A stretch of 64,000 bases of DNA, from positions 928,001-992,000 of the forward strand of contig CM000155.2 of the NCBI GenBank assembly GCA_000004695.1, written 5' to 3'. Made by a program: the position numbers and the translations under genes. This DNA comes from Dictyostelium discoideum. Lineage: Eukaryota. Shown one piece after another: positions 1 through 64,000 of this stretch. The notes below the pieces were generated by a model. It was not told the DNA's origin. It saw nothing but the letters and a program-made list of their open reading frames with translations, and ran no database searches. The stretch's first letter is position 1, and the number at the start of each line of letters is the position of its first letter.

Positions 1-115
1 GTTCAATCGTTTCTAGTGATCCAATAGTTTATTTTAAATTACCATCAATTCCAAGTATGTATAAAATTTTAAAAAATTTATAAATTTGTTTATTTATTTT
101 AAACTAATTAAATAA

Positions 116-153
<38 letters not shown>

Positions 154-2902
154 CAATTTAGGATCAGTCGGCTATAATTCATTTTCAAATATTACATTTT
201 TATATGATAATATTAATATGACAAGGGATCAAGATTTTTATAATATTGCATATTTAGAAAATGATGAAATTCCACGTGATTTACCATTTTCATTAATTTC
301 TTTAGATCCAGTAACTTATTCTTATTTAACTTCAGTTAGATTAATTAATAATATTATGTACCCATTCACTTTTGATCCAACCATTAATAAATTCACAAGT
401 AAATTTGTTATTCCAGCAAATACTGCATTCGATAAGATTTCATTTGCAATTATTGGTGGTTTATCAACAGAATTTTATTATTCAGGTTTTACAATTAATA
501 ATTCACCAGCTTTCGATAATGAAGGTCCATTATTTAGTGAATTCTACAAAGTAAATGAAAATACTACTTATTCCTCTTTAGGTTATCCAAAAACTTCTGG
601 TTGGAGATTTAGAATCACTGATAAATACAATGGTTTCAGAAATGGTTTTATTAAAGCTATGGGTTCAGTTGATAGTACAATTATTAAATTAAACTTCACT
701 GTCCACGATAGACTTAATGGTGATAAACACGATGGTTTATATGAACTTTTACTCGCTTTAGTACCAGAACAATGTATCACACAACAATATACTATCACTC
801 ACGTTGAACTTTATGATGACAATAACATTAGTTCAATTTTCAAACTTTATTCACCAGATTATTACTTAAAGAATCCATTCATTAATATTTATGCTCAAGG
901 TTTAGAAGTTACTACAATCTCTACATTCTGTAGTGAACCAATTATTGACGTTTTACCAACTCTTTCCCAATTCAGAGTTTACAATCAATCTGTTGATGTT
1001 GGTTCTGGTAATAGAAGAGTTTCATTTAGTTTTGAAGCATCATCAGATAGTGGTATGAAAAGATCACAAGCACCAATTATTTATCTCACAACAAATTTAT
1101 TTGAAATCGTTGAATGTGAAACAAAATTTATTATGATTACACCAATATCCAATCTTTACTCTTGTTCAGTTGATCTTCCATTCTCATTTGGTTATCCAGG
1201 TAAATTATTTTTGTCAGTTTATGGTTTAATCAATAATGGTGGTAAATATGGTGGTGCTAGTACAAAGGATTTACGTGATCTCGGTTTCCAATATTCTATT
1301 GATACTCAATTCACAAATTATACTCCAGTTATTACTCAAAATGATAATATTTTATCCGTTCATTCAGATTTAGTATTCTTTGGTTATGGTTTCAATAAAG
1401 TTGTTGATGTAATTGTTAGATATAAAAATCAAGAACCAGTTCATATTGCACCAACTCAAATCTTTGGTTCAACTGCAATTAAACTTCAAATTACTCCAAC
1501 TGAATATCAATTTACTATTCAAGTTGTAAATAGTGAAGGTATTTATTCAAATGAATATAAAATTAATCCAATAATTTGGAGATATCAATTTAATCCAACT
1601 GAAACACCAACTGAAACTCCAACTGAAACTCCAACTCAAACACCAACTCAAACACCAACTGAAACTCCAACCCAAACTCCAACTGAAACTCCAACTGAAA
1701 CTCCAACTGAAACTCCAACTGAAACTCCAACTGAAACTCCAACTGAAACTCCAACTGAAACTCCAACTGAAACTCCAACTCAAACTCCAACTGAAACTCC
1801 AACTGAAACTCCAACTCAAACTCCAACTGAAACTCCAACCCAAACCCCAACACAAACACCAACACCAACACCAAACCCAGGTAATTGTAATGTTAGTGTT
1901 ACCCTAAAGGTTACTTCTCAATGGGTTGAAAATAATCAAAACTTTATACAAGTTGAGGCAACTATTTTCAATTATGGTCAATCAGAAATCACTGGTTTTT
2001 CATTCCAATTATTTAATATTATCAGTATTTGGAATGTTGATCAAACATCATTCAATAGCTACAGTCTTCCAATTTGGTTACCAGCCATTCAAGTTGGTTC
2101 ATCATTCAGTTTTGGTTATATTCAAAAAACTGATACTGTTGTCCCACTCTCCTCCCAATCAGTTGTATGTCAAGAAATTCCAACCCCATCCCCAACTCCA
2201 TCACCATCCCCATGTATGATTAATGTTTCTCAAAGTATCGTTAATTCATGGAGAGAAAATACTCAAGACTTTATTCAAGTTGAAGTAAACCTTAAAAACA
2301 TTGGTCAAAATACCGTTTACCAATTCTCATTCGAAATATTTGATCTTGTTAACATTTGGGGCGTTGAATTATTATCAAATAATACTTATCAACTCCCAAG
2401 TTGGGTATATAGTATCCCAGTTGGTTCATCTCACAATTTTGGTTATATCCAAAAATCAAACCATCTTTTACCAATTTATTCACAATTACCAACTTGTCAA
2501 GTAACTCCAACTCCAACACCAACTCAAACTCCAACTCAAACTCCAACTGAAACCCCAACTCCAACCGAAACTCCAACCGAAACTCCAACTCAAACTCCAA
2601 CTCAAACACCAACTCAATCACCAATTCCAAGACCAATAACTTGTTCAAAACTTGATGATGTTCTTAATTTCAATAGCACAGAAACTATTTACTGTAAAGG
2701 TAGAGGTCCAACCTACTGTATTGATGGCTATGGTTCAGAATGTGAAACCAACGATGTTGATGGAAGAATTAAATGTACAACAAAGAGCAATTTCATGAGC
2801 TGTAAGGGTGATCATTTAGTTTGTAAATCAAACTATCTTACATGTAAAGTCAATATTTCTGAAGGTACACCATTCCATGTTCACGATTCTTCTTTACAAT
2901 AA
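1..2902 (+). CDS. Secreted TETP-repeat protein with two ~95-aa Cys-bounded cellulose-binding-like modules and a Cys-rich C-terminus. join(<3..54,162..2902); 5' partial, exon 1 starts outside the window
   Basis: ORF 218..2902 stays open upstream to 162 in the same frame. 55..161 is a canonical GTATGT...AG intron (AT-rich with a poly-T tract). Frame 3 of 3..54 is open and joins in phase (cca a|ga tca). The Thr-Glu-Thr-Pro tetrapeptide array and the modules beginning C-N-V-S..SQW..F-I-Q-V-E resemble the Dictyostelium spore-germination 270-6/celA family linkers and CBM-type modules. The N-terminal ~450 aa has no recognised domain and the annotated Met has no signal peptide, consistent with an upstream exon. 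Confidence 0.6.
1594..1875 (+). repeat. 12-nt coding tandem repeat (ACTGAAACTCCA / ACTCAAACACCA)n encoding (TETP/TQTP)n, ~23 units; second shorter array at 2503..2625
   Basis: Direct reading of the sequence. The antisense ORFs 1547..1855 and 1590..1874 are artefacts of this repeat. Confidence 0.95.
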
Positions 2903-3228
2903 AATATTTTAAATAACCTATCAAAGAAATAAATAAATTTTAAAATTTCTTTTTTAAATTATCTCTTTCCAAATAATTTTTTTTTTTTTCTTTCTTTACT
3001 AATTTTATTTATTTATTTTTAAAATAATATAATAATAAAAAAAAAGTTTTTAAGAAACTACAACACTAACCAAGCTTATATTTAAATTCTTTAAGTTTAA
3101 TTGAATGAATATCATTACAATTTATTACAATTTTAATTTTTCTTTTTCTTTTTCTCTAAAAAAAAAAAAAAAAAAATAATATTATTTAAAATATTATTTT
3201 TTTTTATATATTTATATATGTTTAAATA

Positions 3229-4154
3229 TTAATTTTGAATAAAGGATTCAACCATAGCCAAAGCAGCGACAGGTGCTTCTCTTGGTGCCATATGAGATGC
3301 TCCAAGAAGAACTTGCATTGTAAGATTATCATATGATTGTGAATAACCAGAAATTGTATTACCATTAATATATAAAATTTTTCTTGGTGAGTTATTAAAT
3401 TCTTGATTGTATTTCCATTTAAGTTGAGAAGTCCATTCAGTACTACCTAAGAAATTACAAATCCAATCATAGTTTCTATTTTATTTAATTTTTATTTTTT
3501 TTTTTTTAGGAAATGTTGTATATTAGTATTTATAAATACTAATTTTTAATGATGATGAATTTGTATATAGGTGGTGTAATAAATAAAATAAAATAAAATA
3601 AATAAAAAAACATACCCATTATAAACTAAAACTTTATAATTTTCTAATAAAGTTGGAATATAATTAATTGGTGTATTAAACCAATCTCTAATGATAGCAC
3701 TATATGGTTGAGTACTACAAACATTCCAAGTAGAATTTGGTAAAACTCCAAATGATTGTTTGGTTGATGCTAAATTAAGGTAATCAATGATAGCTGTAAA
3801 GTTATAACAAAGTGGTTCATTTGGATAACATGTCTTTGATACATCATATACATTGAAATTACCTGCATACTCTTGAACGATATCCATAATGTTATTACAA
3901 ATTTGAGTGGTCATATTATAATCACCTGAATCTATTGCTTGTTGACATGATTCATATAATCCTTCAGTTTCCTTTAATGCATTAATATCAAGCATACCAT
4001 GTGCATATGCAAATGGTCCAAGTGATCCATATTGAATGTATGGGTCAACCATACCATTACCAATTGCAAGACCTTTAAGATTAATTGTTGCTAATCCTAA
4101 ATTCTTTTGATAAATATAATATGAAAAACTTGGTACATAATGACCCTATAAAAA

Positions 4155-4190
<36 letters not shown>

Positions 4191-4834
4191 TAGTGTTAAA
4201 TATACTATTTATGTATTATTTTCACTATATATAGTGGCGGTAGTGGTGATGGTGGTAAATAAATAACTTACTGCATATGATTCACCAAAAATATATAATG
4301 GTAATTTAGAATATTTTGGATATTTTGAAAGGAATTGAGTTAAGAATGAATATAAATTTTCAGAAATCTCTGTTTCTGTAGTACTATAACCATCACTATC
4401 AACAACATAACTGAAACCGGCACCTAATGGAGAATCTACATATAAAACATTTGCAACCATATTCCATGAATTTGGATTTTCTGATAAAGTTAAATTATCA
4501 TTTACAAAATATGGTCCATTTTCATAAACTATTAAAAAAAAAAAAAAAAAAAATATAAAAAAAAAAGAATTTATTAGTATATGCACGTGTAACTTTACAA
4601 TAAAAAAAAACACTTACAAGCTGCCATTAAAGATGAACAACCTGGACCACCTGTAAGCCAAAGAATTAATGGATCAGTTGATGGAGAATTTTGTGATTCA
4701 TAAAATAAATAAAACAAATTTGCATTTGTTGTTTCATTAACATTGAAATAACCACTTAATTGTAAAGTTGGTGTACTATTTGATACATTTATTACAAAAA
4801 TTATTGAAATAATAATAAATAATAATTTCATCAT
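3229..4834 (-). CDS. Serine carboxypeptidase, peptidase family S10; join(4618..4834,4272..4528,3616..4145,3229..3475) on the minus strand; 416 aa
   Basis: Signal peptide [21 protein letters not shown]10 motifs are present: [10 protein letters not shown], the catalytic Ser in FGESYAGHYVP (split by an intron after GESYA), catalytic Asp in [16 protein letters not shown], and catalytic His in LLGASHMAP. Donors are GTAAGT/GTATGT and acceptors follow poly-pyrimidine tracts. All exon phases and lengths are consistent with ORF-track frames (exon lengths 217+257+530+247 = 1251 nt). Confidence 0.9.
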
Positions 4835-4899
4835 TTTTGTTCGTTTCTTTGTTGAATGTTTGGATTAAAAAAATGAAAATTCCGTTTTTTTGTTTTATT

Positions 4900-4943
<44 letters not shown>

Positions 4944-5539
4944 TGCTATTCCAATTTTATTTTTATTTTTATTTTTATTTTGAAAAATAAAATGAATTTT
5001 CATTTGCATTTTTTTTTTTTTTCTTTATTCTTTTATACTTTTTTTATCTTTAATTTTCTTTGCTAATTAGCAAACCCAGTTTCGTTTTTATAATAAGAAT
5101 TATTAAAAAAAAAAAAAAAAAAAAAATAAGAATAATAAAAAAAAAAAAAAAATAAAAATAAAAATAATAAAATAAAAAAAAAAAGAAAATTGATGAAACC
5201 ATTCTGTTTTTTTTTTTTTTTTTTTTTTTAAGATTTAAATATTATAAAAAATAATAAGAAATTATTATAAAAAAGTTAATAAATATTTAATTTAAGTTTA
5301 TTATATACTTTTTTTTTTTTTGCACAAGAAGAAAAAAAAGAAGGGAGTGTCACTAAAAAAATGTTAAAAAATTAATTTAGATAAAAATAACAATTATTTT
5401 TATTGAAAAATTTTTTATTTTATTATTAAAAATTTAATAAACTATTTTTTTAATTGTTTTTTTGGAAGGTCTATGTACAAAGTTCCATAAATATTCTAAA
5501 AATAAAAAGTGTAAGTTTTTTTTTATTTTTTTATTTTTT

Positions 5540-5866
5540 TTATTTTTTTAAATAATAGAGATTATTTACATATATATCTTGTAAAAGAGAAATAGTAATG
5601 GCACTAATATTATTCATATCATTAAAAAAATTATTTGGATTATCTTGATATTGCAAAATAGTTTGGAAAATTGTTGTTAAAATGTGAGTGATATTTCTTG
5701 ACATTGTACCATGCTTTTCTCCATCAGGTTTTAAATGGGAAATAATAAATTTTATAATTATTGCAATTACATGAATTATAGATTTCCATTCATCATTAAC
5801 ATTAGAATGAAGAATAGTTTTAATAATAATTATTCCTATATTCTCCCATACTTCAATTCCATCCAT
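5540..5866 (-). CDS. Hypothetical small protein (MDGIEVWENIGII...), possibly one exon of a larger gene
   Basis: ORF 5540..5902. The first Met lies in a poly-A-encoded Lys run, so the start was placed at the second Met (5866). No recognisable domain. Confidence 0.25.
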   Translation of the reverse strand: MDGIEVWENIGIIIIKTILHSNVNDEWKSIIHVIAIIIKFIISHLKPDGEKHGTMSRNITHILTTIFQTILQYQDNPNNFFNDMNNISAITISLLQDIYVNNLYYLKK

Positions 5867-6203
5867 TTTTTTTTTTTTTTTTAAAAAAAATTTAACCAAC
5901 AAATAAAAAAAATAAAAAATAAAAAAATAAAATATAAAAGGTTTATTTATTTATTTATTTATTTATAAATTAAATTACAATTTTATTTTTTCTTTAATTT
6001 TTTAATTATTAAAATCGATGGTAATTTTTTTTTTATTTTTAAATAAATCACACCCACTTCAAAGTTTATTTTTAATTTAAGTTTTCAAAAGGGGGGGGGG
6101 GGGTTAAAGAATATATTTTAAAATTAAAATTTAGATAAAAAACATAAAATGTATTATTGTAGTGGTTTATATACTTTATTTTTTATTATTATTTTTATTT
6201 TGA

Positions 6204-6722
6204 TTATCTTATTAATTGATAATGAACACGTTTTGGTTTTGAACAATATTTTTTGTATAAATATAATGATATTGAACCAATTATTAATAAAATGAAAATT
6301 GATACAATTATTACAATTGGGATTGTCCAATTCATATGGTTATTATTATTGTTATTATTATTATTTGAAGTATTATTAATAATAATTGTTGTTGTTGTAT
6401 TTGGTGAGGTTGAACCATTAATTAATAAACAATAAGGATTGATAGTATTATCAATTAGAATATAACCATTATCACAATAGCATATATACAATCGATCATT
6501 TACCATTGAATTTGAATCTAAACTCCAATCAGAAAAAAATGAATAATTACAATTTGCACTTCCACAAACTTTTTCTGCAATTGTTCCAAAACATTGATCA
6601 ATGTTACAACTTTTACCACTTGATGATAATTTAAAACCACTTTCACAAAAACAATTATTAAATACTTGATTTGTATAATTACATTTTGCGGTACCACACT
6701 CACTACAAATTTCATTTCCTTT
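6204..6722 (-). CDS. Type I membrane protein with tandem EGF-like Cys repeats, one TM helix and a short cytoplasmic tail (3' exon; 5' end unresolved)
   Basis: Minus-strand frame reads ...GNEICSECGTAKCNYTNQVFNNCFCESGFKLSSSGKSCNIDQCFGTIAEKVCGSANCNYS...YICYCDNGYILIDN..., then a poly-Asn run, the TM helix IPIVIIVSIFILLIIGSISLYLY and KKYCSKPKRVHYQLIR*. It is paralogous to the neighbouring gene at 7133..8568. A candidate signal-peptide exon (ATG at 6888, MDFIKMIIYYIIILFILINNNLG) is separated from the body by two 35-nt homopolymer runs and a CCCCC block; no clean splice could be derived. Confidence 0.5.
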   Translation of the reverse strand, partial: KGNEICSECGTAKCNYTNQVFNNCFCESGFKLSSSGKSCNIDQCFGTIAEKVCGSANCNYSFFSDWSLDSNSMVNDRLYICYCDNGYILIDNTINPYCLLINGSTSPNTTTTIIINNTSNNNNNNNNNHMNWTIPIVIIVSIFILLIIGSISLYLYKKYCSKPKRVHYQLIR

Positions 6723-6725
6723 TGG

Positions 6726-6763
<38 letters not shown>

Positions 6764-6768
6764 ACCCC

Positions 6769-6809
<41 letters not shown>

Positions 6810-7132
6810 TTTTATCCTTCCCTAGATTATTGTTAATTAAAATAAATAAAATTATGATATAGTATATTATCATCTTTATAAAATCCATGAATAAAAGAAA
6901 AAAAAAAATTAAAAATTAAAAAAAAAAAAAAAAAGTAAAAAAAATAAAAAAAAAAAAAATTAAAAATATTAATAATAAAAATTGTTTAAAAAGGTGTCAA
7001 TTAAATTATTTATTTATTTTTTTTTGAAAAAACACTAAATAAATTATTTTTTTATTTTTTTTTTATTTTTTTTTATTATAGAATTATAATTCCAATATTT
7101 TTTTATTTTATATATTTATTTATTTATTTTAT

Positions 7133-8330
7133 TTATAACAATGGTTGAGAATCTAATGAATTATCATCTTCATCATAATAATAATTATTATTATTTGTTT
7201 TTGTTGTAATTGTTTTAGATTTTTTATATTTAAAAAATTTAACATAAATAAACATTGAGATACAAAATATAAATAAAAGACCAATTACTGAAACCATGAT
7301 TGAGACTGGTATTTTCCATTTTGAAGAATCTGGATTATCTACACAACTTACATCACCATTATCTGAAATGAATAAATGAGTTTTTTCATTTAAACAAACA
7401 CAATTATCATCTTGACCATCATTTTTGCAATCAGCTGAACCACACATTGTAGAATTTGCACATTCACCTTCTTTTTGACAGTATTTAATAATTTCATTAT
7501 CAATTTTTTTATTTTGTAAAGTGAAACCTTCATCACAATAACAATAATAAAGTATGTTATAATCAATTCCATTCTCTATAAAGTGATTTGTAGTTAAATT
7601 ACATTTTGCATAACCACAATCTATTTGAAAATTTTTAATATAACATGTATCAATTTCACATTGCGTACCATTGAATTTATAACCTTCTTTACAAGTACAA
7701 TTATAACCTTTTACTATATTATCAGTATTTTCACATTCTCCATTCCCACCACATACATTTAAATAACAATAATCTTTATCTATTTAAAAATAAATATAAA
7801 ATAAAATAAAATAAGTTTTTAAAATAAAATAATAAAATAATAATTAAATAATTTAATAATAAAAATACTTACATTGACATAAGGTACCATAAAAACCCAA
7901 TGGACATATATCACTACCATAATCCCATGTAAAAACATTAATTGAACCATTCAAACAATTAAATGATGTTGTTGCTGAAGTATGATTTAATTGTATTGAA
8001 GTTGAATTGAAGATTGTGGTTGTTGTGATTAAATTTGGTGAATTATTTAGTGAACAAGTGAAAATATTTAAAAAATGATTTTCATTTGTAAATGATAAAA
8101 TCATTGAATTAAATTCAATTGAATTTTCACCACAATTACCAATTTGATAGAATTGAATTGAATTATCTTGTTTTAATTTACATGAACCCAATGTTAAACT
8201 TTTTTTGAAAATTTTTTGATATCCCCATGATAAAGTAATCCAATCAATTGGGCATGGGGAATATATTTTTGAGTTTCCATAAATTTGATTATATTCATAA
8301 AAATTTTTATTTTTATTTAAACCCTTTTGG

Positions 8331-8368
<38 letters not shown>

Positions 8369-8568
8369 TTGTCAACAAAAAAAAAAAAAAAAATTAAAAA
8401 AAAGTAATAATAAAAAAAGTAATAATTAATATTTACCAATCCACTACCAAAATAAATATTACCTTTGTGACAAATATTTGATAATGAATAATATTCATTT
8501 GGGCATGAATATTCTATTGCAGTTGCATAATTAAAAATAATTAAAACTATTAAAATAAATAACTTCAT
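7133..8568 (-). CDS. Type I membrane protein with signal peptide, EGF-like Cys-rich repeats, a TM helix and a cytoplasmic tail; join(8437..8568,7873..8323,7133..7779) on the minus strand; 409 aa
   Basis: Signal peptide MKLFILIVLIIFNYATA. Donors are GTAAAT and GTAAGT; acceptors are ..ccaaaag| and ..ttaaatag|. Exon phases were checked against ORF-track frames (7853..8191 TTG-start ORF, 7133..7447). EGF-like patterns include CGGNGECENT..YNCTCKEGYKFNGTQCE. The TM helix is IPVSIMVSVIGLLFIFCISMFIYV. Confidence 0.65.
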
Positions 8569-8888
8569 TTTTTTTTTTGAAGAAATAATAATAATAATAA
8601 TAATAATTTACAAAAAAAAAACAATAAAATAAGAAAAAAATTAACTAAAAAAAAAAAAAAAAAAATAAGAAAAAAAAATACAAAAATGGCCAAAAACGAA
8701 TAAAAATAAAATATATCAAAAATATAAAAAAAAAAAAAATTTAAAGATATCTAAATAAAAATATAATATGAAATAAATAAAAAAATAAAAATAAAAACTA
8801 CTACCTATCTAAATGAATATTTAATTTAAATATTTCTTTTTTTTTTATTTTTTATTTTTTTTTTATTTTTTTTTTTTCCTATTTTTAT

Positions 8889-9463
8889 TTATTGTACAAC
8901 TACATAAATTTTAGTTCCAATTGCTGTGACTATAAATGTTTGTTCTGAAAATGAAACTATATAAATAGGAATTGTTTGTTGTTGTTGTTGTTGTTGTTAT
9001 TGTTATAATTAGTAAAATTGAACTCCTATTGGTATATATATAACGACTAAAAATAATACTAAATAAACAATTGAATGAAAATAATAATAATAATAAATAC
9101 CTGTCATTCTTTTAAATTCTTGATTATTTGAAGATGTAATTTTATTGACGTCGTGTAACATTGAAATAATGGTGCTTGCAAATTCTTTATTATTATAGAA
9201 ACTTTCTTGTAAAATACCTGAAGCCTATATTATTATCACAATCATCATTATCATGATTTATTATGAATATTATAATTTAAAACATATAAGAATATGTCCC
9301 GATAAATGAAATTAAGTTAGTAGAAAAAAAAAAAAAAAAAAAAAAAACCCCTAAATATAAGAAAGTTGTGTGTGTAGGATATTATACTTACACTTGAAAT
9401 TGATCCATCTTGTTCAATAGTTAATGAACCTTTAAAATCTTTTAAAATATCTGGTGCGCTCAT
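8889..9463 (-). CDS. Small roadblock/LC7-domain-like protein (87 aa); join(9392..9463,9101..9224,8889..8956) on the minus strand
   Basis: Not in the ORF track because all exons are under 60 codons. The protein reads MSAPDILKDFKGSLTIEQDGSISS|ASGILQESFYNNKEFASTIISMLHDVNKITSSNNQEFKRMT|VSFSEQTFIVTAIGTKIYVVVQ*. Donors are GTAAGT and GTATTT; phases are consistent (72+124+68 nt). The pattern resembles roadblock/LAMTOR-type folds (e.g. ...IYVVVQ versus robl ...YFLIVIQ). An alternative nearer acceptor would give a different 12-aa C-terminus. Confidence 0.4.
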
Positions 9464-9559
9464 TGTATTTATATATATATTATGTTGGAAATGTTATTTT
9501 GATTTTAATTTATTTGTTTTTTTTTTTTTTTATGAAAGTTCGATTGAAAAAAAAAAAAA

Positions 9560-9591
<32 letters not shown>

Positions 9592-9758
9592 TTTATTTTT
9601 ATTTTTATTTTTTTTATTTTTTATATTTTTTATTTTTTATTTCACATATTGTGTAACCAAAAAAAAAACAAAATAAAAATAAGAAAAATAAAAAAGAAAT
9701 AAACAAATAAATTTTAAACTTTTGCACTTTTATTTATTTTTTTTTTTTTTTTTTCTAA

Positions 9759-10000
9759 TTAATTGAATTGAATTTTTAATTTATCATCAAAAAGATTATC
9801 ATTATTTGATATTGATTTGAAATTATAATTTAATAAAGAAATGATATTTAAAATTTGTTGATTTTTAATATTTGAAATTATTAATGGTTGAAGATTTAAA
9901 TTAAATTTTTTAATTTGATTTGTATTTTCCATTTTAGTAATTAAATTTGAAATTTCTATATTATATAATTTCAATGAATCAATAAATAAAATTTTATTAC

Positions 10001-10072
<72 letters not shown>

Positions 10073-12485
10073 TATTATAATTATTAATTTTTAATTTTGA
10101 AAACCATAAATTATCTCTATCATGATAATAGTTTTTACTAATATTATCATCTTCACTTAATTTAATTATTGAATAAAAAATTAAATTAATTAAAAGATGA
10201 TGTTTTATTTCTTGAGAATAATTTTCATTTAATAAAATTAAATTCATATAAAATAAATCTCTAAATTTACAAGAATTGTAAATTATATTTAATATATTAT
10301 CACAAACCCATTTTGAATCATTTTCAATAACATAACATAATTTTTTAGAAATTTGATAAGGCGAACCAAATTCATTAAAAAATTCTTTTGAATTGAAATT
10401 AACCACACTTGAAGGTTTTAAATTACATTCTAAAAATAAATAATTTAATATACTTTCTTTAATATTATAAAAATTATTTAATAATTTAGAAATATTATAA
10501 TTTTGTTCTATTAAAATTGATGATACTGATGATACTGATGATATTGATGATGGCACTGATGATGATACTGATGATGATGTTGGTTTAAAAAATAATTTTA
10601 TAAAATTTAAATCATCAATATAAAAATAATATCTAGATTCTAAATTTTTTAAAATTAAATAATGATAAATTAATGGATTATTAATTAAAAATACTTGACT
10701 AATTACATGTGAACCAATAAGACTAGGTTGTAAATCACTATAGTTTAAAGGTTTACCACCACTACTTATAATACTATCAATTATTGTTTTAAAAATTATA
10801 AAACCTTGATAACCTTCATTTTTTAAATTTGGAATATATCTTATTAAATTTCTAAGTTGGAATGCCGATGGCCATAATGATTTAAAATTACTAAGTATAT
10901 AATTAAATATTAATAAATTTGAAGTGTTAACAGAGGTTTCTAAAATTGTTATTAACAAATTTGAATTTTTAAATAATGAAATTGATTTTTCAATAAATAA
11001 ATGCAAAGATTTTAAATCATTAAAAAATAAATCCAAATATTTATAAGTACCAGTATTCATTGAAAAATTTGTAAATTGAATAGTTTTATAATTTTCAAAA
11101 TTATTAAAAAGGAATTCAACAATTGATAATTTTGAATCGAAATGAATTGGTTTTAAAGAAACTTTATCATTTAATGTTGGTTCATTTGAAATGAAATCTA
11201 ATACAAATTTCAAATAATTACAATCAAATAATTTCTTTGTAATATTAAAAAATATTAAATCCCAATTTAATTTATGAAATTCAATTTTATTATTATTTTC
11301 AATTAAAAATTTAAATTCTTGAAATGTTGGTGAATAATTAAATCTTAATAATGAAATTATAATATTATCATTATTATAATTTATTAAATTAAAATTAAAA
11401 TTAATAATTTCTAAATTACTATTAATTATTAAACGACTGATATCTTTAGTATTGTTAACGGAAGTACTACTTGTTAAATGGAAACCATTAATTCTAAATT
11501 GATTTTGTGATGAATTTGAATTTTTCCAAAAATAATTTAAAATTTGGAAATCCAAAAACTTTGTATTTTGTTGTTTAATGTAAGGTAATGGATAATTTCC
11601 ATTGAATTGTTTTGATAGGTAATCAGATTTTAAAATGATTTTAGCCAATTCAAGATTAGAGTGAATGAAAGAAATACCAATTAAAAGACAACTTAAATTA
11701 TCTACAATTTTATCATAGGGTGCTGTGAATGGTAGTTGAAATTTAACTAAATGAATTTCGAGATCAATTAAATAATTTACTAAATAATTTAAATAAACCA
11801 AGTTATTACTTTTTAATGATTTAATTAAAACTTCAATCGCTTGAACAAATGTGAGTTCAAAATTGTGATATTTAATTTCATTTTTGAAAATTTCTAAATT
11901 ATTATCACAATCGATTGAAGTTTTATAACCATCTTTATTAATCATTGGATCGCCACCCCATCTATAAAATTTTGAATATTTTATTGGTTCTCTAAATTCA
12001 TAAATTTTTTCATTCATTAAGAATTTATAAATTTCTAAATTACCACTTTTTGCTGAACTTTTTAAAACAAATTTTTTAAATATTTGAAATTGAAATTTTG
12101 AATTATTATAAACTTTTAAAAATCTATTAAATCCTAATTCTTTATAAGATAATAGTGCTTTAAAATCTTTTTTATCATTAAATTGGAACATTGATACAAA
12201 TTTCCAATACTTTTCTCTATTAAATATTACAACATTATAATAAAATTCGAATAAATAATCAAATAATTTAAATAATTTTTTTGATAATAATTCTTTAATT
12301 GAAAAATCATATGATCTTTTTAATTCTTTTTTAATTTCATAAATTTTATAAAATTCATTTTCATTATTATCATCATCATCATCTAAATATTCAAATCTAA
12401 CAAATTTAAATATTTTATTTGAAATTACAATATTATTAAAAACTTTTTTATATAATATATAATTATTATTATTGTTATTATTCAT
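9759..12485 (-). CDS. Asn-rich hypothetical protein, 908 aa
   Basis: Long single ORF with typical Dictyostelium low-complexity content (poly-N from the (ATT)n tract at 10003..10070, poly-S/V). No recognised domain. Confidence 0.6.
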
Positions 12486-12720
12486 TTTATTTATAATGTT
12501 TAAAATAAAAAAAATAAAAAAATAAAAAAATTTGATAAAAATCTATTTGAGTGAAAAAAAAAAAAAAAAAAAAAAAAATCTAAAAAAAAAAAAATAAGAA
12601 ATAAATAAGAAAAAAAAAAAAAAGATAAAACAATTATCTTCTATAAATTTTTTAATTTTATTTAATTTTATTTTATTATTTTTTTTTTATTATTATTATT
12701 ATTTATTATTATTATTATTA

Positions 12721-13593
12721 TTAAGTTCTATAATGAGAATTTGCTTTAACATAATCAACTGTTAAATCACAAGTCCACATAGTATAATTTTGATTACCAT
12801 TATTTAAATCAACAATTATACTAATATCTTTATTTGATAATAATTTGGCAGCTTTTTCATCATCTTTTGGAGTTGGTTGACCATCTTTAAGGAATTGCAT
12901 TGCAATGAGAGGATCATTCTTTTGACCGATACCAATATTATCACCATAACCAGATGCGAACCACATTGAAATATTTGAAGGTACAACACCATCAGCACCA
13001 CTATAACCAACAGCGGCTAAAACTCTACCCCAATTTGCATCTTCACCATACATTGCTGTCTTTACCAATGAAGAGGTTGCAATTGAATTTGCAATGATTT
13101 TACCATCCTTTTCGGTTTTAGCACCTCTAACTACCACACTGATGAACTTGGTTGCACCTTCAGCATCTCTGACGATCATTTGAGCCAATTCAGTTGCACA
13201 TTCTCTCATTGCTTTCTCTAATAATAAATACTCTTTGGAATTGGTTGAATCAATTCTCTTGTTACCTGCCAAACCATTTGAAAATACTGCAACCGTATCA
13301 TTGGTACTCATATCACCATCAACATTAATACTATTGAATGAATAATCAATTGAATGTTTTAATGCACTCTTTAATGCTTCCTCACTAATATCTGCATCTG
13401 TACAAAGTGTACATAACATTGTTGCCATATTTGGATGAATCATACCTGCTCCTTTGCAAATACCTGTAATATTAACTTGTTTACCTTGAATTTCAATTTG
13501 TTTTTGAACTAATTTTGGTACTTTATCTGTTGTCATAATTGCTTTTGCTGCCTTTGAAAAAAAAATAAAAAAAAATAAAAAAAATTATTAATA

Positions 13594-13646
<53 letters not shown>

Positions 13647-14210
13647 AATTAAATACATACTGATAACCAATCATCTTTTAAATTTTCAGATGCTTTTGTA
13701 ATACCAAGTTCAACTTTTTTCATATCTAATTGTTGACCAATAATACCAGTTGACTTTAATAATAAAAATAAAAGTTAATAATTAATTTATAAATTTTAAA
13801 TATATATAAATATTTACTTACCATTACTAATGATTGTTGTTTTGCATTTACCAATTTTGAAGATAAAAAAGACATTGTTTGAGCATTTTTTTCACCTTCT
13901 GGACCTGTACAAGCATTAGCACCACCACTATTTATAATTAAAGATTGGAAACCAGTGTTTTTATGTTTCTCTATTAATGACTTGCTTAATAAAACTGGTG
14001 CTGCTTTAACTTTATTCTCTGTAAATACTGCTGCAACATTACATTCTTTCTCTGAATGAATTAAACAAATATCTAATGCTCCACTCTTTTTTAATCCGCA
14101 TGCATATGTACCAGTTTTAAATCCTTTTGGTGATGTTGTTGTCTTTTTTTATTTTTTTTTTTTTTTTATTTTTTTTTTTTTTTAATCCCAAATAAAAAAA
14201 AATAAAAAAA

Positions 14211-14241
<31 letters not shown>

Positions 14242-14478
14242 ATTTTTATTTTATTATTGTTATTATTTTTGATAATAAATAAGTTTTATTATTATTTTTA
14301 TTATATATTTTAAAATAAAATTTACAAAATAATTTTTTGAAATAAAATAAATAAAATAAAATAAAATAAAAATAAATGATTTTCAACAATTTACATTTTT
14401 TATAGTACTATAATGTCTTAAAAAAGAAGTAGTTGTTGAGTTTTGAAATAATTTTTTATTAACTATATTTGAAAACAT
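12721..14478 (-). CDS. argJ: Glutamate N-acetyltransferase / ornithine acetyltransferase ArgJ (arginine biosynthesis), mitochondrial; join(14395..14478,13812..14132,13661..13753,12721..13551) on the minus strand; 442 aa
   Basis: Exon 4 carries the ArgJ autoprocessing site NMATMLCTL and the conserved C-terminus ...WTCDLTVDYVKANSHYRT. Exon 2 reads TTTSPKGFKTGTYACGLKKSGALDICLIHSE...GANACTGPEG (ArgJ alpha chain). Exon 1 (MFSNIVNKKLFQNSTTTSFLRHYSTIKN) looks like a mitochondrial presequence. All donors are GTAAAT/GTAAGT/GTATGT, all exons are phase 0, and exon lengths 84+321+93+831 are each divisible by 3. Confidence 0.85.
13601..13640. repeat. (TA)n dinucleotide microsatellite inside the argJ intron
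   Basis: Direct reading of tatatata... over ~40 nt. Confidence 0.9.
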
Positions 14479-14592
14479 GTTTTTTTTTTTTTTTTTTTTT
14501 ATATTATATTATTGTTTTTATTTTTTTTTTTTTTTTATTTTTTTTTTTTTTTTTTATATGAAAACTTGAAGTTATGTGTATTGAATTAATAA

Positions 14593-14626
<34 letters not shown>

Positions 14627-15088
14627 TGAAAAAAAAAAAAAGTAAAAAATAAAAAAAAAAAAAAAAAAGATTAGTGGAAGTGCGATAAAAAAAATATCAA
14701 TGGACCAGAAAAGCCAATTTTATTTTTTTTTTATTTTTTTTTTATTTTTTTTTATTTTTTTTTATATAAGAAAATAAAAATATAAAAAAATAAAAAAATT
14801 TAAAAAAATTTAAAAAAATCTTCAATTATTTGTCACTTGTGCAATAAGCCGTGTGCGGCTTCATCGCCGAAATTTTTTCAAAAACCAAATTTTTTTTTTT
14901 ACTTTTGTTTATACAAATATTTCCATTAAATTTTTAATTTGGTTTTTAATTTTTTTATTCCAAACCAATAATAAAATAAAATTAAAAAAAAAAAAAAAAT
15001 AATAGAAAAAATAAAAAATAAAAATATAATCACAAAAATTACAATCATTTGAATCGCAATCACAAATACCGACATCAAAAAATTTGTT

Positions 15089-15123
<35 letters not shown>

Positions 15124-15653
15124 TTAATAAAAAAAAAAATATAAAATAAAATAATCAACTTATAATTTTAAGGTTATTATTTTTTGGTAAAAGCCGAAAA
15201 TGAAAAAAAAAATAAAAAATAAAAAATTATTGTTTATTTCACAGAAAAAAAATTGCATGATCATTTTTTTTTTTTTAGAAAAGTGAAAAAGACAATAAAA
15301 AAATGAAAAAATAAAAAAATAAAAATAAAAAAAAACAAATTAAAATAATTAAAATAATTAATTACAAAAAATGTTAAATTTGCATTTTTTTTAATTTTGT
15401 AAGATTTACCTAAAAAATCAACATTGGCCTCCCAAAAATTAAATAATTTTCAAAAAAAAAAAAAAATAATAATTAAAAAAAATTAAAATTTATTTTTTTA
15501 TTTTTTTTTTTTCGAGCAATAAAATTTTTTTTTTTTTATTTTTTTTTTAATAGATGTGTGACATCATACCATTTTATTTTTCATTTCACTTTTTTTTGTA
15601 AAAATTTGTATATATAAAAAAAAAAATCAAACAAAATAATAATATAAATAAAA

Positions 15654-17093
15654 ATGAGTAATCAAAGAGTTTTATATTGGCCAGAGACCTATAATAATAT
15701 AAAAGAACTTGGTAGAGGTGTTAGTGGTGTTGTTTATAAAGCATCACATAAGAAAACAGGTCAAATTGTAGCTATAAAATTAGTTGATATGAAACAAAGT
15801 AAAATTTCAACAGAGTATGTTTTCAATTAAAAAAAATAAAAATAATTATAAAATAAAAAAAAAGTTAAAAATAATAATAATAATAAAAAAAAAAAAAAAT
15901 ATATATATATATATTTTAGACAAATTCAAGGTGAAATTAGAGCATTATTAACATTAAATCCAGAGAATGAAAGAACACATATAAATATTATAAAATTAAT
16001 TCAATGTTTTGTAAGTACCTAATATAATTTAAATTTTAAAATTTAATATAAAAAAATCCAAATTTTAATTTTTTTTTAAGATACATAAAACTACAGCAAT
16101 TTTTATATTAGAATATGTTGATGGTGGAACATTAGAAGATTTTATGTATAGTTTTGAAAGAGGTATGCCATTATCATTAATAAGTCATTGTTTATATCAA
16201 TCAGTGAATGCAATTGAATATATGAATTCAAAGAAATGTTCACATCGTGATATTAAACCGGCAAATATATTAATGTTAAGAAATCGTAAACCAAAATTAA
16301 AACAGCAGAGTGAACAACAACAACAAGAGGATGGTGGATATATTAGATATAGTGGACAATTTCAATTGGAACCATCATCACAAGAGAATAATAATTATCA
16401 ATTTGATCCAGACGAATTACCAATTCTTAAAGTTACAGATTATGGGTACGCATCGATTAGTGGTAATGATAGTGCAGAGATTCATTCGACATTGGCAGGC
16501 TCACCACTTTATATGGCACCAGAGATTATACATATTATATTATCACCCTTTTTAGAGCCTGGTACTGGTAAACTATCAGCTGACAGTTCCGAAGGTTACA
16601 ATCCTTTGTTAGTCGATGTTTGGGCAATTGGTGCAGTAGCATTCAGATTAATAACGGGTGATGATTTAATTAGTGTAATCTTTCCAAATTTAAATCAAAC
16701 TACTGTTTTAGCTGCTTTGGTTAATTTAGCGAAAATGATCGATAATGGTGATTTCCAAAAGGGTTTAGATAGTATACCCAATGAAATTCGTAAATATGGT
16801 CTTGTTGATCCTGATATTGAATTGGGTATTTCTTTTATCACATCTTTACTTCAATTAGATCCAAAGAAAAGATTGCCATTAAAAGAAACTTTAAATCATC
16901 CTTTCCTTGCAAAAGGTAAATTATCTTTTACTCAAACTTTAAACCAACATTATAAAGATAATAAAGATGTTTTAGGTTCAATTGTACCTTCAGATATTTC
17001 AAATTTTTTAAATCAAAATCAACAACAACAACAACAACAACAAAAATCATTTTCAACTTCATCATTACCACAAGTTAATCATAATAATGATAC

Positions 17094-17180
<87 letters not shown>

Positions 17181-17838
17181 AAAAGATAAAGATAATCAAT
17201 CAAATAATTCATCATCATCTTCTTCATCATCATCACCACCATCACCAACAATTTCAAAATCATCACCATCATCATTATCATCATCATTATCACCATCATC
17301 ATCAACTGATGATTTACCAAAAGCAATGAAATGGTCATCATCAGTTAAACCACCTAAGAAATCAAATTTTGCTCCAACCTTTTTATCACATCAAAGAAGT
17401 GATAAGATAACCTTATTTCCAAAACTTTTACCACCACCAACTAAAGATGCACCACCATTAGAAACAATGAATTGGAGAAGTCCACCAGTTGAAGTTGGTG
17501 ATAGTATCACTTGGACAACATTAACACAAGATGCTATATTTCAAGTTCAATTTAGTGTTTTAACTTCATTCCTAAAGGTAATCTCTGCTTCAAATTCTTA
17601 TCAATTCCGTATTATCACCTCTTTAACAAAGGTACCATTAGAAATCGCTGTTTCAAATCATAAAGATACTATCCTTTATATGTATAATATTGTAAAATCA
17701 GTTATTGCACCTCAATTAATTTCACTTTCCAATGCTTTCGATGAAAATTCAATTCGTTCTGTATTAGCTGCTATCCTTTATCAAATTGGTACTGAAACTG
17801 AACAAGCTGAAATTGCAAATTGTTGGACTTTAGTTTAA
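15654..17838 (+). CDS. Serine/threonine protein kinase with poly-Asn and Ser-rich C-terminal extension; join(15654..15814,15920..16010,16081..17838); 669 aa
   Basis: Exon 1 contains the glycine loop and the VAIK lysine (LGRGVSGVVYKA..QIVAIKLV). Exon 3 has LEYVDGGTLEDF, HRDIKPANILM, the degenerate DFG motif KVTDYGYA, and YMAPE. Donors are GTATGT and GTAAGT; acceptors are tttag| and ttttaag|. Exon 3 is in frame with ORF 16144..17838. (AAT)n at 17096..17177 encodes ~28 Asn. Confidence 0.85.
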
Positions 17839-18126
17839 AAAAAAAAAATAAATAAATAAAAAAAAAGAAATAAATAAAAAAAAAGAAATAAATAAACATT
17901 TAAAAAATAAAAAAAAGTAATAATAATATTTTAAATAATAAAATGAAAAAAAAAAGATTTTAAACTTTAAATTTTCTTAATTGTTTAATTCTATTTGATA
18001 GAATTATTAAAAACTAATTTAAAAATATCTTTATTTTTTTTTTTTTTTTTTTTTAAAAAAACACAATATTTACTTTAACCTAACTGTTTGCTTCTGCTGT
18101 TGGCTTGTTTCTTTTTCTTTTGTTTT

Positions 18127-18160
<34 letters not shown>

Positions 18161-18579
18161 GGGCTTCTATATGAAGAATTTACAAAATGAATTGGAGGAG
18201 TGCAGCATTTACAACCCTTTGAGACAATGATCTTTATTTTCAACTTTACAATTTTTCCTAAACAACTAAGATGATCTTTCCTTTCATGCTTTTTTTTTGT
18301 ATAACACTAATACCTCTCGATAGAATGTTCAACCATTTAAATGTATGCATATAAATTTTTGATTTTTTCTTTTATAACTTTCCATTTTTTTTCCATTTTT
18401 TTTCTCACATTTTTTTTTAATTTTGCCTTAATAAAATGTATTTAATTAAAAAAAGTCTCTTTTTTAATGTCATTTTTAACTTTTTTTAATAATAATAATT
18501 ATAAAAACTAATGAATTCAAAAACACTCTAAAATTCAATTATTTTGTTTGGAAAAACCAATTTTGTTTGAAAAAAAAAA

Positions 18580-19959
18580 ATGATTAAAAAAGAATTATCA
18601 AATTATATTCAAAATTATATAATAAAAATTATAGTCAAATATATAAATTCAGAAAAAAGTAGATTGGATGATAATCAATTTAAAGATTATAATAAATTTA
18701 AAAATAAAATTGAAAAATTAATAGAATCAATAGCATTGGTTTGTTGGAGATGGTTTGAAAATGTTTCAAAAAATTTAAATGTTTCAATTGATTATGATTG
18801 TTTAAAAAACAATAATGATAATAATAATAATAAAGAAAAATATTTAATTATTAAACCAAATAATATTAATATTTTAAAGATTAGTAGAGAAAAATTTTCA
18901 TTTATTCAAGGTAATTCCAATTTTTTTATTCCACCAAAAAGAAAATATTTAATTGAATTGGAACAATTTTTAAAAGAATTAAATGATAATATTAAATTAT
19001 TAAAAAATTTAAATCAAATTTTAATTGATAATAATGATTTTGGTATAAATATAAATAATGAATATAAAAGTTTTGAAAAAAGTTTATTATATTTATTAAT
19101 TAAAAGAATTAAAAGATATAAAATATTAAATAAAAATAGTAGTAATTGTAATGAAGAAATTAAAATTGAAATTAAAATTGGATTATCATTATTAACACCA
19201 TTAATGATTATAAAACCACTATTAAATGATTTAATAATAGTTAATGGTGGTGGTGATTCAATTATTAATGAAAATGATTTAAAATCAATTAATTTTATTG
19301 AAAAGATTTCAAATAAAAATTTAGATAATTCAGTATCTGATAGTTTTAAATCAAATGAATTAAAAGTTATTTTAACAAATATTTCAAAAATTAATTCTAT
19401 TGAAGTTTATAATATTAATGAATTATCATTAAAATCAATGTCAAATTATTATAAATCAATTAATAATATTAATATAATTGATCAAGTTTATGAAATTATA
19501 AAAATTCAACAATTATTAAAAGCAATACCAAATTTAAAGAAATTTGAATTTTCATTTTGTTATACAATGTTTTATTATTACTTTTCAAATGGTAATTCAA
19601 ATTTCCTTTGTAATTGTACGGAAACTAATAATGATAGTTTAAATGAATTTAATGAAAATTGGAATTTTATTAAAAATTATATTATAAATAGTAATTGTTT
19701 AATTGAATTATCAATTCAAAGTCAATGTGATATTAATGGTAAAAATGGTGATTTTTTAAATCCTTCATTTTTATTAAAAAATGATCATTATTTTATAAAT
19801 TCTTTTATTTCAATTTTAAATTTAAATAATTCAATTAAAAATTTAAAAATTTCAATTTTAGATAATAATCAAAATAATAATATTATTCTTTCAATTTTAA
19901 ATAATAATAATAATAATAATAATAATATTAAAAAAATAAATAACTTAAAAATAAATTAA
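18580..19959 (+). CDS. Asn/Ile/Lys-rich hypothetical protein, 459 aa
   Basis: Single long ORF. No recognisable domain. Confidence 0.5.
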   Translation: MIKKELSNYIQNYIIKIIVKYINSEKSRLDDNQFKDYNKFKNKIEKLIESIALVCWRWFENVSKNLNVSIDYDCLKNNNDNNNNKEKYLIIKPNNINILKISREKFSFIQGNSNFFIPPKRKYLIELEQFLKELNDNIKLLKNLNQILIDNNDFGININNEYKSFEKSLLYLLIKRIKRYKILNKNSSNCNEEIKIEIKIGLSLLTPLMIIKPLLNDLIIVNGGGDSIINENDLKSINFIEKISNKNLDNSVSDSFKSNELKVILTNISKINSIEVYNINELSLKSMSNYYKSINNINIIDQVYEIIKIQQLLKAIPNLKKFEFSFCYTMFYYYFSNGNSNFLCNCTETNNDSLNEFNENWNFIKNYIINSNCLIELSIQSQCDINGKNGDFLNPSFLLKNDHYFINSFISILNLNNSIKNLKISILDNNQNNNIILSILNNNNNNNNNIKKINNLKIN

Positions 19960-20053
19960 AACATTATTACATTTTTATATTTTATATAATTAATTATTTT
20001 ATTATTTTATTATTTTATTATTATTTTTTATTTTATTATTATTATTATTATTT

Positions 20054-20810
20054 TTAATTTGAATTTGATCTTGATCTTGATCTTGATCTTTCTCTTGATC
20101 TTCCATTACCATTTGCATTATTACCAGAGTCAGCAGAAGCAGCATCGCCAGCTGCAATTCTTTCTTTAGAGAGTGAAGAATCTCTCTTTTTTTCTTTTTT
20201 TAGAGATCTTGAACGATCTCTTGAACGATCTCTACTTCTATCTCTTGAACGATCTCTTCTACTACTATAACGACTACCACCACCATTTGATCTTGAACGA
20301 TCTCTACTTCTATCTCTACTATTATTTCTTCTTCTATCTCTACTAGTGTCTCTTATTATATTACCACCATCTCTTGAACGATCTCTACTTCTATCTCTAG
20401 AACGATCTCTTGAGGTATCTCTATTTCTTCTGGCATCTCTTGATCTATCTCTACTTCTATCTCTTGATCTTTCTCTTCTACCATCTCTTGATCTATCTCT
20501 ACTTCTGTCTCTACGATCTCTTCTTCTATCTCTTCTATCTCTAGAACGATCTCTAGAACGGTCTCTTGAACGATCTCTAGAACGATCCCTTGATCTATCT
20601 CTACGATCCCATGATGGTGATCTATATCTTCTTGATCTTCTATCTCTTGAATGTGAACGACTTAGGGATCTATCTCTTGATCTTTTCTTTCCACCATTTG
20701 GACAACTTTTTATCCAATGACCTTCTTGACCACATGCAAAACATTTATTATTATCAGCTATTTATTTTTTTTTTTTTTTTTCACAGTAATAATAAAATAA
20801 AAAATCAGTA

Positions 20811-20898
<88 letters not shown>

Positions 20899-20900
20899 GT

Positions 20901-20932
<32 letters not shown>

Positions 20933-21762
20933 ATTTTAAATTTTATAAAAAAAATAGCAAATATAGGTTTAAGAATGGACACAAAAGAAGCAAAAACATA
21001 AAGAAAAAGATGAATTATGTTGAATGGCATATAGCAATTAGCAATAAATAACACAAACGGTGGAGAGGTGGGAAAGGATGAAGTGAGCACAAAGGAAGGA
21101 AAAAGAGTGAAAAAGGGAAAAGGAGAGAGTGAGACACACAAGACACAAGGTGACTAATGATAATTAATTATCAAATAGTAGTGGATGAGCCATCATGAAT
21201 GAAATGAATGCCTAAAATGACCAATCTTGGGGGTTTTTTTTTTTTTTTTTTTTCTTTTGAAATTAACCAAAAAATTGTAAAAAAAAAAAAAAAAAAAAAA
21301 AAGGTTCTGGCTCTGCTTAATGACCCATTGGAATGATCGGAGAATTAAGAGGCAACTTTTTTTTTTTTTTTTTTTTTTCTGGGCTTTTTTTCTTGGAAAA
21401 AAAAAAAACGGATCTGAAGCGTGATTTAACCGACAAAAATGGAAACGGGAATTCTTAATTTTTTAATTTTTTAATTTTTTTTCCCCTCTTTTTAAAAATA
21501 AAAAAATAAAAAAATTACCTAGAAAAGCAAGGCAAGTAGCAAACTTCTAGGGGGGGCATGAAATAAATTTAGTCAACAGCAAAACATGTCTGTCCCACAA
21601 ACAAAATTTTTTTTTTTTTTTTCCTTTTTTTTTTTTTTTTTTTTTTTTTTCTAAAAACAAAGTGTGGTGGGGTGGGGTGATTTTTTTTTTTTTTTTTTTC
21701 CCAATGAAAAATACAAAAATATTGAGATTTTTATAATTTGAAAAAGAGAGAAAAAGAGAGAG

Positions 21763-21798
<36 letters not shown>

Positions 21799-22082
21799 GA
21801 TGCAGATTGTTAATATAAAGAAAAATAATAAAAAAATAAAAACTTACCATTTTTACCACCTTTTGCCCATTCAACTGAAATTTTACTATTTAATAAGGTT
21901 GTACCATTTAATGCTTTTAAAGCATCATCTGCATCTCTTCTTTCTTTATATTCAACGAAAGCATAACATCTTCCGTTTGTTTTCTTTACATCATTTCTAG
22001 TAATTGTACCATATTTTGAAAAATGGTCATTTAAATTTTTTTGGGTGGTTTCGACTGATAATCTACCTATGTATAATGACAT
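20054..22082 (-). CDS. SR splicing factor, SRSF7/9G8-like (RRM + CCHC zinc knuckle + RS/RD domain); join(21848..22082,20054..20757) on the minus strand; 312 aa
   Basis: Exon 1 (ORF 21810..22082) is an RRM, with RNP2 LYIGRL and RNP1 RCYAFVEY. It ends KNG + g | GTAAGT. Exon 2 has no Met and is therefore absent from the ORF track. It begins (g)ct = A, then DNNKCFACGQEGHWIKSCPNGGKK (C-x2-C-x4-H-x4-C knuckle), followed by ~200 aa of RSRDRS repeats, and ends ...RSRSRSNSN*. Every codon of exon 2 was translated explicitly and is in phase (235 nt + 704 nt). The intron is 1,089 nt. Confidence 0.8.
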
Positions 22083-22154
22083 ATTTACTATTTATATTTA
22101 TATTTATTATTTTTATTATTATATATGTTTTTATATAATATTTATACTTTTAAT

Positions 22155-22188
<34 letters not shown>

Positions 22189-22883
22189 AAAATAAAGCCC
22201 GCACTAATATATAAGAATTTTTTTTTATTTTTTTTTTTTTTTTAATGTATATCCACAAAAAGTTGTTTTTTTATTTTATTTTTTATAAATTATTTTATTA
22301 ATTATTTACAATTATATTACAATGTCAATTTAATTCGTTTTTTTTTTTTTTTTTCTGTTTATTTTTTATTTTTTATTTTTTAATATATCTTGTTATGCTA
22401 TTTTAGAGGTGTGTGGGTGAGTGGAAAAAAAAAAAAAAAAAAAAATAAAAAAATTTATAAAAAAAAATGAAAAAAAAAAAAATAAAAAAGAAAAAAAAAA
22501 GAAAAAAATAAAAAAAAAAAAAAAAAAAAGAAAAAAAAATTAAAAAAAATTTTAAAAAAAAAAAAAAAAAAAAAAAAATCAAACAAAAATGATGTTTTAA
22601 TTATTTGTTATTTTATTTATTTACTTTTATTATTATTATAATTATAATTAGAAACAATTGTAATTGTATAATTTATTTTAATTTTTTTTTTTTTTTTTTT
22701 CATATTTTTTAATTATTTTATTTTATTTTTTTTTTAAAATTTTTTTTTTCAATCGAACGAAGAAATTTTTTTGATATATTTATTTTTTTTTAAATTTTTT
22801 TTTTCTTTTTCAAAACAAATGATTAAAAATAAAAATAAAAAATAAAAAAATATAAAAAATAAAAAAAAATAAAAAATAAATAA

Positions 22884-23927
22884 ATGGATAGTAACAATAG
22901 TAATAATAATAATAAAAATCTAAAACAAATATGTGATATACCAAAACCTCAATTTTTAAGTAAAGGAGTTTTTACATTAGTTGGAGTATTATGTAAATTT
23001 TGGATATCAATGAATACGGTCACAACATCAGGTATTGATAAATTAGTAAATGAAATTGATAAAACTCACCAATTAAAAAGACCAATGATAACAATTGCAA
23101 ATCATTCGTCAAATTTAGATGATCCATTATTATGGGGTGTTTTACCAAATCGTATTTTAATGGATCCATCAAAACAACGTTGGACATTAGGTGCTTCAAA
23201 TATTTTATTTACAAATTGGTTTTATTCTAAATTTTTTTCATTAGGTAAATGTGTAAGTTTTTACATTAATATTATTATAAAAATTAAATGAAATTTCATT
23301 GATTTTTATTTCTTTTATTTTTTATTTTTTATTTTTTTTTTTGAGAAATTTTACTAAAATATCTTTTTTTTTTTTTATTTTTTTTTATTTTTATTTTTTT
23401 TTTTTTATTTTTATTTTAAATTTATCAAAATAAAATAGATTAAAATTGTTAGAGGTGATGGAATTTATCAAGATGGTATGAATGAATCAATTGATAGATT
23501 ATCAGAAGGACAATGGTTACATATATTTCCAGAAGGTAGAATTAGTCAACAAACTCAATTATTATATTTTAAATGGGGTCTTGGTAGATTAGTTGGTGAA
23601 TGTTATAGAAGAACCGGTGTTGTACCATTAGTTGTACCAATTTATCATCAAGGTATGGAGAAATCAATGCCATTAGCAAAATTACCAATACCAAGAGTTG
23701 GTATAAATTTAGATATTAAAGTTGGTGATAATATTTATTGTGATCAAGTAATTTCGAAATATATTGATGATAATAAAATATCTGATCTCACCGATTACCT
23801 TTCACAAGATGATAAAAAACGAAAAGATTTTTATAAAACAATTACGCTTCATATTGAAGATGAATATCAAAAAATTATACCCCCAACCAATAGAGGTCGT
23901 TTTTCTCATCCAACAATTAAAGATTAA
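22884..23927 (+). CDS. taz: Tafazzin-like phospholipid acyltransferase; join(22884..23252,23439..23927); 285 aa
   Basis: The acyltransferase H(x4)D motif lies in ITIANHSSNLDDPLLWGVLP. The second block is GDGIYQDGMNESIDRLSEGQWLHIFPEGRI. Both are closely similar to the tafazzin motifs (HQS..DDP..WG and ..HIFPEG). GTAAGT donor after ...LGKC; acceptor aaaatag|ATTAAAATTGTTAGAGGTGATGG is in frame with ORF 23478. Confidence 0.85.
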
Positions 23928-24037
23928 AAATAAAATTAAAATTAAAATTAATAATGAAAATAATAAAATTAAAAAAAAAAAAAAAAAAAAAGATATTTTA
24001 ATCTATGGTTTGAAAATAAAAATAAAAATAATTATTT

Positions 24038-24085
<48 letters not shown>

Positions 24086-24137
24086 ACGATTTTTTTTTTT
24101 TTTTTTTTTTTTTTTTTGAATTTTATTTTATTTACCA

Positions 24138-24225
24138 ATGCAATCTTTTATTCCAAAATTTTGGGAAAATACAAATAATAATAATAATGATATAATTAAT
24201 AAAGAAATAAATGTAGATAATAGGA

Positions 24226-24319
<94 letters not shown>

Positions 24320-25039
24320 AAATTTACAAAATAATTTAAATGTTAATGTTTTAACTATATTAAGAAAATATCAAAAAATTTTCAATGAAATTGAAACGTT
24401 AATATCAAGTTGGGAATATTCAGAGAATAATTTATTTATAGTTTTTAAAAATATTTTATCATTTTTAGAAAGATATAATATATTAATAAATACATCCACA
24501 ATATCAACAATAAATTCAAATGAAATTGATTTAAATAATGACTCAAATGGTATAAGAATTGATTATTTTAGATTATTTAAAGATTCAAATAATAATAATA
24601 ATAATAATAATTCTATAGAATTTGAATTAAAATTAAAAATAATTGATAAATTAGAAGAATCAATGATATCATTAGATGAATATCAAAGAGAAATGAAAAA
24701 AGTTATAGAAAAATTTGATTCGTTTAAAATTGAAATTGACCAATATTGGGAAACAAATATTTTTTCTTTAAAATCATTATCAACAACGACAACAACAACA
24801 ATTGATAAAAATATATATATAAAAATAAATGAATTAAATCAAGGAAGTTTTTCAAATTCACCAATAACACAAATTGATCAATGGTTTCATTTTATTGTTA
24901 ATCAATTTAAATTAGAATTTCAAAGAAGAGATGGTTTATTAAAAAATTTAGAATATAATAAACCAATTAAACAATTAAACTCAATTTTTGAAAATTATGA
25001 AAAAAATACCAATTTTTCTTTAAATAATAGTATGTTTAG

Positions 25040-25073
<34 letters not shown>

Positions 25074-25085
25074 TTTCTTAACTAA
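24138..25085 (+). CDS. Asn-rich hypothetical protein, 315 aa
   Basis: Single ORF. Its 3' ~280 bp is duplicated in degenerate form at 26322..26600. Confidence 0.5.
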
Positions 25086-26164
25086 TTATTATTATTTTTT
25101 TTTTCTATTTTTAGTTAGGGAAATAATACCAAAAGTTAATGGAGTTATAAAAGAAATGTAAATAAAATAAAACAAAATAAAAAACTATTATAAATTTTAT
25201 ATCTTTTTTTTTATTTTTATTTTTATTTTTATTTTTTAATCAAATTATTAAATTAATTGGTTTTTTTTTTTTAAATTTAAATGGTGTTATTTCATTTTAT
25301 TACATGAATTAATACTATCCTTTATTTGGTGTTTCCTAATTGTGTTCCACTAACAAAAAACTAGGAGAAAGAAAAAGTAAAAATTGTCAAGAAAAAAAGA
25401 AAAAATAAAAAATAAAATAAGATAAATATTTATAAAAACAATTTTATATATATTTTTTTTTTAATTACGTTATTATATTTAATTTATTTTTTATTTTTAT
25501 TTATTTTTATTTTAAAAAGCAAGAAAGCTGGAATGCTGCAAAAAAAGCTTACCCTTTTTTTTAAACACCAATTTAACTTTTGGTGCTTTTTTGCAATTGT
25601 TGTGAAAATATCTTTTTAATAATACTAAAAATAATTTTTTTTTTTTATTTGATTGATCAATTGTGTTTGTTATAATTTTTTTTTTTCTAATTTTAAATCG
25701 TTTCCACTGAATACATAGTTTTTTTTTCTCATAATATATTTTTTTTTATTTTCTTTTATTTTCTAATTTTAAAATCCCCATGATACTTATTTTTTTTAAT
25801 TTTTTTTTTATTATTTTTCTATTTAAAACCTAAAATTTTTTTTTTCTTTAATTTTGTTTTCATTTTTAAAAATTATATTGGTTTTTATTTATTAGTTTTA
25901 AATTTTCAATTATAAGTATTATTTAATATTATAAATTTTTCTTTTTATATATTAATTATTTTTTTTTTTTTTCAATTTTAAAATTGAACAAATTTGTCCA
26001 ATTCCGTACTGTATCAATTCTAATCATTTTTAAAGCTCTGCTTGAACTCTCGGTTTCATTTTCACAATTAATATGGCACATCAACCCCCAATTAAACAGG
26101 CTTACGCCCACTACTCTGTACCACATTATCAGTATTTCAATGGCCATGAAAGAGTTTTTGTGTA

Positions 26165-26316
26165 ATTATTATGACGGATTAGATAAAAGAACATTGAAAC
26201 TGAAATTGAAATCCATCTTGATAATATACATATTTTGGATATCCTAAATATGTTTATTATCAAGATGGATTTCAATTTTCAATATTCTTTTATCTAATCC
26301 GTCATAATAATATTCA
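26165..26316. repeat. 152-nt near-perfect palindrome (two ~76-nt inverted arms, no spacer; centre GGATATCC at 26237..26244)
   Basis: The left arm attattatgacggattagataaaagaacattgaaactgaaattgaaatccatcttgataatatacatattttggat and the right arm atcctaaatatgtttattatcaagatggatttcaattttcaatattcttttatctaatccgtcataataat are reverse complements with a few mismatches and indels. Confidence 0.85.
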
Positions 26317-26321
26317 TTTAT

Positions 26322-26600
26322 TTCCCAAAATATAAAAATAAATGAATTAAATCAAGGAAGTTTTTCAAATTCATCATTAACACAAATTGATCAATGTTTT
26401 CATTTTATTATTAATTAATTTAAATTAGAATTTCAAAGAAGAGATAGTTATTAAAAATTTTGGAATATAATAAACCAATTAAACAATTAAACTCAATTTT
26501 TTGAAAATTATGAAAAGAATATCACTTTTTCTTTAAATATAATAGTATGTTTGGGAAATAAAAAAAAAAAAAATAAAAAAAATCATTTTCATAATTATTA
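26322..26600 (+). pseudogene. Degenerate duplicated fragment of the 3' end of the gene at 24138..25085
   Basis: About 90% nucleotide identity to 24805..25100, with indels. The duplicate contains in-frame stops (tta att aat TAA) and frameshifts relative to the parent gene. Confidence 0.75.
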
Positions 26601-26735
26601 TTTTCTAAAGTGTGTTGGCTGGGGAAAAAAAAAAAAAAAAAAAAAATATACAAATAATATAAGAAAAATACAATAAACAAGTAGGAAATAGGATATATTA
26701 TGTTTGATAACTCTCTGAAATCTAATTTATTGAAT

Positions 26736-28280
26736 TTAAGCCTTAGTTGATCTTGATTTCTTGACGCCGAAATATTTAGTCTTATCTTCAGCGGTTTGAT
26801 GAAGACCGTGACCAAACTTGCTGGAGGTATCGATGAATTTGAGAGTGATTTTCTCGAGGGCAGCACGACCAGTTTGAGTGGTGATACTCTTTCTTAAGGT
26901 TAAGGCTCTCTTTCTTGGACCAGCAACACAACCTATTTATTGAAAATTATATATTAGTATTTGAATCGTATAATTATATAATAATAATGATAATAATAAT
27001 AATAAAAAAAGAAAAAGAAAAAAAATAACAATAAATGGGGGAAAAAAAAATAGCATTTTCAGAAAGAACTTAAACATAATAGGAAGTGAAAAAAATGAAA
27101 AAGCAAAGGAGAAATCTAACAATATTATGGAAAAAAGAAAAACATAATAATAAAAAAAAAATAATAATAATTTATACAAATTAAATAACATACCTTTAAG
27201 CATTAAGAATTCATGTTTAACCATACCGTAGTGAGCGAAACCACCCATTGGATTGATAGTCTTTTCAGTTAAATCGAATTCAGTCTTACCGGTTGAGATT
27301 TGTTTACCGTCTTCTGGTTGAGCTTGACCGATTCTGTAAATCTTCTTGTTTCTTTCGACACGATGATGGTAACCGAGTTGACCAGCTCTTGGGACGGTGG
27401 TACTAACACGGGATGGATGCCATGCACCAATACAGGCAACCTTTCTTAAACCTTTATGGGTCTTTCTTGGTAATTTACGGACACCCCATCTTTTAATGAC
27501 ACCATTGAAACCTTTACCTTTGGTTACACCGATAACATCGATTAATTCATTTTCGGCAAAGACACCAGTGACGTTGACGGTCTTTTCAAAGTTGGCAACA
27601 GCAAAGTTAACTTTTTCGACGATTGAACCACCATTGACTTGGATTTCAAGGACGTGTGCTTTCTTTTGAGTTAATTTTAATTTGTGAACTTGAGTGTGAG
27701 CAATGACACGGACGACTGAACATCTCTTTTTGATGGCTTGGAGAGAGGCTTCAATTGATTTTTTACCTTCTTCAGTTTCGTATTGTTTAACGTATTTGGT
27801 GAAAGCTTTCTTTGATTTTGATTTGTACCAGTTTTTGTATAATCTTCTACGGAAGTTATCACTTAAATGTTGAGCCCAGACGGTTTTGTAGGTTTTGAGA
27901 CCTTGAGCGGTTTCAACATAACCAACTAAACCAACAATGTACATTGGTGGACATTCAATGATGGTGACGGCTTCAACGATTTCTTTTTTGTGCATCTTTG
28001 AACCTGGTTTTTCTAAATCTCTGACAACGTGAGTCATACCAGCTTTGTAACCCATGAATGCAGTTAAGTGGACTTTTTGGGTACGGTCATCCTTTGGGAA
28101 TGACTTGACTTTACCTTGATGTCTGGCGGCTCTCTTTCTTGGTCTGAAACCGAGATTACCGTGACGTGGAGCTTCAAATTTACGATGACTAATTGATTTA
28201 AATGTAAAAACAAAATTAAAAGAAAAAAAAGAATTAGTATTTATTGAATTTCTTTTAATTATTGATTAAAAGTTTTTCTT

Positions 28281-28312
<32 letters not shown>

Positions 28313-28486
28313 TAAATAATGATAAATATAAAAATTATAAATTTAACATCCAAGCACAACCAATTACCATCATTCGATAATGTTTGTATGAAAATGTTTT
28401 ATAATTTTTTAAATATAATTAAAATTTTTTTGAACCCCTTTTTTTTTTTTATTTTTGTCGTTTTTTTTTATAATATTTTACCTCAT
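26736..28486 (-). CDS. rpl3: 60S ribosomal protein L3 (uL3); join(28482..28486,27194..28188,26736..26932) on the minus strand; 398 aa
   Basis: Exon 1 is just ATGAG, followed by a GTAAAA donor. Exon 2 completes Ser and then reads [58 protein letters not shown]...LMLKG. Exon 3 reads (G)[64 protein letters not shown]. This is near-identical in pattern to eukaryotic RPL3. Phases are consistent (5+995+197 = 1197 nt). Confidence 0.92.
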
Positions 28487-28622
28487 ATTGTTATTGTTGT
28501 TTAGAAGTGACTAACGAAAAAAAAAAATAAAAAATTATTCAATTTAGCCATTTTATACTAACTTTTTTGGTTTTTTTTACGAAAAAAAAATCAAATTTTT
28601 TTAATTTTTTAAAAATTAAAGA

Positions 28623-28661
28623 AAATAAATGCCCGGCGTAAAAAAAAAAATAAATGCCCGG
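28623..28661. promoter_or_regulatory. Duplicated AAATAAATGCCCGG box 137-175 bp upstream of the rpl3 ATG
   Basis: Two exact 14-nt copies (28623..28636 and 28648..28661), separated by an A-run, in an otherwise nearly pure A/T promoter region. Confidence 0.35.
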
Positions 28662-28817
28662 TTTAAAAAAAATATTATTATAAATTTAAAAAAAAAAAAA
28701 AGTGATTCGCTAATATATATTTTTTTTTTTATTTTTTAAAAAAAGAGATTGGCTAATATGTATTTTTATTTTATTTTTTATTTTTAAATAAATGTTTAAC
28801 TAAAATTTAATTATATG

Positions 28818-28856
<39 letters not shown>

Positions 28857-29079
28857 AAATCTTTTTTTTTTTTGACTATTTTTAATTTCCAATAAAACAT
28901 CTAAAAATAAATAATTACTTTTTTTAAAATACCCATAGTTTAAATCTCATTCAAATTGAAAAAAGAGTAAAATTTAAAAATTTAAAAGAAAATAATAAAA
29001 ATAACCCTTTTCAAGCTTTTGTTAATCAAATTCAAATTTTAACTTGTTATTCTCAATTTTTTTTTTTTTCCACTAGTAA

Positions 29080-29119
<40 letters not shown>

Positions 29120-29399
29120 CAATTAAAACTTTGGTTAATAAAAATGGAACTATTCAATTAAATAACACTCTCTAGATTCTCATTATTTTTTCAATACAAA
29201 TTTCAAGTGATAATATCAGAATCAATCCAATCATCTCAAATTAATAATATTCTGGTAAATTTTTAATTTTTTTTTTTTTTTTTTTTTTTAAATTTTAAGT
29301 TTTAAAACCAATACATTTTTAAACAATATAGAGTTATTAGTTTATATTGGATGTAACAAATAATTGTGATATGGTAATTCCAGAAGTTAAGAAAAAAAA

Positions 29400-29435
<36 letters not shown>

Positions 29436-30090
29436 AATAAAAATAGATAAATAAATAAGCAAAAAAAAAATGGTTTAAGAAGAGTATTTTTATTGAATAT
29501 CGTCTTCTGAGACTTTTTTTTTATTCGAAAGACTATAAATGATATTTAACTTTAAAAAAAAAAAAAAAAAAAAAAAATTGAAAAATAAAATAAAGATTAT
29601 ATAAAAAAAAAAACTCTTAGGAAACGATATTCACTAAAATTACTCTTCTTAAAACATTTTTTTTTGTTTATTTATTTATCTATTTATTGATTAATCTATT
29701 TTTAAATTTTAATAATTATTTTTTTTTTTTTTTTTTTTTTTTAATTTTTTTTTTTCCTTACTTCTAAAATTCCCATACCACAAAAATAAACCATTTTCAA
29801 CAAACTTTTGTTAATCTAATTCTCATTTTCTTCAAAATTATATTGATTTGTAACTTCTAAAAAGTTTTGAATTGTTTTAAGGTTGCCATTATTGAGTACA
29901 GGAGCATGTCCGATAACACTACCTAAGCCGAATTGCAGCTGTATGGTTTAGCATTATGATCAATGAGTTTAATGAGAGATAATTTCAAAAAAACTCCATT
30001 AATAAATAATTCACTTGGAATTTTGGGAACCTGAATTCCTTTTTGCTTATAACTGGAAAGCAATAATCTTAAAGGTATTGATGGGAGACT

Positions 30091-30245
30091 ATAACAGTAT
30101 TATCGTTGATGTATTCTTGATATCTAATATAACCAATTTCCTCCAATTTATATTTACTACAATTGGTATTGATCACAAGTAAATATAAATTGGAGGAAAT
30201 TGGTTATAATAGATATCAAGAATACATTAACGATAATACTCATTG
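30091..30245. repeat. Long imperfect inverted repeat / hairpin (~68-nt arms at ~94% identity, ~20-nt loop)
   Basis: The left arm ataacagtattatcgttgatgtattcttgatatctaatataaccaatttcctccaatttatatttact and the right arm agtaaatataaattggaggaaattggttataatagatatcaagaatacattaacgataatactcatt are reverse complements. They sit in a GC-normal segment with no ORF of 60 aa or more. Confidence 0.85.
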
Positions 30246-30644
30246 GAGATTTATCCACTTGGGTGGATTACTAATAAATGATGGGATTGACTCCTTATCA
30301 TTTTATTTAATTTTATATCATATATAAATGATTTTAATGTGATATTACCAGATTCAACAGCTGGAAACGAGTGATATAGAAATTCTATTTCTTCACCTGG
30401 AGTAGGAATTTGATTTCTTGATAGAAAAAAATCAATGAATGTAAGAAGTAAGCTTTAACTTTTTCTTTAAATAATTTGACGAGCCATAAAAAACAACAAA
30501 TAACAAATAATTAAAGAAATAAACTTACTTTTAAAATGAATGTAATATAATATAAATATAATTGGAAAAAAAATTGAAAACAAATTAAAGAAAAACAAAA
30601 TTAATTTTTTAAAAAAGTAAGGGTGGTTAGATATTAAAGTTTTA

Positions 30645-30674
30645 GCCGCATAAAATTAATTAATTTTATGCGGC
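30645..30674. repeat. Perfect 13-bp stem / 4-nt loop hairpin GCCGCATAAAATT-AATT-AATTTTATGCGGC
   Basis: Direct reading of the sequence. GC-containing palindromes are rare in this AT-rich intergenic DNA. Confidence 0.8.
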
Positions 30675-31252
30675 GATGGTGGGTTTGTCACATCATTTTT
30701 TTTTTTTAATTATTTTTTTTTTTTATTTTCTATGCGACTGCCCTTTTTAAAACATAATGAAAATAAAATAAAAAAAAATATTGGTTTTAAATAAGAAATA
30801 ATAATGATAAAAAAAAATTATAAAAAAAAATAAAAAATGTGTAAATTTTATTTTTTACTCCTAAATTTAGTTTTTATCATAATTTTTTTTATCATATTCA
30901 TAAATAACTAACTGATGTTTATTTAAATTTGGATATTTTTTTTTTTCATATCTCAACCTATCTTATGAATATGATCTTTTCATAATTCGAAAGTTGTTCA
31001 AAAAAGTGCGAAAAATTTGATGATTGGAATAAATAGCCAATAATAATAATAAAAAAAAAAAAAAAAAAAAATTAAAAAAAAATTAAATAAAAAAAAAAAA
31101 ACCAAATGGGAACCTGGTTAAAAAATTGATTAAGAAGGTGTTGAATTATAATTAATCAATGAAGATGGTAAATAAATTTGAAAAATTAATGAATGAAATG
31201 AATTTTATTTCTTTTTAAAATATTTTTTTTTTTTTTTTAAAAAAAAAAAACT

Positions 31253-32393
31253 TTATTTTATTAAAGTATTTGGAAGAGTTTTAGCTACACATGGACCAGC
31301 AGAAGTTTTTGATAAATCACCTTTATAAGAGGCGATTTTATTATCATCAGTCTTAAAGTCAGCACTGACAGCGTCAAAAGTTGCAGGTTTTAAAACTTTA
31401 TCGAATTCACCTGGATATTTATCAAAGACAACACGTTCACCAATGGTTGCATTAGCTGGTGGTTCAACAAATTCAACATGAGTATGATCAGCATTTGAAG
31501 CACATAAAACCATGCCAAAGGATTTGATACTTTTGAGATTTGCTGGTTTTAAATTACATAATACCAATACCATACGATTTAACATTTGATCCAATGGAAT
31601 GAACTTAACCAAACCACTTACAATGGTTCTTGGACCTTCCTTTTCACCTAAATCAATCTTTTCAACATATAATGAATCTGCATTTGGATGTTTTTCACAT
31701 TCAACAATTTTACCAACTCTAATTTCAAATCTTGAAATATCCATTGGTGGTTCTGCAACAACTGGTGCGACTCTTTTCTCTTTTTTTGGTTGTTGTTCAC
31801 TTGTTTGTTGTTCAGTTGATTTTTTATCAACATTAACATTTTCAGTTTTATTTGCTGCTGCTGCTGCTGCTGGTTTCTTTTCTTCTTTCTTTTCAACTGG
31901 TGGTGGTACAACACTAATTGTAATTAATGGTTGAATATTTAAAATTGATTTTTGATTTTGAATTAAATTAAACCATCTTGTAATATTACAAAAAGTGAAT
32001 CTTTGTTTATCATTTAATTCATTCTTTAAAAAATAAAAAAAAAATAATAATAAAATAAAAAATAAATAATTAATAATTTTATTTTTTATTTTTTATAAAA
32101 AATAAAAATAATTGAAAAAAACTTACCATCCAACTATATAAAATAACATAATATACTAAATCTAATGCACTTAATTTTTCATTTAAAATAAATGTTTTAG
32201 TTAAAAGATCTTTATTTAATTTATGTAATAAAACTTCTTTCTTTTTATCTTGAGTATTGAAAGCATCTGAAATTTCATCTAATGTTTTTAATGTATTTGA
32301 ATCAATCTAATATTAAATTTCAAAAATAAATAAAAAATATAAAAAAAAAAAGTTTGTAAATAATTAAAAAATGTGATCACACACACAATGAAG

Positions 32394-32441
<48 letters not shown>

Positions 32442-32582
32442 ATTTGGGTATAAAGATTTAATAAATTCGTTTTCAGTAAATAATTTTGATAATTTTTCTT
32501 TTGTACTGTCAAAAGTTGGTAAAGTTGTTGGAGTTGAAGGTTCAACTTTTGAAAGTAAGTTAAAAAATAATTGGACGTTCAT
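31253..32582 (-). CDS. Arc1p / AIMP1(p43)-like tRNA-binding cofactor (N-terminal helical/GST-like part, Lys/Ala-rich linker, C-terminal EMAP-II/Myf tRNA-binding domain); join(32442..32582,32127..32306,31253..32023) on the minus strand; 363 aa
   Basis: The C-terminal domain reads DISRFEIRVGKIVECEKHPNADSLYVEKIDLGEKEGPRTIVSGLV..., the classic EMAP-II / MetRS C-terminal tRNA-binding fold. Donors are GTAAAA and GTAAGT; all exons are phase 0 (141+180+771 nt). Exon 3 is in frame with ORF 31253..31744. Confidence 0.75.
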
Positions 32583-32895
32583 TTTCTTGTCAGTTACTTG
32601 AAAAAAATTAAAATAAAAAATAAAAAAAAAATTTTTTAAAAAAAAAAATAAAAAAAAAATAAAAAAAAATTAAAAAAAAAAAAAAAAATTAAGAAAAAAA
32701 AAGAAAAAAAGTAAAAAAAAAGAAAATTAATAAAAAAATTATAAAATTCAAAGAAAGATCAACAATAACAAAAAAAAAATGATTTTAATTTAATTTAATT
32801 TAATTTTTTTCTTTTTTTTTTATTTAATTTTGAGAAAAAAAAAAGTATAAATTAAAAAAAAAAAAAGTTTTAATTTCATTTTTTTAAAAACCAAA

Positions 32896-33010
<115 letters not shown>

Positions 33011-33031
33011 ATAAAATAATAATAATTTTAA

Positions 33032-33952
<921 letters not shown>

Positions 33953-34171
33953 AAAAAAAAAAAAAAATTATTAATAAAAAAAAAAAAAACAATTTGTATA
34001 ATATTCATTTTTTATTTATTTATTTTTTTTTATTTTTTTATTTTTTATTTATTTTTTAGTTTTAATATTAATTTAATTATTCTATTTTTATTAAAAATCC
34101 AGCAAATCACCTTTCAAATTTCACAAAAAATCCTAATTTTAGGATTTTTTTTATTTTTTATTATTTTTTTT

Positions 34172-34230
<59 letters not shown>

Positions 34231-34282
34231 TGAAAATAATATTTTACCTTTATTTTTTTTTTTTTTTTTATGAGAATAAAAA

Positions 34283-34920
34283 ATGAATAAAAATAATAAT
34301 GATGGTCACTTTGAAAATTCGACATCAACATCATCATCACTTAATGATAGAAAAGGAACAGAAAAAAAAGATAATCATATAATACAAAATTTTTCAACAG
34401 ATTTAGATCTAAATAAAAATGAAAATATTAGCGAAAATATAACAACAGATTTAAATTCTTCTTATATAAGTGATGAAGATGATAACCAAGAATATAATAA
34501 TGAGGATGAAGATTATGATCAGCAGGATGATCACTATAAAAGTGATTTTTTTAATTCTGTATCAAAAAATTATAAAAATACAACATCAACAACAACAACA
34601 ACAACAAATAAAGCGCATATAAACAATATTGAAAACGATATCAATAATAATAATAATAATAATAATATAGTTTTAGTAAATACAAAAAATACATTACAAT
34701 ATTCACAAAAAGAAACAAATAAAATAAGGAAAAAAAATACTAAAAAATTATTAGAATACGATAAAAATAACCTTGAATATACTTTAAATAGATTAAAAAA
34801 TTCTTCAAATTATTGTGGTAGTGAATTTTCAAGGTTATTATTATCTGTAAATTCAATTTGTAATAATGTAAATATAAATTTATAAATAAATATATTCAAT
34901 AAATAAATAAATAAACACTA

Positions 34921-34989
<69 letters not shown>

Positions 34990-35218
34990 ATAAATAACTT
35001 TTTTTTTTTTTTTTTTTATTAATATTTTTTTTTATACATTTCAAATTTTTTAGATAACAAAATTATCACACGATAATATGGAAAACTATTCAAATATTAT
35101 AGATAAAACAACATTTGAAAGTATAAAATGCGCAGAATCAATGAAAATGTTGATTAATAATATGGAGTTATTAAATTCTGATATATTTGAAATTTATAAA
35201 TTAAATAATCAAACGGAA
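34283..35218 (+). CDS. Acidic Asn/Asp-rich hypothetical protein; probable structure join(34283..34867,35054..35218...), 3' end unresolved
   Basis: ORF 34283..34885 ends ...ICNN | GTAAAT. The acceptor tttttag|ATAACAAAATTA... is in frame with ORF 35078..35266, which is followed by a GTATTT donor. The (ATT)n tract at 34920..34990 lies in the putative intron. I could not find an in-frame terminal exon. Confidence 0.35.
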
Positions 35219-35268
<50 letters not shown>

Positions 35269-36333
35269 ATTAATATTTATTCAATTATTTTCCTTTAAAA
35301 AAAAATCAAATATCACTCTCATATTCACACAATCATATTTGAATAATTAATAATAATAATAATAATTATTTATTAGAAAAAATGTTAAAAAAGACGTTGA
35401 TCAATTAGAATTTTTAATGAAATCTTTAATTAAACAGTAATGATTGAAATTCAATAATAATAATAGTGTTTAATAATAAATATTATTGTAAACTTTAAAG
35501 TTAGTTGCGTGCACTTTGTGACAAAATTAGTGGTGATTTTACGAGAGGTAATTGTGATTGTGTAATAATAATAATAATCAATTGTGATCTGGGTTAAATG
35601 TGGTTGGTACCAACCATTTTTTTTATTTTTTTTTATTTTTTATTTTTTTTTCCAAAAAGTTTTTTTTTTTCTATTCTCAACTTTTTTTGGTACCTCCCAA
35701 GATATTAAATGATAATAATCTTCAAATTAAAAAAACGATCTTTTTTTGGAACTTTTTTTGAAAAATAAAAAATAAATAATAAAAAAAAAAAAAAAAAAAA
35801 AAAAATAAAAATAAATGAAAATAATAATAATAAAAAAAAATTAAAATAATAAAAAAAAATAGCAATAGTATTTATTAATTTTTATTATTATTTTCACTTT
35901 TTTTATTTTTAATTTTATTTTTTATTATTTTTTTATTTTTTTTATTGTCTTTGTTGCAGTTTGGATGGTAATTAAAAAAAATAAAACCATATTATTATAA
36001 TAACAACCACTAACACACACACACTCACACACTAACAAATTCTTTTTTTATTTTTATTTTTATTTTTTTTATTTTTATTTTTTTTTATTTTTTTTTTTTT
36101 TTTTTTTTTTTTCTTTAAAAAATAATATTTATTAATTTTCATTTAACACACAAAACAATAGCAAAAAATAATTATTTATTGGATATATTTTTAACTCAAT
36201 ATTTTTATTATTTTTAAATAATTAATTTATTTGTATCAATATAATTTTCTTTTTATTTTTTTTAATTTTTTGGATAACTTAAAAAAACTTATTAAATAAA
36301 AAAAAAAAAAAAAAAAAAAAAAAAGATTAAAAA

Positions 36334-36599
36334 ATGGCATCACTAATTAGCCCTCAATTAAGTAATAATTCATTAAATGTTTCAATTGATCCAAAAGTTA
36401 ATAGCAATAATCAGAATAATAATAATAATAATAATACCCCCTTACTTTCCCCAGTAATGAAATTAAGAGGATTAAAAGTTGCAGTTTTTGGATTAGAAAG
36501 GGAAAATAGTGAATTAAGGCAAAAAATTGATTCTCAAGAAAAAGAAATTTCAAATTATCAAAAATTAATTGTAGAATATGAATCTGAAAATGAAGTAAG

Positions 36600-36633
<34 letters not shown>

Positions 36634-36845
36634 TTTATATTTATCTAATTTCCAAAATTATGATTCTAATCTTTTATTTTTTTTTTTTATTTATTTTTAT
36701 TTTCATTTTTTTTTTTTTTTATTAAAAGCAACATGAAAGAAGACATGCACAATTAGAGGAAGAAATTTTGGAATTAAGGAAACAATTAAAACAATTAAAT
36801 CCAAATTATTTAAATACAAGTGGTAGTTGTATTCAAACAGCAAAT

Positions 36846-36904
<59 letters not shown>

Positions 36905-36908
36905 TAGC

Positions 36909-36970
<62 letters not shown>

Positions 36971-37208
36971 CAATAATAATAATAATAATAATATTAATAA
37001 TAATATAGATAAAGATTTTACACAATTAAAAATTAATGATAAAGAAAGATTTTATTCTGAAGATATACCACTATATTTATATACTGGTAGAAGTTTCCCA
37101 AATTCACCATCAAATGGTTTAAATAATTCATCATCATTTAATTCAAATCATAATAATAATTGTACAACAACTACGACTACAACCACAACAACATCATCTT
37201 CCTTTCAA

Positions 37209-37244
<36 letters not shown>

Positions 37245-37625
37245 ATAAATTTATCACATTCAATGAATAGTAATAGTGGCGGTGGAGGTAGTAATAGTTT
37301 ATCAAATTCAACAAATAATTTTGAAAATGATCATTATACATATGCTTCTTCTTCAACTTCACCAAATCAAACAAATACTCCAAATATTAATAATAATAAT
37401 AATAATAGCAACAATAATAGTAATAACAACACCTTATCAGCAAGTAATAATAATAATAATAGATCACCATTTCAAAAAGGTAAAGGAGGAAATGCTCCAA
37501 ATTCACCAACAATTGTATCATGTGTGTCTGATGGTGTTAATTCCGGTGTAAATATTTCAATGAGTCCAAGTCCAGTAATTCCACAACCAAGAAAAAAATC
37601 AATAATTAGTTTATTCTCTCTTTAA
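36334..37625 (+). CDS. Coiled-coil / poly-Asn hypothetical protein; join(36334..36594,36729..37625); 385 aa
   Basis: Exon 1 ends ESENE | GTAAGT. The acceptor ttaaaag|CAACATGAAAGAAGACATGCACAATTAGAGGAA... is in frame with the TTG-start ORF 36768..37625. It encodes a heptad-like region followed by the very long (AAT)n-encoded Asn tract at 36841..36990. Confidence 0.6.
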
Positions 37626-38430
37626 AAAAAAAAAATAAAAAATAAAAAAAAAAATAAATAAAAAATAAAATCTAAAAAATAATAATAATAATAATATTTT
37701 TTTTATTTCTTTTTATTTTTTTTATTTTTTTTTATATAGTATTAATATTTAATAATTATTTTGAGTTCATAAAAAAAAAACAAAAAAAAAAAAAAGGACA
37801 TGTAGATATAAAAATATCTTTTTTTATAAACAAAAAAAAAAAAAAAAAATTAATGATGATGCCATTTTTGGGGAATTCAAAAACCTCACAATAAACACCC
37901 TGTTTAAAAATAAAAAAAAAAAAATAAAAAAATAAAAAAATAAAAAAAAAAATAAAAATAAAAAAAATTTAAAAAAAAAAAAAACAACCCTTCTGTTTTC
38001 AAGATTTTTCACAAACTTCTTTTTTATTTTTAATTTTTTTCATATTTCCATATTTTTTTTTTTATAACATTGTTTTTTGTTATTTTTTGCATAAATATTC
38101 TTTTTTAATTTTATTTTATTTTTATTTTATTTTTTTTATTTTTTTTTTTCACATGAAAAAAAGAAATCCACTGCCAATTTCCTATGTGTTGAGCTAAAAC
38201 TAAAAAATAATTCCTTAAATTAATTTGTTTTTTTTTTTTCCCCAAATTTTTTTTTTCGCCAAAACAAAAACCCAAATTTTTTTAAAAAATTAATAGTGCG
38301 ACACAAATAAATGAAAATGGCGCATGTGAGCAAAAATAAAGATATTTTAATTTTCAATTTTTTTATATTGATTATTTTTTTTTCACGTGATCCAATTTTA
38401 TATTAATTATTTAAAATTTAATTTACAAAG

Positions 38431-38464
<34 letters not shown>

Positions 38465-38559
38465 AATATAAAAGTAATGACACTTTATTATTTTTTTTTT
38501 TTTTTTTTTTTTTTTATTTCTTTGTAAATAATTATTTTTAAAAAAAAAAAAAAAATAAA

Positions 38560-38632
38560 AAAAATAAAAATAAAAATAAAAATAAAAATAAAAATAAAAA
38601 TAAAAATAAAAATAAAAATAAAAATAGAAAAA
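38560..38632. repeat. (AAAAAT)n hexanucleotide microsatellite, ~11 units, in the promoter region of the FNIP gene
   Basis: Direct reading of aaaataaaaataaaaat... Confidence 0.9.
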
Positions 38633-38637
38633 AAATA

Positions 38638-38799
38638 ATGACATCGGTCGATAATTATTTTTTTAACTTTTTTTTAAAAACAAAGTTAAATAATAAATAT
38701 ATAAATGATGATAAAAATATAAATAAAAATAAAAATAAAAATAATAATTTTAATAATTTTAATTTTAATAATATAATTAAAAATGATGATATAATAATA

Positions 38800-38835
<36 letters not shown>

Positions 38836-39169
38836 TATAATGATAATTTATTTTTTAAAGTTTTTAGAAATAAATATTTATTTTATATTATACTAAAACA
38901 TTTAAAAATATATAATAGAGTTTTAAAATATAGTAGATCCAATATATTCAATTCTAAAACTTTAAAACTTTTTAAATATAAAACATATTTAATAGAATTA
39001 ACATATGGACCTTATTCAACTATTGGACCTCCTGGTTTATTTTTTACTGATCAACAACAGGACAATAAAGACAATGAAAAAATTAGCGATAATAATAATA
39101 TTGAAAATTTTAAAAAAATTATTATAAATGATGAAAATAATGATTATAATAAATTAAAAACTTTTAATG

Positions 39170-39252
<83 letters not shown>

Positions 39253-40696
39253 TATTGTTTTGATGAACCAAATGGAATTTATTGTAATGATCCAATACCA
39301 GTTGGTTGTATACCAAATTCTGTAGTAAAATTAATTGTGAATATAAATAAACCAATTTTAAAAGATGTTTTACCAAATTCAATTTTAGAATTAATATTTG
39401 AAGATGAATTTAATCAAAAAATAATTAATGGAACTTTATCAACTCAATTGGAGTTAATTAAATTTGGTAATGATTTTAATCAACCATTTAATTTTGATAA
39501 AAATAATTTTAATTTCTTTCCAAAAAATTTAAAACAAATTTCATTTGGTGATAGTTTTAATCAAAATATTAATAAAGGTTTATTAATTGATTTGAAGATG
39601 TTGGAAACTTTGCAATTTGGATTGGATTTTAATAAAAGTATTGATGGTTTTGGAATTTTACCAGACAGTATTAAAAATTTAATTTTCTCTAAAAAAACTT
39701 ATAAACAATCATTTCATCCATTATTTTTCCCAAAATCATTAATAAATTTAAAAGGTTTTTATTATGATTTACCAATTACTAAAGAATTAGGACTTGTTAA
39801 TAAAACAAATTTAAAATCTTTAATTTTTAGTAACCAATTTATAAATTTTATTGAACCATATTCATTACCATCATCATTGGAAACAATTATATTATCTTCA
39901 AATTTTAATTTACCACTTCATAAAGGTATAATACCATTTGGTGTTTTAAATTTATCATTTGGTAAAAATTGGAATCAACCTTTAAAAAAATTTGATTTAC
40001 CAATTACAATTAAATCATTAAAGTAAAATTATTATTATAAATTTTAAATTATAAATAATTATAATATATATATATATATAAATTTATTAATTTTTTATTT
40101 TTTTTTATTTTTTTTATTTTTTTTTTATAAGATTTTCAAAAGATTTTAATCAATTAATTAATTTTGAAATTTTACCAAAATCATTAGAAATTTTATATTT
40201 TGGTGAGAAATTTAATCAAATGTTAGAACCATTTATATTACCACAATCAATAAATTATTTAAAGATTGGAAAATCATTTAATAAACCATTATTAAAGAAT
40301 TCAATACCAAATAATGTTAAAATTTTAAAATTGGATTGTAATATTTCATTGATATTATCAAAAGAGAATTATATGAATTCAATTCCACCATCAATTACCT
40401 ACTTGAAATTAAGTTTAAATAGTAGTGAATTCACAATGAATACATTTATACCACCAACTGTTAAATCATTAAAACTTGGAAGTAAAGGAAAACAACCATT
40501 AGGTATAATTCCAAAAACTATAAAATCAATTAAATTCTATTATGAATTCAATCAATTATTATCTGAAAATTGTATACCATCAACAGTTGAATCAATTTCA
40601 ACAAATGGTATAAATAATATTCAAAAATTAATTGATTTTGGTTATAAAGTTAATTATAAACCACATGAAAATTTAGATTTTATATTTTTAAAATAA
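38638..40696 (+). CDS. FNIP-repeat protein; join(38638..40022,40132..40696); 649 aa
   Basis: Repeats of ~22 aa of the type LP.SL..L.FG..FNQ.I (e.g. LPNSILELIFEDEFNQKIINGTLSTQLELIKFGNDFNQPF), characteristic of Dictyostelium/mimivirus FNIP repeats. Donor aa|GTAAAAT. Acceptor ataag|ATTTTCAAAAGATTTTAATCAATTA... (FSKDFNQLINFEILPKSLEILYFGEKFNQ) is in frame with ORF 40220..40696. Confidence 0.75.
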
Positions 40697-40727
40697 TAAT
40701 TATAATAATTTTTAATTTTTAATTTTT

Positions 40728-40758
<31 letters not shown>

Positions 40759-40858
40759 NNNNNNNNNNNNNNNNNNNNNNNNNNNNNNNNNNNNNNNNNN
40801 NNNNNNNNNNNNNNNNNNNNNNNNNNNNNNNNNNNNNNNNNNNNNNNNNNNNNNNNNN
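40759..40858. other. Assembly gap (100 N)
   Basis: Run of n characters. Confidence 1.
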
Positions 40859-40907
40859 AATACCCTTTTTTTTTTTTCCCCAAAACCAATCAAAAAAAAA
40901 AAAAAAA

Positions 40908-40944
40908 AGGTATAATAATAATAATATTAATAATATTAATAATA

Positions 40945-41041
<97 letters not shown>

Positions 41042-44000
41042 AAAATTATTTTGGAAAGTTTTTCATAATAAATATTTATTTAAATCAATTTTAAATTGTT
41101 TGTCATATGATTTTTTACCAATAGTTTATGAAAACAATGAAATAATTAATAATCAAAGTATTAAACCATTATATTCATTACATTGGTTAATATTTAATAA
41201 ATATAAAAAAACAATAAAACATAAAATTTTAAATAATCATTATTTAACAATTAATTTAGTAAAAAATAAAGATATATTTAAAGATTTGTTTTTTTTATTT
41301 TCAACAAATAAAAATAAAGAATATAATTTTGATGATGATGAAGAAGATCAAGATGAAGATAATAAGTTTGAATATTATTTTAACAATAGTAATGATAATC
41401 CAAATAATCCAAATGATAATCCAAATAATCCAAATGAAATTGAAATAAATTTAAAAGATAAAGAAAATGAATTTTATTTAAAATTATTTAAAAATAATAG
41501 AATTTTATTTAATTATTTTAATTTATCAAGTTGTCAAAATAATAGAATTGATGATTTAATTAGATCAGGTAATTTTAAAGCATTAAAAGTATATTTTAAA
41601 ATAAATAAATTAATTCCAAATAAATTTGAAATTGATAAATCGATTAAACGTGGTGAAATTAGAATTGCAATTTGGCTTTTAAAGAGATATCAACAGGTAA
41701 AGGGTAAACCAATGATTAATACATTTAAGTTTTTACAACAATTTGATTTCACTAATCTAATTGATGAAAAACCAACTTTAAAATTACGTCAATTATCTTT
41801 AATACCAATTTTAAATTCAATTTTACCAAATATAACAAAAACAATAAAAATTAATAATCAAATTAATGATATTCAAAATAATAATCCAAAAGAATTAAAT
41901 ATTAAATTATCAACCATTTCATTTCTTTCAAGATTAAAATCAAGATTATTTAATTCAACAACTGGAGTTATAAATGGTATACCATCAAATAAATCTGAAA
42001 ATATTAGTGATGGTAATTGTCCATTATCAATGAATTATAATGTTTGTTGGTTATTAGAATCTTGTAAAACCATAATCTATTTAAATTCATTTTTAAATTT
42101 TAAAGACAACCAAGAATTGGATCCATTATTATTAATTCAACAAAATGAAATACTCTCTAAAATCACTTTTACAAATCAAGAGAAACAAATTAAAATTTTC
42201 GATTTCGATGCAAAGGATGAAAGAGTTTTTAAACTTTTACAATTTTATTCAAAAACTGAACCTTTAAATCAAGCTTTTATAAATTACAAATATCTTTCTC
42301 TTCCTTTTTATTTTTCAAATATTAATTCAATTTCAATTAAGAATAATTCTTTAAATTTAATTGATTATTTAATTTATTCTTTTGAAATTGCAGATTTCAA
42401 TTTATTTAAAGAATCATTAGATTTATTATTAAAATATCCACAACTTGATCCAATTAAATCGTTACAACCAGTTAAATTAAATTTAACACAACTTTATAAT
42501 AAAGAAATTCAATTATTTAAATTTTGTAAAAATGATCAAGAAAGACAACATCTATTCGTTCATCAAATTTCTAATTGCATTAATAATTATCAATCACCTT
42601 ATAAAATACATACAGTTTTCTTCTTTTCAATTATTGTTAAATTTAATAATTTAGAATTAATTCAATTAGCATTTAATATATTACCAAAATCAAAATTAAT
42701 GTTTGAATATATTTCTTCAAATAAATTAAATTCAAAATCTTTTTCTTCTTCTTCTTCTTCTTCTTCTTCTACTAATACTACTAATAATAATAATTCTTCA
42801 AAAACAAATTTATCACCACCATTAAAAATTAAAAAAATTGAAAAAAAAATTGATGACTATGATGATGTTGAAGATAATGATAATAATGATGAAAATATTT
42901 TAATTATAATTTCAAAATATATTGAATCAATTGAAGTTTTAAAATTTATTTATAAAAGATTTAAAGATATTAAACAACATTGGAAAACTGATTATTGGAG
43001 ACAAAATGGTAGAATGGATTTAATTGAAGCCTATGAAAATCTTGTACCATTGGATGTAAAGTTTACATTCTCAATATCTTATTATTCATTTTCAAAGAAT
43101 CATTTAGAATATTTAAGATATGTTTTATCAAAACCAGAAAGATATCAAATTGAAACAACTAAATGTGATATTGCAATTTCAATAGATGAAACTACAACAC
43201 TAAGAGAAATTGAAAATATTAAATTCATCTTAAACAATAGTGGTACTATTAAATATAGAATTTGTGTTTGGTCAAATTTCACAGCTTGTTATGCCGATTT
43301 AATGTTTTGGATTTGGGATAATCGTAAAACCGATATCTTTCCAACCCAAGGTAATGAAAAGAAATTAATCTCTCAAGGTCATACTTTTGATTTAGTCAAT
43401 TATGTAATTGGTTTAAAATCTTTAAATTCAGATTTATTAACTAATAAGAAAATCACTGATTTTAGTGGTTTCTATTCTTCACCTTGGTTTGATTTAATAA
43501 TTTCAAATGGTGATTTGTTTATGTTTAATCAAATTATTGAAAAATATTTTCATGCTACTTTACCTTCGATAAATAATAAGAAAATCAATAAGAATAATAA
43601 TGATGATCTTTCACTTGTTTTAGAATTCATTGAATCAACAATTCAATTTGGAAATAAAAAAATTATTAATTATCTAATCAATAATCATCCAGAATTCTTT
43701 CAATCTTATAAAGAAATCTTAATTAGATTAGTTATAGATTCAGATATTTTTGATACATTTCAATATTTAATAGATTTAAATATTATTAATTTAAAGAAAT
43801 TTAATATTAATCATAATGATTTAAATCTTCTTTATAATCATAATAAAAAATCAACTTTATCCTCAAATATTTTAGAAATTGATGAAGTTGAAGAAAGTGG
43901 TGTATCTGATGATGAAATTATTAATCAATCAATTAATAATCAATTAATTAATAATCATGATTTTGAAAATGATTATTATGATAATATTGATGATGATAAT

Positions 44001-44189
44001 AATAATAATAATAATAATAATAACATTAATAATGATGCTAGCATTAATTACCCTCCCGTCAATGGTATTATTTTTTCTCCAACTGATAACGAAAATATTG
44101 ATATTGCCTCGGAAAATCCTGAAAATTTGGTTATTTTTGAAGATCCACTTGATCAAAAAATTTATCAATACCTCAAATATACGTTTTAG
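40908..44189 (+). CDS. Large hypothetical protein (over 1,090 aa), 5' truncated by the gap. Its N-terminal region is paralogous to the N-terminus of the FNIP-repeat gene at 38638
   Basis: The frame of ORF 41100..44189 stays open upstream to the gap, with no ATG (NNNN...NEKLFWKVFHNKYLFKSILNCLSYDFLPIV...). Compare the neighbouring gene: NNNN..YNDNLFFKVFRNKYLFYIILKHLKIY. The rest of the protein is helical and low-complexity, with no FNIP repeats evident. Confidence 0.55.
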
Positions 44190-44419
44190 TTTTAAATAGG
44201 AATAAAAAAAAATAAAAAAAATAAAATAAAAGAAATAAAAAATTAATAAATTAACAGACAATAAAAACCATTTTGTTAAAATAAATATTGATTTTTTTTT
44301 TTTTTCTTTTTTTTTCTTTTATAGTTTTTTAAAGTAAAAAATTAATATTACTAAAATGTTTTATATGTTATTTTTTATTGTTATTATTATTATTATTGTT
44401 CATGTATTATTAAAAATAA

Positions 44420-44943
44420 TTAATCTCTTTGAATTGGAGCTTGTGATTTAATTCTTGGTGGTGGAAGTGGTGGTGGAACATTATTTATATTTGGAGATGA
44501 TACATATTGTTGAGGTTGATAAATAAAGGATGTGTTTGCAGGATGAGTTGATATAATTCGTTTTGGTGGTGGAGTTGGTGGTGTTGAATTTACAGTGCTA
44601 GAAATACAAAGAAATGATTGACTTCTACTATCTTGATTTGGTTTAGGTGGTCTTGGTGGTGCTTGGTCTAAAGTTGGTTGTTGTTGTTGTTGTGGTGGTG
44701 GTTGTGATAAATCTGGTTGTTGTGGTAAATTTGGTTGTGGTGGTAAATTTGGTTGTGGTGGTAAATTTGGTTGTGGTGGTAAATTTGGTTGTGGTGGTAA
44801 ATTTGGTTGTGGTGGTAAAGTTGGTTGTTGTGGTAAAGTTGGTTGTGGTGGTAATGGTTTTGGTGGTGGGGTTGGTGGTAATTTTTTAGTTGGTGGGGTT
44901 GGTGGTAAAGATTTAGTAGTTGGTTTTGGTGATGAAACATCAC

Positions 44944-45029
<86 letters not shown>

Positions 45030-47716
45030 GTAGTAGTAGTATTGGTATTAGTATTATTAACATTATTTTCAGTAGTTTGAGTAGTTTGTGGTGTTGATAC
45101 AATAACATTTAATTTTGAAGAGGAATTAGTATGTTGAATTGGTTGATTAACTTTAAGAGTACTTGAAGAATTATTTGAAGTAACAAGTGGGTCATGTGTT
45201 ATTGGTTTTAATTCTGGTAAAACTATAGATTCACTTGATTGAGTTGGTGATATTGATCCTTTTGAAGTTGAAGTTGTTGTTGTTGAGGGTATATCTAAAT
45301 TTGTACGAGATTGCATTGGTGAATTTGAAGCTGATGATGACGATGATGAATGTTTATGTTTTTCAACTTTTGCTGGTGAAACATTTGGTGAATTTTGAAT
45401 ATATGATTTACAAAAATCTAATAATGAACTATTACCTGCATTTGATTTTGAAAGCATTGGTGGTCCTGGTGTTAATGTTGAATTTGATGTTGAATTTGAT
45501 GTTGAGGTAGATGTTGAGGTAGATGTTGAGGTAGATGTTGAGGTTGATGTTGAGGTTGATGTTGAGGTTGATGCTGAGGTTGATGTTGATGTTTCAATAA
45601 AAGAAGAAGATGGTGAAGTAGATTTTAAAGAATTTTCTTTATTATATGCAGTATGTGTGGCAATAAAAGATTTATGATTAGTTTGAGGTGGTTGAGGTGG
45701 TTGAGGTGGTTGTTGTAGAGGTTGTTGTAGAGGTTGAAGTTGAGGTTGTTGAGGTTGTTGAGGTTGAGGTTGTGATAATAAAGGTGGTGAAGGATTAACA
45801 GTATTTAATATAACAGGAGTGTTATCAATTTGAATACTTGATAAACCATTAATAATTGGCATATCAGGATTTGAATCATTAATAGAAGAAGAATTATCTT
45901 CACCCTCACTATCAGAGGAAACGTCAGCTAAACTTGCACCATCAGTAAGTGTACCAAATGGTGCTGTTGCTGTTGCTGTTGTTGCTGTAAAGGTTGATGT
46001 AGGTGTAGATAAATTATTACTACTACTAACATTATTTTCATTTGATCTTGAAGAACTAATTGATAAATAATTGTAACAAGTTTTACAAACTCTTGCATCT
46101 TTTTTATATTGATCTAAAGTCCATTTTTGTTCTGAACATTTACCACATACAACATTACCACATCTTCTACAATGATGTCTTCTTCTAATGGTTGTAAATT
46201 TAATAGTACACTCCATACATTGAATTGCTTCGCTATCAGGTATCCAAACTGGTGCTGTTGATACTGTTTCCTCTTCTTTTGGTTTTAAAATATTAATACC
46301 TAATAAATAATAAAAAAATTAAAAGTTAATAATAATAATATATTTTTAAAAATAATATGATATATTTTAATTAAAATAACTACTTCTATATTGTTTATTC
46401 ATTCTTGCAACAGAACCTTCATTACGTAATAAAAAGTTTTGAGCATCACTAAATGAATTCATCCAACTTGATTTTTCTTGTTCAGTATCTGCAATCAATG
46501 TAAATGATTTAATTGGATGAATAAGTTGAAATGAATTTTTATGTTCTAAAAAATAATGAGGTTAATAAATTTAAATAAATGAATTGATAATAAAATAATA
46601 AAAAAAAAAAAAGAAGTGTTAGGGTTGTTTTTTTTTTTTTTTTTTTTTTTTTGTGTGTCTGTTTTTAAAAAATAAAATAAAAAAACTTACTTGTATCATC
46701 TAAATTTGCAATTTTTGTATTTGATAAAGGTAAAAGACGATGAAATTTATAGATTGGATTACCAACAGCAGTATCTATACGATTACCATAAACTAAAGCA
46801 TCACTAAATAAGATGAACCAACGTTTTTTATGATCTTTTCTACAAACTTTAGTTAGAGAACCTTCACGAATAAAAGTACGTAGTGGAGCCAATAATGGTG
46901 GACATTGACCAGTGAAACGTTTTTGAATTGTTAAAATCTTTTCAGAGTTTTGTTTTTCACGAATACTCTCATTGATATGATCGGCGACCAATGCAACGTT
47001 TTCCAATGCTTTTGCCAATGTTGGATAATCACTAAATTCGACCGGTGTCAATTGAATTAAACTTTGTAATAAAAGTTTATACCTTGGAATACGTTGAATC
47101 GGTGTAACCAACAATGAATTCAAATCTAAACCAAACGAATTCTCACTGGTAACTCGTTTAAGAAACATTTGTAAATCTCTACTTTCGTCGGATTTTTGCT
47201 TCAATCTGGCCACTGCTTTATCATAGTTACCACAATACTCTGTATACACTTTCAAATAAGGTGCCATCTTTGTAAATATATCTCCTAAACGTTTATCTTG
47301 ATACCATGTCGTCATTCTATCTTGAATCGACGTCAATAACTCTGTATTCAATGATAATAAATCTTCAATATGTCCAAATATAATTTGAATTGATTTTGGT
47401 GATAATAATGGTGGGTTTATATTTCTTAATGGTTTTAAATAAAACTAAATAAAATAAAAAAATTAAAATATAAAATAAATATTTTTTTTTGACTTTTTTT
47501 TTTTTTTTTTTTATAATAATAAAATAATAATTATTTTTTTTTATACTTTACTTGTACAATGGTTTCTAAATTTCTAACATAAATTTGTTCAGTATCTAAA
47601 ATTTCTTTTGCAACTTTATCTCTATTGGTTTTATTAACCATCATAGTTTTATATCTTTTTCTACCAATCCATGCTTTTATTGTGCTACCTAATATTTCTT
47701 TATTTTTTGTGTCCAT
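44420..47716 (-). CDS. FYVE, RhoGEF (DH) and PH domain-containing protein (FGD-like); join(47552..47716,46691..47444,46384..46545,44420..46299) on the minus strand; ~986 aa
   Basis: DH domain: ...RDKVAKEILDTEQIYVRNLETIVQ | ...LVTPIQRIPRYKLLLQSLIQ. PH domain: GSLTKVCRKDHKKRWFILFSDALVYG...EKSSWMNSFSDA. FYVE finger: WIPDSEAIQCMECTIKFTTIRRRHHCRRCGNVVCGKCS...CKTCY. The rest is a long S/T/P/Q-rich tail with PPQPNL and poly-Asn repeats. Donors are GTAAAG, GTAAGT and one non-consensus GTAGTT; the phases of all four exons agree with ORF-track frames. A further 5' exon cannot be excluded. Confidence 0.7.
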
Positions 47717-49828
47717 TTTGGTTTTTTTTTTTTTTTTTACTTTTTTTTAATTTTATTAAAAGTTTAATAATTCCAATCAAACAATTAATTAAAGTAATAT
47801 CTTTTTTTTTTGTTTTTTTTTTTTTAAATTTTAATTGGACTTAAAAAATTAAAAAATTGCAAATTTATTTTTTTTTTTTTTTTTTGAAAAAGTAAAAAAA
47901 AAAAGAAATGGTGGGTGGGGGGGGGTTATATATTTGACAATTTGACGAGTTGTTTAAAAGGTTTTATTTTTTTTTTTGGTTTTAATTTTAACCTTTTTTT
48001 TTTTCTTAATTCCTTTTGGGCGGGTATATATATAAAGGGAAGAAATTTTGTTAAAAGAAGGAGGGGTATTTTTTTTTTTAATTTTTTTTTTTTTAATAAA
48101 GGGGGTTTTTTGGGAAAAAAAAAAAAAAAAAAAAAATAGTTGGGTAGAAAAAAAAAAAAATTTAAAATAAAAAAAAAAAATTTAAATTAAAAAAAAATAA
48201 AAAAAAAAAGAAAAAAAGATATTTAAATTTGGATGGGCTGTTAACGGTGTTTTTTTTTTATTAATAAAAATCATAATAAAAAAAAAAAAAACAAAAAAAA
48301 ACAAAAAAAATAAAATTTAAATAAATAATGGAAAAAGAAACATTAATTTAAAATTTTAAATCAATCATATAATCTTATCATTTTTTTTTTTTTTTATTCT
48401 ATTTAAAGAATTATTTTCAAAAAAAAAAAAAATAATAATAATAAATAAAATTTAATAAATCTCGTTATTTTTAGTTTACCAAAAACATTTTTTTTTACCA
48501 CAAATCTTTTTTATTTTTTTATTTTTTATTTTTTTTTATTTTGGAAATAAATTAACCTCTTCTCATCCATAAAAATCATTTATTATTGTTGTTTTTACAT
48601 TTATTTCCTATTTTTACATTTATTTTTATTTTTTTATTTTATTTGTATTTATTTTTTTATTTTTTATTTTAAAAAGAATTTGTAAAAAAAAAATAAAATA
48701 ATAACCCATAACGAAATATCCTTTTCAAATATTTCTTTTATTAAATTTGAGGTAAAATGTAAATAAATAAAGAATTAAGATTGATAATTACAGTTCATTA
48801 TACTTTTTTTTTTTATGAGCGGGGTCATCCTCTTTCTTCAAGACCTAAATCAAGATCTGGCAAATAATTAATTTATATCTAAAAAAAAAAAAAGATTTTA
48901 TAAATAAAAATATAAAAATGATCATGTGATCATTAATTCACTCCCACAAAGTGTCTATTTTAATATTTATTTGTATTATTTCTCTAATTACTTTGATGTA
49001 TTGTCTCTTAAAATTTCAAAGTGGGGTGAGTATCATTAATGTCATCACTAGAATTGGTACAAGTTAACCCACAATTTCAATTAATTATCATTGAGGGAGG
49101 GGTAATAAAGAAGTTAATTCATTGAATAAGAGGGGTGATTTTATTAATAATTTCAAAGAGTATTAGTATAGATTAAAATCGGGAATGATTTCATTGCGAT
49201 TTTTGTAATAATTTATTTAATTACTTAATTTATTAAATTTGTACTTCAAATATTATCAAAATTAGTAAAACAAGTTTTTAAAATGAATAAAAAATAACCA
49301 TACATTCCCCAAGTAAGTTTGATTAAAATTATGTTTATAACTTTTTAAATATCTTACCTTAACTAATTTGGTGATTTTTTTTTTTTTTTAATTTGAAAAT
49401 TCCCAAAATTGGGATTTTCAAACAAATCTTGAAATTCAAAGTAAAATTTTGTGTATTTTTGAGTTATATTTATCTGTATAAAATCCATTTTAATAAAAAA
49501 TAAAAATTTTTTTTTTTTTTTTTTCCAATTATCAGACTTAATGTAAACTGTATTAATATTAATAAATATTTTTTAATACTTTAATCTTTTTTTTTTTTTT
49601 TATTGTTTAAATTTATTTTTATCTTTTTTTTTTTATTTTTATTCTTTTTTTTTTTTTTTATTTTATTTTTTTTTTTTTAATTATTTTTTTATTTATTTAT
49701 TTTGAAAATAAAATTACCTCTTCTACATTCATAAAAAACATTTACATTTATTATTGTTATTATTATTTATTATTATTAATAATTATTATTATTATTATTA
49801 ATTTAATTTTTTTTTTTTTTTTTTTTTT

Positions 49829-51474
49829 TTAAGCAACATAAGAATAATGATCTTTTTTACCTTCAACTCTCATTAAATATTCTTTTTCAATTAAAATATC
49901 AATACATTTTTTAATGATATTAACTTTTGGATTGAAACGAGTTTGAAGTTGAGAGATTACTTCAGTCATTAAACCAGAATGAGCCAATTGTTTTCTCATT
50001 TTCATGATTCTAACGATGGCAGCTTGAATTTGAAGTTTTCTATCCTCTTCGACAGTTTTATGGATTGAATCAATTTCTTCTTTGACTTGAGTTAACACTG
50101 GAACATTGATGAAAATCTTTGTTTTTTTATTTTTAAATTGTTTATTCAAAGAGAATTTTGTGGTTTTAGCGATCTCTTCATCATCGAGAGGTGGATCAGC
50201 CAAGAGAATCTTTGATTTTGCCAAAGAGGTTAAAGTACCCTTAAGAACGGAATCAATCAATTGGGTGCTCTCTTGAATCTCTTCAGAGGTGAGAGTTTCA
50301 TATTGATTGAATTGTAAGAGTACACCAATTTGATAGGTTGAACATTGTAAAGTATAACCACTCTTACTAGTTTGTAAATATTTAGTTTTCAATTCACCCT
50401 TTGATAAATGATGTAACCAATTCAATTTACGACCAGAATGTTGATTTTGGTAAAACTTTTGAAACAATTGCTCACAGGCTTGAAGCTCCTTTGGTATTGA
50501 GAAATTGGTGGACGGTGGTTGCAATGGCCATGAGCCGGTTGCTAGCACCAATACACTGAAATCAATATTCAATGATGATCTCTCCACTTGTTCAATATGA
50601 TTATTGAAACGATCCAATAACTCTCTTGACAATGACATATCTGTAAACATTCTTTGAAGCTTTGAAGTGTACTCATAACCACAAGTTGATTTTAACTTTC
50701 CAATCATTGTACCCTCTAAATCTTCACTGGTACTAGTACCATGAATTAAACGTTTTGCCAACATCTTTGAATAGAAATCTTGAAAAACATCTTTATCCTC
50801 TATATATTTAAATACAATCATTACATCATTCAACAATTGTTCCATCTCTGACTCCTCTGGATTATTTGGTGATTTCTTTAATAAGAAATCTGTAAAACGT
50901 GCCAATAACTCTGGTGACTTTGATGATGATTTTGCTGCTATTGTAACTGCATTCTCATTTATAAATCTTCTACATGCTTTATCTAATGATGCTACAAATC
51001 CTGTATCACTTCTAAATGCTCCAGTCACTAATTCATTATATTTTTTAAATACTTTTAATAATGTTTCAATATAAACTTTTGGTTCCTTTTTAAAAAAAAT
51101 AAAAAATTAAAAAAAAATAAAATAATAAAAAAAAATATTAATATATACATTTAAAATATAAATAAATAAATAAAAAACTTACAATTACACCATTAGTTGC
51201 AATTGATGAAACTGCTTGTAAACCAACATTTTGAACATGTTTTTCTAATGTAGTTCTTAATGGTTCTAAACCTCTTGGTATTCTTGATAATAATGAATAC
51301 ATACGTGTTAAATCTGGAATTTTATCTTTTTCTAATAATGTTTGAAATTCATTCCAAATTACTTCAACATGTTTTTCAATTAATACTTTTTCACATTTTG
51401 CAATTAACTTTAAAAAAAAAAAAATAATTAGTTTTTTTTTTTTTTTTTTTTTCAAATATATATATTTATATTAA

Positions 51475-51530
<56 letters not shown>

Positions 51531-51909
51531 TAATTACTTCAGATTCTGTATTTTGATGTAAATATTGTTGAACTCTTTTAACTTCTTCATTTAATCTAGT
51601 TTCAACTTTTTTCATATAATCAGCTACACTATTTTCAGAGATGAATTTAGCAGATTCATTTGTATAATAATTTTCAGTTGCTGTTAAAAATAATTCTTCA
51701 AAACCAGATTTATATACTTGTAAAATTGTTTCCTTTGGTTTCTCTCTATTTAATCCTAAACTAACATAACCATTTATAACACCTTTAATTAAATGTGTAT
51801 TAATTTGATAACCATTTCTTTCACTTTCAATTATATCCAATAATGAATTTGTTAAACGTTGTTTTAATGGTGTAAATAAACAATCTCTCCAAATTACTAA
51901 TGATAACTA

Positions 51910-52000
<91 letters not shown>

Positions 52001-52118
52001 TAATTATTTATTAGTTTTTAAAAATAAATAAAATAAATAATTAAATTAAATTAAATTAATATAAATTTTGTAATTACAATAATAATAATTATAATAATTA
52101 AATAATAATTATTAAACT

Positions 52119-52149
<31 letters not shown>

Positions 52150-52753
52150 CTTACAATAAATATTTCATAAACTTCTTTTTTACCATCATCAATTTCTCTT
52201 TTAATCCAATATCTATTCATATATTGAAAAATGTTATTAATATATTTCATTGCAGATGTATAACGATCCCATTCTGTATAGTAATAATTTAATAATGGTT
52301 CATCCATCTTTGTTTCTGTGAGTTTTAATAATTGTGACATATGCTTTTTTAAAAATAAATTTAATCGGTTATATAAATCTTCACCAACATAATTTGCACC
52401 AGATGCTTGTTGTTTTGGCATTCCAACTTTTGCACTTGATTTTGATTGAGATGCTGCACAATAATCATAAACATGTCTTTTTATTAAAAAAAAAATAAAA
52501 AATAAAAAATAAAAAATAAAAAAATAAATAAAAAAAAATTTAGTAAAAGTAATATTTAAATATTATAATTAAAAAAAATATTTTATACATATATGTATAA
52601 AATAATGTACATACGTATATAATGCTATCCATTTTTGTTTTGGAAAACCTTTATTTAAATCTGTTATAATCTTATAAATTCCTTCCTCTAATTCAGGCCA
52701 TATATCATCAAGTTTAACACTTCTCTTGGTTGGTGTACTTGTCATCATTGACA

Positions 52754-52754
<1 letters not shown>
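49829..52754 (-). CDS. culA: Cullin-1; join(52615..52754,52155..52476,51538..51906,51183..51407,49829..51085) on the minus strand; 770 aa
   Basis: Collinear with CUL1 along its length: N-terminus LDDIWPELEEGIY...ALYT|HVYDYC; then ...EIFI|LSLVIWRDCLF...; ...YLHQNTESE|LIAKCEKVLIEKH...; ...ATNGVI|EPKVYIETLLKVFKKYNELVTGAF...; neddylation site IVRIMKMRK; C-terminus IDILIEKEYLMRVEGKKDHYSYVA*. Donors are GTATGT/GTAAGT/GTAATT; phases are consistent (140+322+369+225+1257 = 2313 nt). Confidence 0.88.
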
Positions 52755-52835
<81 letters not shown>

Positions 52836-53263
52836 TATTAATTATTATTATTTTTTTGAGAGGTGATTTTATTTTTTTTTTTTTTTTTATTTTGCTATTT
52901 TTTTTTTTAATTTTTTATTTTTTTTTTTTTATTTTTTTTATTTTAATTTTAATTTTAATTTTATAAAATAAAAAAACTGTTTTAAAAAAGAGTATTAGTA
53001 TAAAATTGAATAAAAATTATAAAATAAAAAAAAAGTTAAAAAAAAAAAAAAACGATTAATTAAAGGGGTTTTTCTTTTTTTCTTTTTTATTTTTTTTTCA
53101 AGTTTTATATTAAAAATATAAAAAAAAAAAGAAGATGAAATTCTTTTTAATGAGAAATTATTATAATTATATGTAAAATTAAGGTGTGTGTGAAACTATA
53201 TACAAAAAATTAAAAAAAAAAAAAAAAAATTAAAAAAAAAAAAAAAAAAAATAATATAATTGT

Positions 53264-53300
<37 letters not shown>

Positions 53301-54432
53301 AGAATTTCATTAAATTAAAAAAATTGAAAAAAAAAAAAAAAATAAAAAAAAATATTCCGGAAAATTTTTTTTTCATTTTGAAACAGTTTATTAATCATTT
53401 CACAATTACACACCTCTATCATGATTAAAAAGTTATTTTTATAAAAACTAAAAAAAAAAAATGTTTCTTACCTTTTTTTTTTATTTTTTTTTTTTTCTCT
53501 CTTTTTTTTTTTTTTTTACATATAGTTCTTTTTTTGTATTTCGTTTGTAAAAATAAATAAATAAATAAAAAATTAAAAAAATAAAAAAATAAAATAAAAA
53601 AATAAAAAATTCGTTCTATGTGTTTTTGATTGAAATTCTAATTCGGAAAATTTATATTTATTGTTTATTATTACTATTGTTATTATTATTATTATTTTTT
53701 TTTATTATTTTTATTATGATTATATATTTATTTTTATTTTTCTTATTTTTTTTGGTTATATATTTCCTAAACACTTTTTTTTTTTTTTTTTTTTACTATT
53801 TTTATTATTTTTTTTTTTTTTTTTATAAAATGGAAAAAAAGAATTATTACGAAACACACATACATACACTCCCCCTGTATGTTGTAATAATTTTATTGGT
53901 TTTTTTTTTTTTTTTTTTTTTTTTCCCAATATAAAAAAAAAAACCAATAAATTTTTTAATTATTAAAAAAAAGAATAGGTAATTTTTCAAAGGTCTATAT
54001 CAAAACCTAAATGGGGGGGGGGGGGGGGGGTTAATATAAAAAAACATAAATTATAATATAAAAAATAAAAAAAAAAAAAATAAAACAAACGATAAATTTT
54101 TTTTAATTTTTGTATACAAATGTGTTGTAGTGGTGAATTCCACAACAATTTTGGAAATTTAACAATTATATACATTAAATTAAATCTAAAACATTGATTA
54201 ATCTATTATCTACTTAAAATGGAAATAACTTTTTTATTTTTTTTTTTTTTTATTTTTTTATTTAAATAATGTTTTTTAATTTCTACTTTTTTTTTTTTTA
54301 TTTTATTTTATTATTATTTTAGTTATTGATTTTTTTTTGATTTTTTATATTTTTATTTTTATTTATATTTGATTTGTTTAATTTTTATTTACAATTTACT
54401 ATAATTATTATTATTATTCTTTATACAAAAAT

Positions 54433-54474
<42 letters not shown>

Positions 54475-54513
54475 TAATATTATTATTATTATTATTATTA
54501 AATATTTAATTTT

Positions 54514-56910
54514 TTAAAAATTAATTTTTAAATGTGTTTGAATATATTTTGAAGTATTATATGCTTGACCAACTGGAACTGTTGGATAAATTGTTTGTTG
54601 AACTACCCATTGTTCTTCTAAATTTTCAACCATTCTATTGAATGATTCCTTATTGAATGGTTTACGATTTTCAACAGATTGCACTAATGACTTTAAAAAG
54701 AGTTGCCAACGTGGTGAATAGAAATCACTTACTAAACCACTCCATAGTTTGAAAGCGTAATCATGGAGTACAGAATTTGAAGGACCCCATAAAGTTAAGA
54801 CATTACGAGCATTGAATTCGTATGGTGCGGTATTTGAGTTACTACTATTTTGAAGGGTTGGGATATCGTTGGTTGGGTAGGCCCATAATCTAGCACGGTA
54901 TGTCCATAACCCCAATTGAAGAGAACTTTGCGTACTTGCAATTTCATCCATGTAGTTGATGATATCCAACAACTCGATTGAAATAGTTGACAATGTTTGC
55001 ACATCAGAGGCATTGAATGCTTCAATCAATAGGAAGTATTGGTCCATGAAGTAGTTACTTAAAGATTGCATTGTGAATTCTGATATGTCAAATTCGAATG
55101 TTTCCGTGGAAATTACATATTCATCATCCACCATTGAAAAGACGTTCCATGCATTGTAGAGTATATTTGGATTGTAGAATGAATTATTGCCAAATGTTAA
55201 TTGTGGTCTTAATGCAATAAAGCTTTCAGGTGCTCCCATATTTGCACGAGCAGTTGCAGCCGTGGCATTGAAAACAGTGTTGACCAAACTAATCCACACG
55301 TCGACAATCTCTGGAACCAATTTACCATATCTTCTATGAGTGTATTGTGTGACCCATTCTGTTAGATTAGGTTGCACCGATCTCCAAGACATTTCACTCA
55401 TCATATCATATACCACCACATTTTGTTCAATTGCCTCTGGTGTTAAACCAATGCCAACCATGTTTGGTGACAAGCCACGGGCTGTAATGGGGTTGCTGGA
55501 AATCCATGGTAAACGTCCATACATTCCGCTTCTGCCACCGAAATTATGTAGCATACACCAAACCCAATAATGACCGTAGTAGTAGTTTGTAGTTGTCCAA
55601 CCTGGTATTACATCAGACCAAAGATCCAATACTAACACACCACCAATTGGTACACCAGAGAACCATGCTTCTGTTTGTTTTGCTTGCCAGAATTCTGGAG
55701 CATCAACAATGAACCAGCCTTGTAATACCCAAACTGCTTTTGGATCGGCTAATAACACATTTTCATACATTGATTGCGAAGTTTGTCTTAAATAATCTGT
55801 ATCATTTGATGGTGGCTCCAATTCATTGAATGGGTCGAAATTGTAGAAATGGTCAGTTCCAAATACATCAATCAACTCTCCGATGAACATGGTGGTGATT
55901 TTGGCGAATAGAGGGTCTGTTGACTCCAAGTAGAATGTACCATTGAAATTACACCATGTTGATAAAACACTAATGTTTGCTTGTGGGAAGAGTTGCTGAA
56001 TTGCGCCTGGTATATGACCGGCGAATCCTGGCAACACCGGTTTCATACCATACTGTCTCATACGCTCCAATATTTTAATTTGTAAATCCCTTTGTTTCTC
56101 TAACCAATCCAATGTAATTGGCCCACCCCAGCCATTTACATTACCCATTCTATTCCATGGTAAAAATGCTGGACCTGTTAACCAGGTGCTTATTTGGTCA
56201 AAGCTTAAACCGAGCTCACTGAAAACACGATACCAGATATACTCCTGGCCAACGAATGCTAATGGTAGATTATAGCCGTTCAAAGCCATCCAGTCGATCT
56301 CACGCTCCCATCTACTCCAATTCCACCATGTGGTACTGTACCCAAATGTGCACACATTCATGTAATATCTATAGGCTGATATCACTGGTATCGATACACT
56401 ACCCTCTGTTACCGCTGGTAATTGGCTATAACTTGTGATTGAACATTGGTCACCGGACCATGTGTAACTACAGAAGCAATAATACTTTAAATAATATTGT
56501 AAACCCATGGCTAAATTCACACCGGAATCTGCCCTAATCGTTACAAATGTTATATTTTTTGAGGAATCTTCATTTTCAACTGATTCCGTTGAAATTTCAT
56601 AATATTCACCAGTCATCCATTCGGATTCTTCAATCTTTAATTTAAAGAATAATGTCATTTCAAAATTAAATAATCTTTCAATTAGCCCATAAACTGTTGA
56701 AATTTGTTTATTACCATCTTTATAATCTCTTTCCATATGTAAATCTAATAAAACATTATTAAATCTTTGATCTTCAATATTATTTAAAATTTCATTACCA
56801 TTATCATTAAAATTAATTTGATTATTAAATTGAATTGATTTTGAAAAATTTATTACTAAAAATGTTAAAAATATTAAAAATCCAAATTTGGATTTATTAA
56901 TTTTTAACAT
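54514..56910 (-). CDS. Alpha-N-acetylglucosaminidase (NAGLU, glycoside hydrolase family 89), secreted/lysosomal; single exon, 798 aa
   Basis: Signal peptide MLKINKSKFGFLIFLTFLVINFS. GH89 blocks match human NAGLU: GYNLPLAFVGQEYIWYRVF, GPAFLPWNRMGN, WCMLHNFGG, LTLWGP..NSVLHDYAFKLWSGLVSDFYSPRW. Confidence 0.88.
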   Translation of the reverse strand: MLKINKSKFGFLIFLTFLVINFSKSIQFNNQINFNDNGNEILNNIEDQRFNNVLLDLHMERDYKDGNKQISTVYGLIERLFNFEMTLFFKLKIEESEWMTGEYYEISTESVENEDSSKNITFVTIRADSGVNLAMGLQYYLKYYCFCSYTWSGDQCSITSYSQLPAVTEGSVSIPVISAYRYYMNVCTFGYSTTWWNWSRWEREIDWMALNGYNLPLAFVGQEYIWYRVFSELGLSFDQISTWLTGPAFLPWNRMGNVNGWGGPITLDWLEKQRDLQIKILERMRQYGMKPVLPGFAGHIPGAIQQLFPQANISVLSTWCNFNGTFYLESTDPLFAKITTMFIGELIDVFGTDHFYNFDPFNELEPPSNDTDYLRQTSQSMYENVLLADPKAVWVLQGWFIVDAPEFWQAKQTEAWFSGVPIGGVLVLDLWSDVIPGWTTTNYYYGHYWVWCMLHNFGGRSGMYGRLPWISSNPITARGLSPNMVGIGLTPEAIEQNVVVYDMMSEMSWRSVQPNLTEWVTQYTHRRYGKLVPEIVDVWISLVNTVFNATAATARANMGAPESFIALRPQLTFGNNSFYNPNILYNAWNVFSMVDDEYVISTETFEFDISEFTMQSLSNYFMDQYFLLIEAFNASDVQTLSTISIELLDIINYMDEIASTQSSLQLGLWTYRARLWAYPTNDIPTLQNSSNSNTAPYEFNARNVLTLWGPSNSVLHDYAFKLWSGLVSDFYSPRWQLFLKSLVQSVENRKPFNKESFNRMVENLEEQWVVQQTIYPTVPVGQAYNTSKYIQTHLKINF

Positions 56911-57940
56911 TTTCTATTTTTTTTTTTAATTGTTTATTATTGTTTTTTTTTTTTTTTAAAATGGGAAATTTCAAAAAAAAAAATGTGTGAATTGTTTTTT
57001 TTTTTTTTTTATGATTTGTTTTTTTTTATTTTTTATGAATAAAAATTTAAAATTTAAAAAAATAATCTGAATAAAAAAATAAAATTTATTTGTGAATTAT
57101 ATAATTTGTTAAAAAAAAAAAAAAAAGGAAAAAAAAAAAGTTATTTTTAAATTAAAATTAAAAAAAATTATTCATAAAAAAAAATAAAAAAATAAAATTA
57201 ATTAAAAAAAAAAAAAAAATAAAAAAAAAAAATAAAAAAAAAAAAACTTATTTTTTTTATTTTTTTTTTATTGGTTAATTAAAAAAAACACACACACACA
57301 CTTTATCATTAATTGAAAAAAAAAAGGTAAAAAAAAAAAAAAGTTATTTTTGTTGAAAATTGTGGGCTTTCTTAGTGTTAAAACAAATAAAACATCCAAT
57401 TTACAAACTTTTTTCCTGCCAATTTTTTTTTTTTTTTTTATTCCCATTTTTTTGCAACCATCTCAAAAAAAAAAAATTTTAATCTCATTTGTTTATATAT
57501 TAATACCACCTTACTTTTTTTTTTTTTTTTTTTAGGAACTTTTCAAATGTTTTAAATCTCAATCACTAATTCCTTTAATTAATCCTTTTTAATTTTTTTT
57601 TTTTTGGTAATTTTTTTTTTTTTTTTTTTTTCTAGATTTGATTAAATTAAAAGTATTGATTGTTTGAAATTATGAAATGAGTTGAATTTAGATAATTAAT
57701 TTGTTAATAAAATAAATTTATTAACAAAAAAAAAAAAAAAAAAAAAATGAAAAAAATGATAAAAATAAAAAAAATAAAAAAATAAAAGCTAAACTGAACT
57801 TTAAATTCTTTAAAAATAAAAGAAAAAAAAAAATGAAAAAATAAAAAAAAAAAAAAAAAAAATCATTTTTAATCATTTTACCTTAATTAATAAATAACAT
57901 TAAACGAATGTGCGTGGATTTCATTGCAATTTTGTCGAGA

Positions 57941-57978
<38 letters not shown>

Positions 57979-58273
57979 GTTGTCCGATCATCTTGATCAA
58001 AATTCGTTTTTGAATATTTTTTTTTTTTTTTTTTTTTGATTTTTTTTTTTTTTTTTTTTTTTTTGATTAATTTTTTTTTTTTTTGTTAACGGTTTTAAAA
58101 AATTACTTTTATTTTTAGCAAATTATTTTACATACAAATATATATTTTGTACTTAATCAATCAAATACAATTAAAAAAAGCAATAAAATAATAAAATAAA
58201 AATAGAAAATAATTAATCAAAACAAAAATAAAAATTAAAATTATAAAAAACCCCCATATATAAAAAATCCAAA

Positions 58274-58308
<35 letters not shown>

Positions 58309-59065
58309 ATTTTATTTTATTTTTTATTTTTTTTTTTTTTTGGGGGTTTTTGCCTTTTAATTTTAATTGAAATAACCATGGGGGGTGGGGTTTAAAATTA
58401 AATTTTCCCAACCAATTTTTTTTTTTTTTTAAAAAAAACCTCCAAACCCTTTTTTAAAAACCCCCCATACCTATTTTCCCCCCCAAAAACCCTGGGGGTT
58501 TTTTTTTAAACAAATTTGGTCCTTTCCCCCTATTTTTTAATATTATTAATATTAATAATATTAATAATATTATTTATTTTTTTAAAAATTTTTTAAAAAA
58601 AAAAAAAAATAATTATAAAAAAATTAAATAATTAAATTAATCAAAAAAAGTACTTATTGATAGAAACGAATAAAAGAATAAAATTATTTACAACTAAAAA
58701 TAATTATTTTATAAAAAACCAATATGTAAATATATTTATTGAATCGAAATTTATATCTAATCATATTCACAAATATAATTATTTACCTACATTTAATTCA
58801 TTCATACACTACCTTTTAAAACAATACCACCACCGTCATCATCATCATCTCATCATCAAAAATATACATTTTAATTACCTACAATCTATAATAGATCCCT
58901 ATTTTTAATTTAATAATAACAACATCAATAATAACAATAAAAATAATAAAAATAATTGTTTTAATTTTATAAATACTATTGGAAGTTGTTGGGGTGTGTG
59001 TTAAAAATAGTAACTCAATTATTATTTTTATTGTTTTTTTTTTTCATCTCGAGATATAAAAATAA

Positions 59066-59071
59066 CAATGT

Positions 59072-59100
<29 letters not shown>
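59066..59100. repeat. (TG)n dinucleotide microsatellite, ~16 units
   Basis: Direct reading of gtgtgtgtgtgt... Confidence 0.9.
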
Positions 59101-59102
<2 letters not shown>

Positions 59103-59321
59103 GAATGGGTGTTTTTTTTTTTTTTTTAATTATTTTATTTATATTATCTTTATTTTTTTTTTTATTTTATTATTTTTTTTTTTTGTTTTATTATTTTTTA
59201 TTTTGTTTTATTATTTTTTTGTATATTGCGGTTAATTGTTTGTACAAAATATCAAATATAAGGTACAGTAAATTTTATTAAATATTGATAGTAGTAGTAG
59301 TAGGGGTTTGCAATTCATATG

Positions 59322-59364
<43 letters not shown>

Positions 59365-60439
59365 ATAATTATATTTTATTTAAATGATTTAAATAATATA
59401 ACTTTTTTTTTTTTTTTTTTTTTTGTTTTTATTTTTATTTTATTTTTGTTATTTAATTTTTCATTTTACATGTAAATATTTCTTTCAATCATAAAAAAAA
59501 AAAAAAAAAAAAAAAAAAAGATCAAAAAGTAAAATAGTTAAAAAAAAAAAAAAATAATCAAAGATTGGGATTGTGTTAACAGGATCATTAATTGGATTAA
59601 AAAAAAAAAAAAAAATCCTAATAGTCGTTAATTTTTTTTTTTTTCTTTTAATTTCCAACCAATCACCCATTATTTTTTTTTTATTTTTTTTTATTTTTTT
59701 TTAAAAATAAAAATAAAAATAAAAATAAAAATAGACAATACAAATAGAATAAAAATAAATAATAATTTTTTTAAAAAACAAAACAAATTAAAAAAAAAAG
59801 AAATAAAATTTAAAATTTAAATAACAATAATAAGAATTAAAAAAAAATCAAAAACAATTTTTTAAACATTAAAATATTATCGTACAAAAGCGTGATTGGA
59901 ATATCGCTTTTGGTGGTTTTTTATTTTCGCACAATTTTTTGAAATCTTTATCCTCCATTCACCCAAACTTTTTTTTTTTTTTTTTTTTTTATTATTTTTT
60001 TTTCATTTTTTTTTCAAATAAAAGTTTTTTCATCACTATTTTTTTCTTTTTTTTTTCATTTTTTTTTTTTTTTTTTTTTTTTAAATGTCTAATTTTTGTT
60101 TAAATAATACCAACAAAGAAAAATATTAATCCTTTTTTTTTTTTTTTTTTAATTAATTTATTTATTTATTTGTAGTATAGATAAATAGTTATAATAAATT
60201 ATAATTATAATAAAAATAAAAAAATTTAGAGTGTAAAAAAAAAAATAAAAAAAAAATTTTAATAGGAAAAAAAAAAAAAAGGAAAGGAAAGGAAAGGAAA
60301 GGAAAAAAAAAAAAAACAAGAAAATTAAAAATTTAATTTTTACAAGGAGAGAAGGTTAGAAAAGTAGAGAGAAGTTAATAATATATTAATAAAAAAAAAA
60401 AAAAAAAAAAAGATAACAAAAAAAAAAAAAAAAAAAAAA

Positions 60440-60795
60440 ATGTCTCGTCAAATAATATTTGGTATTGACTTAGAGACAATTGTAACAACACAAAATCAAG
60501 CAGCATTTATATCAGAGGTACCAAAAATTGTAGCACAAGTAATCGAATGGTTAGATAAATTTAATGCTGTAAATGAAGAAGGTATTTTCAGAATTCCAGG
60601 TAATGGTGTAACAATTCAAGAAATTAAAAAAAGTTTTGATGAAGGTAAAGGTGATTTATCAAAATTTAATTCTTCAGATATTCATTCAGTTGCTGGTGTT
60701 TTAAAATTATATTTAAGAGAATTACCAGAACCATTATTTATTTGGAGATATTATTCAACATTTATTAAAGTTATAAGTAAGTAGGAATTTTTTTG

Positions 60796-60833
<38 letters not shown>

Positions 60834-61752
60834 ATGTTTTCCAGTTTTTTATTTTTTTTGTTTTCCTTCTTTTACTAATTTTTTTTTTTTTTTTTTATTT
60901 ATTTTTTTTTAAAATTAATTTAGAAAATCCTGATCATTTACAAAGAGCATTACATTTAAGAATGTTATGTTATGGATTACCAAAAGTAAATAGAGATCTA
61001 GTATTAAGTTTAATGGTATTTTTAAATAAAATTTCATTAAATAATAGAGTTAATAAAATGACAAGTCAAAATTTAGCTACAGTATTTGCACCAAACATTT
61101 TAAGACCACAAAAAGAAACTTTAAATCAAATTATGGAAGATTCTGCTTATGTAACTAGTATTATAAAAACTTTTGTTGATGAAATTTCTTTTATATCAAA
61201 AGTAAGTTTATTATCTACAAAAAAAAAAAAAAAAAAAAACCATTTCCAAAAAGATACTAATATTTTCATTTTTTTTCTTAATTATTATTTTTTTTTTATT
61301 TTTATAAAAAAAAAGCAATCAAATCATTTATCAACATCAATTGATGATATACCATCGGTATCATTACCAAAATCACCATCAAATTATTCAGTGTCATCAG
61401 GAGGTGATTCAGTATCATCATTAGAGGAAGAGAATTTATATGCTACAGCTTTATATCCATATCAAGCAAGTGGACAATGGCATTTACCATTTAAAAAGGA
61501 TGACAAAATTGTATTATTAGATATTAAATCAGAGGAAGGTTGGTTAAAGGGTGAATTAAATGGAAAGATTGGTTATTTCCCAGCATCATATGTAGAGATT
61601 ATTGCAATTCCACCACCAGTTGGTACACCACAAACTTTAATTCCAATTCCAGATTTTGATTCACAACAAGATCTTTCAACAATTTCTTCACCAATTTTAT
61701 CATCAAGTACAACTTCAAGTTCTTCTTCAATTTCAACTGATAGTAATTTAAG

Positions 61753-61784
<32 letters not shown>

Positions 61785-64000
61785 ACAATAATAGTACACC
61801 AATTTTATCATCAACTTCAACTACAACAACAACTACTACAACAATTAATAATAATAATTCAAATAATACATTTCAACCAATTTCTGTATCAAAGTCTTCA
61901 TCATTTTCAAAATCAACCATTTCAACTAATCCATCATCAAAATCAAGTTCAAATTTATTAATTTCAAATCCACCACCAGTTAATAAATCGACGACAACAG
62001 CAACATCATCATCACCAGATATAACTAAAATAATAGGTGCACCACCAAATAAATTAACAGCACCACCACCACTTGTACCACCAACTTTTACAGCACCACC
62101 ACCACTTTCAGCTCCACCACCATTAATTTCACCAACTAGTACATTAACATCATCTTCAAATACAGCATTTACAGCACCACCAACAACTTCAACGACAAAT
62201 GGAGGTAATAGTCCATCAGGTAGTTCATTAAATATAGGTGGTGGCGGTAATAATAGTAGAGCAGGGTCATTCCTTCAATCAAATATAGGTGGAGGTGGTA
62301 GTAATACTACATCACCAGATTTAAGTAAAATTATGTCAACAACACCAAAACTTTCATTTAGTAGTGGTATTATGATGCCACCGTCATTAGGTATACCACC
62401 ACCATTATTACCATCAAAATTTTTAGGTAACCTTTCAAGTAGTAGTGGTAATATTTCACCACCAATTAGTAATAGTGGTGGTAGTAGAAATGGTTCATTT
62501 TTAGATTCACCACCACCACCACCACCATTATCAATTCCACCAACTCCTCTTCAAAATATACCACCACCATTACAAAATATACCGCCACCAATAACAACAC
62601 CAACTAAAACAACAACCACCACTGTAAGATCAAATTCACCATCATTATTACCAATCGATTTAGCAAATTTACCACCACCACCATTTTCACCATGTTCACC
62701 TGAACCACCACAAATTCAAAATTTAAATATAAATACCGATTTACCACCACCTCCACCACCACCAAATTTTATTGATAATGCAACTACCACAACAACAACA
62801 ACAGATGATGAAGATAGTAATAATAGTAATTTAAATATATATAATTTACCACCACCAATATTTAATATTGGTGATATTGATTTTAAAAATTTTGAAAATG
62901 GTGAATTAGCACCAATGGATATTAGTTTTATACCATTACCACCACCATTACCAGCGGTTGTACCAGCAAATATACCACCACCACCACCTCCACCACCTAA
63001 AAAATTAGATCGTAAAGATTCATATATTCATAAGAAAAAGATGTCACAAGAGAAAGAGAATGAAATTAAAAAGAAGAGAAGAGAAAGAGCCGAAGAAACT
63101 TTAACAACCGAACAAACCTATGTAAAACAATTAACTGTAGTATACGATAACTTTATAGAACCATATAAAAAGACTCAAAAATGTCATGGTTTAACAGGTG
63201 AAGAATTTATGGATATTTTCAATTGTCTTGAGGTGATTCTATCAAGTCATAAAACAAATTTACTTAAACCAATTGAAGATAGAATGTTAGTATGGGATAG
63301 TAAACCTCAAATGGGTGATATCTTTTTAAATAATACTTCATTCATTAAATTGTATAAACATTATGTAAACAACTATGATAAATCAATTCGTACATTGAAA
63401 CAATGTAAAGAGAAATACGATGGTTTTAAAACATATATGGCCTCTTTGGATTATAGTGAAAAACTTTCAAATCTATCATTGGAGTCTTTCTTAATTCTTC
63501 CAATCCAACGTTTACCACGTTATGTTATGTTGTTGCAAGATCTTTTGAAATATACAGCCAATGATCATGAGGATTTCAATCAACTTTGTGAAGCACTTTC
63601 AACCATTAAAGATTTAACCGAATCAATTAACACCAAAAAATCAGAGGAAGACAATAATACTAAAATCTTACAAGTTCAAGAACAAATCAAAGATATGCCA
63701 CCAAATACAATGACACTTCGTAAGAGATTCGTCACAGAGGGTGCATTAACTTTGAAAAAAGATAAATATTATGTATTCCTATTCACTGATGCTATGATTC
63801 TCACTAAACCTGGTAAAGAGAAAAAGAAATTTAAAAATATTATTAACCTTTCAACCGCTTCATTAAATACAACCGATGAACAAAATGTATTAAAAGTTAT
63901 AAGTCAAGAAGGTACTTTTAAATTCTCAACTGATAATCCAGCTGAACGTGAACATTGGGTTAAAGATATTAAAGATGCAATTGATACAGCTAGACAAGAT
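60440..64000 (+). CDS. RhoGAP - SH3 - Pro-rich - RhoGEF(DH) - PH multidomain protein, 3' partial (runs off the window); join(60440..60776,60924..61201,61316..>64000)
   Basis: RhoGAP: GIFRIPGN (arginine finger), VAGVLKLYLRELPEPL, NKMTSQNLATVFAPNILRP. SH3: ALYPYQASGQWHLPFKKDDKIVLLDIKSEEGWLKGELNGKIGYFPASYVEII. A proline-rich region with poly-P follows. DH: TEQTYVKQLTVVYDNFIEPY...LPIQRLPRYVMLLQDLLKYT. PH-like end: KYYVFLFTDAMILTKPGKEKKKF...REHWVKDIKDAI. Both donors are GTAAGT; phases are consistent and the frame is open to nt 64000. The GAP+GEF combination may correspond to the described DdRacGap1 (DRG) architecture. Confidence 0.8.

Follow-up and report, generated by a model that had tools for sequence, protein, structure and literature searches.

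Across animals, plants and fungi, SR splicing factors steady their own levels by diverting pre-mRNA to unproductive forms, and whether this circuit is ancestral or was reinvented is an open question (PMC4379411). Unproductive splicing of SR genes is widespread, and the fungal SRSF5 orthologue uses plain intron retention for it (Lareau & Brenner 2015, PMC4379411). In plant SR genes, one long intron (400-1100 nt) is conserved, undergoes alternative splicing and is autoregulated (Kalyna et al. 2006, PMC1636356). Furthermore, in a class of human exons, extended AG-exclusion zones have been described as a mark of distant branch points and of regulated splicing (Gooding et al. 2006, PMC1431707). In an EST survey, no alternative splicing was observed for the SR genes of Dictyostelium discoideum, of which two were listed, perhaps not including the gene described here (PMC3173450).

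The gene that is the subject of this study lies on the minus strand of a 64,000-nt stretch of D. discoideum DNA (the window) and contains an intron of unusual length. The position and size of this intron and its pyrimidine-rich core are kept across dictyostelids, which suggests that the level of the gene is under self-control by splicing; we give the reading of the intron as splicing-regulatory, for unproductive splicing or retention, about an even chance. We know of no examination of the SR autoregulation circuit in Amoebozoa. A long intron that keeps its position and its strand-specific composition throughout Dictyostelia offers a concrete place to test the ancestry of the circuit. Dictyostelium is genetically tractable, and its introns are otherwise tiny. 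The locus would also give convenient access to the question of how a spliceosome used to short introns copes with one that is long, pyrimidine-rich and depleted in AG. Should the intron prove to be constitutive, the finding shrinks to a correct gene model and an odd intron.

The SR gene and its protein

The gene consists of two exons on the minus strand. Exon 1 (21848..22082, 235 nt) contains the start codon and the RRM in 78 codons plus 1 nt, the long intron (20758..21847, minus strand, 1090 nt, phase 1) runs from GTAAGT to ATAG, and exon 2 (20054..20757, minus strand, 704 nt) encodes a CCHC zinc knuckle and an RS/RD tail before the stop codon TAA (20056..20054). Joined in frame, the exons comprise 939 nt and encode 312 aa plus the stop. 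This splice had been proposed in an earlier note made from the sequence, and both the in-frame product and the comparison with other species agree with it: because five orthologues are interrupted at the same codon and in the same phase, the exon junction is independently supported. The earlier observation that exon 2 lacks methionine and is missed by ORF finding was also correct, as its translation is Met-free and no ORF of at least 30 aa in this frame appears in the ORF list.

Pfam searches identified an N-terminal RRM_1 domain (residues 3-68, E = 2e-17) and a zf-CCHC domain (residues 82-99, E = 5e-6) with the spacing CX2CX4HX4C. The single knuckle, CFACGQEGHWIKSC, is situated between the RRM and the RS domain, which is the SRSF7/9G8 - RSZ arrangement. 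The tail, put at about 200 aa of RS/RD repeats in the earlier note, comprises 212 aa, of which 38% are R, 22% S and 16% D, with 63 RS/SR and 55 RD/DR dipeptides; RS alternates with RD in many RDRS repeats. SR proteins are reportedly defined, after Manley & Krainer, by an N-terminal RRM together with a C-terminal RS domain that spans 50 aa or more and has an RS content above 40%. By this definition the C-terminal tail is an RS domain, since R and S make up 66% of aa 103-265 and RS/SR dipeptides cover 52% of the residues there.

The protein is SRSF7/9G8-like in its domain architecture. By sequence, however, its RRM scored nearer to SRSF6 RRM1 (1.9e-11), PfSR1 (3.7e-11) and SRSF1 RRM1 (~1e-9) than to SRSF7 (2e-7) or SRSF3 (3.6e-7) in a phmmer search of the PDB, a ranking by search score. 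In published work, a D. discoideum SR gene that bears a knuckle grouped weakly with RS2Z (PMC3173450).

A long intron at one position in dictyostelids

Orthologues were located by synteny, through the neighbouring tafazzin gene; a direct protein search had yielded no match above 50% identity and no dictyostelid among its matches. Syntenic orthologues lie beside tafazzin in D. firmibasis, D. purpureum, P. violaceum, T. lacteum and C. fasciculata, and their models match the annotated product lengths in T. lacteum (276 aa), D. firmibasis (320 aa) and D. purpureum (297 aa). Exon 1 is 93% identical to that of D. firmibasis at the DNA level and 98.7% identical at the protein level. The SR gene was not found next to tafazzin in Acytostelium, and the contigs that carry P0017 differ in the upstream neighbour and contributed no further lineage.

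An intron interrupts all five orthologues at the identical codon, in phase 1, with lengths of 1064, 1082, 783, 529 and 943 nt in the five species. Other introns of the T. lacteum gene measure only 102 and 87 nt. Within the window, credible introns, taken as low-GC, frame-consistent candidates, span 73-186 nt, the upper value being that of the neighbouring tafazzin intron, against 1090 nt for the SR intron. The earlier estimate that it is 8-10 times longer than typical was therefore roughly right, the measured ratio being about 6-10.

The composition of the intron is as unusual as its length. Its GC content is 22.5%, compared with 6.5-8.4% in confirmed neighbouring non-coding DNA, each piece of which holds at most one GC island. 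Windows with at least 30% GC make up 52% of the intron (21018-21237, 21288-21467, 21508-21607 and 21638-21707), in agreement with the GC-normal islands listed in the earlier note, and the homopolymer runs described between them are present. The motif GGGGTGGGGTG was also found where expected in kind, at 21669-21679 instead of 21665. It is the plus-strand form of a C-rich box, TCACCCCACCCCACCACAC (21662..21680, minus strand), that is retained in D. firmibasis with an indel; the enclosing block B1 (21655-21685, 31 nt) is 77% identical to D. firmibasis, approximately the neutral rate. An (ATT)n microsatellite at ~20811-20899, absent in D. firmibasis and specific to D. discoideum, is probably filler.

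Constrained blocks, pyrimidine core and AG-free zone

Identity between D. discoideum and D. firmibasis at 4-fold sites (76%) was used as the neutral yardstick. Conservation above this level is limited to the 96-nt block B5 and two short cores. Block B5 (21140..21235, minus strand), located just upstream of the pyrimidine core, is the only island that is clearly constrained, with 90 of 96 positions identical (94%, binomial P = 4.8e-6). It contains a perfect 16-bp palindrome, TGATAATTAATTATCA, made of two inverted GATA sites, and the two D. firmibasis differences within it are symmetric, so that the palindrome is preserved. The core TTGTCGGTTAAATCACGCTTCAGATCCG (21409..21436, minus strand) lies in a 48-nt block (21403-21450) in which 37 of 40 aligned bases are identical in D. 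firmibasis. A 26-mer, TTGCTACTTGCCTTGCTTTTCTAG|GT (21517..21542, minus strand), matches D. firmibasis at 26/26 positions and consists of a pyrimidine tract and a YAG acceptor-like site abutting GT, which makes it a candidate alternative 3' splice site or recursive site. A donor role for this GT is doubtful because GTAATT in D. discoideum corresponds to GTTATC in D. firmibasis.

For most islands, the CU-rich one among them, identity between these two species is no higher than at neutral sites. The conservation of islands in other Dictyostelium species about which the earlier note had asked holds for B5 and the two short cores relative to D. firmibasis and for nothing alignable beyond it. With nhmmer, none of seven intron blocks found a match in five 20-kb loci. 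When the masked introns of D. discoideum and D. firmibasis were compared with whole loci by blastn, the best matches were scattered AT-rich noise, not the orthologous intron. Only (CT)n k-mers are shared across lineages, with similar results in controls, and no other 8-mer occurs in at least four of the five. Motif enrichment in the introns was confined to CU repeats and a weak YCCACCR word, unconvincing after multiple testing. Conservation beyond D. firmibasis is architectural only, residing in position, length class and composition.

Such a pattern is in part what would be expected if the intron had expanded without function, its length being a historical accident and its GC-normal content a decaying insert: most islands show no excess of identity over neutral sites, nothing aligns past D. 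firmibasis, and the (ATT)n array is lineage-specific. However, an intron of 0.5-1.1 kb persists at the same codon in five lineages in which introns measure ~100 nt, strand-specific composition is kept in all of them, B5 is significantly constrained, and a search for repeat copies of the intron elsewhere in the window found none. We consider such an accident improbable.

A GC island in the non-coding DNA of Dictyostelium is often the mark of an ncRNA gene, and the earlier note had raised an intron-hosted snoRNA or other ncRNA. The constraint on B5 and one DUSE-like element, TCCCACAA, at 21593 on the plus strand would fit a stable intron-derived RNA (snoRNA, class I-like or other) on either strand. 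However, Rfam searches of the locus (E-value mode) and of the whole window (gathering mode) returned nothing, or poly-A/poly-T hairpin artefacts, with nothing real under either type of threshold, and a tRNA search found none. Dictyostelium class I RNAs are characterized by a DUSE ~60 nt upstream, the 11-mer CCUUACAGCAA and a terminal stem; the intron holds no match to the 11-mer within two mismatches, and DUSEs in the window number 7, below the 10.4 expected by chance; neither motif was counted more often than chance predicts. Box C/D RNAs were defined by a C box (RUGAUGA) and a D box (CUGA) 40-200 nt apart with a terminal stem, and H/ACA RNAs by a double hairpin with H and ACA boxes. No C-box/D-box pair is present on either strand of the D. 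discoideum intron, an exact C box occurs in none of the six introns, and folding of four islands, B5 among them, on both strands gave z scores of -1.2 to +1.5, no better than shuffles. Furthermore, a conserved rRNA guide would need a shared 8-mer, and none other than (CT)n is found in at least four of five lineages. An RNA product of the intron is accordingly very unlikely.

The constrained pieces might instead act as DNA. In the AT-rich Dictyostelium genome, regulatory DNA usually takes the form of GC-containing boxes, and the GC-normal blocks could be DNA binding sites within an enhancer or an alternative promoter that serves either the SR gene or its divergent neighbour, tafazzin. In line with this, the constrained pieces are short and modular, the symmetric changes in the B5 palindrome point to a dimeric DNA-binding protein more than to an RNA hairpin, and the CACCC-type box at 21662-21680 resembles the sole GC island of the promoter spacer (~22405-22421). 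Transcriptional control is nevertheless an unlikely explanation of the intron. It leaves the strand-specific excess of C over G in the core of six species unexplained, and it accounts neither for the depletion of AG up to the acceptor nor for a long intron at a fixed coding position.

This core (21060..21159, minus strand) is rich in C and poor in G on the gene strand (37% C, 8% G, 83% C+T). In 6/6 species, a 100-nt core lies 52-78% of the way along the intron, and its gene strand is 30-47% C, 8-13% G and 74-83% pyrimidine. Its sequence is not conserved, with 64% identity to D. firmibasis, under the neutral rate. Because the composition is shared though nothing aligns beyond D. firmibasis, any function would be carried by composition or degenerate sites, a kind of constraint that may be expected of a platform for splicing-factor binding.

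A zone free of AG dinucleotides (20760..21153, minus strand, 394 nt) extends up to the AG of the 3' splice site (20759..20758). Approximately 6 AGs are expected from composition, and this length was reached in 9 of 2000 local shuffles. AG-free zones also run to the acceptor in D. firmibasis (263 nt), T. lacteum (209 nt) and C. fasciculata (233 nt), making 4/6 species; in the remaining two, D. purpureum and P. violaceum, which represent two of the five lineages, the AG-free run over the core (232 and 126 nt, respectively) stops at an upstream AG. In D. purpureum an upstream acceptor, ...ccaacacAG|, is predicted ~110 nt ahead of the annotated one. The D. discoideum zone is partly a by-product of low G content and was spotted post hoc. 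It resembles the human AG-exclusion exons in that a long pyrimidine-rich AG-free stretch (209-394 nt, 4/6 species) abuts a used acceptor, and differs from them in that it is partly due to low G and is broken in D. purpureum and P. violaceum (Gooding et al. 2006, PMC1431707).

An intron of this kind could also be constitutive and only mechanically special, with a distant branch point or recursive removal at AG|GT (21519|21518) and no regulation, its features serving just the excision of an intron ten times as large as normal. Long AG-exclusion zones accompany distant branch points (PMC1431707), zones of 209-394 nt are present in 4/6 species, and the acceptor and donor are juxtaposed in TTTTCTAG|GTAATT, which is identical at 26/26 positions in D. 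firmibasis up to the GT. However, in D. firmibasis the donor half of this motif has decayed to GTTATC, the other species contain AGGT roughly as often as chance predicts, and an ordinary branch-point-like CTGAT lies ~47 nt from the acceptor in D. discoideum. Special mechanics would also leave unexplained the origin of the length and its persistence across Dictyostelia, and we regard them as an improbable account of the intron. The same features may be joined with regulation: autoregulation might operate through the pyrimidine-rich tract of 200-400 nt that lacks AG, removal being made rate-limiting and sensitive to SR level by a distant branch point or by stepwise AG|GT splicing. We offer this combination tentatively, as possible though doubtful; if true, it would make dictyostelids the first Amoebozoa in which unproductive splicing of an SR gene is known.

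Truncating products and the known SR circuits

Any inclusion of intron sequence introduces a premature stop. Every sense frame of all six introns contains 7-21 stops, and read-through into the intron halts after 2-72 codons across the six species, 12 in D. discoideum (a 90-aa ORF). The earlier note had left room for additional coding exons inside 20758..21847; no hidden coding exon is present there, as stops occur throughout and a six-frame search of the intron for peptide conservation found none. An internal donor scan identified no conserved GTAAGT-class donor, the sole D. discoideum candidate being GTAATT at 21518. With no good conserved donor inside the intron, nothing supports a cassette poison exon; this picture fits T. 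lacteum and P. violaceum only, and loosely. Nor do the islands establish the poison exon that the earlier note had suggested, most of them being no more alike between D. discoideum and D. firmibasis than neutral sites. The donors used constitutively are strong (GTAAGT or GTATGT), unlike those of many regulated retained introns.

The earlier proposal of a regulatory intron finds support in two results: wherever a syntenic orthologue exists, in all five lineages, position, length class and a strand-specific pyrimidine core have been kept, and some islands are constrained relative to D. firmibasis. Its poison-exon version is unsupported, and its snoRNA version very unlikely. Alternative processing of the intron, the unproductivity of that processing and its drive by the SR protein itself are what we infer. 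In the productive event, 21848 is joined to 20757, giving the RRM-knuckle-RS protein. The intron, kept long with a pyrimidine-rich, AG-depleted core and a few constrained blocks, would be removed in a tunable manner; abundant SR protein or a partner factor might lead to its retention or to use of an internal acceptor, for which the conserved TTTTCTAG| at 21519 is one candidate and a site at 21651 another. Either outcome would bring a stop soon after the RRM, following 12 intron codons in the case of full retention, and the unproductive mRNA might be degraded by NMD, stay in the nucleus or give rise to a stub that has only the RRM. The net result would be homeostatic feedback like that of plant and animal SR genes.

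For splicing regulation of this type, the fungal SRSF5 orthologue, with retention and without a cassette exon, is the variant that best fits the dictyostelid data (PMC4379411). The poison exons of animal SRSF3 and SRSF7 are similar in being non-coding segments between the RNA-binding and RS parts that truncate the protein if kept, and the domain order of SRSF7 (RRM, one CCHC, RS) is that of the D. discoideum protein (PMC4379411). However, the animal exons are ultraconserved and have their own splice sites, whereas the intron described here has one 96-nt block constrained relative to D. firmibasis and no conserved internal donor, and the RRMs of SRSF7 and SRSF3 score lower against the D. discoideum RRM than do SRSF6 and SRSF1 RRM1.

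The regulated introns of plant SR genes (RS2Z/atRSZ33, RS and SCL) likewise reside in an SR host, and RS2Z also combines an RRM, CCHC knuckles and an RS domain (PMC1636356). They measure 400-1100 nt where less than 150 nt is the norm, compared with 529-1090 nt against ~100 nt in dictyostelids, and in both groups position and phase are deeply conserved, most of the sequence is not, and any inclusion leads to a premature stop. The alternative sites of plants lie in highly conserved sequence and are backed by ESTs and overexpression, whereas the candidate sites in D. discoideum are unconserved beyond D. firmibasis. Plant RS2Z has two knuckles and the D. discoideum protein one. Finally, the plant intron splits the RRM between RNP2 and RNP1, whereas the dictyostelid intron follows the whole RRM (...VEWAKGGKN) and precedes the knuckle; T. 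lacteum has an intron just before RNP1, and it measures only 87 nt.

Gene model and conserved position of the intron

The minus-strand SR gene consists of an RRM-coding exon of 235 nt (ATG at 22082, end AATG/GTAAGT at 21848/21847) and a 704-nt exon running from 20757, after ...AAATAG/, to the TAA at 20056..20054. Spliced, the two exons are in frame and encode 312 aa with RRM_1 (2e-17) and zf-CCHC (5e-6) domains in Pfam, a knuckle of sequence CFACGQEGHWIKSC, and a tail of 38% R, 22% S and 16% D that contains 63 RS/SR and 55 RD/DR dipeptides. The translation of exon 2 contains no Met and its frame is missing from the ORF list, as had been pointed out in the earlier note. The domain order is that of SRSF7, but in RRM scoring SRSF6 and SRSF1 RRM1 were nearer than SRSF7.

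A protein database search with the SR protein returned no match above 50% identity and no dictyostelid, the best match (P0001) being an intron-less gene on a metagenome contig of 43% GC. Therefore, the conserved tafazzin gene, which lies head-to-head with the SR gene (start 22884, + strand, 186-nt intron), was taken as an anchor. A first search found Tieghemostelium lacteum, and a profile search added Dictyostelium firmibasis (88% identity), D. purpureum (71%), Polysphondylium violaceum, Acytostelium subglobosum and Cavenderia fasciculata. The SR orthologue is the divergent upstream neighbour of tafazzin in five of these six loci; synteny of the head-to-head pair is kept in D. firmibasis, D. 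purpureum, P. violaceum, T. lacteum and C. fasciculata and broken in A. subglobosum. An ArgJ-family gene lies close 3' of tafazzin in the first four of these species. The annotated dictyostelid SR orthologues had been missed by the protein search despite many exact words in common with the query, and the locus tables list no Pfam record for them, though the RRM is clear.

At the protein level, the RRM exon shares 98.7% identity with that of D. firmibasis, and the same codon and phase are interrupted in all five orthologues (...GGT AAA NNN G/GTAWGT ... YAG/YNG ATA AYA A...), by introns of 1064 nt in D. firmibasis, 1082 in D. purpureum, 783 in P. violaceum, 529 in T. lacteum and 943 in C. fasciculata. 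The T. lacteum model built here equals the annotated 276 aa, and by coordinate arithmetic the two-exon models match the annotated lengths exactly in D. firmibasis (320 aa) and D. purpureum (297 aa). Because the orthologues agree in codon and phase and the models give the annotated lengths, the 21848/20757 junction proposed earlier is independently supported. No further constitutive coding exon is needed within the intron, since the species agree in the linker between RRM and knuckle. The T. lacteum orthologue has two more short introns within the RRM, at 9670-9569 (102 nt) and 9466-9380 (87 nt) of locus L002, both missing from D. discoideum; the second immediately precedes RNP1, where plant RS2Z genes have their long regulated intron.

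Composition and constraint within the intron

Because credible introns elsewhere in the window measure 73-186 nt, the SR intron (21847..20758) is ~6-10 times the typical length. Its GC content is 22.5%, and 52% of it falls within islands of at least 30% GC (21018-21237, 21288-21467, 21508-21607 and 21638-21707), compared with 6.5% GC in the tafazzin intron and 8.4% in the intergenic spacer, non-coding neighbours with at most one island. The earlier description of a long intron with GC-normal islands was accurate, and the G-run that it placed at 21665 is present at 21669-21679. An (ATT)n microsatellite of ~30 units, at about 20811-20899 inside the intron, has no counterpart in the D. firmibasis intron.

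Exons of D. discoideum and D. firmibasis are 91-93% identical, and the AT-rich spacer aligns at ~75%, which low complexity inflates; four-fold degenerate sites (76% identical, n = 130) were used as a neutral proxy. Only the block at 21140-21235 is significantly constrained against this proxy (90/96 identical, P = 4.8e-6). Two cores are also conserved in D. firmibasis, TTGCTACTTGCCTTGCTTTTCTAG/GT at 21542-21517 (26/26 identical) and TTGTCGGTT..CACGCTTCAGATCCG at 21436-21409, with 37 matches among the 40 aligned positions of its enclosing block. Identity does not exceed neutral in the C-rich box, the island at 21293-21356, the CU-rich tract (64%) or the 3' part (29%).

Beyond D. firmibasis, nhmmer searches with seven blocks against five loci gave no match, the best blastn matches of the masked intron to whole loci were scattered AT-rich noise, and the only k-mers common across lineages were (CT)n; a weak YCCACCR word present in every lineage is unconvincing after multiple testing. 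Each of the six introns nevertheless has a 100-nt core (21060-21159 in D. discoideum) of 30-47% C, 8-13% G and 74-83% pyrimidine on the gene strand, located 52-78% along the intron. Across these lineages, it is architecture that stays common, not alignable sequence.

It is possible that the constrained blocks are regulatory DNA. The block at 21140-21235 holds a perfect 16-nt palindrome, TGATAATTAATTATCA (about 21161-21176), equal to two inverted GATA sites, which reads TGATAACTAGTTATCA in D. firmibasis (L003, about 8251-8266); the two substitutions are placed symmetrically and leave the palindrome intact. Furthermore, the CACCC-type intron box resembles the sole island of the promoter spacer. 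That island, the C-rich box CCACTCACCCACACACC (about 22405-22421, SR gene strand), is the only one in the 800-nt SR-tafazzin spacer, and the windows around it show 80-88% identity to D. firmibasis; its resemblance to the intron box TCACCCCACCCCACCACAC (21662-21680) may reflect a shared promoter or regulatory element.

The AG-free zone and a splicing-regulatory reading

In D. discoideum, no AG occurs from 21153 to the acceptor AG at 20759-20758, a distance of 394 nt in which ~6 AGs are expected from composition; this length, to which the (ATT)n array contributes a part, was reached by 9 of 2000 local shuffles. Equivalent zones span 263 nt in D. firmibasis, 209 nt in T. lacteum and 233 nt in C. 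fasciculata. The AG-free run over the pyrimidine core is 232 nt in D. purpureum and 126 nt in P. violaceum, where it stops at an AG that precedes the annotated acceptor; in D. purpureum, a textbook pyrimidine tract leads up to this AG (...ttgtccctctctccaacacAG/). The D. purpureum site, ...ttgtcttgttttgtccctctctccaacacAG/ (L004, about 8145), directly after the pyrimidine core and ~110 nt before the annotated acceptor, is strongly acceptor-like. It is thus a concrete candidate for an alternative 3' splice site, the use of which would extend exon 2 by ~110 nt with an early in-frame stop. Fisher combination of five independent shuffle fractions gave roughly P = 0.002 in a post hoc test, with the zone partly due to low G content. 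In human genes, a long AG-exclusion zone is an accepted sign of distant branch points and regulated exons (PMC1431707). The AG-free zone and the strand-specific composition jointly point to a function in the sense pre-mRNA.

The most economical reading of these sequence features, given about an even chance, is that of a splicing-regulatory intron in a splicing-factor gene. The intron would be kept long, with a pyrimidine-rich, AG-depleted platform and a conserved acceptor-like core, and therefore its removal would be tunable. Read-through reaches a stop 12 codons into the intron, and any inclusion brings a premature stop; thus, retention or use of an internal acceptor would place a stop just after the RRM. 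On this reading, such alternative processing would occur, would be unproductive, and would be controlled by the protein itself. Of the earlier proposal, a regulatory role is probable in view of conservation, composition and the AG-free zone, but the poison exon as such is not borne out: no GTAAGT-class internal donor is conserved, and the sole candidate in D. discoideum (GTAATT at 21518) corresponds to GTTATC in D. firmibasis.

The same logic is found in plant SR genes, in which one long intron (400-1100 nt), conserved in position, is alternatively spliced with premature stops, that of atRSZ33 being autoregulated (PMC1636356), and in the poison exons of animal and the plain intron retention of fungal SR genes (PMC4379411); Amoebozoa are outside the scope of both studies. 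Because the plant intron lies between RNP2 and RNP1, whereas the dictyostelid intron follows the RRM, homology is not claimed. In an EST survey, alternative splicing was not seen in two listed D. discoideum SR genes (PMC3173450).

Other candidate explanations and ncRNA signals

ALTERNATIVES tested for the intron were ncRNA, a mobile element, a hidden exon, a cassette poison exon and regulatory DNA. An intronic ncRNA, including the snoRNA suggested earlier, is not supported: Rfam gave nothing real at the SR locus or in the whole window, no C-box/D-box pair occurs on either strand, no exact C box is present in the six introns, the class I 11-mer has no occurrence in the SR intron, and folding of four islands on both strands gave z-scores of -1.2 to +1.5. 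For a mobile element, no second copy occurs in the window; for a hidden exon, six-frame peptide conservation is absent and each sense frame contains 7-21 stops.

No tRNAs were found, and DUSE-like octamers numbered 7 against 10.4 expected. Matches to the conserved 11-mer of Dictyostelium class I RNAs in the window are at chance level in number; CTTTACAGCAA, at 45982-45992 (-), is one mismatch from it. At 48704-49140 (+), Rfam at the gathering threshold and the tRNA scan gave no match. Within 400 nt, this stretch has three DUSE-like octamers (48704, 48942 and 49067), next to GC islands in non-coding DNA (48781-48870 and 48981-49140), and may represent a small ncRNA gene cluster.

Follow-up and report, generated by a model that had tools for sequence, protein, structure and literature searches.

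How does a long and nearly perfect palindrome come to stand exactly where the copied 3' end of a gene begins, and may it give rise to an RNA? The question is raised by an intergenic region of chromosome 6 of Dictyostelium discoideum AX4. We analysed a window of 64,000 nucleotides (the whole stretch of DNA under study; chr6 position = window coordinate + 928,000), in which the gene whose end was copied, here called the parent gene, and the ribosomal protein gene rpl3 are convergent. The features of the region are given below in window coordinates.

24138..25161, plus strand: parent gene, 312-aa protein, exon 1 at 24138-25029 and exon 2 at 25115-25161 (splicing and translation; a 312-aa gene call lies at the same place in the independent assembly L001)
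25030-25114, plus strand: intron of the parent gene, 85 nt, GTATGT...TTTAG
24811..25122, plus strand: copy A, the source of the duplication (end of exon 1, intron and first bases of exon 2)
25162..25983, no strand assigned: AT-rich spacer, largely the ancestral 3' flank of the parent gene (comparison with isolates)
25959..25986, plus strand: T14 run with the first G after it at 25986; the hairpin lies 179 nt further downstream
25984..26164, plus strand: leader, 181 nt, 36% GC, non-palindromic, specific to the AX4 lineage
26165..26240, plus strand: 5' arm of the palindrome, 76 nt, continuous with the leader
26241..26311, plus strand: 3' arm of the palindrome, 71 nt, inverted copy of the 5' arm
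26312..26326, plus strand: junction linker, ATTCATTTATTT (26312-26323) followed by CCC
26324..26620, plus strand: copy B, decayed partial copy of the parent gene 3' end (pseudogene fragment)
26625..26735, minus strand: 3' UTR and flank of rpl3 (uL3), conserved in other isolates
26736..28310 (5' limit approximate), minus strand: rpl3 (uL3) gene, exact match to XP_629921.1 of D. discoideum AX4
30097..30239 (chr6:958,097-958,239), minus strand: ddi-mir-1185, validated miRNA (Liao 2018, PMC6161686)

The parent gene does not end at 25085, as a sequence-only reading of this DNA had it. This position falls inside the intron, and the coding sequence of 312 codons is formed by 24138-25029 and 25115-25161. 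Its product has a sub-threshold similarity to PF15011 (C1orf109-like; E=3.5e-4, 20.9 bits vs the 27-bit cut-off). The same reading had proposed that the 3' end of the gene is repeated downstream as a pseudogene fragment, and here it was right. With blastn, 24817-25169 matches 26330-26670 (E=1e-89), and clear homology connects 24811-25122 to 26324-26620, with 92.6% identity in ungapped columns and several indels. Copy B is ~300 nt long, lies 1.2 kb downstream of the original and comprises the final 219 nt of exon 1 and the 85-nt intron. The 5' boundary of copy A is within an (AT)n tract. Translated in the frame of the parent gene, copy B gives SQNIKINELNQGSFSNSSLTQIDQCFHFIIN*FKLEFQRRDSY*KFW...; it is interrupted by stops and frameshifts and is therefore a pseudogene fragment. 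It has accumulated 13 derived substitutions, vs 2 on the AX4 copy-A branch.

The two-copy arrangement is genuine. In favour of an error of the reference assembly, namely a mis-join or a collapsed or expanded repeat, one can say only that AT-rich intergenic DNA is generally hard to assemble. However, the independent assembly GCA_054883475.1 (L001) has the identical arrangement at the duplication and the palindrome, with 6 mismatches and 29 gap positions against the window over 7.5 kb, and thus there is no mis-join. Copies A and B are also ~7% different, with indels, and the sole gap of the window lies elsewhere, at 40759-40858. We regard the artefact as effectively refuted already.

The region is not a simple repeat of one unit. 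It had been suggested that a ~1.5-kb unit is repeated in tandem, the second copy being truncated, and this does not hold. The spacer 25162-25983 is largely ancestral flank, with 25162-25562 common to isolates L004 and L005 and 25634-25946 common to isolate L007 (about 80%), and 25984-26323 is an insert that is absent from all other lineages examined. A simple tandem segmental duplication, with one unit repeated head-to-tail and a single junction, is therefore rejected: the second copy retains just ~300 of ~1170 bp, and the 340-bp lineage-specific insert (25984-26323) lies between the copies. Together with copy B it makes a composite insert of ~637 bp (25984-26620, chr6 about 953,984-954,620), which is lineage-specific and occupies the convergent intergenic region. 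Its layout runs from the gene 3' end and flank through the 181-nt leader, the 147-nt palindrome, the 12-nt linker and copy B to the rpl3 3' flank. In nine other genomes the flanks of the insert are conserved at the rpl3 locus, and nothing there corresponds to the leader or the palindrome; none of the compared loci contains Ns.

A GC-normal block upstream of the palindrome had been noticed before, and we confirm it as the leader (25984-26164), with 36% GC vs about 14% in the surroundings. The palindrome itself had been described as spacerless, near-perfect, located at the junction and 152 nt long; all of this stands except the length, which is 147 nt (26165-26311). The arms differ by 3 substitutions and one 5-nt indel, a deletion in the 3' arm, and meet at the centre GGAT/ATCC with zero spacer. 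As RNA the palindrome folds with an MFE of -81.7 kcal/mol on the plus strand and -85.6 kcal/mol on the minus strand (z = -18.6 and -20.6, respectively; 0 of 200 shuffles as stable). Its flanks read ...TGTGTA/ATTATT...AATAAT/ATTCAT.... The 12 nt of the linker ATTCATTTATTT (26312-26323) exactly repeat, in inverted orientation, the stretch AAATAAATGAAT (26336-26347) at the beginning of copy B. When 71-nt windows are drawn at random from this sequence, about 2.7% contain an exact inverted repeat of at least 12 nt. Elsewhere in the window, an apparent palindrome at 38.3-38.6 kb is merely a pair of opposed A/T runs.

The insert is non-coding. Six-frame search of the leader and 5' arm gave no protein homolog (E <= 0.01; the 25-aa arm alone is below detection), and no local ORF is present in the protein collection. 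A structured ncRNA in the leader is rejected (folding z = +2.0 and -0.1). For an external origin of the insert, exact-match scans of bacterial/archaeal, metagenome and viral collections gave no match. Dictyostelium TRE retrotransposons target tRNA genes, and there are none of these genes in the 64-kb window.

Among the origins considered, a scar of template-switch or fold-back repair fits best. A fold-back-mediated origin had been one of the earlier proposals, and it is now strengthened because of the 12-nt snap-back at the junction and of parallel fold-back or inverted rearrangements in other isolates. The 147-nt spacerless palindrome directly abuts the duplication junction. Microhomology was considered at two of the template switches: the centre GGATATCC forms a palindrome of 8 nt, and copy B has its boundary in the (AT)n tract. 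We suggest, with a little better than an even chance of being right, that the composite insert is such a repair scar and at the same time a plausible young hairpin-RNA candidate, where we infer both the mechanism and the RNA function. The process would belong to the fold-back or microhomology-mediated template switches (MMBIR / templated insertion), not to transposition, and could proceed as follows.

Step 1: Within the spacer, a DNA end that had broken or stalled would copy about 257 nt, that is, the leader and the 5' arm, from a proposed donor.

Step 2: At the palindromic centre GGAT/ATCC the synthesis would switch to its own complementary strand.

Step 3: About 75 nt would then be copied backwards with the formation of the 3' arm.

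Step 4: Close to the re-entry point a false start would leave the 12-nt inverted patch.

Step 5: Synthesis would resume 1.17 kb behind the break, in the (AT)n tract of the gene, thus producing copy B. The second copy may have been truncated in the same event or afterwards.

MMBIR/FoSTeS insertions and fold-back inversions in yeast and human carry templated, partly inverted filler. The AX4 locus shares with them the spacerless inverted duplication, the short inverted patch from nearby sequence, the duplication by re-entry behind the break and the recurrence at one site. The comparison with plants is looser. The model of Allen et al. from 2004 reportedly derives young plant MIRNA genes from inverted duplication of the target gene. 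The long near-perfect foldback, its evolutionary youth and its place beside a duplicated gene fragment are alike; however, the arms here do not come from the adjacent duplicated gene or from an annotated protein, and the gene fragment was copied in direct rather than inverted orientation. Birth of the plant type was rejected: the arms match neither the adjacent gene nor copy B, and there is no protein homolog, the 25-aa arm being below detection in that search.

Other genomes carry their own, different rearrangements at the insert site. In L004 and L005 the rpl3 3' end forms an inverted duplication, whose arms of ~185 nt are 90% identical and enclose a loop of 317-333 nt. In L007 the 3' ends of both rpl3 and the parent gene are directly duplicated, with a different boundary. 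This isolate also has an insert (L007 12070-12337) that is unrelated in sequence and yet has the same layout, at most 40 bp from the equivalent position: an 85-nt, 36%-GC leader and a 176-nt palindrome (MFE -89.9), flanked by a direct duplication of about 105 nt of target. Six-frame search of this insert gave no protein homolog (E <= 0.01). D. citrinum L003 has an inverted repeat with 41-nt arms between rpl3 and the convergent gene, and no long hairpin was found in this interval in L006 or in D. citrinum L002.

The isolates also bear on the order of events. A boundary of the copy-B type (27-31 nt) survives in L004, and from 2-3 informative sites and a long branch copy B appears to predate the split of AX4, L004 and L005. 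The arms of the palindrome differ by 3 substitutions in 71 nt vs about 6.8 expected for the age of copy B (Poisson p about 0.09). Since the arms are less diverged than that age predicts, the duplication may be the earlier event and the leader and palindrome a later addition.

Could the insert instead be a mobile element? The leader and palindrome would then be a non-autonomous foldback or MITE-like DNA transposon, and the copy of the gene end either a long target duplication or a transduced fragment. Like MITEs and foldback transposons, including thug-S, the DNA transposon from which some Dictyostelium miRNAs derive, the locus has a hairpin-forming inverted repeat in non-coding DNA, with terminal inverted symmetry. 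In L007 an unrelated leader and palindrome are inserted near the same spot between direct repeats of ~105 nt, and all three palindromes known here (AX4, L007 and mir-1185) begin with ATTAT. However, they have no other sequence in common, and the flanks TGTGTA and ATTCAT of the AX4 insert show no target-site duplication. There is also no second copy of leader or palindrome in the 64-kb window or in ten related loci (about 150 kb). A 12-nt snap-back linker is unexpected from transposition, and target duplications of 105 nt or 1.17 kb are, to our knowledge, far beyond the range of known transposases. The MITE-like element with a long target duplication, as once proposed for this DNA, is unlikely, because it lacks a target-site duplication, further copies in the window and ~150 kb, and similarity to the two other palindromes. 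We give still less weight to a selected hairpin acting as an RNase III/Dicer-type fail-safe terminator downstream of rpl3, which would shield the convergent gene from antisense read-through. Long inverted repeats of unrelated sequence at this place in AX4 (147 nt) and L007 (176 nt), as well as those of L004, L005 and D. citrinum L003, speak for this reading. However, L006 and D. citrinum L002 do without the hairpin, a mutational hotspot accounts for the recurrence equally well, and the mechanism is not documented for Dictyostelium in the literature examined.

Does the hairpin at 26165-26311 yield an RNA? A transcript across the palindrome would form a stem of roughly 70 bp, equal in size and stability to validated Dictyostelium pre-miRNAs. 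We compared it with the criteria for high-confidence Dictyostelium miRNAs as applied in Liao 2018. Folding energy is -0.56/-0.58 kcal/mol/nt at 37 C and -0.71/-0.74 kcal/mol/nt at 22 C, where the limit is -0.2. Each 21-nt stem window outside the loop is paired to at least 71% on the plus strand and at least 76% on the minus strand, where at least 60% is asked of a duplex; the duplexes here are hypothetical. The read criteria of that work are at least 10 reads for each of 5p and 3p, a 2-nt 3' overhang and a homogeneous 5' end, and further ones are DrnB dependence and developmental regulation.

The transcript could start on either strand. Published pri-miRNAs begin with a G that follows a T-rich tract and precedes the 5p arm by 116-281 nt (Liao 2018, PMC6161686); the corresponding criterion asks for such a start within 100-300 nt upstream of the hairpin. 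The T14/G at 25986 resembles this motif, although with low specificity in this genome, where T-runs followed by G are common, and may serve the plus strand. For the minus strand there is a candidate start ~300 nt from the hairpin (about 26611-26647), where the A23 run of 26625-26647 becomes T23 followed by CCCCAG; alternatively, the transcript could come from read-through of the highly expressed rpl3, whose stop codon (26736-26738) and the hairpin are 425 nt apart and whose 3' flank has AATAAA at 26726-26731 (minus strand). A DUSE promoter was considered and rejected, because the TCCCCATGA motif at 25776-25784 is about 205 nt from the leader instead of about 60 nt.

The reading as a small-RNA precursor, which had also been proposed earlier, becomes plausible because ddi-mir-1185, a validated miRNA of the same architecture, is only 3.8 kb away. 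This near-perfect spacerless hairpin of 143 nt (MFE -82.4 at 37 C) is set in a GC-normal insert; it is expressed and DrnB-dependent, with northern-blot and small-RNA support (PMC6161686). Other isolates and species likewise lack it at the orthologous site. The limits of this insert (29823 to about 30842) were set by BLAST and local alignment, global alignment being unreliable in AT-rich DNA, and search of its minus-strand frames gave no protein homolog (E <= 0.01). Both hairpins are intergenic, near rpl3, essentially spacerless, ~145 nt long, lineage-specific and set in GC-normal non-coding surroundings, and at 22 C their stabilities are alike (-0.74 vs -0.71/-0.74 kcal/mol/nt). Nevertheless, they have no sequence similarity, the insert of mir-1185 is larger (about 1 kb), and the evidence for mir-1185 is from small RNAs and northern blots, whereas the 26165-26311 hairpin is known from sequence alone. 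Because the mir-1185 module has no flanking duplication of target or gene fragment, the modules may not all be of one origin.

We tentatively put at somewhat less than even the chance that the 26165-26311 hairpin is a young, unannotated hairpin-RNA locus of the "miRNA module" type like its neighbour. A silent hairpin is rather less probable, though a serious contender: the origin would be the same repair scar, and the palindrome a slowly decaying neutral relic with no RNA product of consequence. The 3 mismatches and the 5-nt bulge between the arms show no sign of compensation, the leader is unstructured as RNA, and selective pressure on single miRNAs is weak (Edelbroek 2024, PMC11014262). The hairpin is in none of the published miRNA tables that were searched, and 12-mers from both arms had no relevant match in literature and supplement text. 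The lncRNA catalogue has no entry between chr6:789,965 and 976,487; this says little, since pri-mir-1185 is missing there too. Rfam gave no gathering-level match, and under relaxed thresholds only generic AT-rich hairpins far below the cut-off; its silence is uninformative because it also misses the genuine mir-1185 in the window. Against the relic, moreover, stand the position of the hairpin 425 nt past the rpl3 stop codon on the strand of that ribosomal protein gene, the candidate start motifs near it on both strands and the expression and DrnB dependence of mir-1185, which has the same build and lineage-specific status.

The candidate hairpin-RNA locus may be viewed against the turnover of dictyostelid miRNAs, which is very fast. 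Whole "miRNA modules" were gained or lost between D. discoideum and D. firmibasis, long near-perfect hairpins are treated as young miRNAs, and the origin of the modules is flagged as open by the authors in the field (Edelbroek 2024, PMC11014262). As with those modules, the whole hairpin locus is present or absent in a syntenic intergenic region and the stem is long with few mismatches. Unlike that comparison, which was made between species and offered no mechanism, ours concerns isolates of the D. discoideum clade, and the junctions of the present locus bear fold-back and target-duplication signatures. The locus is a concrete case with junctions that are still readable: a non-coding leader, a palindrome made from the 75 nt at its end, a snap-back patch and a target duplication. 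Another isolate has an independent parallel, and a validated miRNA of like build is close by. If small RNAs map to the hairpin, this would be a dated and mechanistically interpretable birth of a hairpin gene de novo by DNA repair; if they do not, the region nevertheless documents a hotspot of rearrangement that lies between two convergent genes, where the ribosomal protein gene has its 3' end.

Last but not least, the intergenic regions flanking rpl3 might act as a nursery, in which fold-back or template-switch repair repeatedly makes long hairpins out of arbitrary non-coding sequence, and these become DrnB substrates. We consider this broader reading doubtful. If it is true, mir-1185 is already a DrnB substrate and the 26165-26311 hairpin its unannotated sibling, and there would be a mechanism for the gain of "miRNA modules" in Dictyostelia, which has lacked an explanation, with alleles from before and after the event among the sequenced isolates. 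The reading draws on three unrelated palindromic modules in two lineages and on the two isolates in which the rpl3 3' end is duplicated in inverted orientation.

Between the 312-aa parent gene and the convergent rpl3 gene (uL3/RPL3), AX4 carries an insert composed of a leader (25984-26164) and a palindrome (26165-26311). Our best reading is that the insert is a lineage-specific product of template-switch or fold-back repair at a rearrangement hotspot, creating a miRNA-type hairpin locus like the adjacent ddi-mir-1185. The sequence-only reading had described a palindrome of 152 nt at 26165..26316; it is indeed spacerless, but extends over 147 nt. The two arms are separated by 3 substitutions and one 5-nt indel, and the centre, GGATATCC, is palindromic itself. 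The fold is much more stable than expected by chance, at z-scores of -18.6 and -20.6; none of 200 shuffles was equally stable. The leader, correctly recognized earlier as a GC-normal block, has 36% GC, while its surroundings have ~14%. The palindrome is followed by 12 nt (26312-26323, ATTCATTTATTT) that repeat 26336-26347 exactly in inverted orientation; their counterpart lies where copy B, the decayed duplicate of the parent gene 3' end, begins. An exact inverted repeat this long is found by chance in 2.7% of random 71-nt windows in this sequence.

The genes on both sides are clearly defined. After splicing, the minus-strand gene at ~26736-28310 gives a uL3/RPL3 protein identical to XP_629921.1 of Dictyostelium discoideum AX4. 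The parent gene itself had been found earlier, without its 85-nt intron:

24138-25029 and 25115-25161, plus strand: parent gene coding sequence, 312 aa, equal in product length to the gene call in L001 (independent assembly GCA_054883475.1)

The direct repeat claimed for its 3' end is real: 24817-25169 matches 26330-26670 with E=1e-89, and clear homology relates 24811-25122 (copy A) to 26324-26620 (copy B), with 92.6% identity over ungapped columns and several indels. Copy B comprises the last part of exon 1 together with the intron, its boundary is located in the (AT)n tract of the parent gene, and stops and frameshifts in the parental frame bear out its description as a pseudogene fragment. 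An assembly mis-join, raised earlier as a possible artefact, is excluded, because L001 has exactly the same arrangement and, over 7.5 kb, departs from the window by only 6 mismatches plus 29 gap positions.

The rpl3 locus was compared in nine further genomes (L002-L010): other D. discoideum isolates (L004, L005), 'D. cf. discoideum' (L006, L007), D. citrinum (L002, L003), D. dimigraforme, D. firmibasis and D. purpureum. Conservation extends to the parent gene, rpl3 and some of the spacer, with 25162-25562 also present in L004 and L005, and 25634-25946 also present in L007. The leader and palindrome (25984-26311) have no counterpart in these nine loci, which contain 0 Ns, even at word size 7. 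The distance between the two genes ranges from ~370 bp to ~5 kb. Every lineage has rearrangements of its own, and therefore the convergent intergenic region is a rearrangement hotspot. Those outside AX4 include:

L004 7507-7689 and 8007-8193: arms of an inverted duplication of the rpl3 3' end
L005 7667-7817 and 8151-8298: arms of the same type of inverted duplication
L007 8172-8348 and 10422-10622: a direct rpl3 3'-end duplicate, and an independent partial copy of the 3' end of the neighbouring gene

The arms in L004 and L005 (~185 nt, 90%, loop of 317-333 nt) include the last ~70 coding nt of rpl3 plus the 3' UTR, and an rpl3 read-through transcript would fold into long dsRNA containing rpl3 sequence. 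The far junction in L004 abuts a 27-31-nt piece matching the copy-B-type boundary CAAAATATAAAAATAAATGAATTAAAT. The second partial gene copy of L007 starts at a different 5' boundary and clusters with that genome's own copy A. In D. citrinum L003 the intergenic region holds an AT-rich hairpin with 41-nt arms of 90% identity (11671-11711 / 11752-11789); no hairpin lies between rpl3 and its neighbour in D. citrinum L002 or in L006.

L007 also carries a parallel insert directly past the shared spacer, <=40 bp from the AX4 insertion point:

L007 12070-12337: 268-bp insert, flanked by a direct repeat at 12352-12453 and 11968-12067

It consists of an 85-nt leader of 36% GC and then a near-spacerless palindrome of 176 nt (MFE -89.9 kcal/mol), between copies of ~105 nt of spacer with 83% identity. 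The layout is that of AX4, [target copy 1]-[leader]-[palindrome]-[target copy 2]. The sequences of the two inserts show no similarity. The second target copy is also different: the ~105-nt spacer in L007, and in AX4 the parent gene 3' end, taken from 1.17 kb behind the insertion point.

Three features come together at the AX4 junction: an inverted copy with no spacer, a small patch templated in inverted orientation, and a duplication of the kind left by re-entry behind a break. Such features mark fold-back or microhomology-mediated template switching rather than transposition. Re-entry behind the break would duplicate the parent gene 3' end, re-copied from 1.17 kb back and truncated afterwards. 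Hence, the fold-back idea of the sequence-only reading is supported, and its MITE alternative is not: no target-site duplication flanks the AX4 palindrome. Other sources fare no better. Coding sequence is ruled out by a six-frame search against 5.8 billion protein clusters (0 homologs) and an ORF look-up, which has no local ORFs on record; the L007 and mir-1185 inserts (the latter in minus-strand frames) likewise gave no homolog. Structured RNA was rejected for the leader, the insert has 0 gathering-level Rfam matches, no tRNA-linked retroelement context was found, and exact-match scans gave no bacterial, viral or environmental source. Three unrelated palindromes, at window 26165, window 30097 and L007 12252, all begin and end with ATTAT...ATAAT (ATTATTATGACGG, (G)TATTATCGTT, ATTATCAACTGG); these ends may be chance in AT-rich DNA, and the three share no consistent target-site duplication.

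Repair might also have proceeded in two steps, an initial duplication and a later addition of the leader and palindrome at the same boundary. Among the sites distinguishing the copies, the derived state falls on the B branch at 13 and on the AX4 copy-A branch at 2; at 2 further sites copy A of AX4, L004 and L005 together differs from copy B. In the neighbour-joining tree, built on very few sites, copy B is sister to the AX4/L004/L005 copy-A clade, after the L007 branch-off. Since these sites and the tree place copy B outside that clade, the duplication appears to be old, dating from the AX4/L004/L005 split or earlier. Divergence between the palindrome arms is lower than this age predicts (3 substitutions per 71 nt versus ~6.8 expected, p ~0.09), which is compatible with a two-step history. 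What makes the AX4 insert valuable is that its junctions are still readable and that natural alleles with and without it exist, so that ideas on how Dictyostelium hairpin genes arise can be put to a direct test.

The AX4 hairpin is plausible as a putative small-RNA source, judged from its sequence. It has the folding energy and pairing of a miRNA, the two sequence-level criteria tested. Read on the strand of rpl3, it is 425 nt downstream of that gene's stop codon, and candidate T-run/G start motifs are found 179 nt (plus strand) and ~300 nt (minus strand) upstream. The published miRNA tables examined do not list it. The lncRNA catalogue has no entry between chr6:789,965 and 976,487, which is uninformative, because pri-mir-1185 is missing there too. 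Two lncRNAs of Rosengarten et al. (chr6:976487-977368 and chr6:981358-981875, both plus strand) fall within the window at 48487-49368 and 53358-53875.

A hairpin scan leaving out low complexity gave a second spacerless palindrome, 30096-30240, identified as ddi-mir-1185 (30097-30239, minus strand) by exact matches to ddi-mir-1185-5p and -3p. Its published position places the window on chromosome 6, where chromosomal coordinates equal window coordinates plus 928,000. This miRNA, published at DDB0232433:958097-958239, is northern-blot validated and DrnB-dependent, with two adjacent duplexes from a single long stem (PMC6161686). Its 143-nt hairpin (MFE -82.4 at 37 C) has -0.74 kcal/mol/nt at 22 C, in agreement with the published -0.73 (PMC6161686), and is essentially equal in stability to the hairpin under study (-0.71 and -0.74 kcal/mol/nt). 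The mir-1185 hairpin and its GC-normal flanks (~29823-30842) are missing from the orthologous rpl3-upstream region of L002-L010, where the surroundings are conserved; hence the D. discoideum clade is polymorphic for insertion or deletion of ddi-mir-1185, whose status as a miRNA gene is proven. This fits the published turnover of whole 'miRNA modules' between D. discoideum and D. firmibasis, and the view that young miRNAs are marked by long near-perfect hairpins (PMC11014262). The mir-1185 insert also contains a perfect 30-nt palindrome, GCCGCATAAAATTAATTAATTTTATGCGGC (30645-30674), which on the strand of the miRNA precedes the hairpin by ~400 nt. Another inverted repeat upstream of rpl3 (29387-29522 / 29605-29744; arms ~140 nt, 83%, 82-nt loop) is AT-rich, with -0.24 kcal/mol/nt; unlike mir-1185 it also occurs in L004 and L005, and is therefore older.

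The conserved spacer has a repeated motif, CTAATTTTAAA(A)TCCCCA(A/T)GATAC (window 25690-25790; L007 ~12480-12560), resembling the DUSE ncRNA promoter with its CCC core; the promoter reading is not supported, the distance to every candidate start site being unsuitable. The window has 14-30% GC with poly-AAT and poly-A tracts, and 100 Ns at 40759-40858 mark an assembly gap in the reference. The strong GC skew at 44400-45800 (+0.5 to +0.9) is due to a gene on the minus strand, which carries proline-rich repeats in tandem (reverse complement of GGTAAATTTGGTTGTGGTGG units) and adjoins a long ATT/AAT tract.

Follow-up and report, generated by a model that had tools for sequence, protein, structure and literature searches.

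What kind of element occupies the 2.7-kb interval at positions 28505-31252 of the Dictyostelium discoideum DNA studied here, in which no long open reading frame (ORF) is found and a GC-richer island carries a long inverted repeat? Positions refer to the window, that is the whole 64,000-nucleotide (64-kb) stretch of DNA that was analyzed. A previous reading made from the letters alone (hereafter the sequence-only reading) had proposed a structured RNA or microRNA (miRNA)-like precursor as its first choice, and, as the alternative, the end structure of a degenerate foldback or terminal inverted repeat (TIR) transposon. We conclude, with a probability of about 95%, that the hairpin locus is the already published and experimentally supported miRNA gene ddi-mir-1185, located on the minus strand.

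The interval is flanked by two housekeeping genes, both on the strand of the mir-1185 unit (minus). One is rpl3 (26937-28055, minus strand; Pfam Ribosomal_L3, PF00297, E = 1e-148). The other contains a tRNA-binding domain (31253-31744, minus strand; Pfam tRNA_bind, PF01588, E = 7.5e-32), and its predicted product is, judged from this domain match, consistent with an Arc1p/AIMP1-like protein. As had been stated from the sequence, no ORF of at least 60 aa is present between 28505 and 31252: the longest frames with an ATG, GTG or TTG start measure 55, 54, 46, and 43 aa. Frames counted from stop to stop extend up to 67 aa in the interval, a length that dinucleotide shuffles also reach (P = 0.24). 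A tRNA search found no tRNA genes. The GC-richer island at 29870-30480 holds up as well, with 28.5% GC compared to 14.8% on one side (28505-29869) and 16.6% on the other (30481-31252).

The GC content of the island, 28.5%, is one that exons of the window also have, and the island could be a decayed protein-coding gene or exon that acquired a short inverted duplication, with the parent gene family as the target of the small RNA. The model for such a history is the birth of plant miRNAs from their target genes. On the minus strand, the island contains a stop-free frame of 67 aa (30254-30454), and the frame at 30270-30420 is weakly coding-like according to codon-usage log-odds trained on the window; furthermore, mir-1184 of the same organism sits in a pseudogene exon (PMC6161686). 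However, Pfam returned 0 matches over seven stop-free frames, the stop-free runs do not exceed those of the dinucleotide shuffles, and neither a paralogue nor a target-like site was found within the 64-kb window. A HMMER search with the 67-aa frame (1.84 billion representatives) gave five matches, and the top one belongs to a bacterial protein with DUF7507/DUF11 repeats (E = 2e-14). We rejected this homology: a single 26-residue motif (PG..I.Y.F....GN.TL) is matched 7-18 times, with each copy contributing about 23 bits, and because these 7-18 repeat units are near-identical, the E-value is inflated and the match is judged to be chance. Among the database matches to the neighboring Arc1p-like protein no dictyostelid is named, and because the best of them is only 60% identical, the protein collections apparently do not include Dictyostelium; a lineage-specific parent gene would be invisible to these searches. 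Taken together, the decayed-gene explanation is unsupported and we regard it as quite unlikely.

The hairpin itself leads back to the miRNA gene. The inverted repeat is real, with arms of 63 nt at 30096-30158 and 30178-30240 that are 96.8% complementary (61 of 63 pairs) and enclose a 19-nt loop (30159-30177), position x of the stem pairing with position 60336 - x. The arms contain two mismatches, 30108/30228 and 30127/30209, and no bulges. This stem is shorter and cleaner than the sequence-only reading had described, namely arms of about 68 nt with about 94% identity and with bulges. When the arms are stretched to 68 nt (30091-30245), complementarity drops to 91% because four of the five positions added to each arm are unpaired.

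An RNA fold, which had been suggested as a check, was run and the hairpin proved stable far beyond chance on both strands. The plus strand reaches a fold energy of -90.8 kcal/mol and the minus strand one of -85.2 kcal/mol, compared to about -27 kcal/mol in shuffled sequences (z = -19.6 and -15.5, respectively), and none of the 200 shuffles is equally stable. The 143-nt precursor hairpin (30097-30239, minus strand), which is delimited by the published coordinates and coincides with the inverted repeat and the fold, reaches -82.4 kcal/mol (z = -18.5). For a miRNA hairpin, the stability criterion asks for a fold below -0.2 kcal/mol/nt and for both small RNAs on opposite arms; the precursor of mir-1185 folds at -0.58 kcal/mol/nt, with the 5p and 3p small RNAs on opposing arms.

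The identity of the locus was established by matching 16-mers from the hairpin arms to the supplement of a published study (Liao, Kjellin, Hoeppner, Grabherr, Soderbom 2018, RNA Biol 15:937; PMC6161686), in which mir-1185 was described. The matches fall in Supplementary Fig. S2 under 'miRNA: mir-1185', where the reverse complement of window positions ~30077-30259 is displayed with small-RNA reads stacked beneath (PMC6161686). As machine-read, the precursor text of this figure has a few bases dropped or added compared to the window, while the sequences in the supplementary tables are exact. Table S1 places mir-1185 at DDB0232433:958097-958239 on the minus strand of chromosome 6 and assigns it to the class 'Intergenic' (PMC6161686). 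A window position equals the chromosome 6 position of D. discoideum AX4 minus 928000; two independent coordinate pairs agree on this single offset, and the window is therefore AX4 chromosome 6. The two mature sequences, 5p and 3p, have one exact match each within the 64 kb, both on the minus strand. Under one offset, the locus thus agrees exactly with published ddi-mir-1185 in its mature sequences, its strand, the span of its hairpin and a T-rich motif upstream. The sequence-only reading had left the strand of the RNA undecided; it is the minus strand.

More specifically, the published reads are dominated by mir-1185-3p (TATCAAGAATACATCAACGAT; 30102-30122, minus strand), a 5'-U species listed in Table S1 and Fig. 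S2 with about 880 reads (880-882) and a 5'-end precision of 95% (PMC6161686). The minor strand, mir-1185-5p (CGTTAATGTATTCTTGATATC; 30212-30232, minus strand; Table S1, Fig. S2), has 47-48 reads and a precision of 39% (PMC6161686). In the precision criterion of Liao et al., at least 50% of the reads of each arm share a common 5' end (PMC6161686); according to the published counts the 3p arm lies far above this value with its 95% and the 5p arm, at 39%, below it. The authors attribute the low precision of the 5p arm to a second, overlapping duplex (PMC6161686). In a miRNA duplex, most positions should be paired and 2-nt 3' overhangs are expected. The duplex of 5p and 3p contains a single mismatch, C:A on the transcribed strand (30108/30228), and shows such overhangs on either side, as RNase III leaves them on its products.

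According to the publication, the stem also gives rise to a second 5p/3p pair, which is less precise than the first (PMC6161686). Fig. S2 shows a loop-proximal cluster of about 50 reads on the 5p arm (TCTATTATAACCAATTTCCTCC and variants; 30192-30213, minus strand) and another, with low counts, on the 3p arm (GAGGAAATTGGTTATATTAGA and variants; 30123-30143, minus strand). Both clusters adjoin the first pair on its loop side, an arrangement that agrees with successive 21-nt cuts proceeding from the base of the stem towards the loop. [quoted passage not shown] Liao et al. draw the comparison with plant precursors and moRs for mir-1180 and mir-7102 and regard the pattern at mir-1185 as similar but less clean (PMC6161686). 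These precursors and moRs have no sequence relationship to mir-1185, and the Rfam plant models MIR8565 and MIR7127 match it only as generic long hairpins.

The small RNAs depend on a Dicer-like enzyme. Wild-type cells give 1017 reads from mir-1185 in total and a drnB (Dicer-like) knockout gives 82; for the 3p species, the counts are 880 and 6, respectively (PMC6161686). On a northern blot, wild-type cells show the 3p RNA, whereas drnB- cells give a very weak signal or none (PMC6161686). Residual reads are present in the knockout, for example AAATTGGTTATATTAGATATC with 26 reads (PMC6161686). During development, the level of 3p drops about twofold between 0 h and 16 h (13.6 vs 7.3 rpm; PMC6161686). 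With 21-nt reads from both arms, dependence on DrnB and a northern signal, the first choice of the sequence-only reading, a structured RNA or miRNA-like precursor, is borne out (PMC6161686).

The same data bear on the transposon alternative, in which the inverted repeat would be a foldback or TIR remnant and the small RNAs would be siRNAs that silence transposons. The structure is indeed palindromic; in addition, DIRS-1 and other repeats of D. discoideum are abundant sources of siRNAs, and thug-S elements house some of the miRNA loci of this species (PMC6161686). But the locus matches only itself within the 64-kb window, the first bases flanking the two arms are not repeats of each other, and Pfam detects no transposase or reverse-transcriptase signal, nor any other match, in any frame of the island. 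In the published analyses, mir-1185 is handled as one unique locus of the class 'Intergenic' and was kept where multicopy thug-S loci were excluded (PMC6161686). Furthermore, in drnB- cells the small RNAs from repeats other than DIRS-1 rise and those from DIRS-1 stay approximately equal, whereas mir-1185 reads fall more than 10-fold (PMC6161686). The transposon alternative lacks support, and we regard it as very improbable.

How does the island relate to the miRNA gene? From the coverage of poly(A) RNA-seq, Table S3 predicts a primary transcript, pri-mir-1185, at DDB0232433:957768-958754(-) (PMC6161686), which corresponds to 29768-30754 on the minus strand of the window (987 nt, 25.6% GC). The predicted span covers the GC-richer island entirely, and the island forms the body of the non-coding pri-miRNA. 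The transcript is predicted to start 521 nt upstream of 5p and to end 334 nt downstream of 3p, and the miRNA stem remains intact when the entire transcript is folded. Table S3 also gives a putative promoter or T-rich start motif, ATTTTTTTTTATTTTATTTTCATTATG, at DDB0232433:958753-958779 (30753-30779, minus strand); the 27-mer is found exactly at window positions 30779-30753(-) and ends in the predicted start G at 30753.

Two further palindromes were observed in this region, neither of which is in the 2018 supplement (PMC6161686). The smaller one, GCCGCATAAAATTAATTAATTTTATGCGGC, is a perfect palindrome of 30 nt (30645-30674; self-match with 100% identity). It lies within the 5' portion of the pri-miRNA, some 80 nt past the predicted start, and pairs into a 13-bp stem when the full transcript is folded. 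The larger one is AT-rich, measures 420 nt (29364-29783) and starts exactly at the predicted end of the pri-miRNA.

In its organization mir-1185 resembles mir-1176 and mir-1177. Both are likewise intergenic, begin shortly after a T-rich motif whose last base is G, depend on DrnB and derive from a longer, poly(A)-selectable primary transcript. [quoted passage not shown] A further difference concerns conservation: group 4 dictyostelids share mir-1177, and no such conservation is reported for mir-1185. The sequence-only reading had named absent transcription together with absent conservation as evidence against a gene. The locus is transcribed and processed, and on the side of conservation the only D. 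discoideum miRNA reported to be shared with D. firmibasis is mir-1177 (Edelbroek et al. 2024, PMC11014262).

Rfam, searched with the whole window, gave 0 matches at the gathering threshold and has no family for mir-1185. When the interval was searched with E-values up to 10, only generic long-hairpin plant MIR models appeared below threshold; membership in MIR8565 (60.9 vs 136 bits) and in MIR7127 (34.9 vs 100 bits) was rejected. The exact 21-mer of 3p has 0 matches in metagenome contigs. An exact 21-mer from the core of the arm occurs five times in contigs from metagenomes and prokaryotic genomes. Each time it lies in GC-rich bacterial coding DNA where the similarity stops after 27-29 nt, and these matches were dismissed as chance.

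Should mir-1185 then be called a mature miRNA? It could instead be a young source of hairpin siRNAs, or proto-miRNA, that arose by a recent local inverted duplication and has not become a mature miRNA under selection. Dicer-type enzymes would in this case cut the stem into phased, partly imprecise 21-mers that have no evolved target. The near-perfect stem, with its 61 of 63 pairs, is what a recent duplication would give, and the two adjacent duplexes, the imprecise 5p ends (39%) and the persistence of reads from other registers in drnB- cells point the same way. The lack of reported conservation in D. firmibasis for D. discoideum miRNAs other than mir-1177 (PMC11014262) also fits a young locus. 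In the available part of the supplementary tables of this 2024 Amoebozoa survey, which applied stricter criteria, the name ddi-mir-1185 does not occur, and these tables list no coordinates by which the locus might be recognized under a cluster name (PMC11014262); the survey did not recover all of the D. discoideum miRNAs described earlier (PMC11014262). Against this view, a single 3p species accounts for 880 of the 1017 reads with a 5'-end precision of 95%, depends on DrnB and is visible on a northern blot, all of them properties by which a miRNA is operationally defined. We consider the proto-miRNA interpretation unlikely. The choice between a siRNA source or proto-miRNA and a mature miRNA is a question of classification.

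A separate and similarly doubtful proposal concerns the origin of the gene. A local inverted duplication of about 63 bp in an already transcribed intergenic unit, possibly a former exon, may have produced a newborn miRNA. The palindrome at 29364-29783 could be a second hairpin of this unit and might serve as a 3'-end or termination structure or as another source of small RNAs. Neither such an origin nor the 420-nt palindrome is treated in PMC6161686 or PMC11014262.

For mir-1185 as a miRNA gene, a pathway can be proposed by analogy with mir-1176, mir-1177 and the work on DrnB and RbdB. RNA polymerase II would transcribe the locus into a capped transcript, the nuclear DrnB-RbdB complex would dice the stem, and the 3p strand with its 5' U would load into an Argonaute protein. 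The loaded strand would act on complementary mRNAs; the literature reports neither a target nor a phenotype for mir-1185, nor its association with an Argonaute.

In terms of discovery mir-1185 adds very little. The 2018 publication already covers the locus with its strand and small RNAs, the Dicer dependence and the primary transcript. Its value is one of calibration: two cues were enough for a reader of raw sequence to pick out a real miRNA gene, namely an island that is GC-richer than the extremely AT-rich intergenic DNA around it and a long, near-perfect hairpin. For the biology of D. discoideum, the target of mir-1185, its Argonaute partner and its origin are questions of modest, specialist interest.

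Two genes border the interval that holds mir-1185, a published miRNA gene on the minus strand. The mechanical open reading frame of rpl3, the ribosomal protein L3 gene (26937-28055, minus strand, 372 aa), aligns with the Pfam model at residues 1-290 only, and its tail, which is hydrophobic and of low complexity, looks like read-through beyond the end of the coding exon and not like real protein. For the tRNA-binding-domain protein on the other side (Arc1p/AIMP1-like, 31253-31744, minus strand), the top match in a collection of 5.8 billion proteins reaches only 60% identity, and the matches in that collection include none named as a dictyostelid. Neither the source genome nor its close relatives appear to be represented in the protein and contig collections searched, which limits tests of paralogy and synteny.

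A coding origin of the GC-richer island (29870-30480) was considered through a 67-aa stop-free frame at 30254-30454 on the minus strand. This frame includes TPGEEIEFLYHSFPAVESGNITLK, which is similar to the PG..I.Y.F....GN.TL motif of bacterial DUF7507/DUF11 Ig-like repeats. Because the matched proteins have many repeat units, the E-value is inflated; the match was judged to be due to chance.

The AT-rich DNA upstream of rpl3 contains two pairs of short direct repeats, ATAAATGCCCGG at 28625-28636 and 28650-28661, and G(T/A)GATT(C/G)GCTAATAT at 28702-28716 and 28745-28759. Both pairs are conspicuous for the GC that they contain, and they might serve as promoter elements for rpl3.

Within the predicted primary transcript of mir-1185 (pri-mir-1185, 29768-30754, minus strand) lies a perfect 30-nt palindrome, GCCGCATAAAATTAATTAATTTTATGCGGC (30645-30674), whose stem ends are GC-rich. 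A fold of the entire transcript shows it as a 13-bp stem, and the predicted transcript start is about 80 nt upstream of it.

An inverted repeat bigger than the mir-1185 hairpin is embedded in strongly AT-rich DNA at 29364-29783. Its arms (29364-29522 and 29605-29783), separated by an 82-nt spacer, are 91% identical (144/158 aligned positions) with three indels, and the RNA form of the repeat has a folding energy of -136.6 kcal/mol (z = -14.4). Adjoining its right arm is one copy (29782-29829) of a 44-48-nt direct repeat, AAAAATAACC..TTTTGTTAATC.AATTC..ATTTT, whose other copy lies at 28997-29040; at 79% identity the similarity is weak and may reflect chance in AT-rich DNA. The large palindrome is absent from the supplement of Liao et al., 2018 (PMC6161686). 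At its outer right margin the palindrome overlaps the 3' end predicted for pri-mir-1185 (29768), and it could be a 3'-end structure, a further source of hairpin RNA, or a neutral local duplication.
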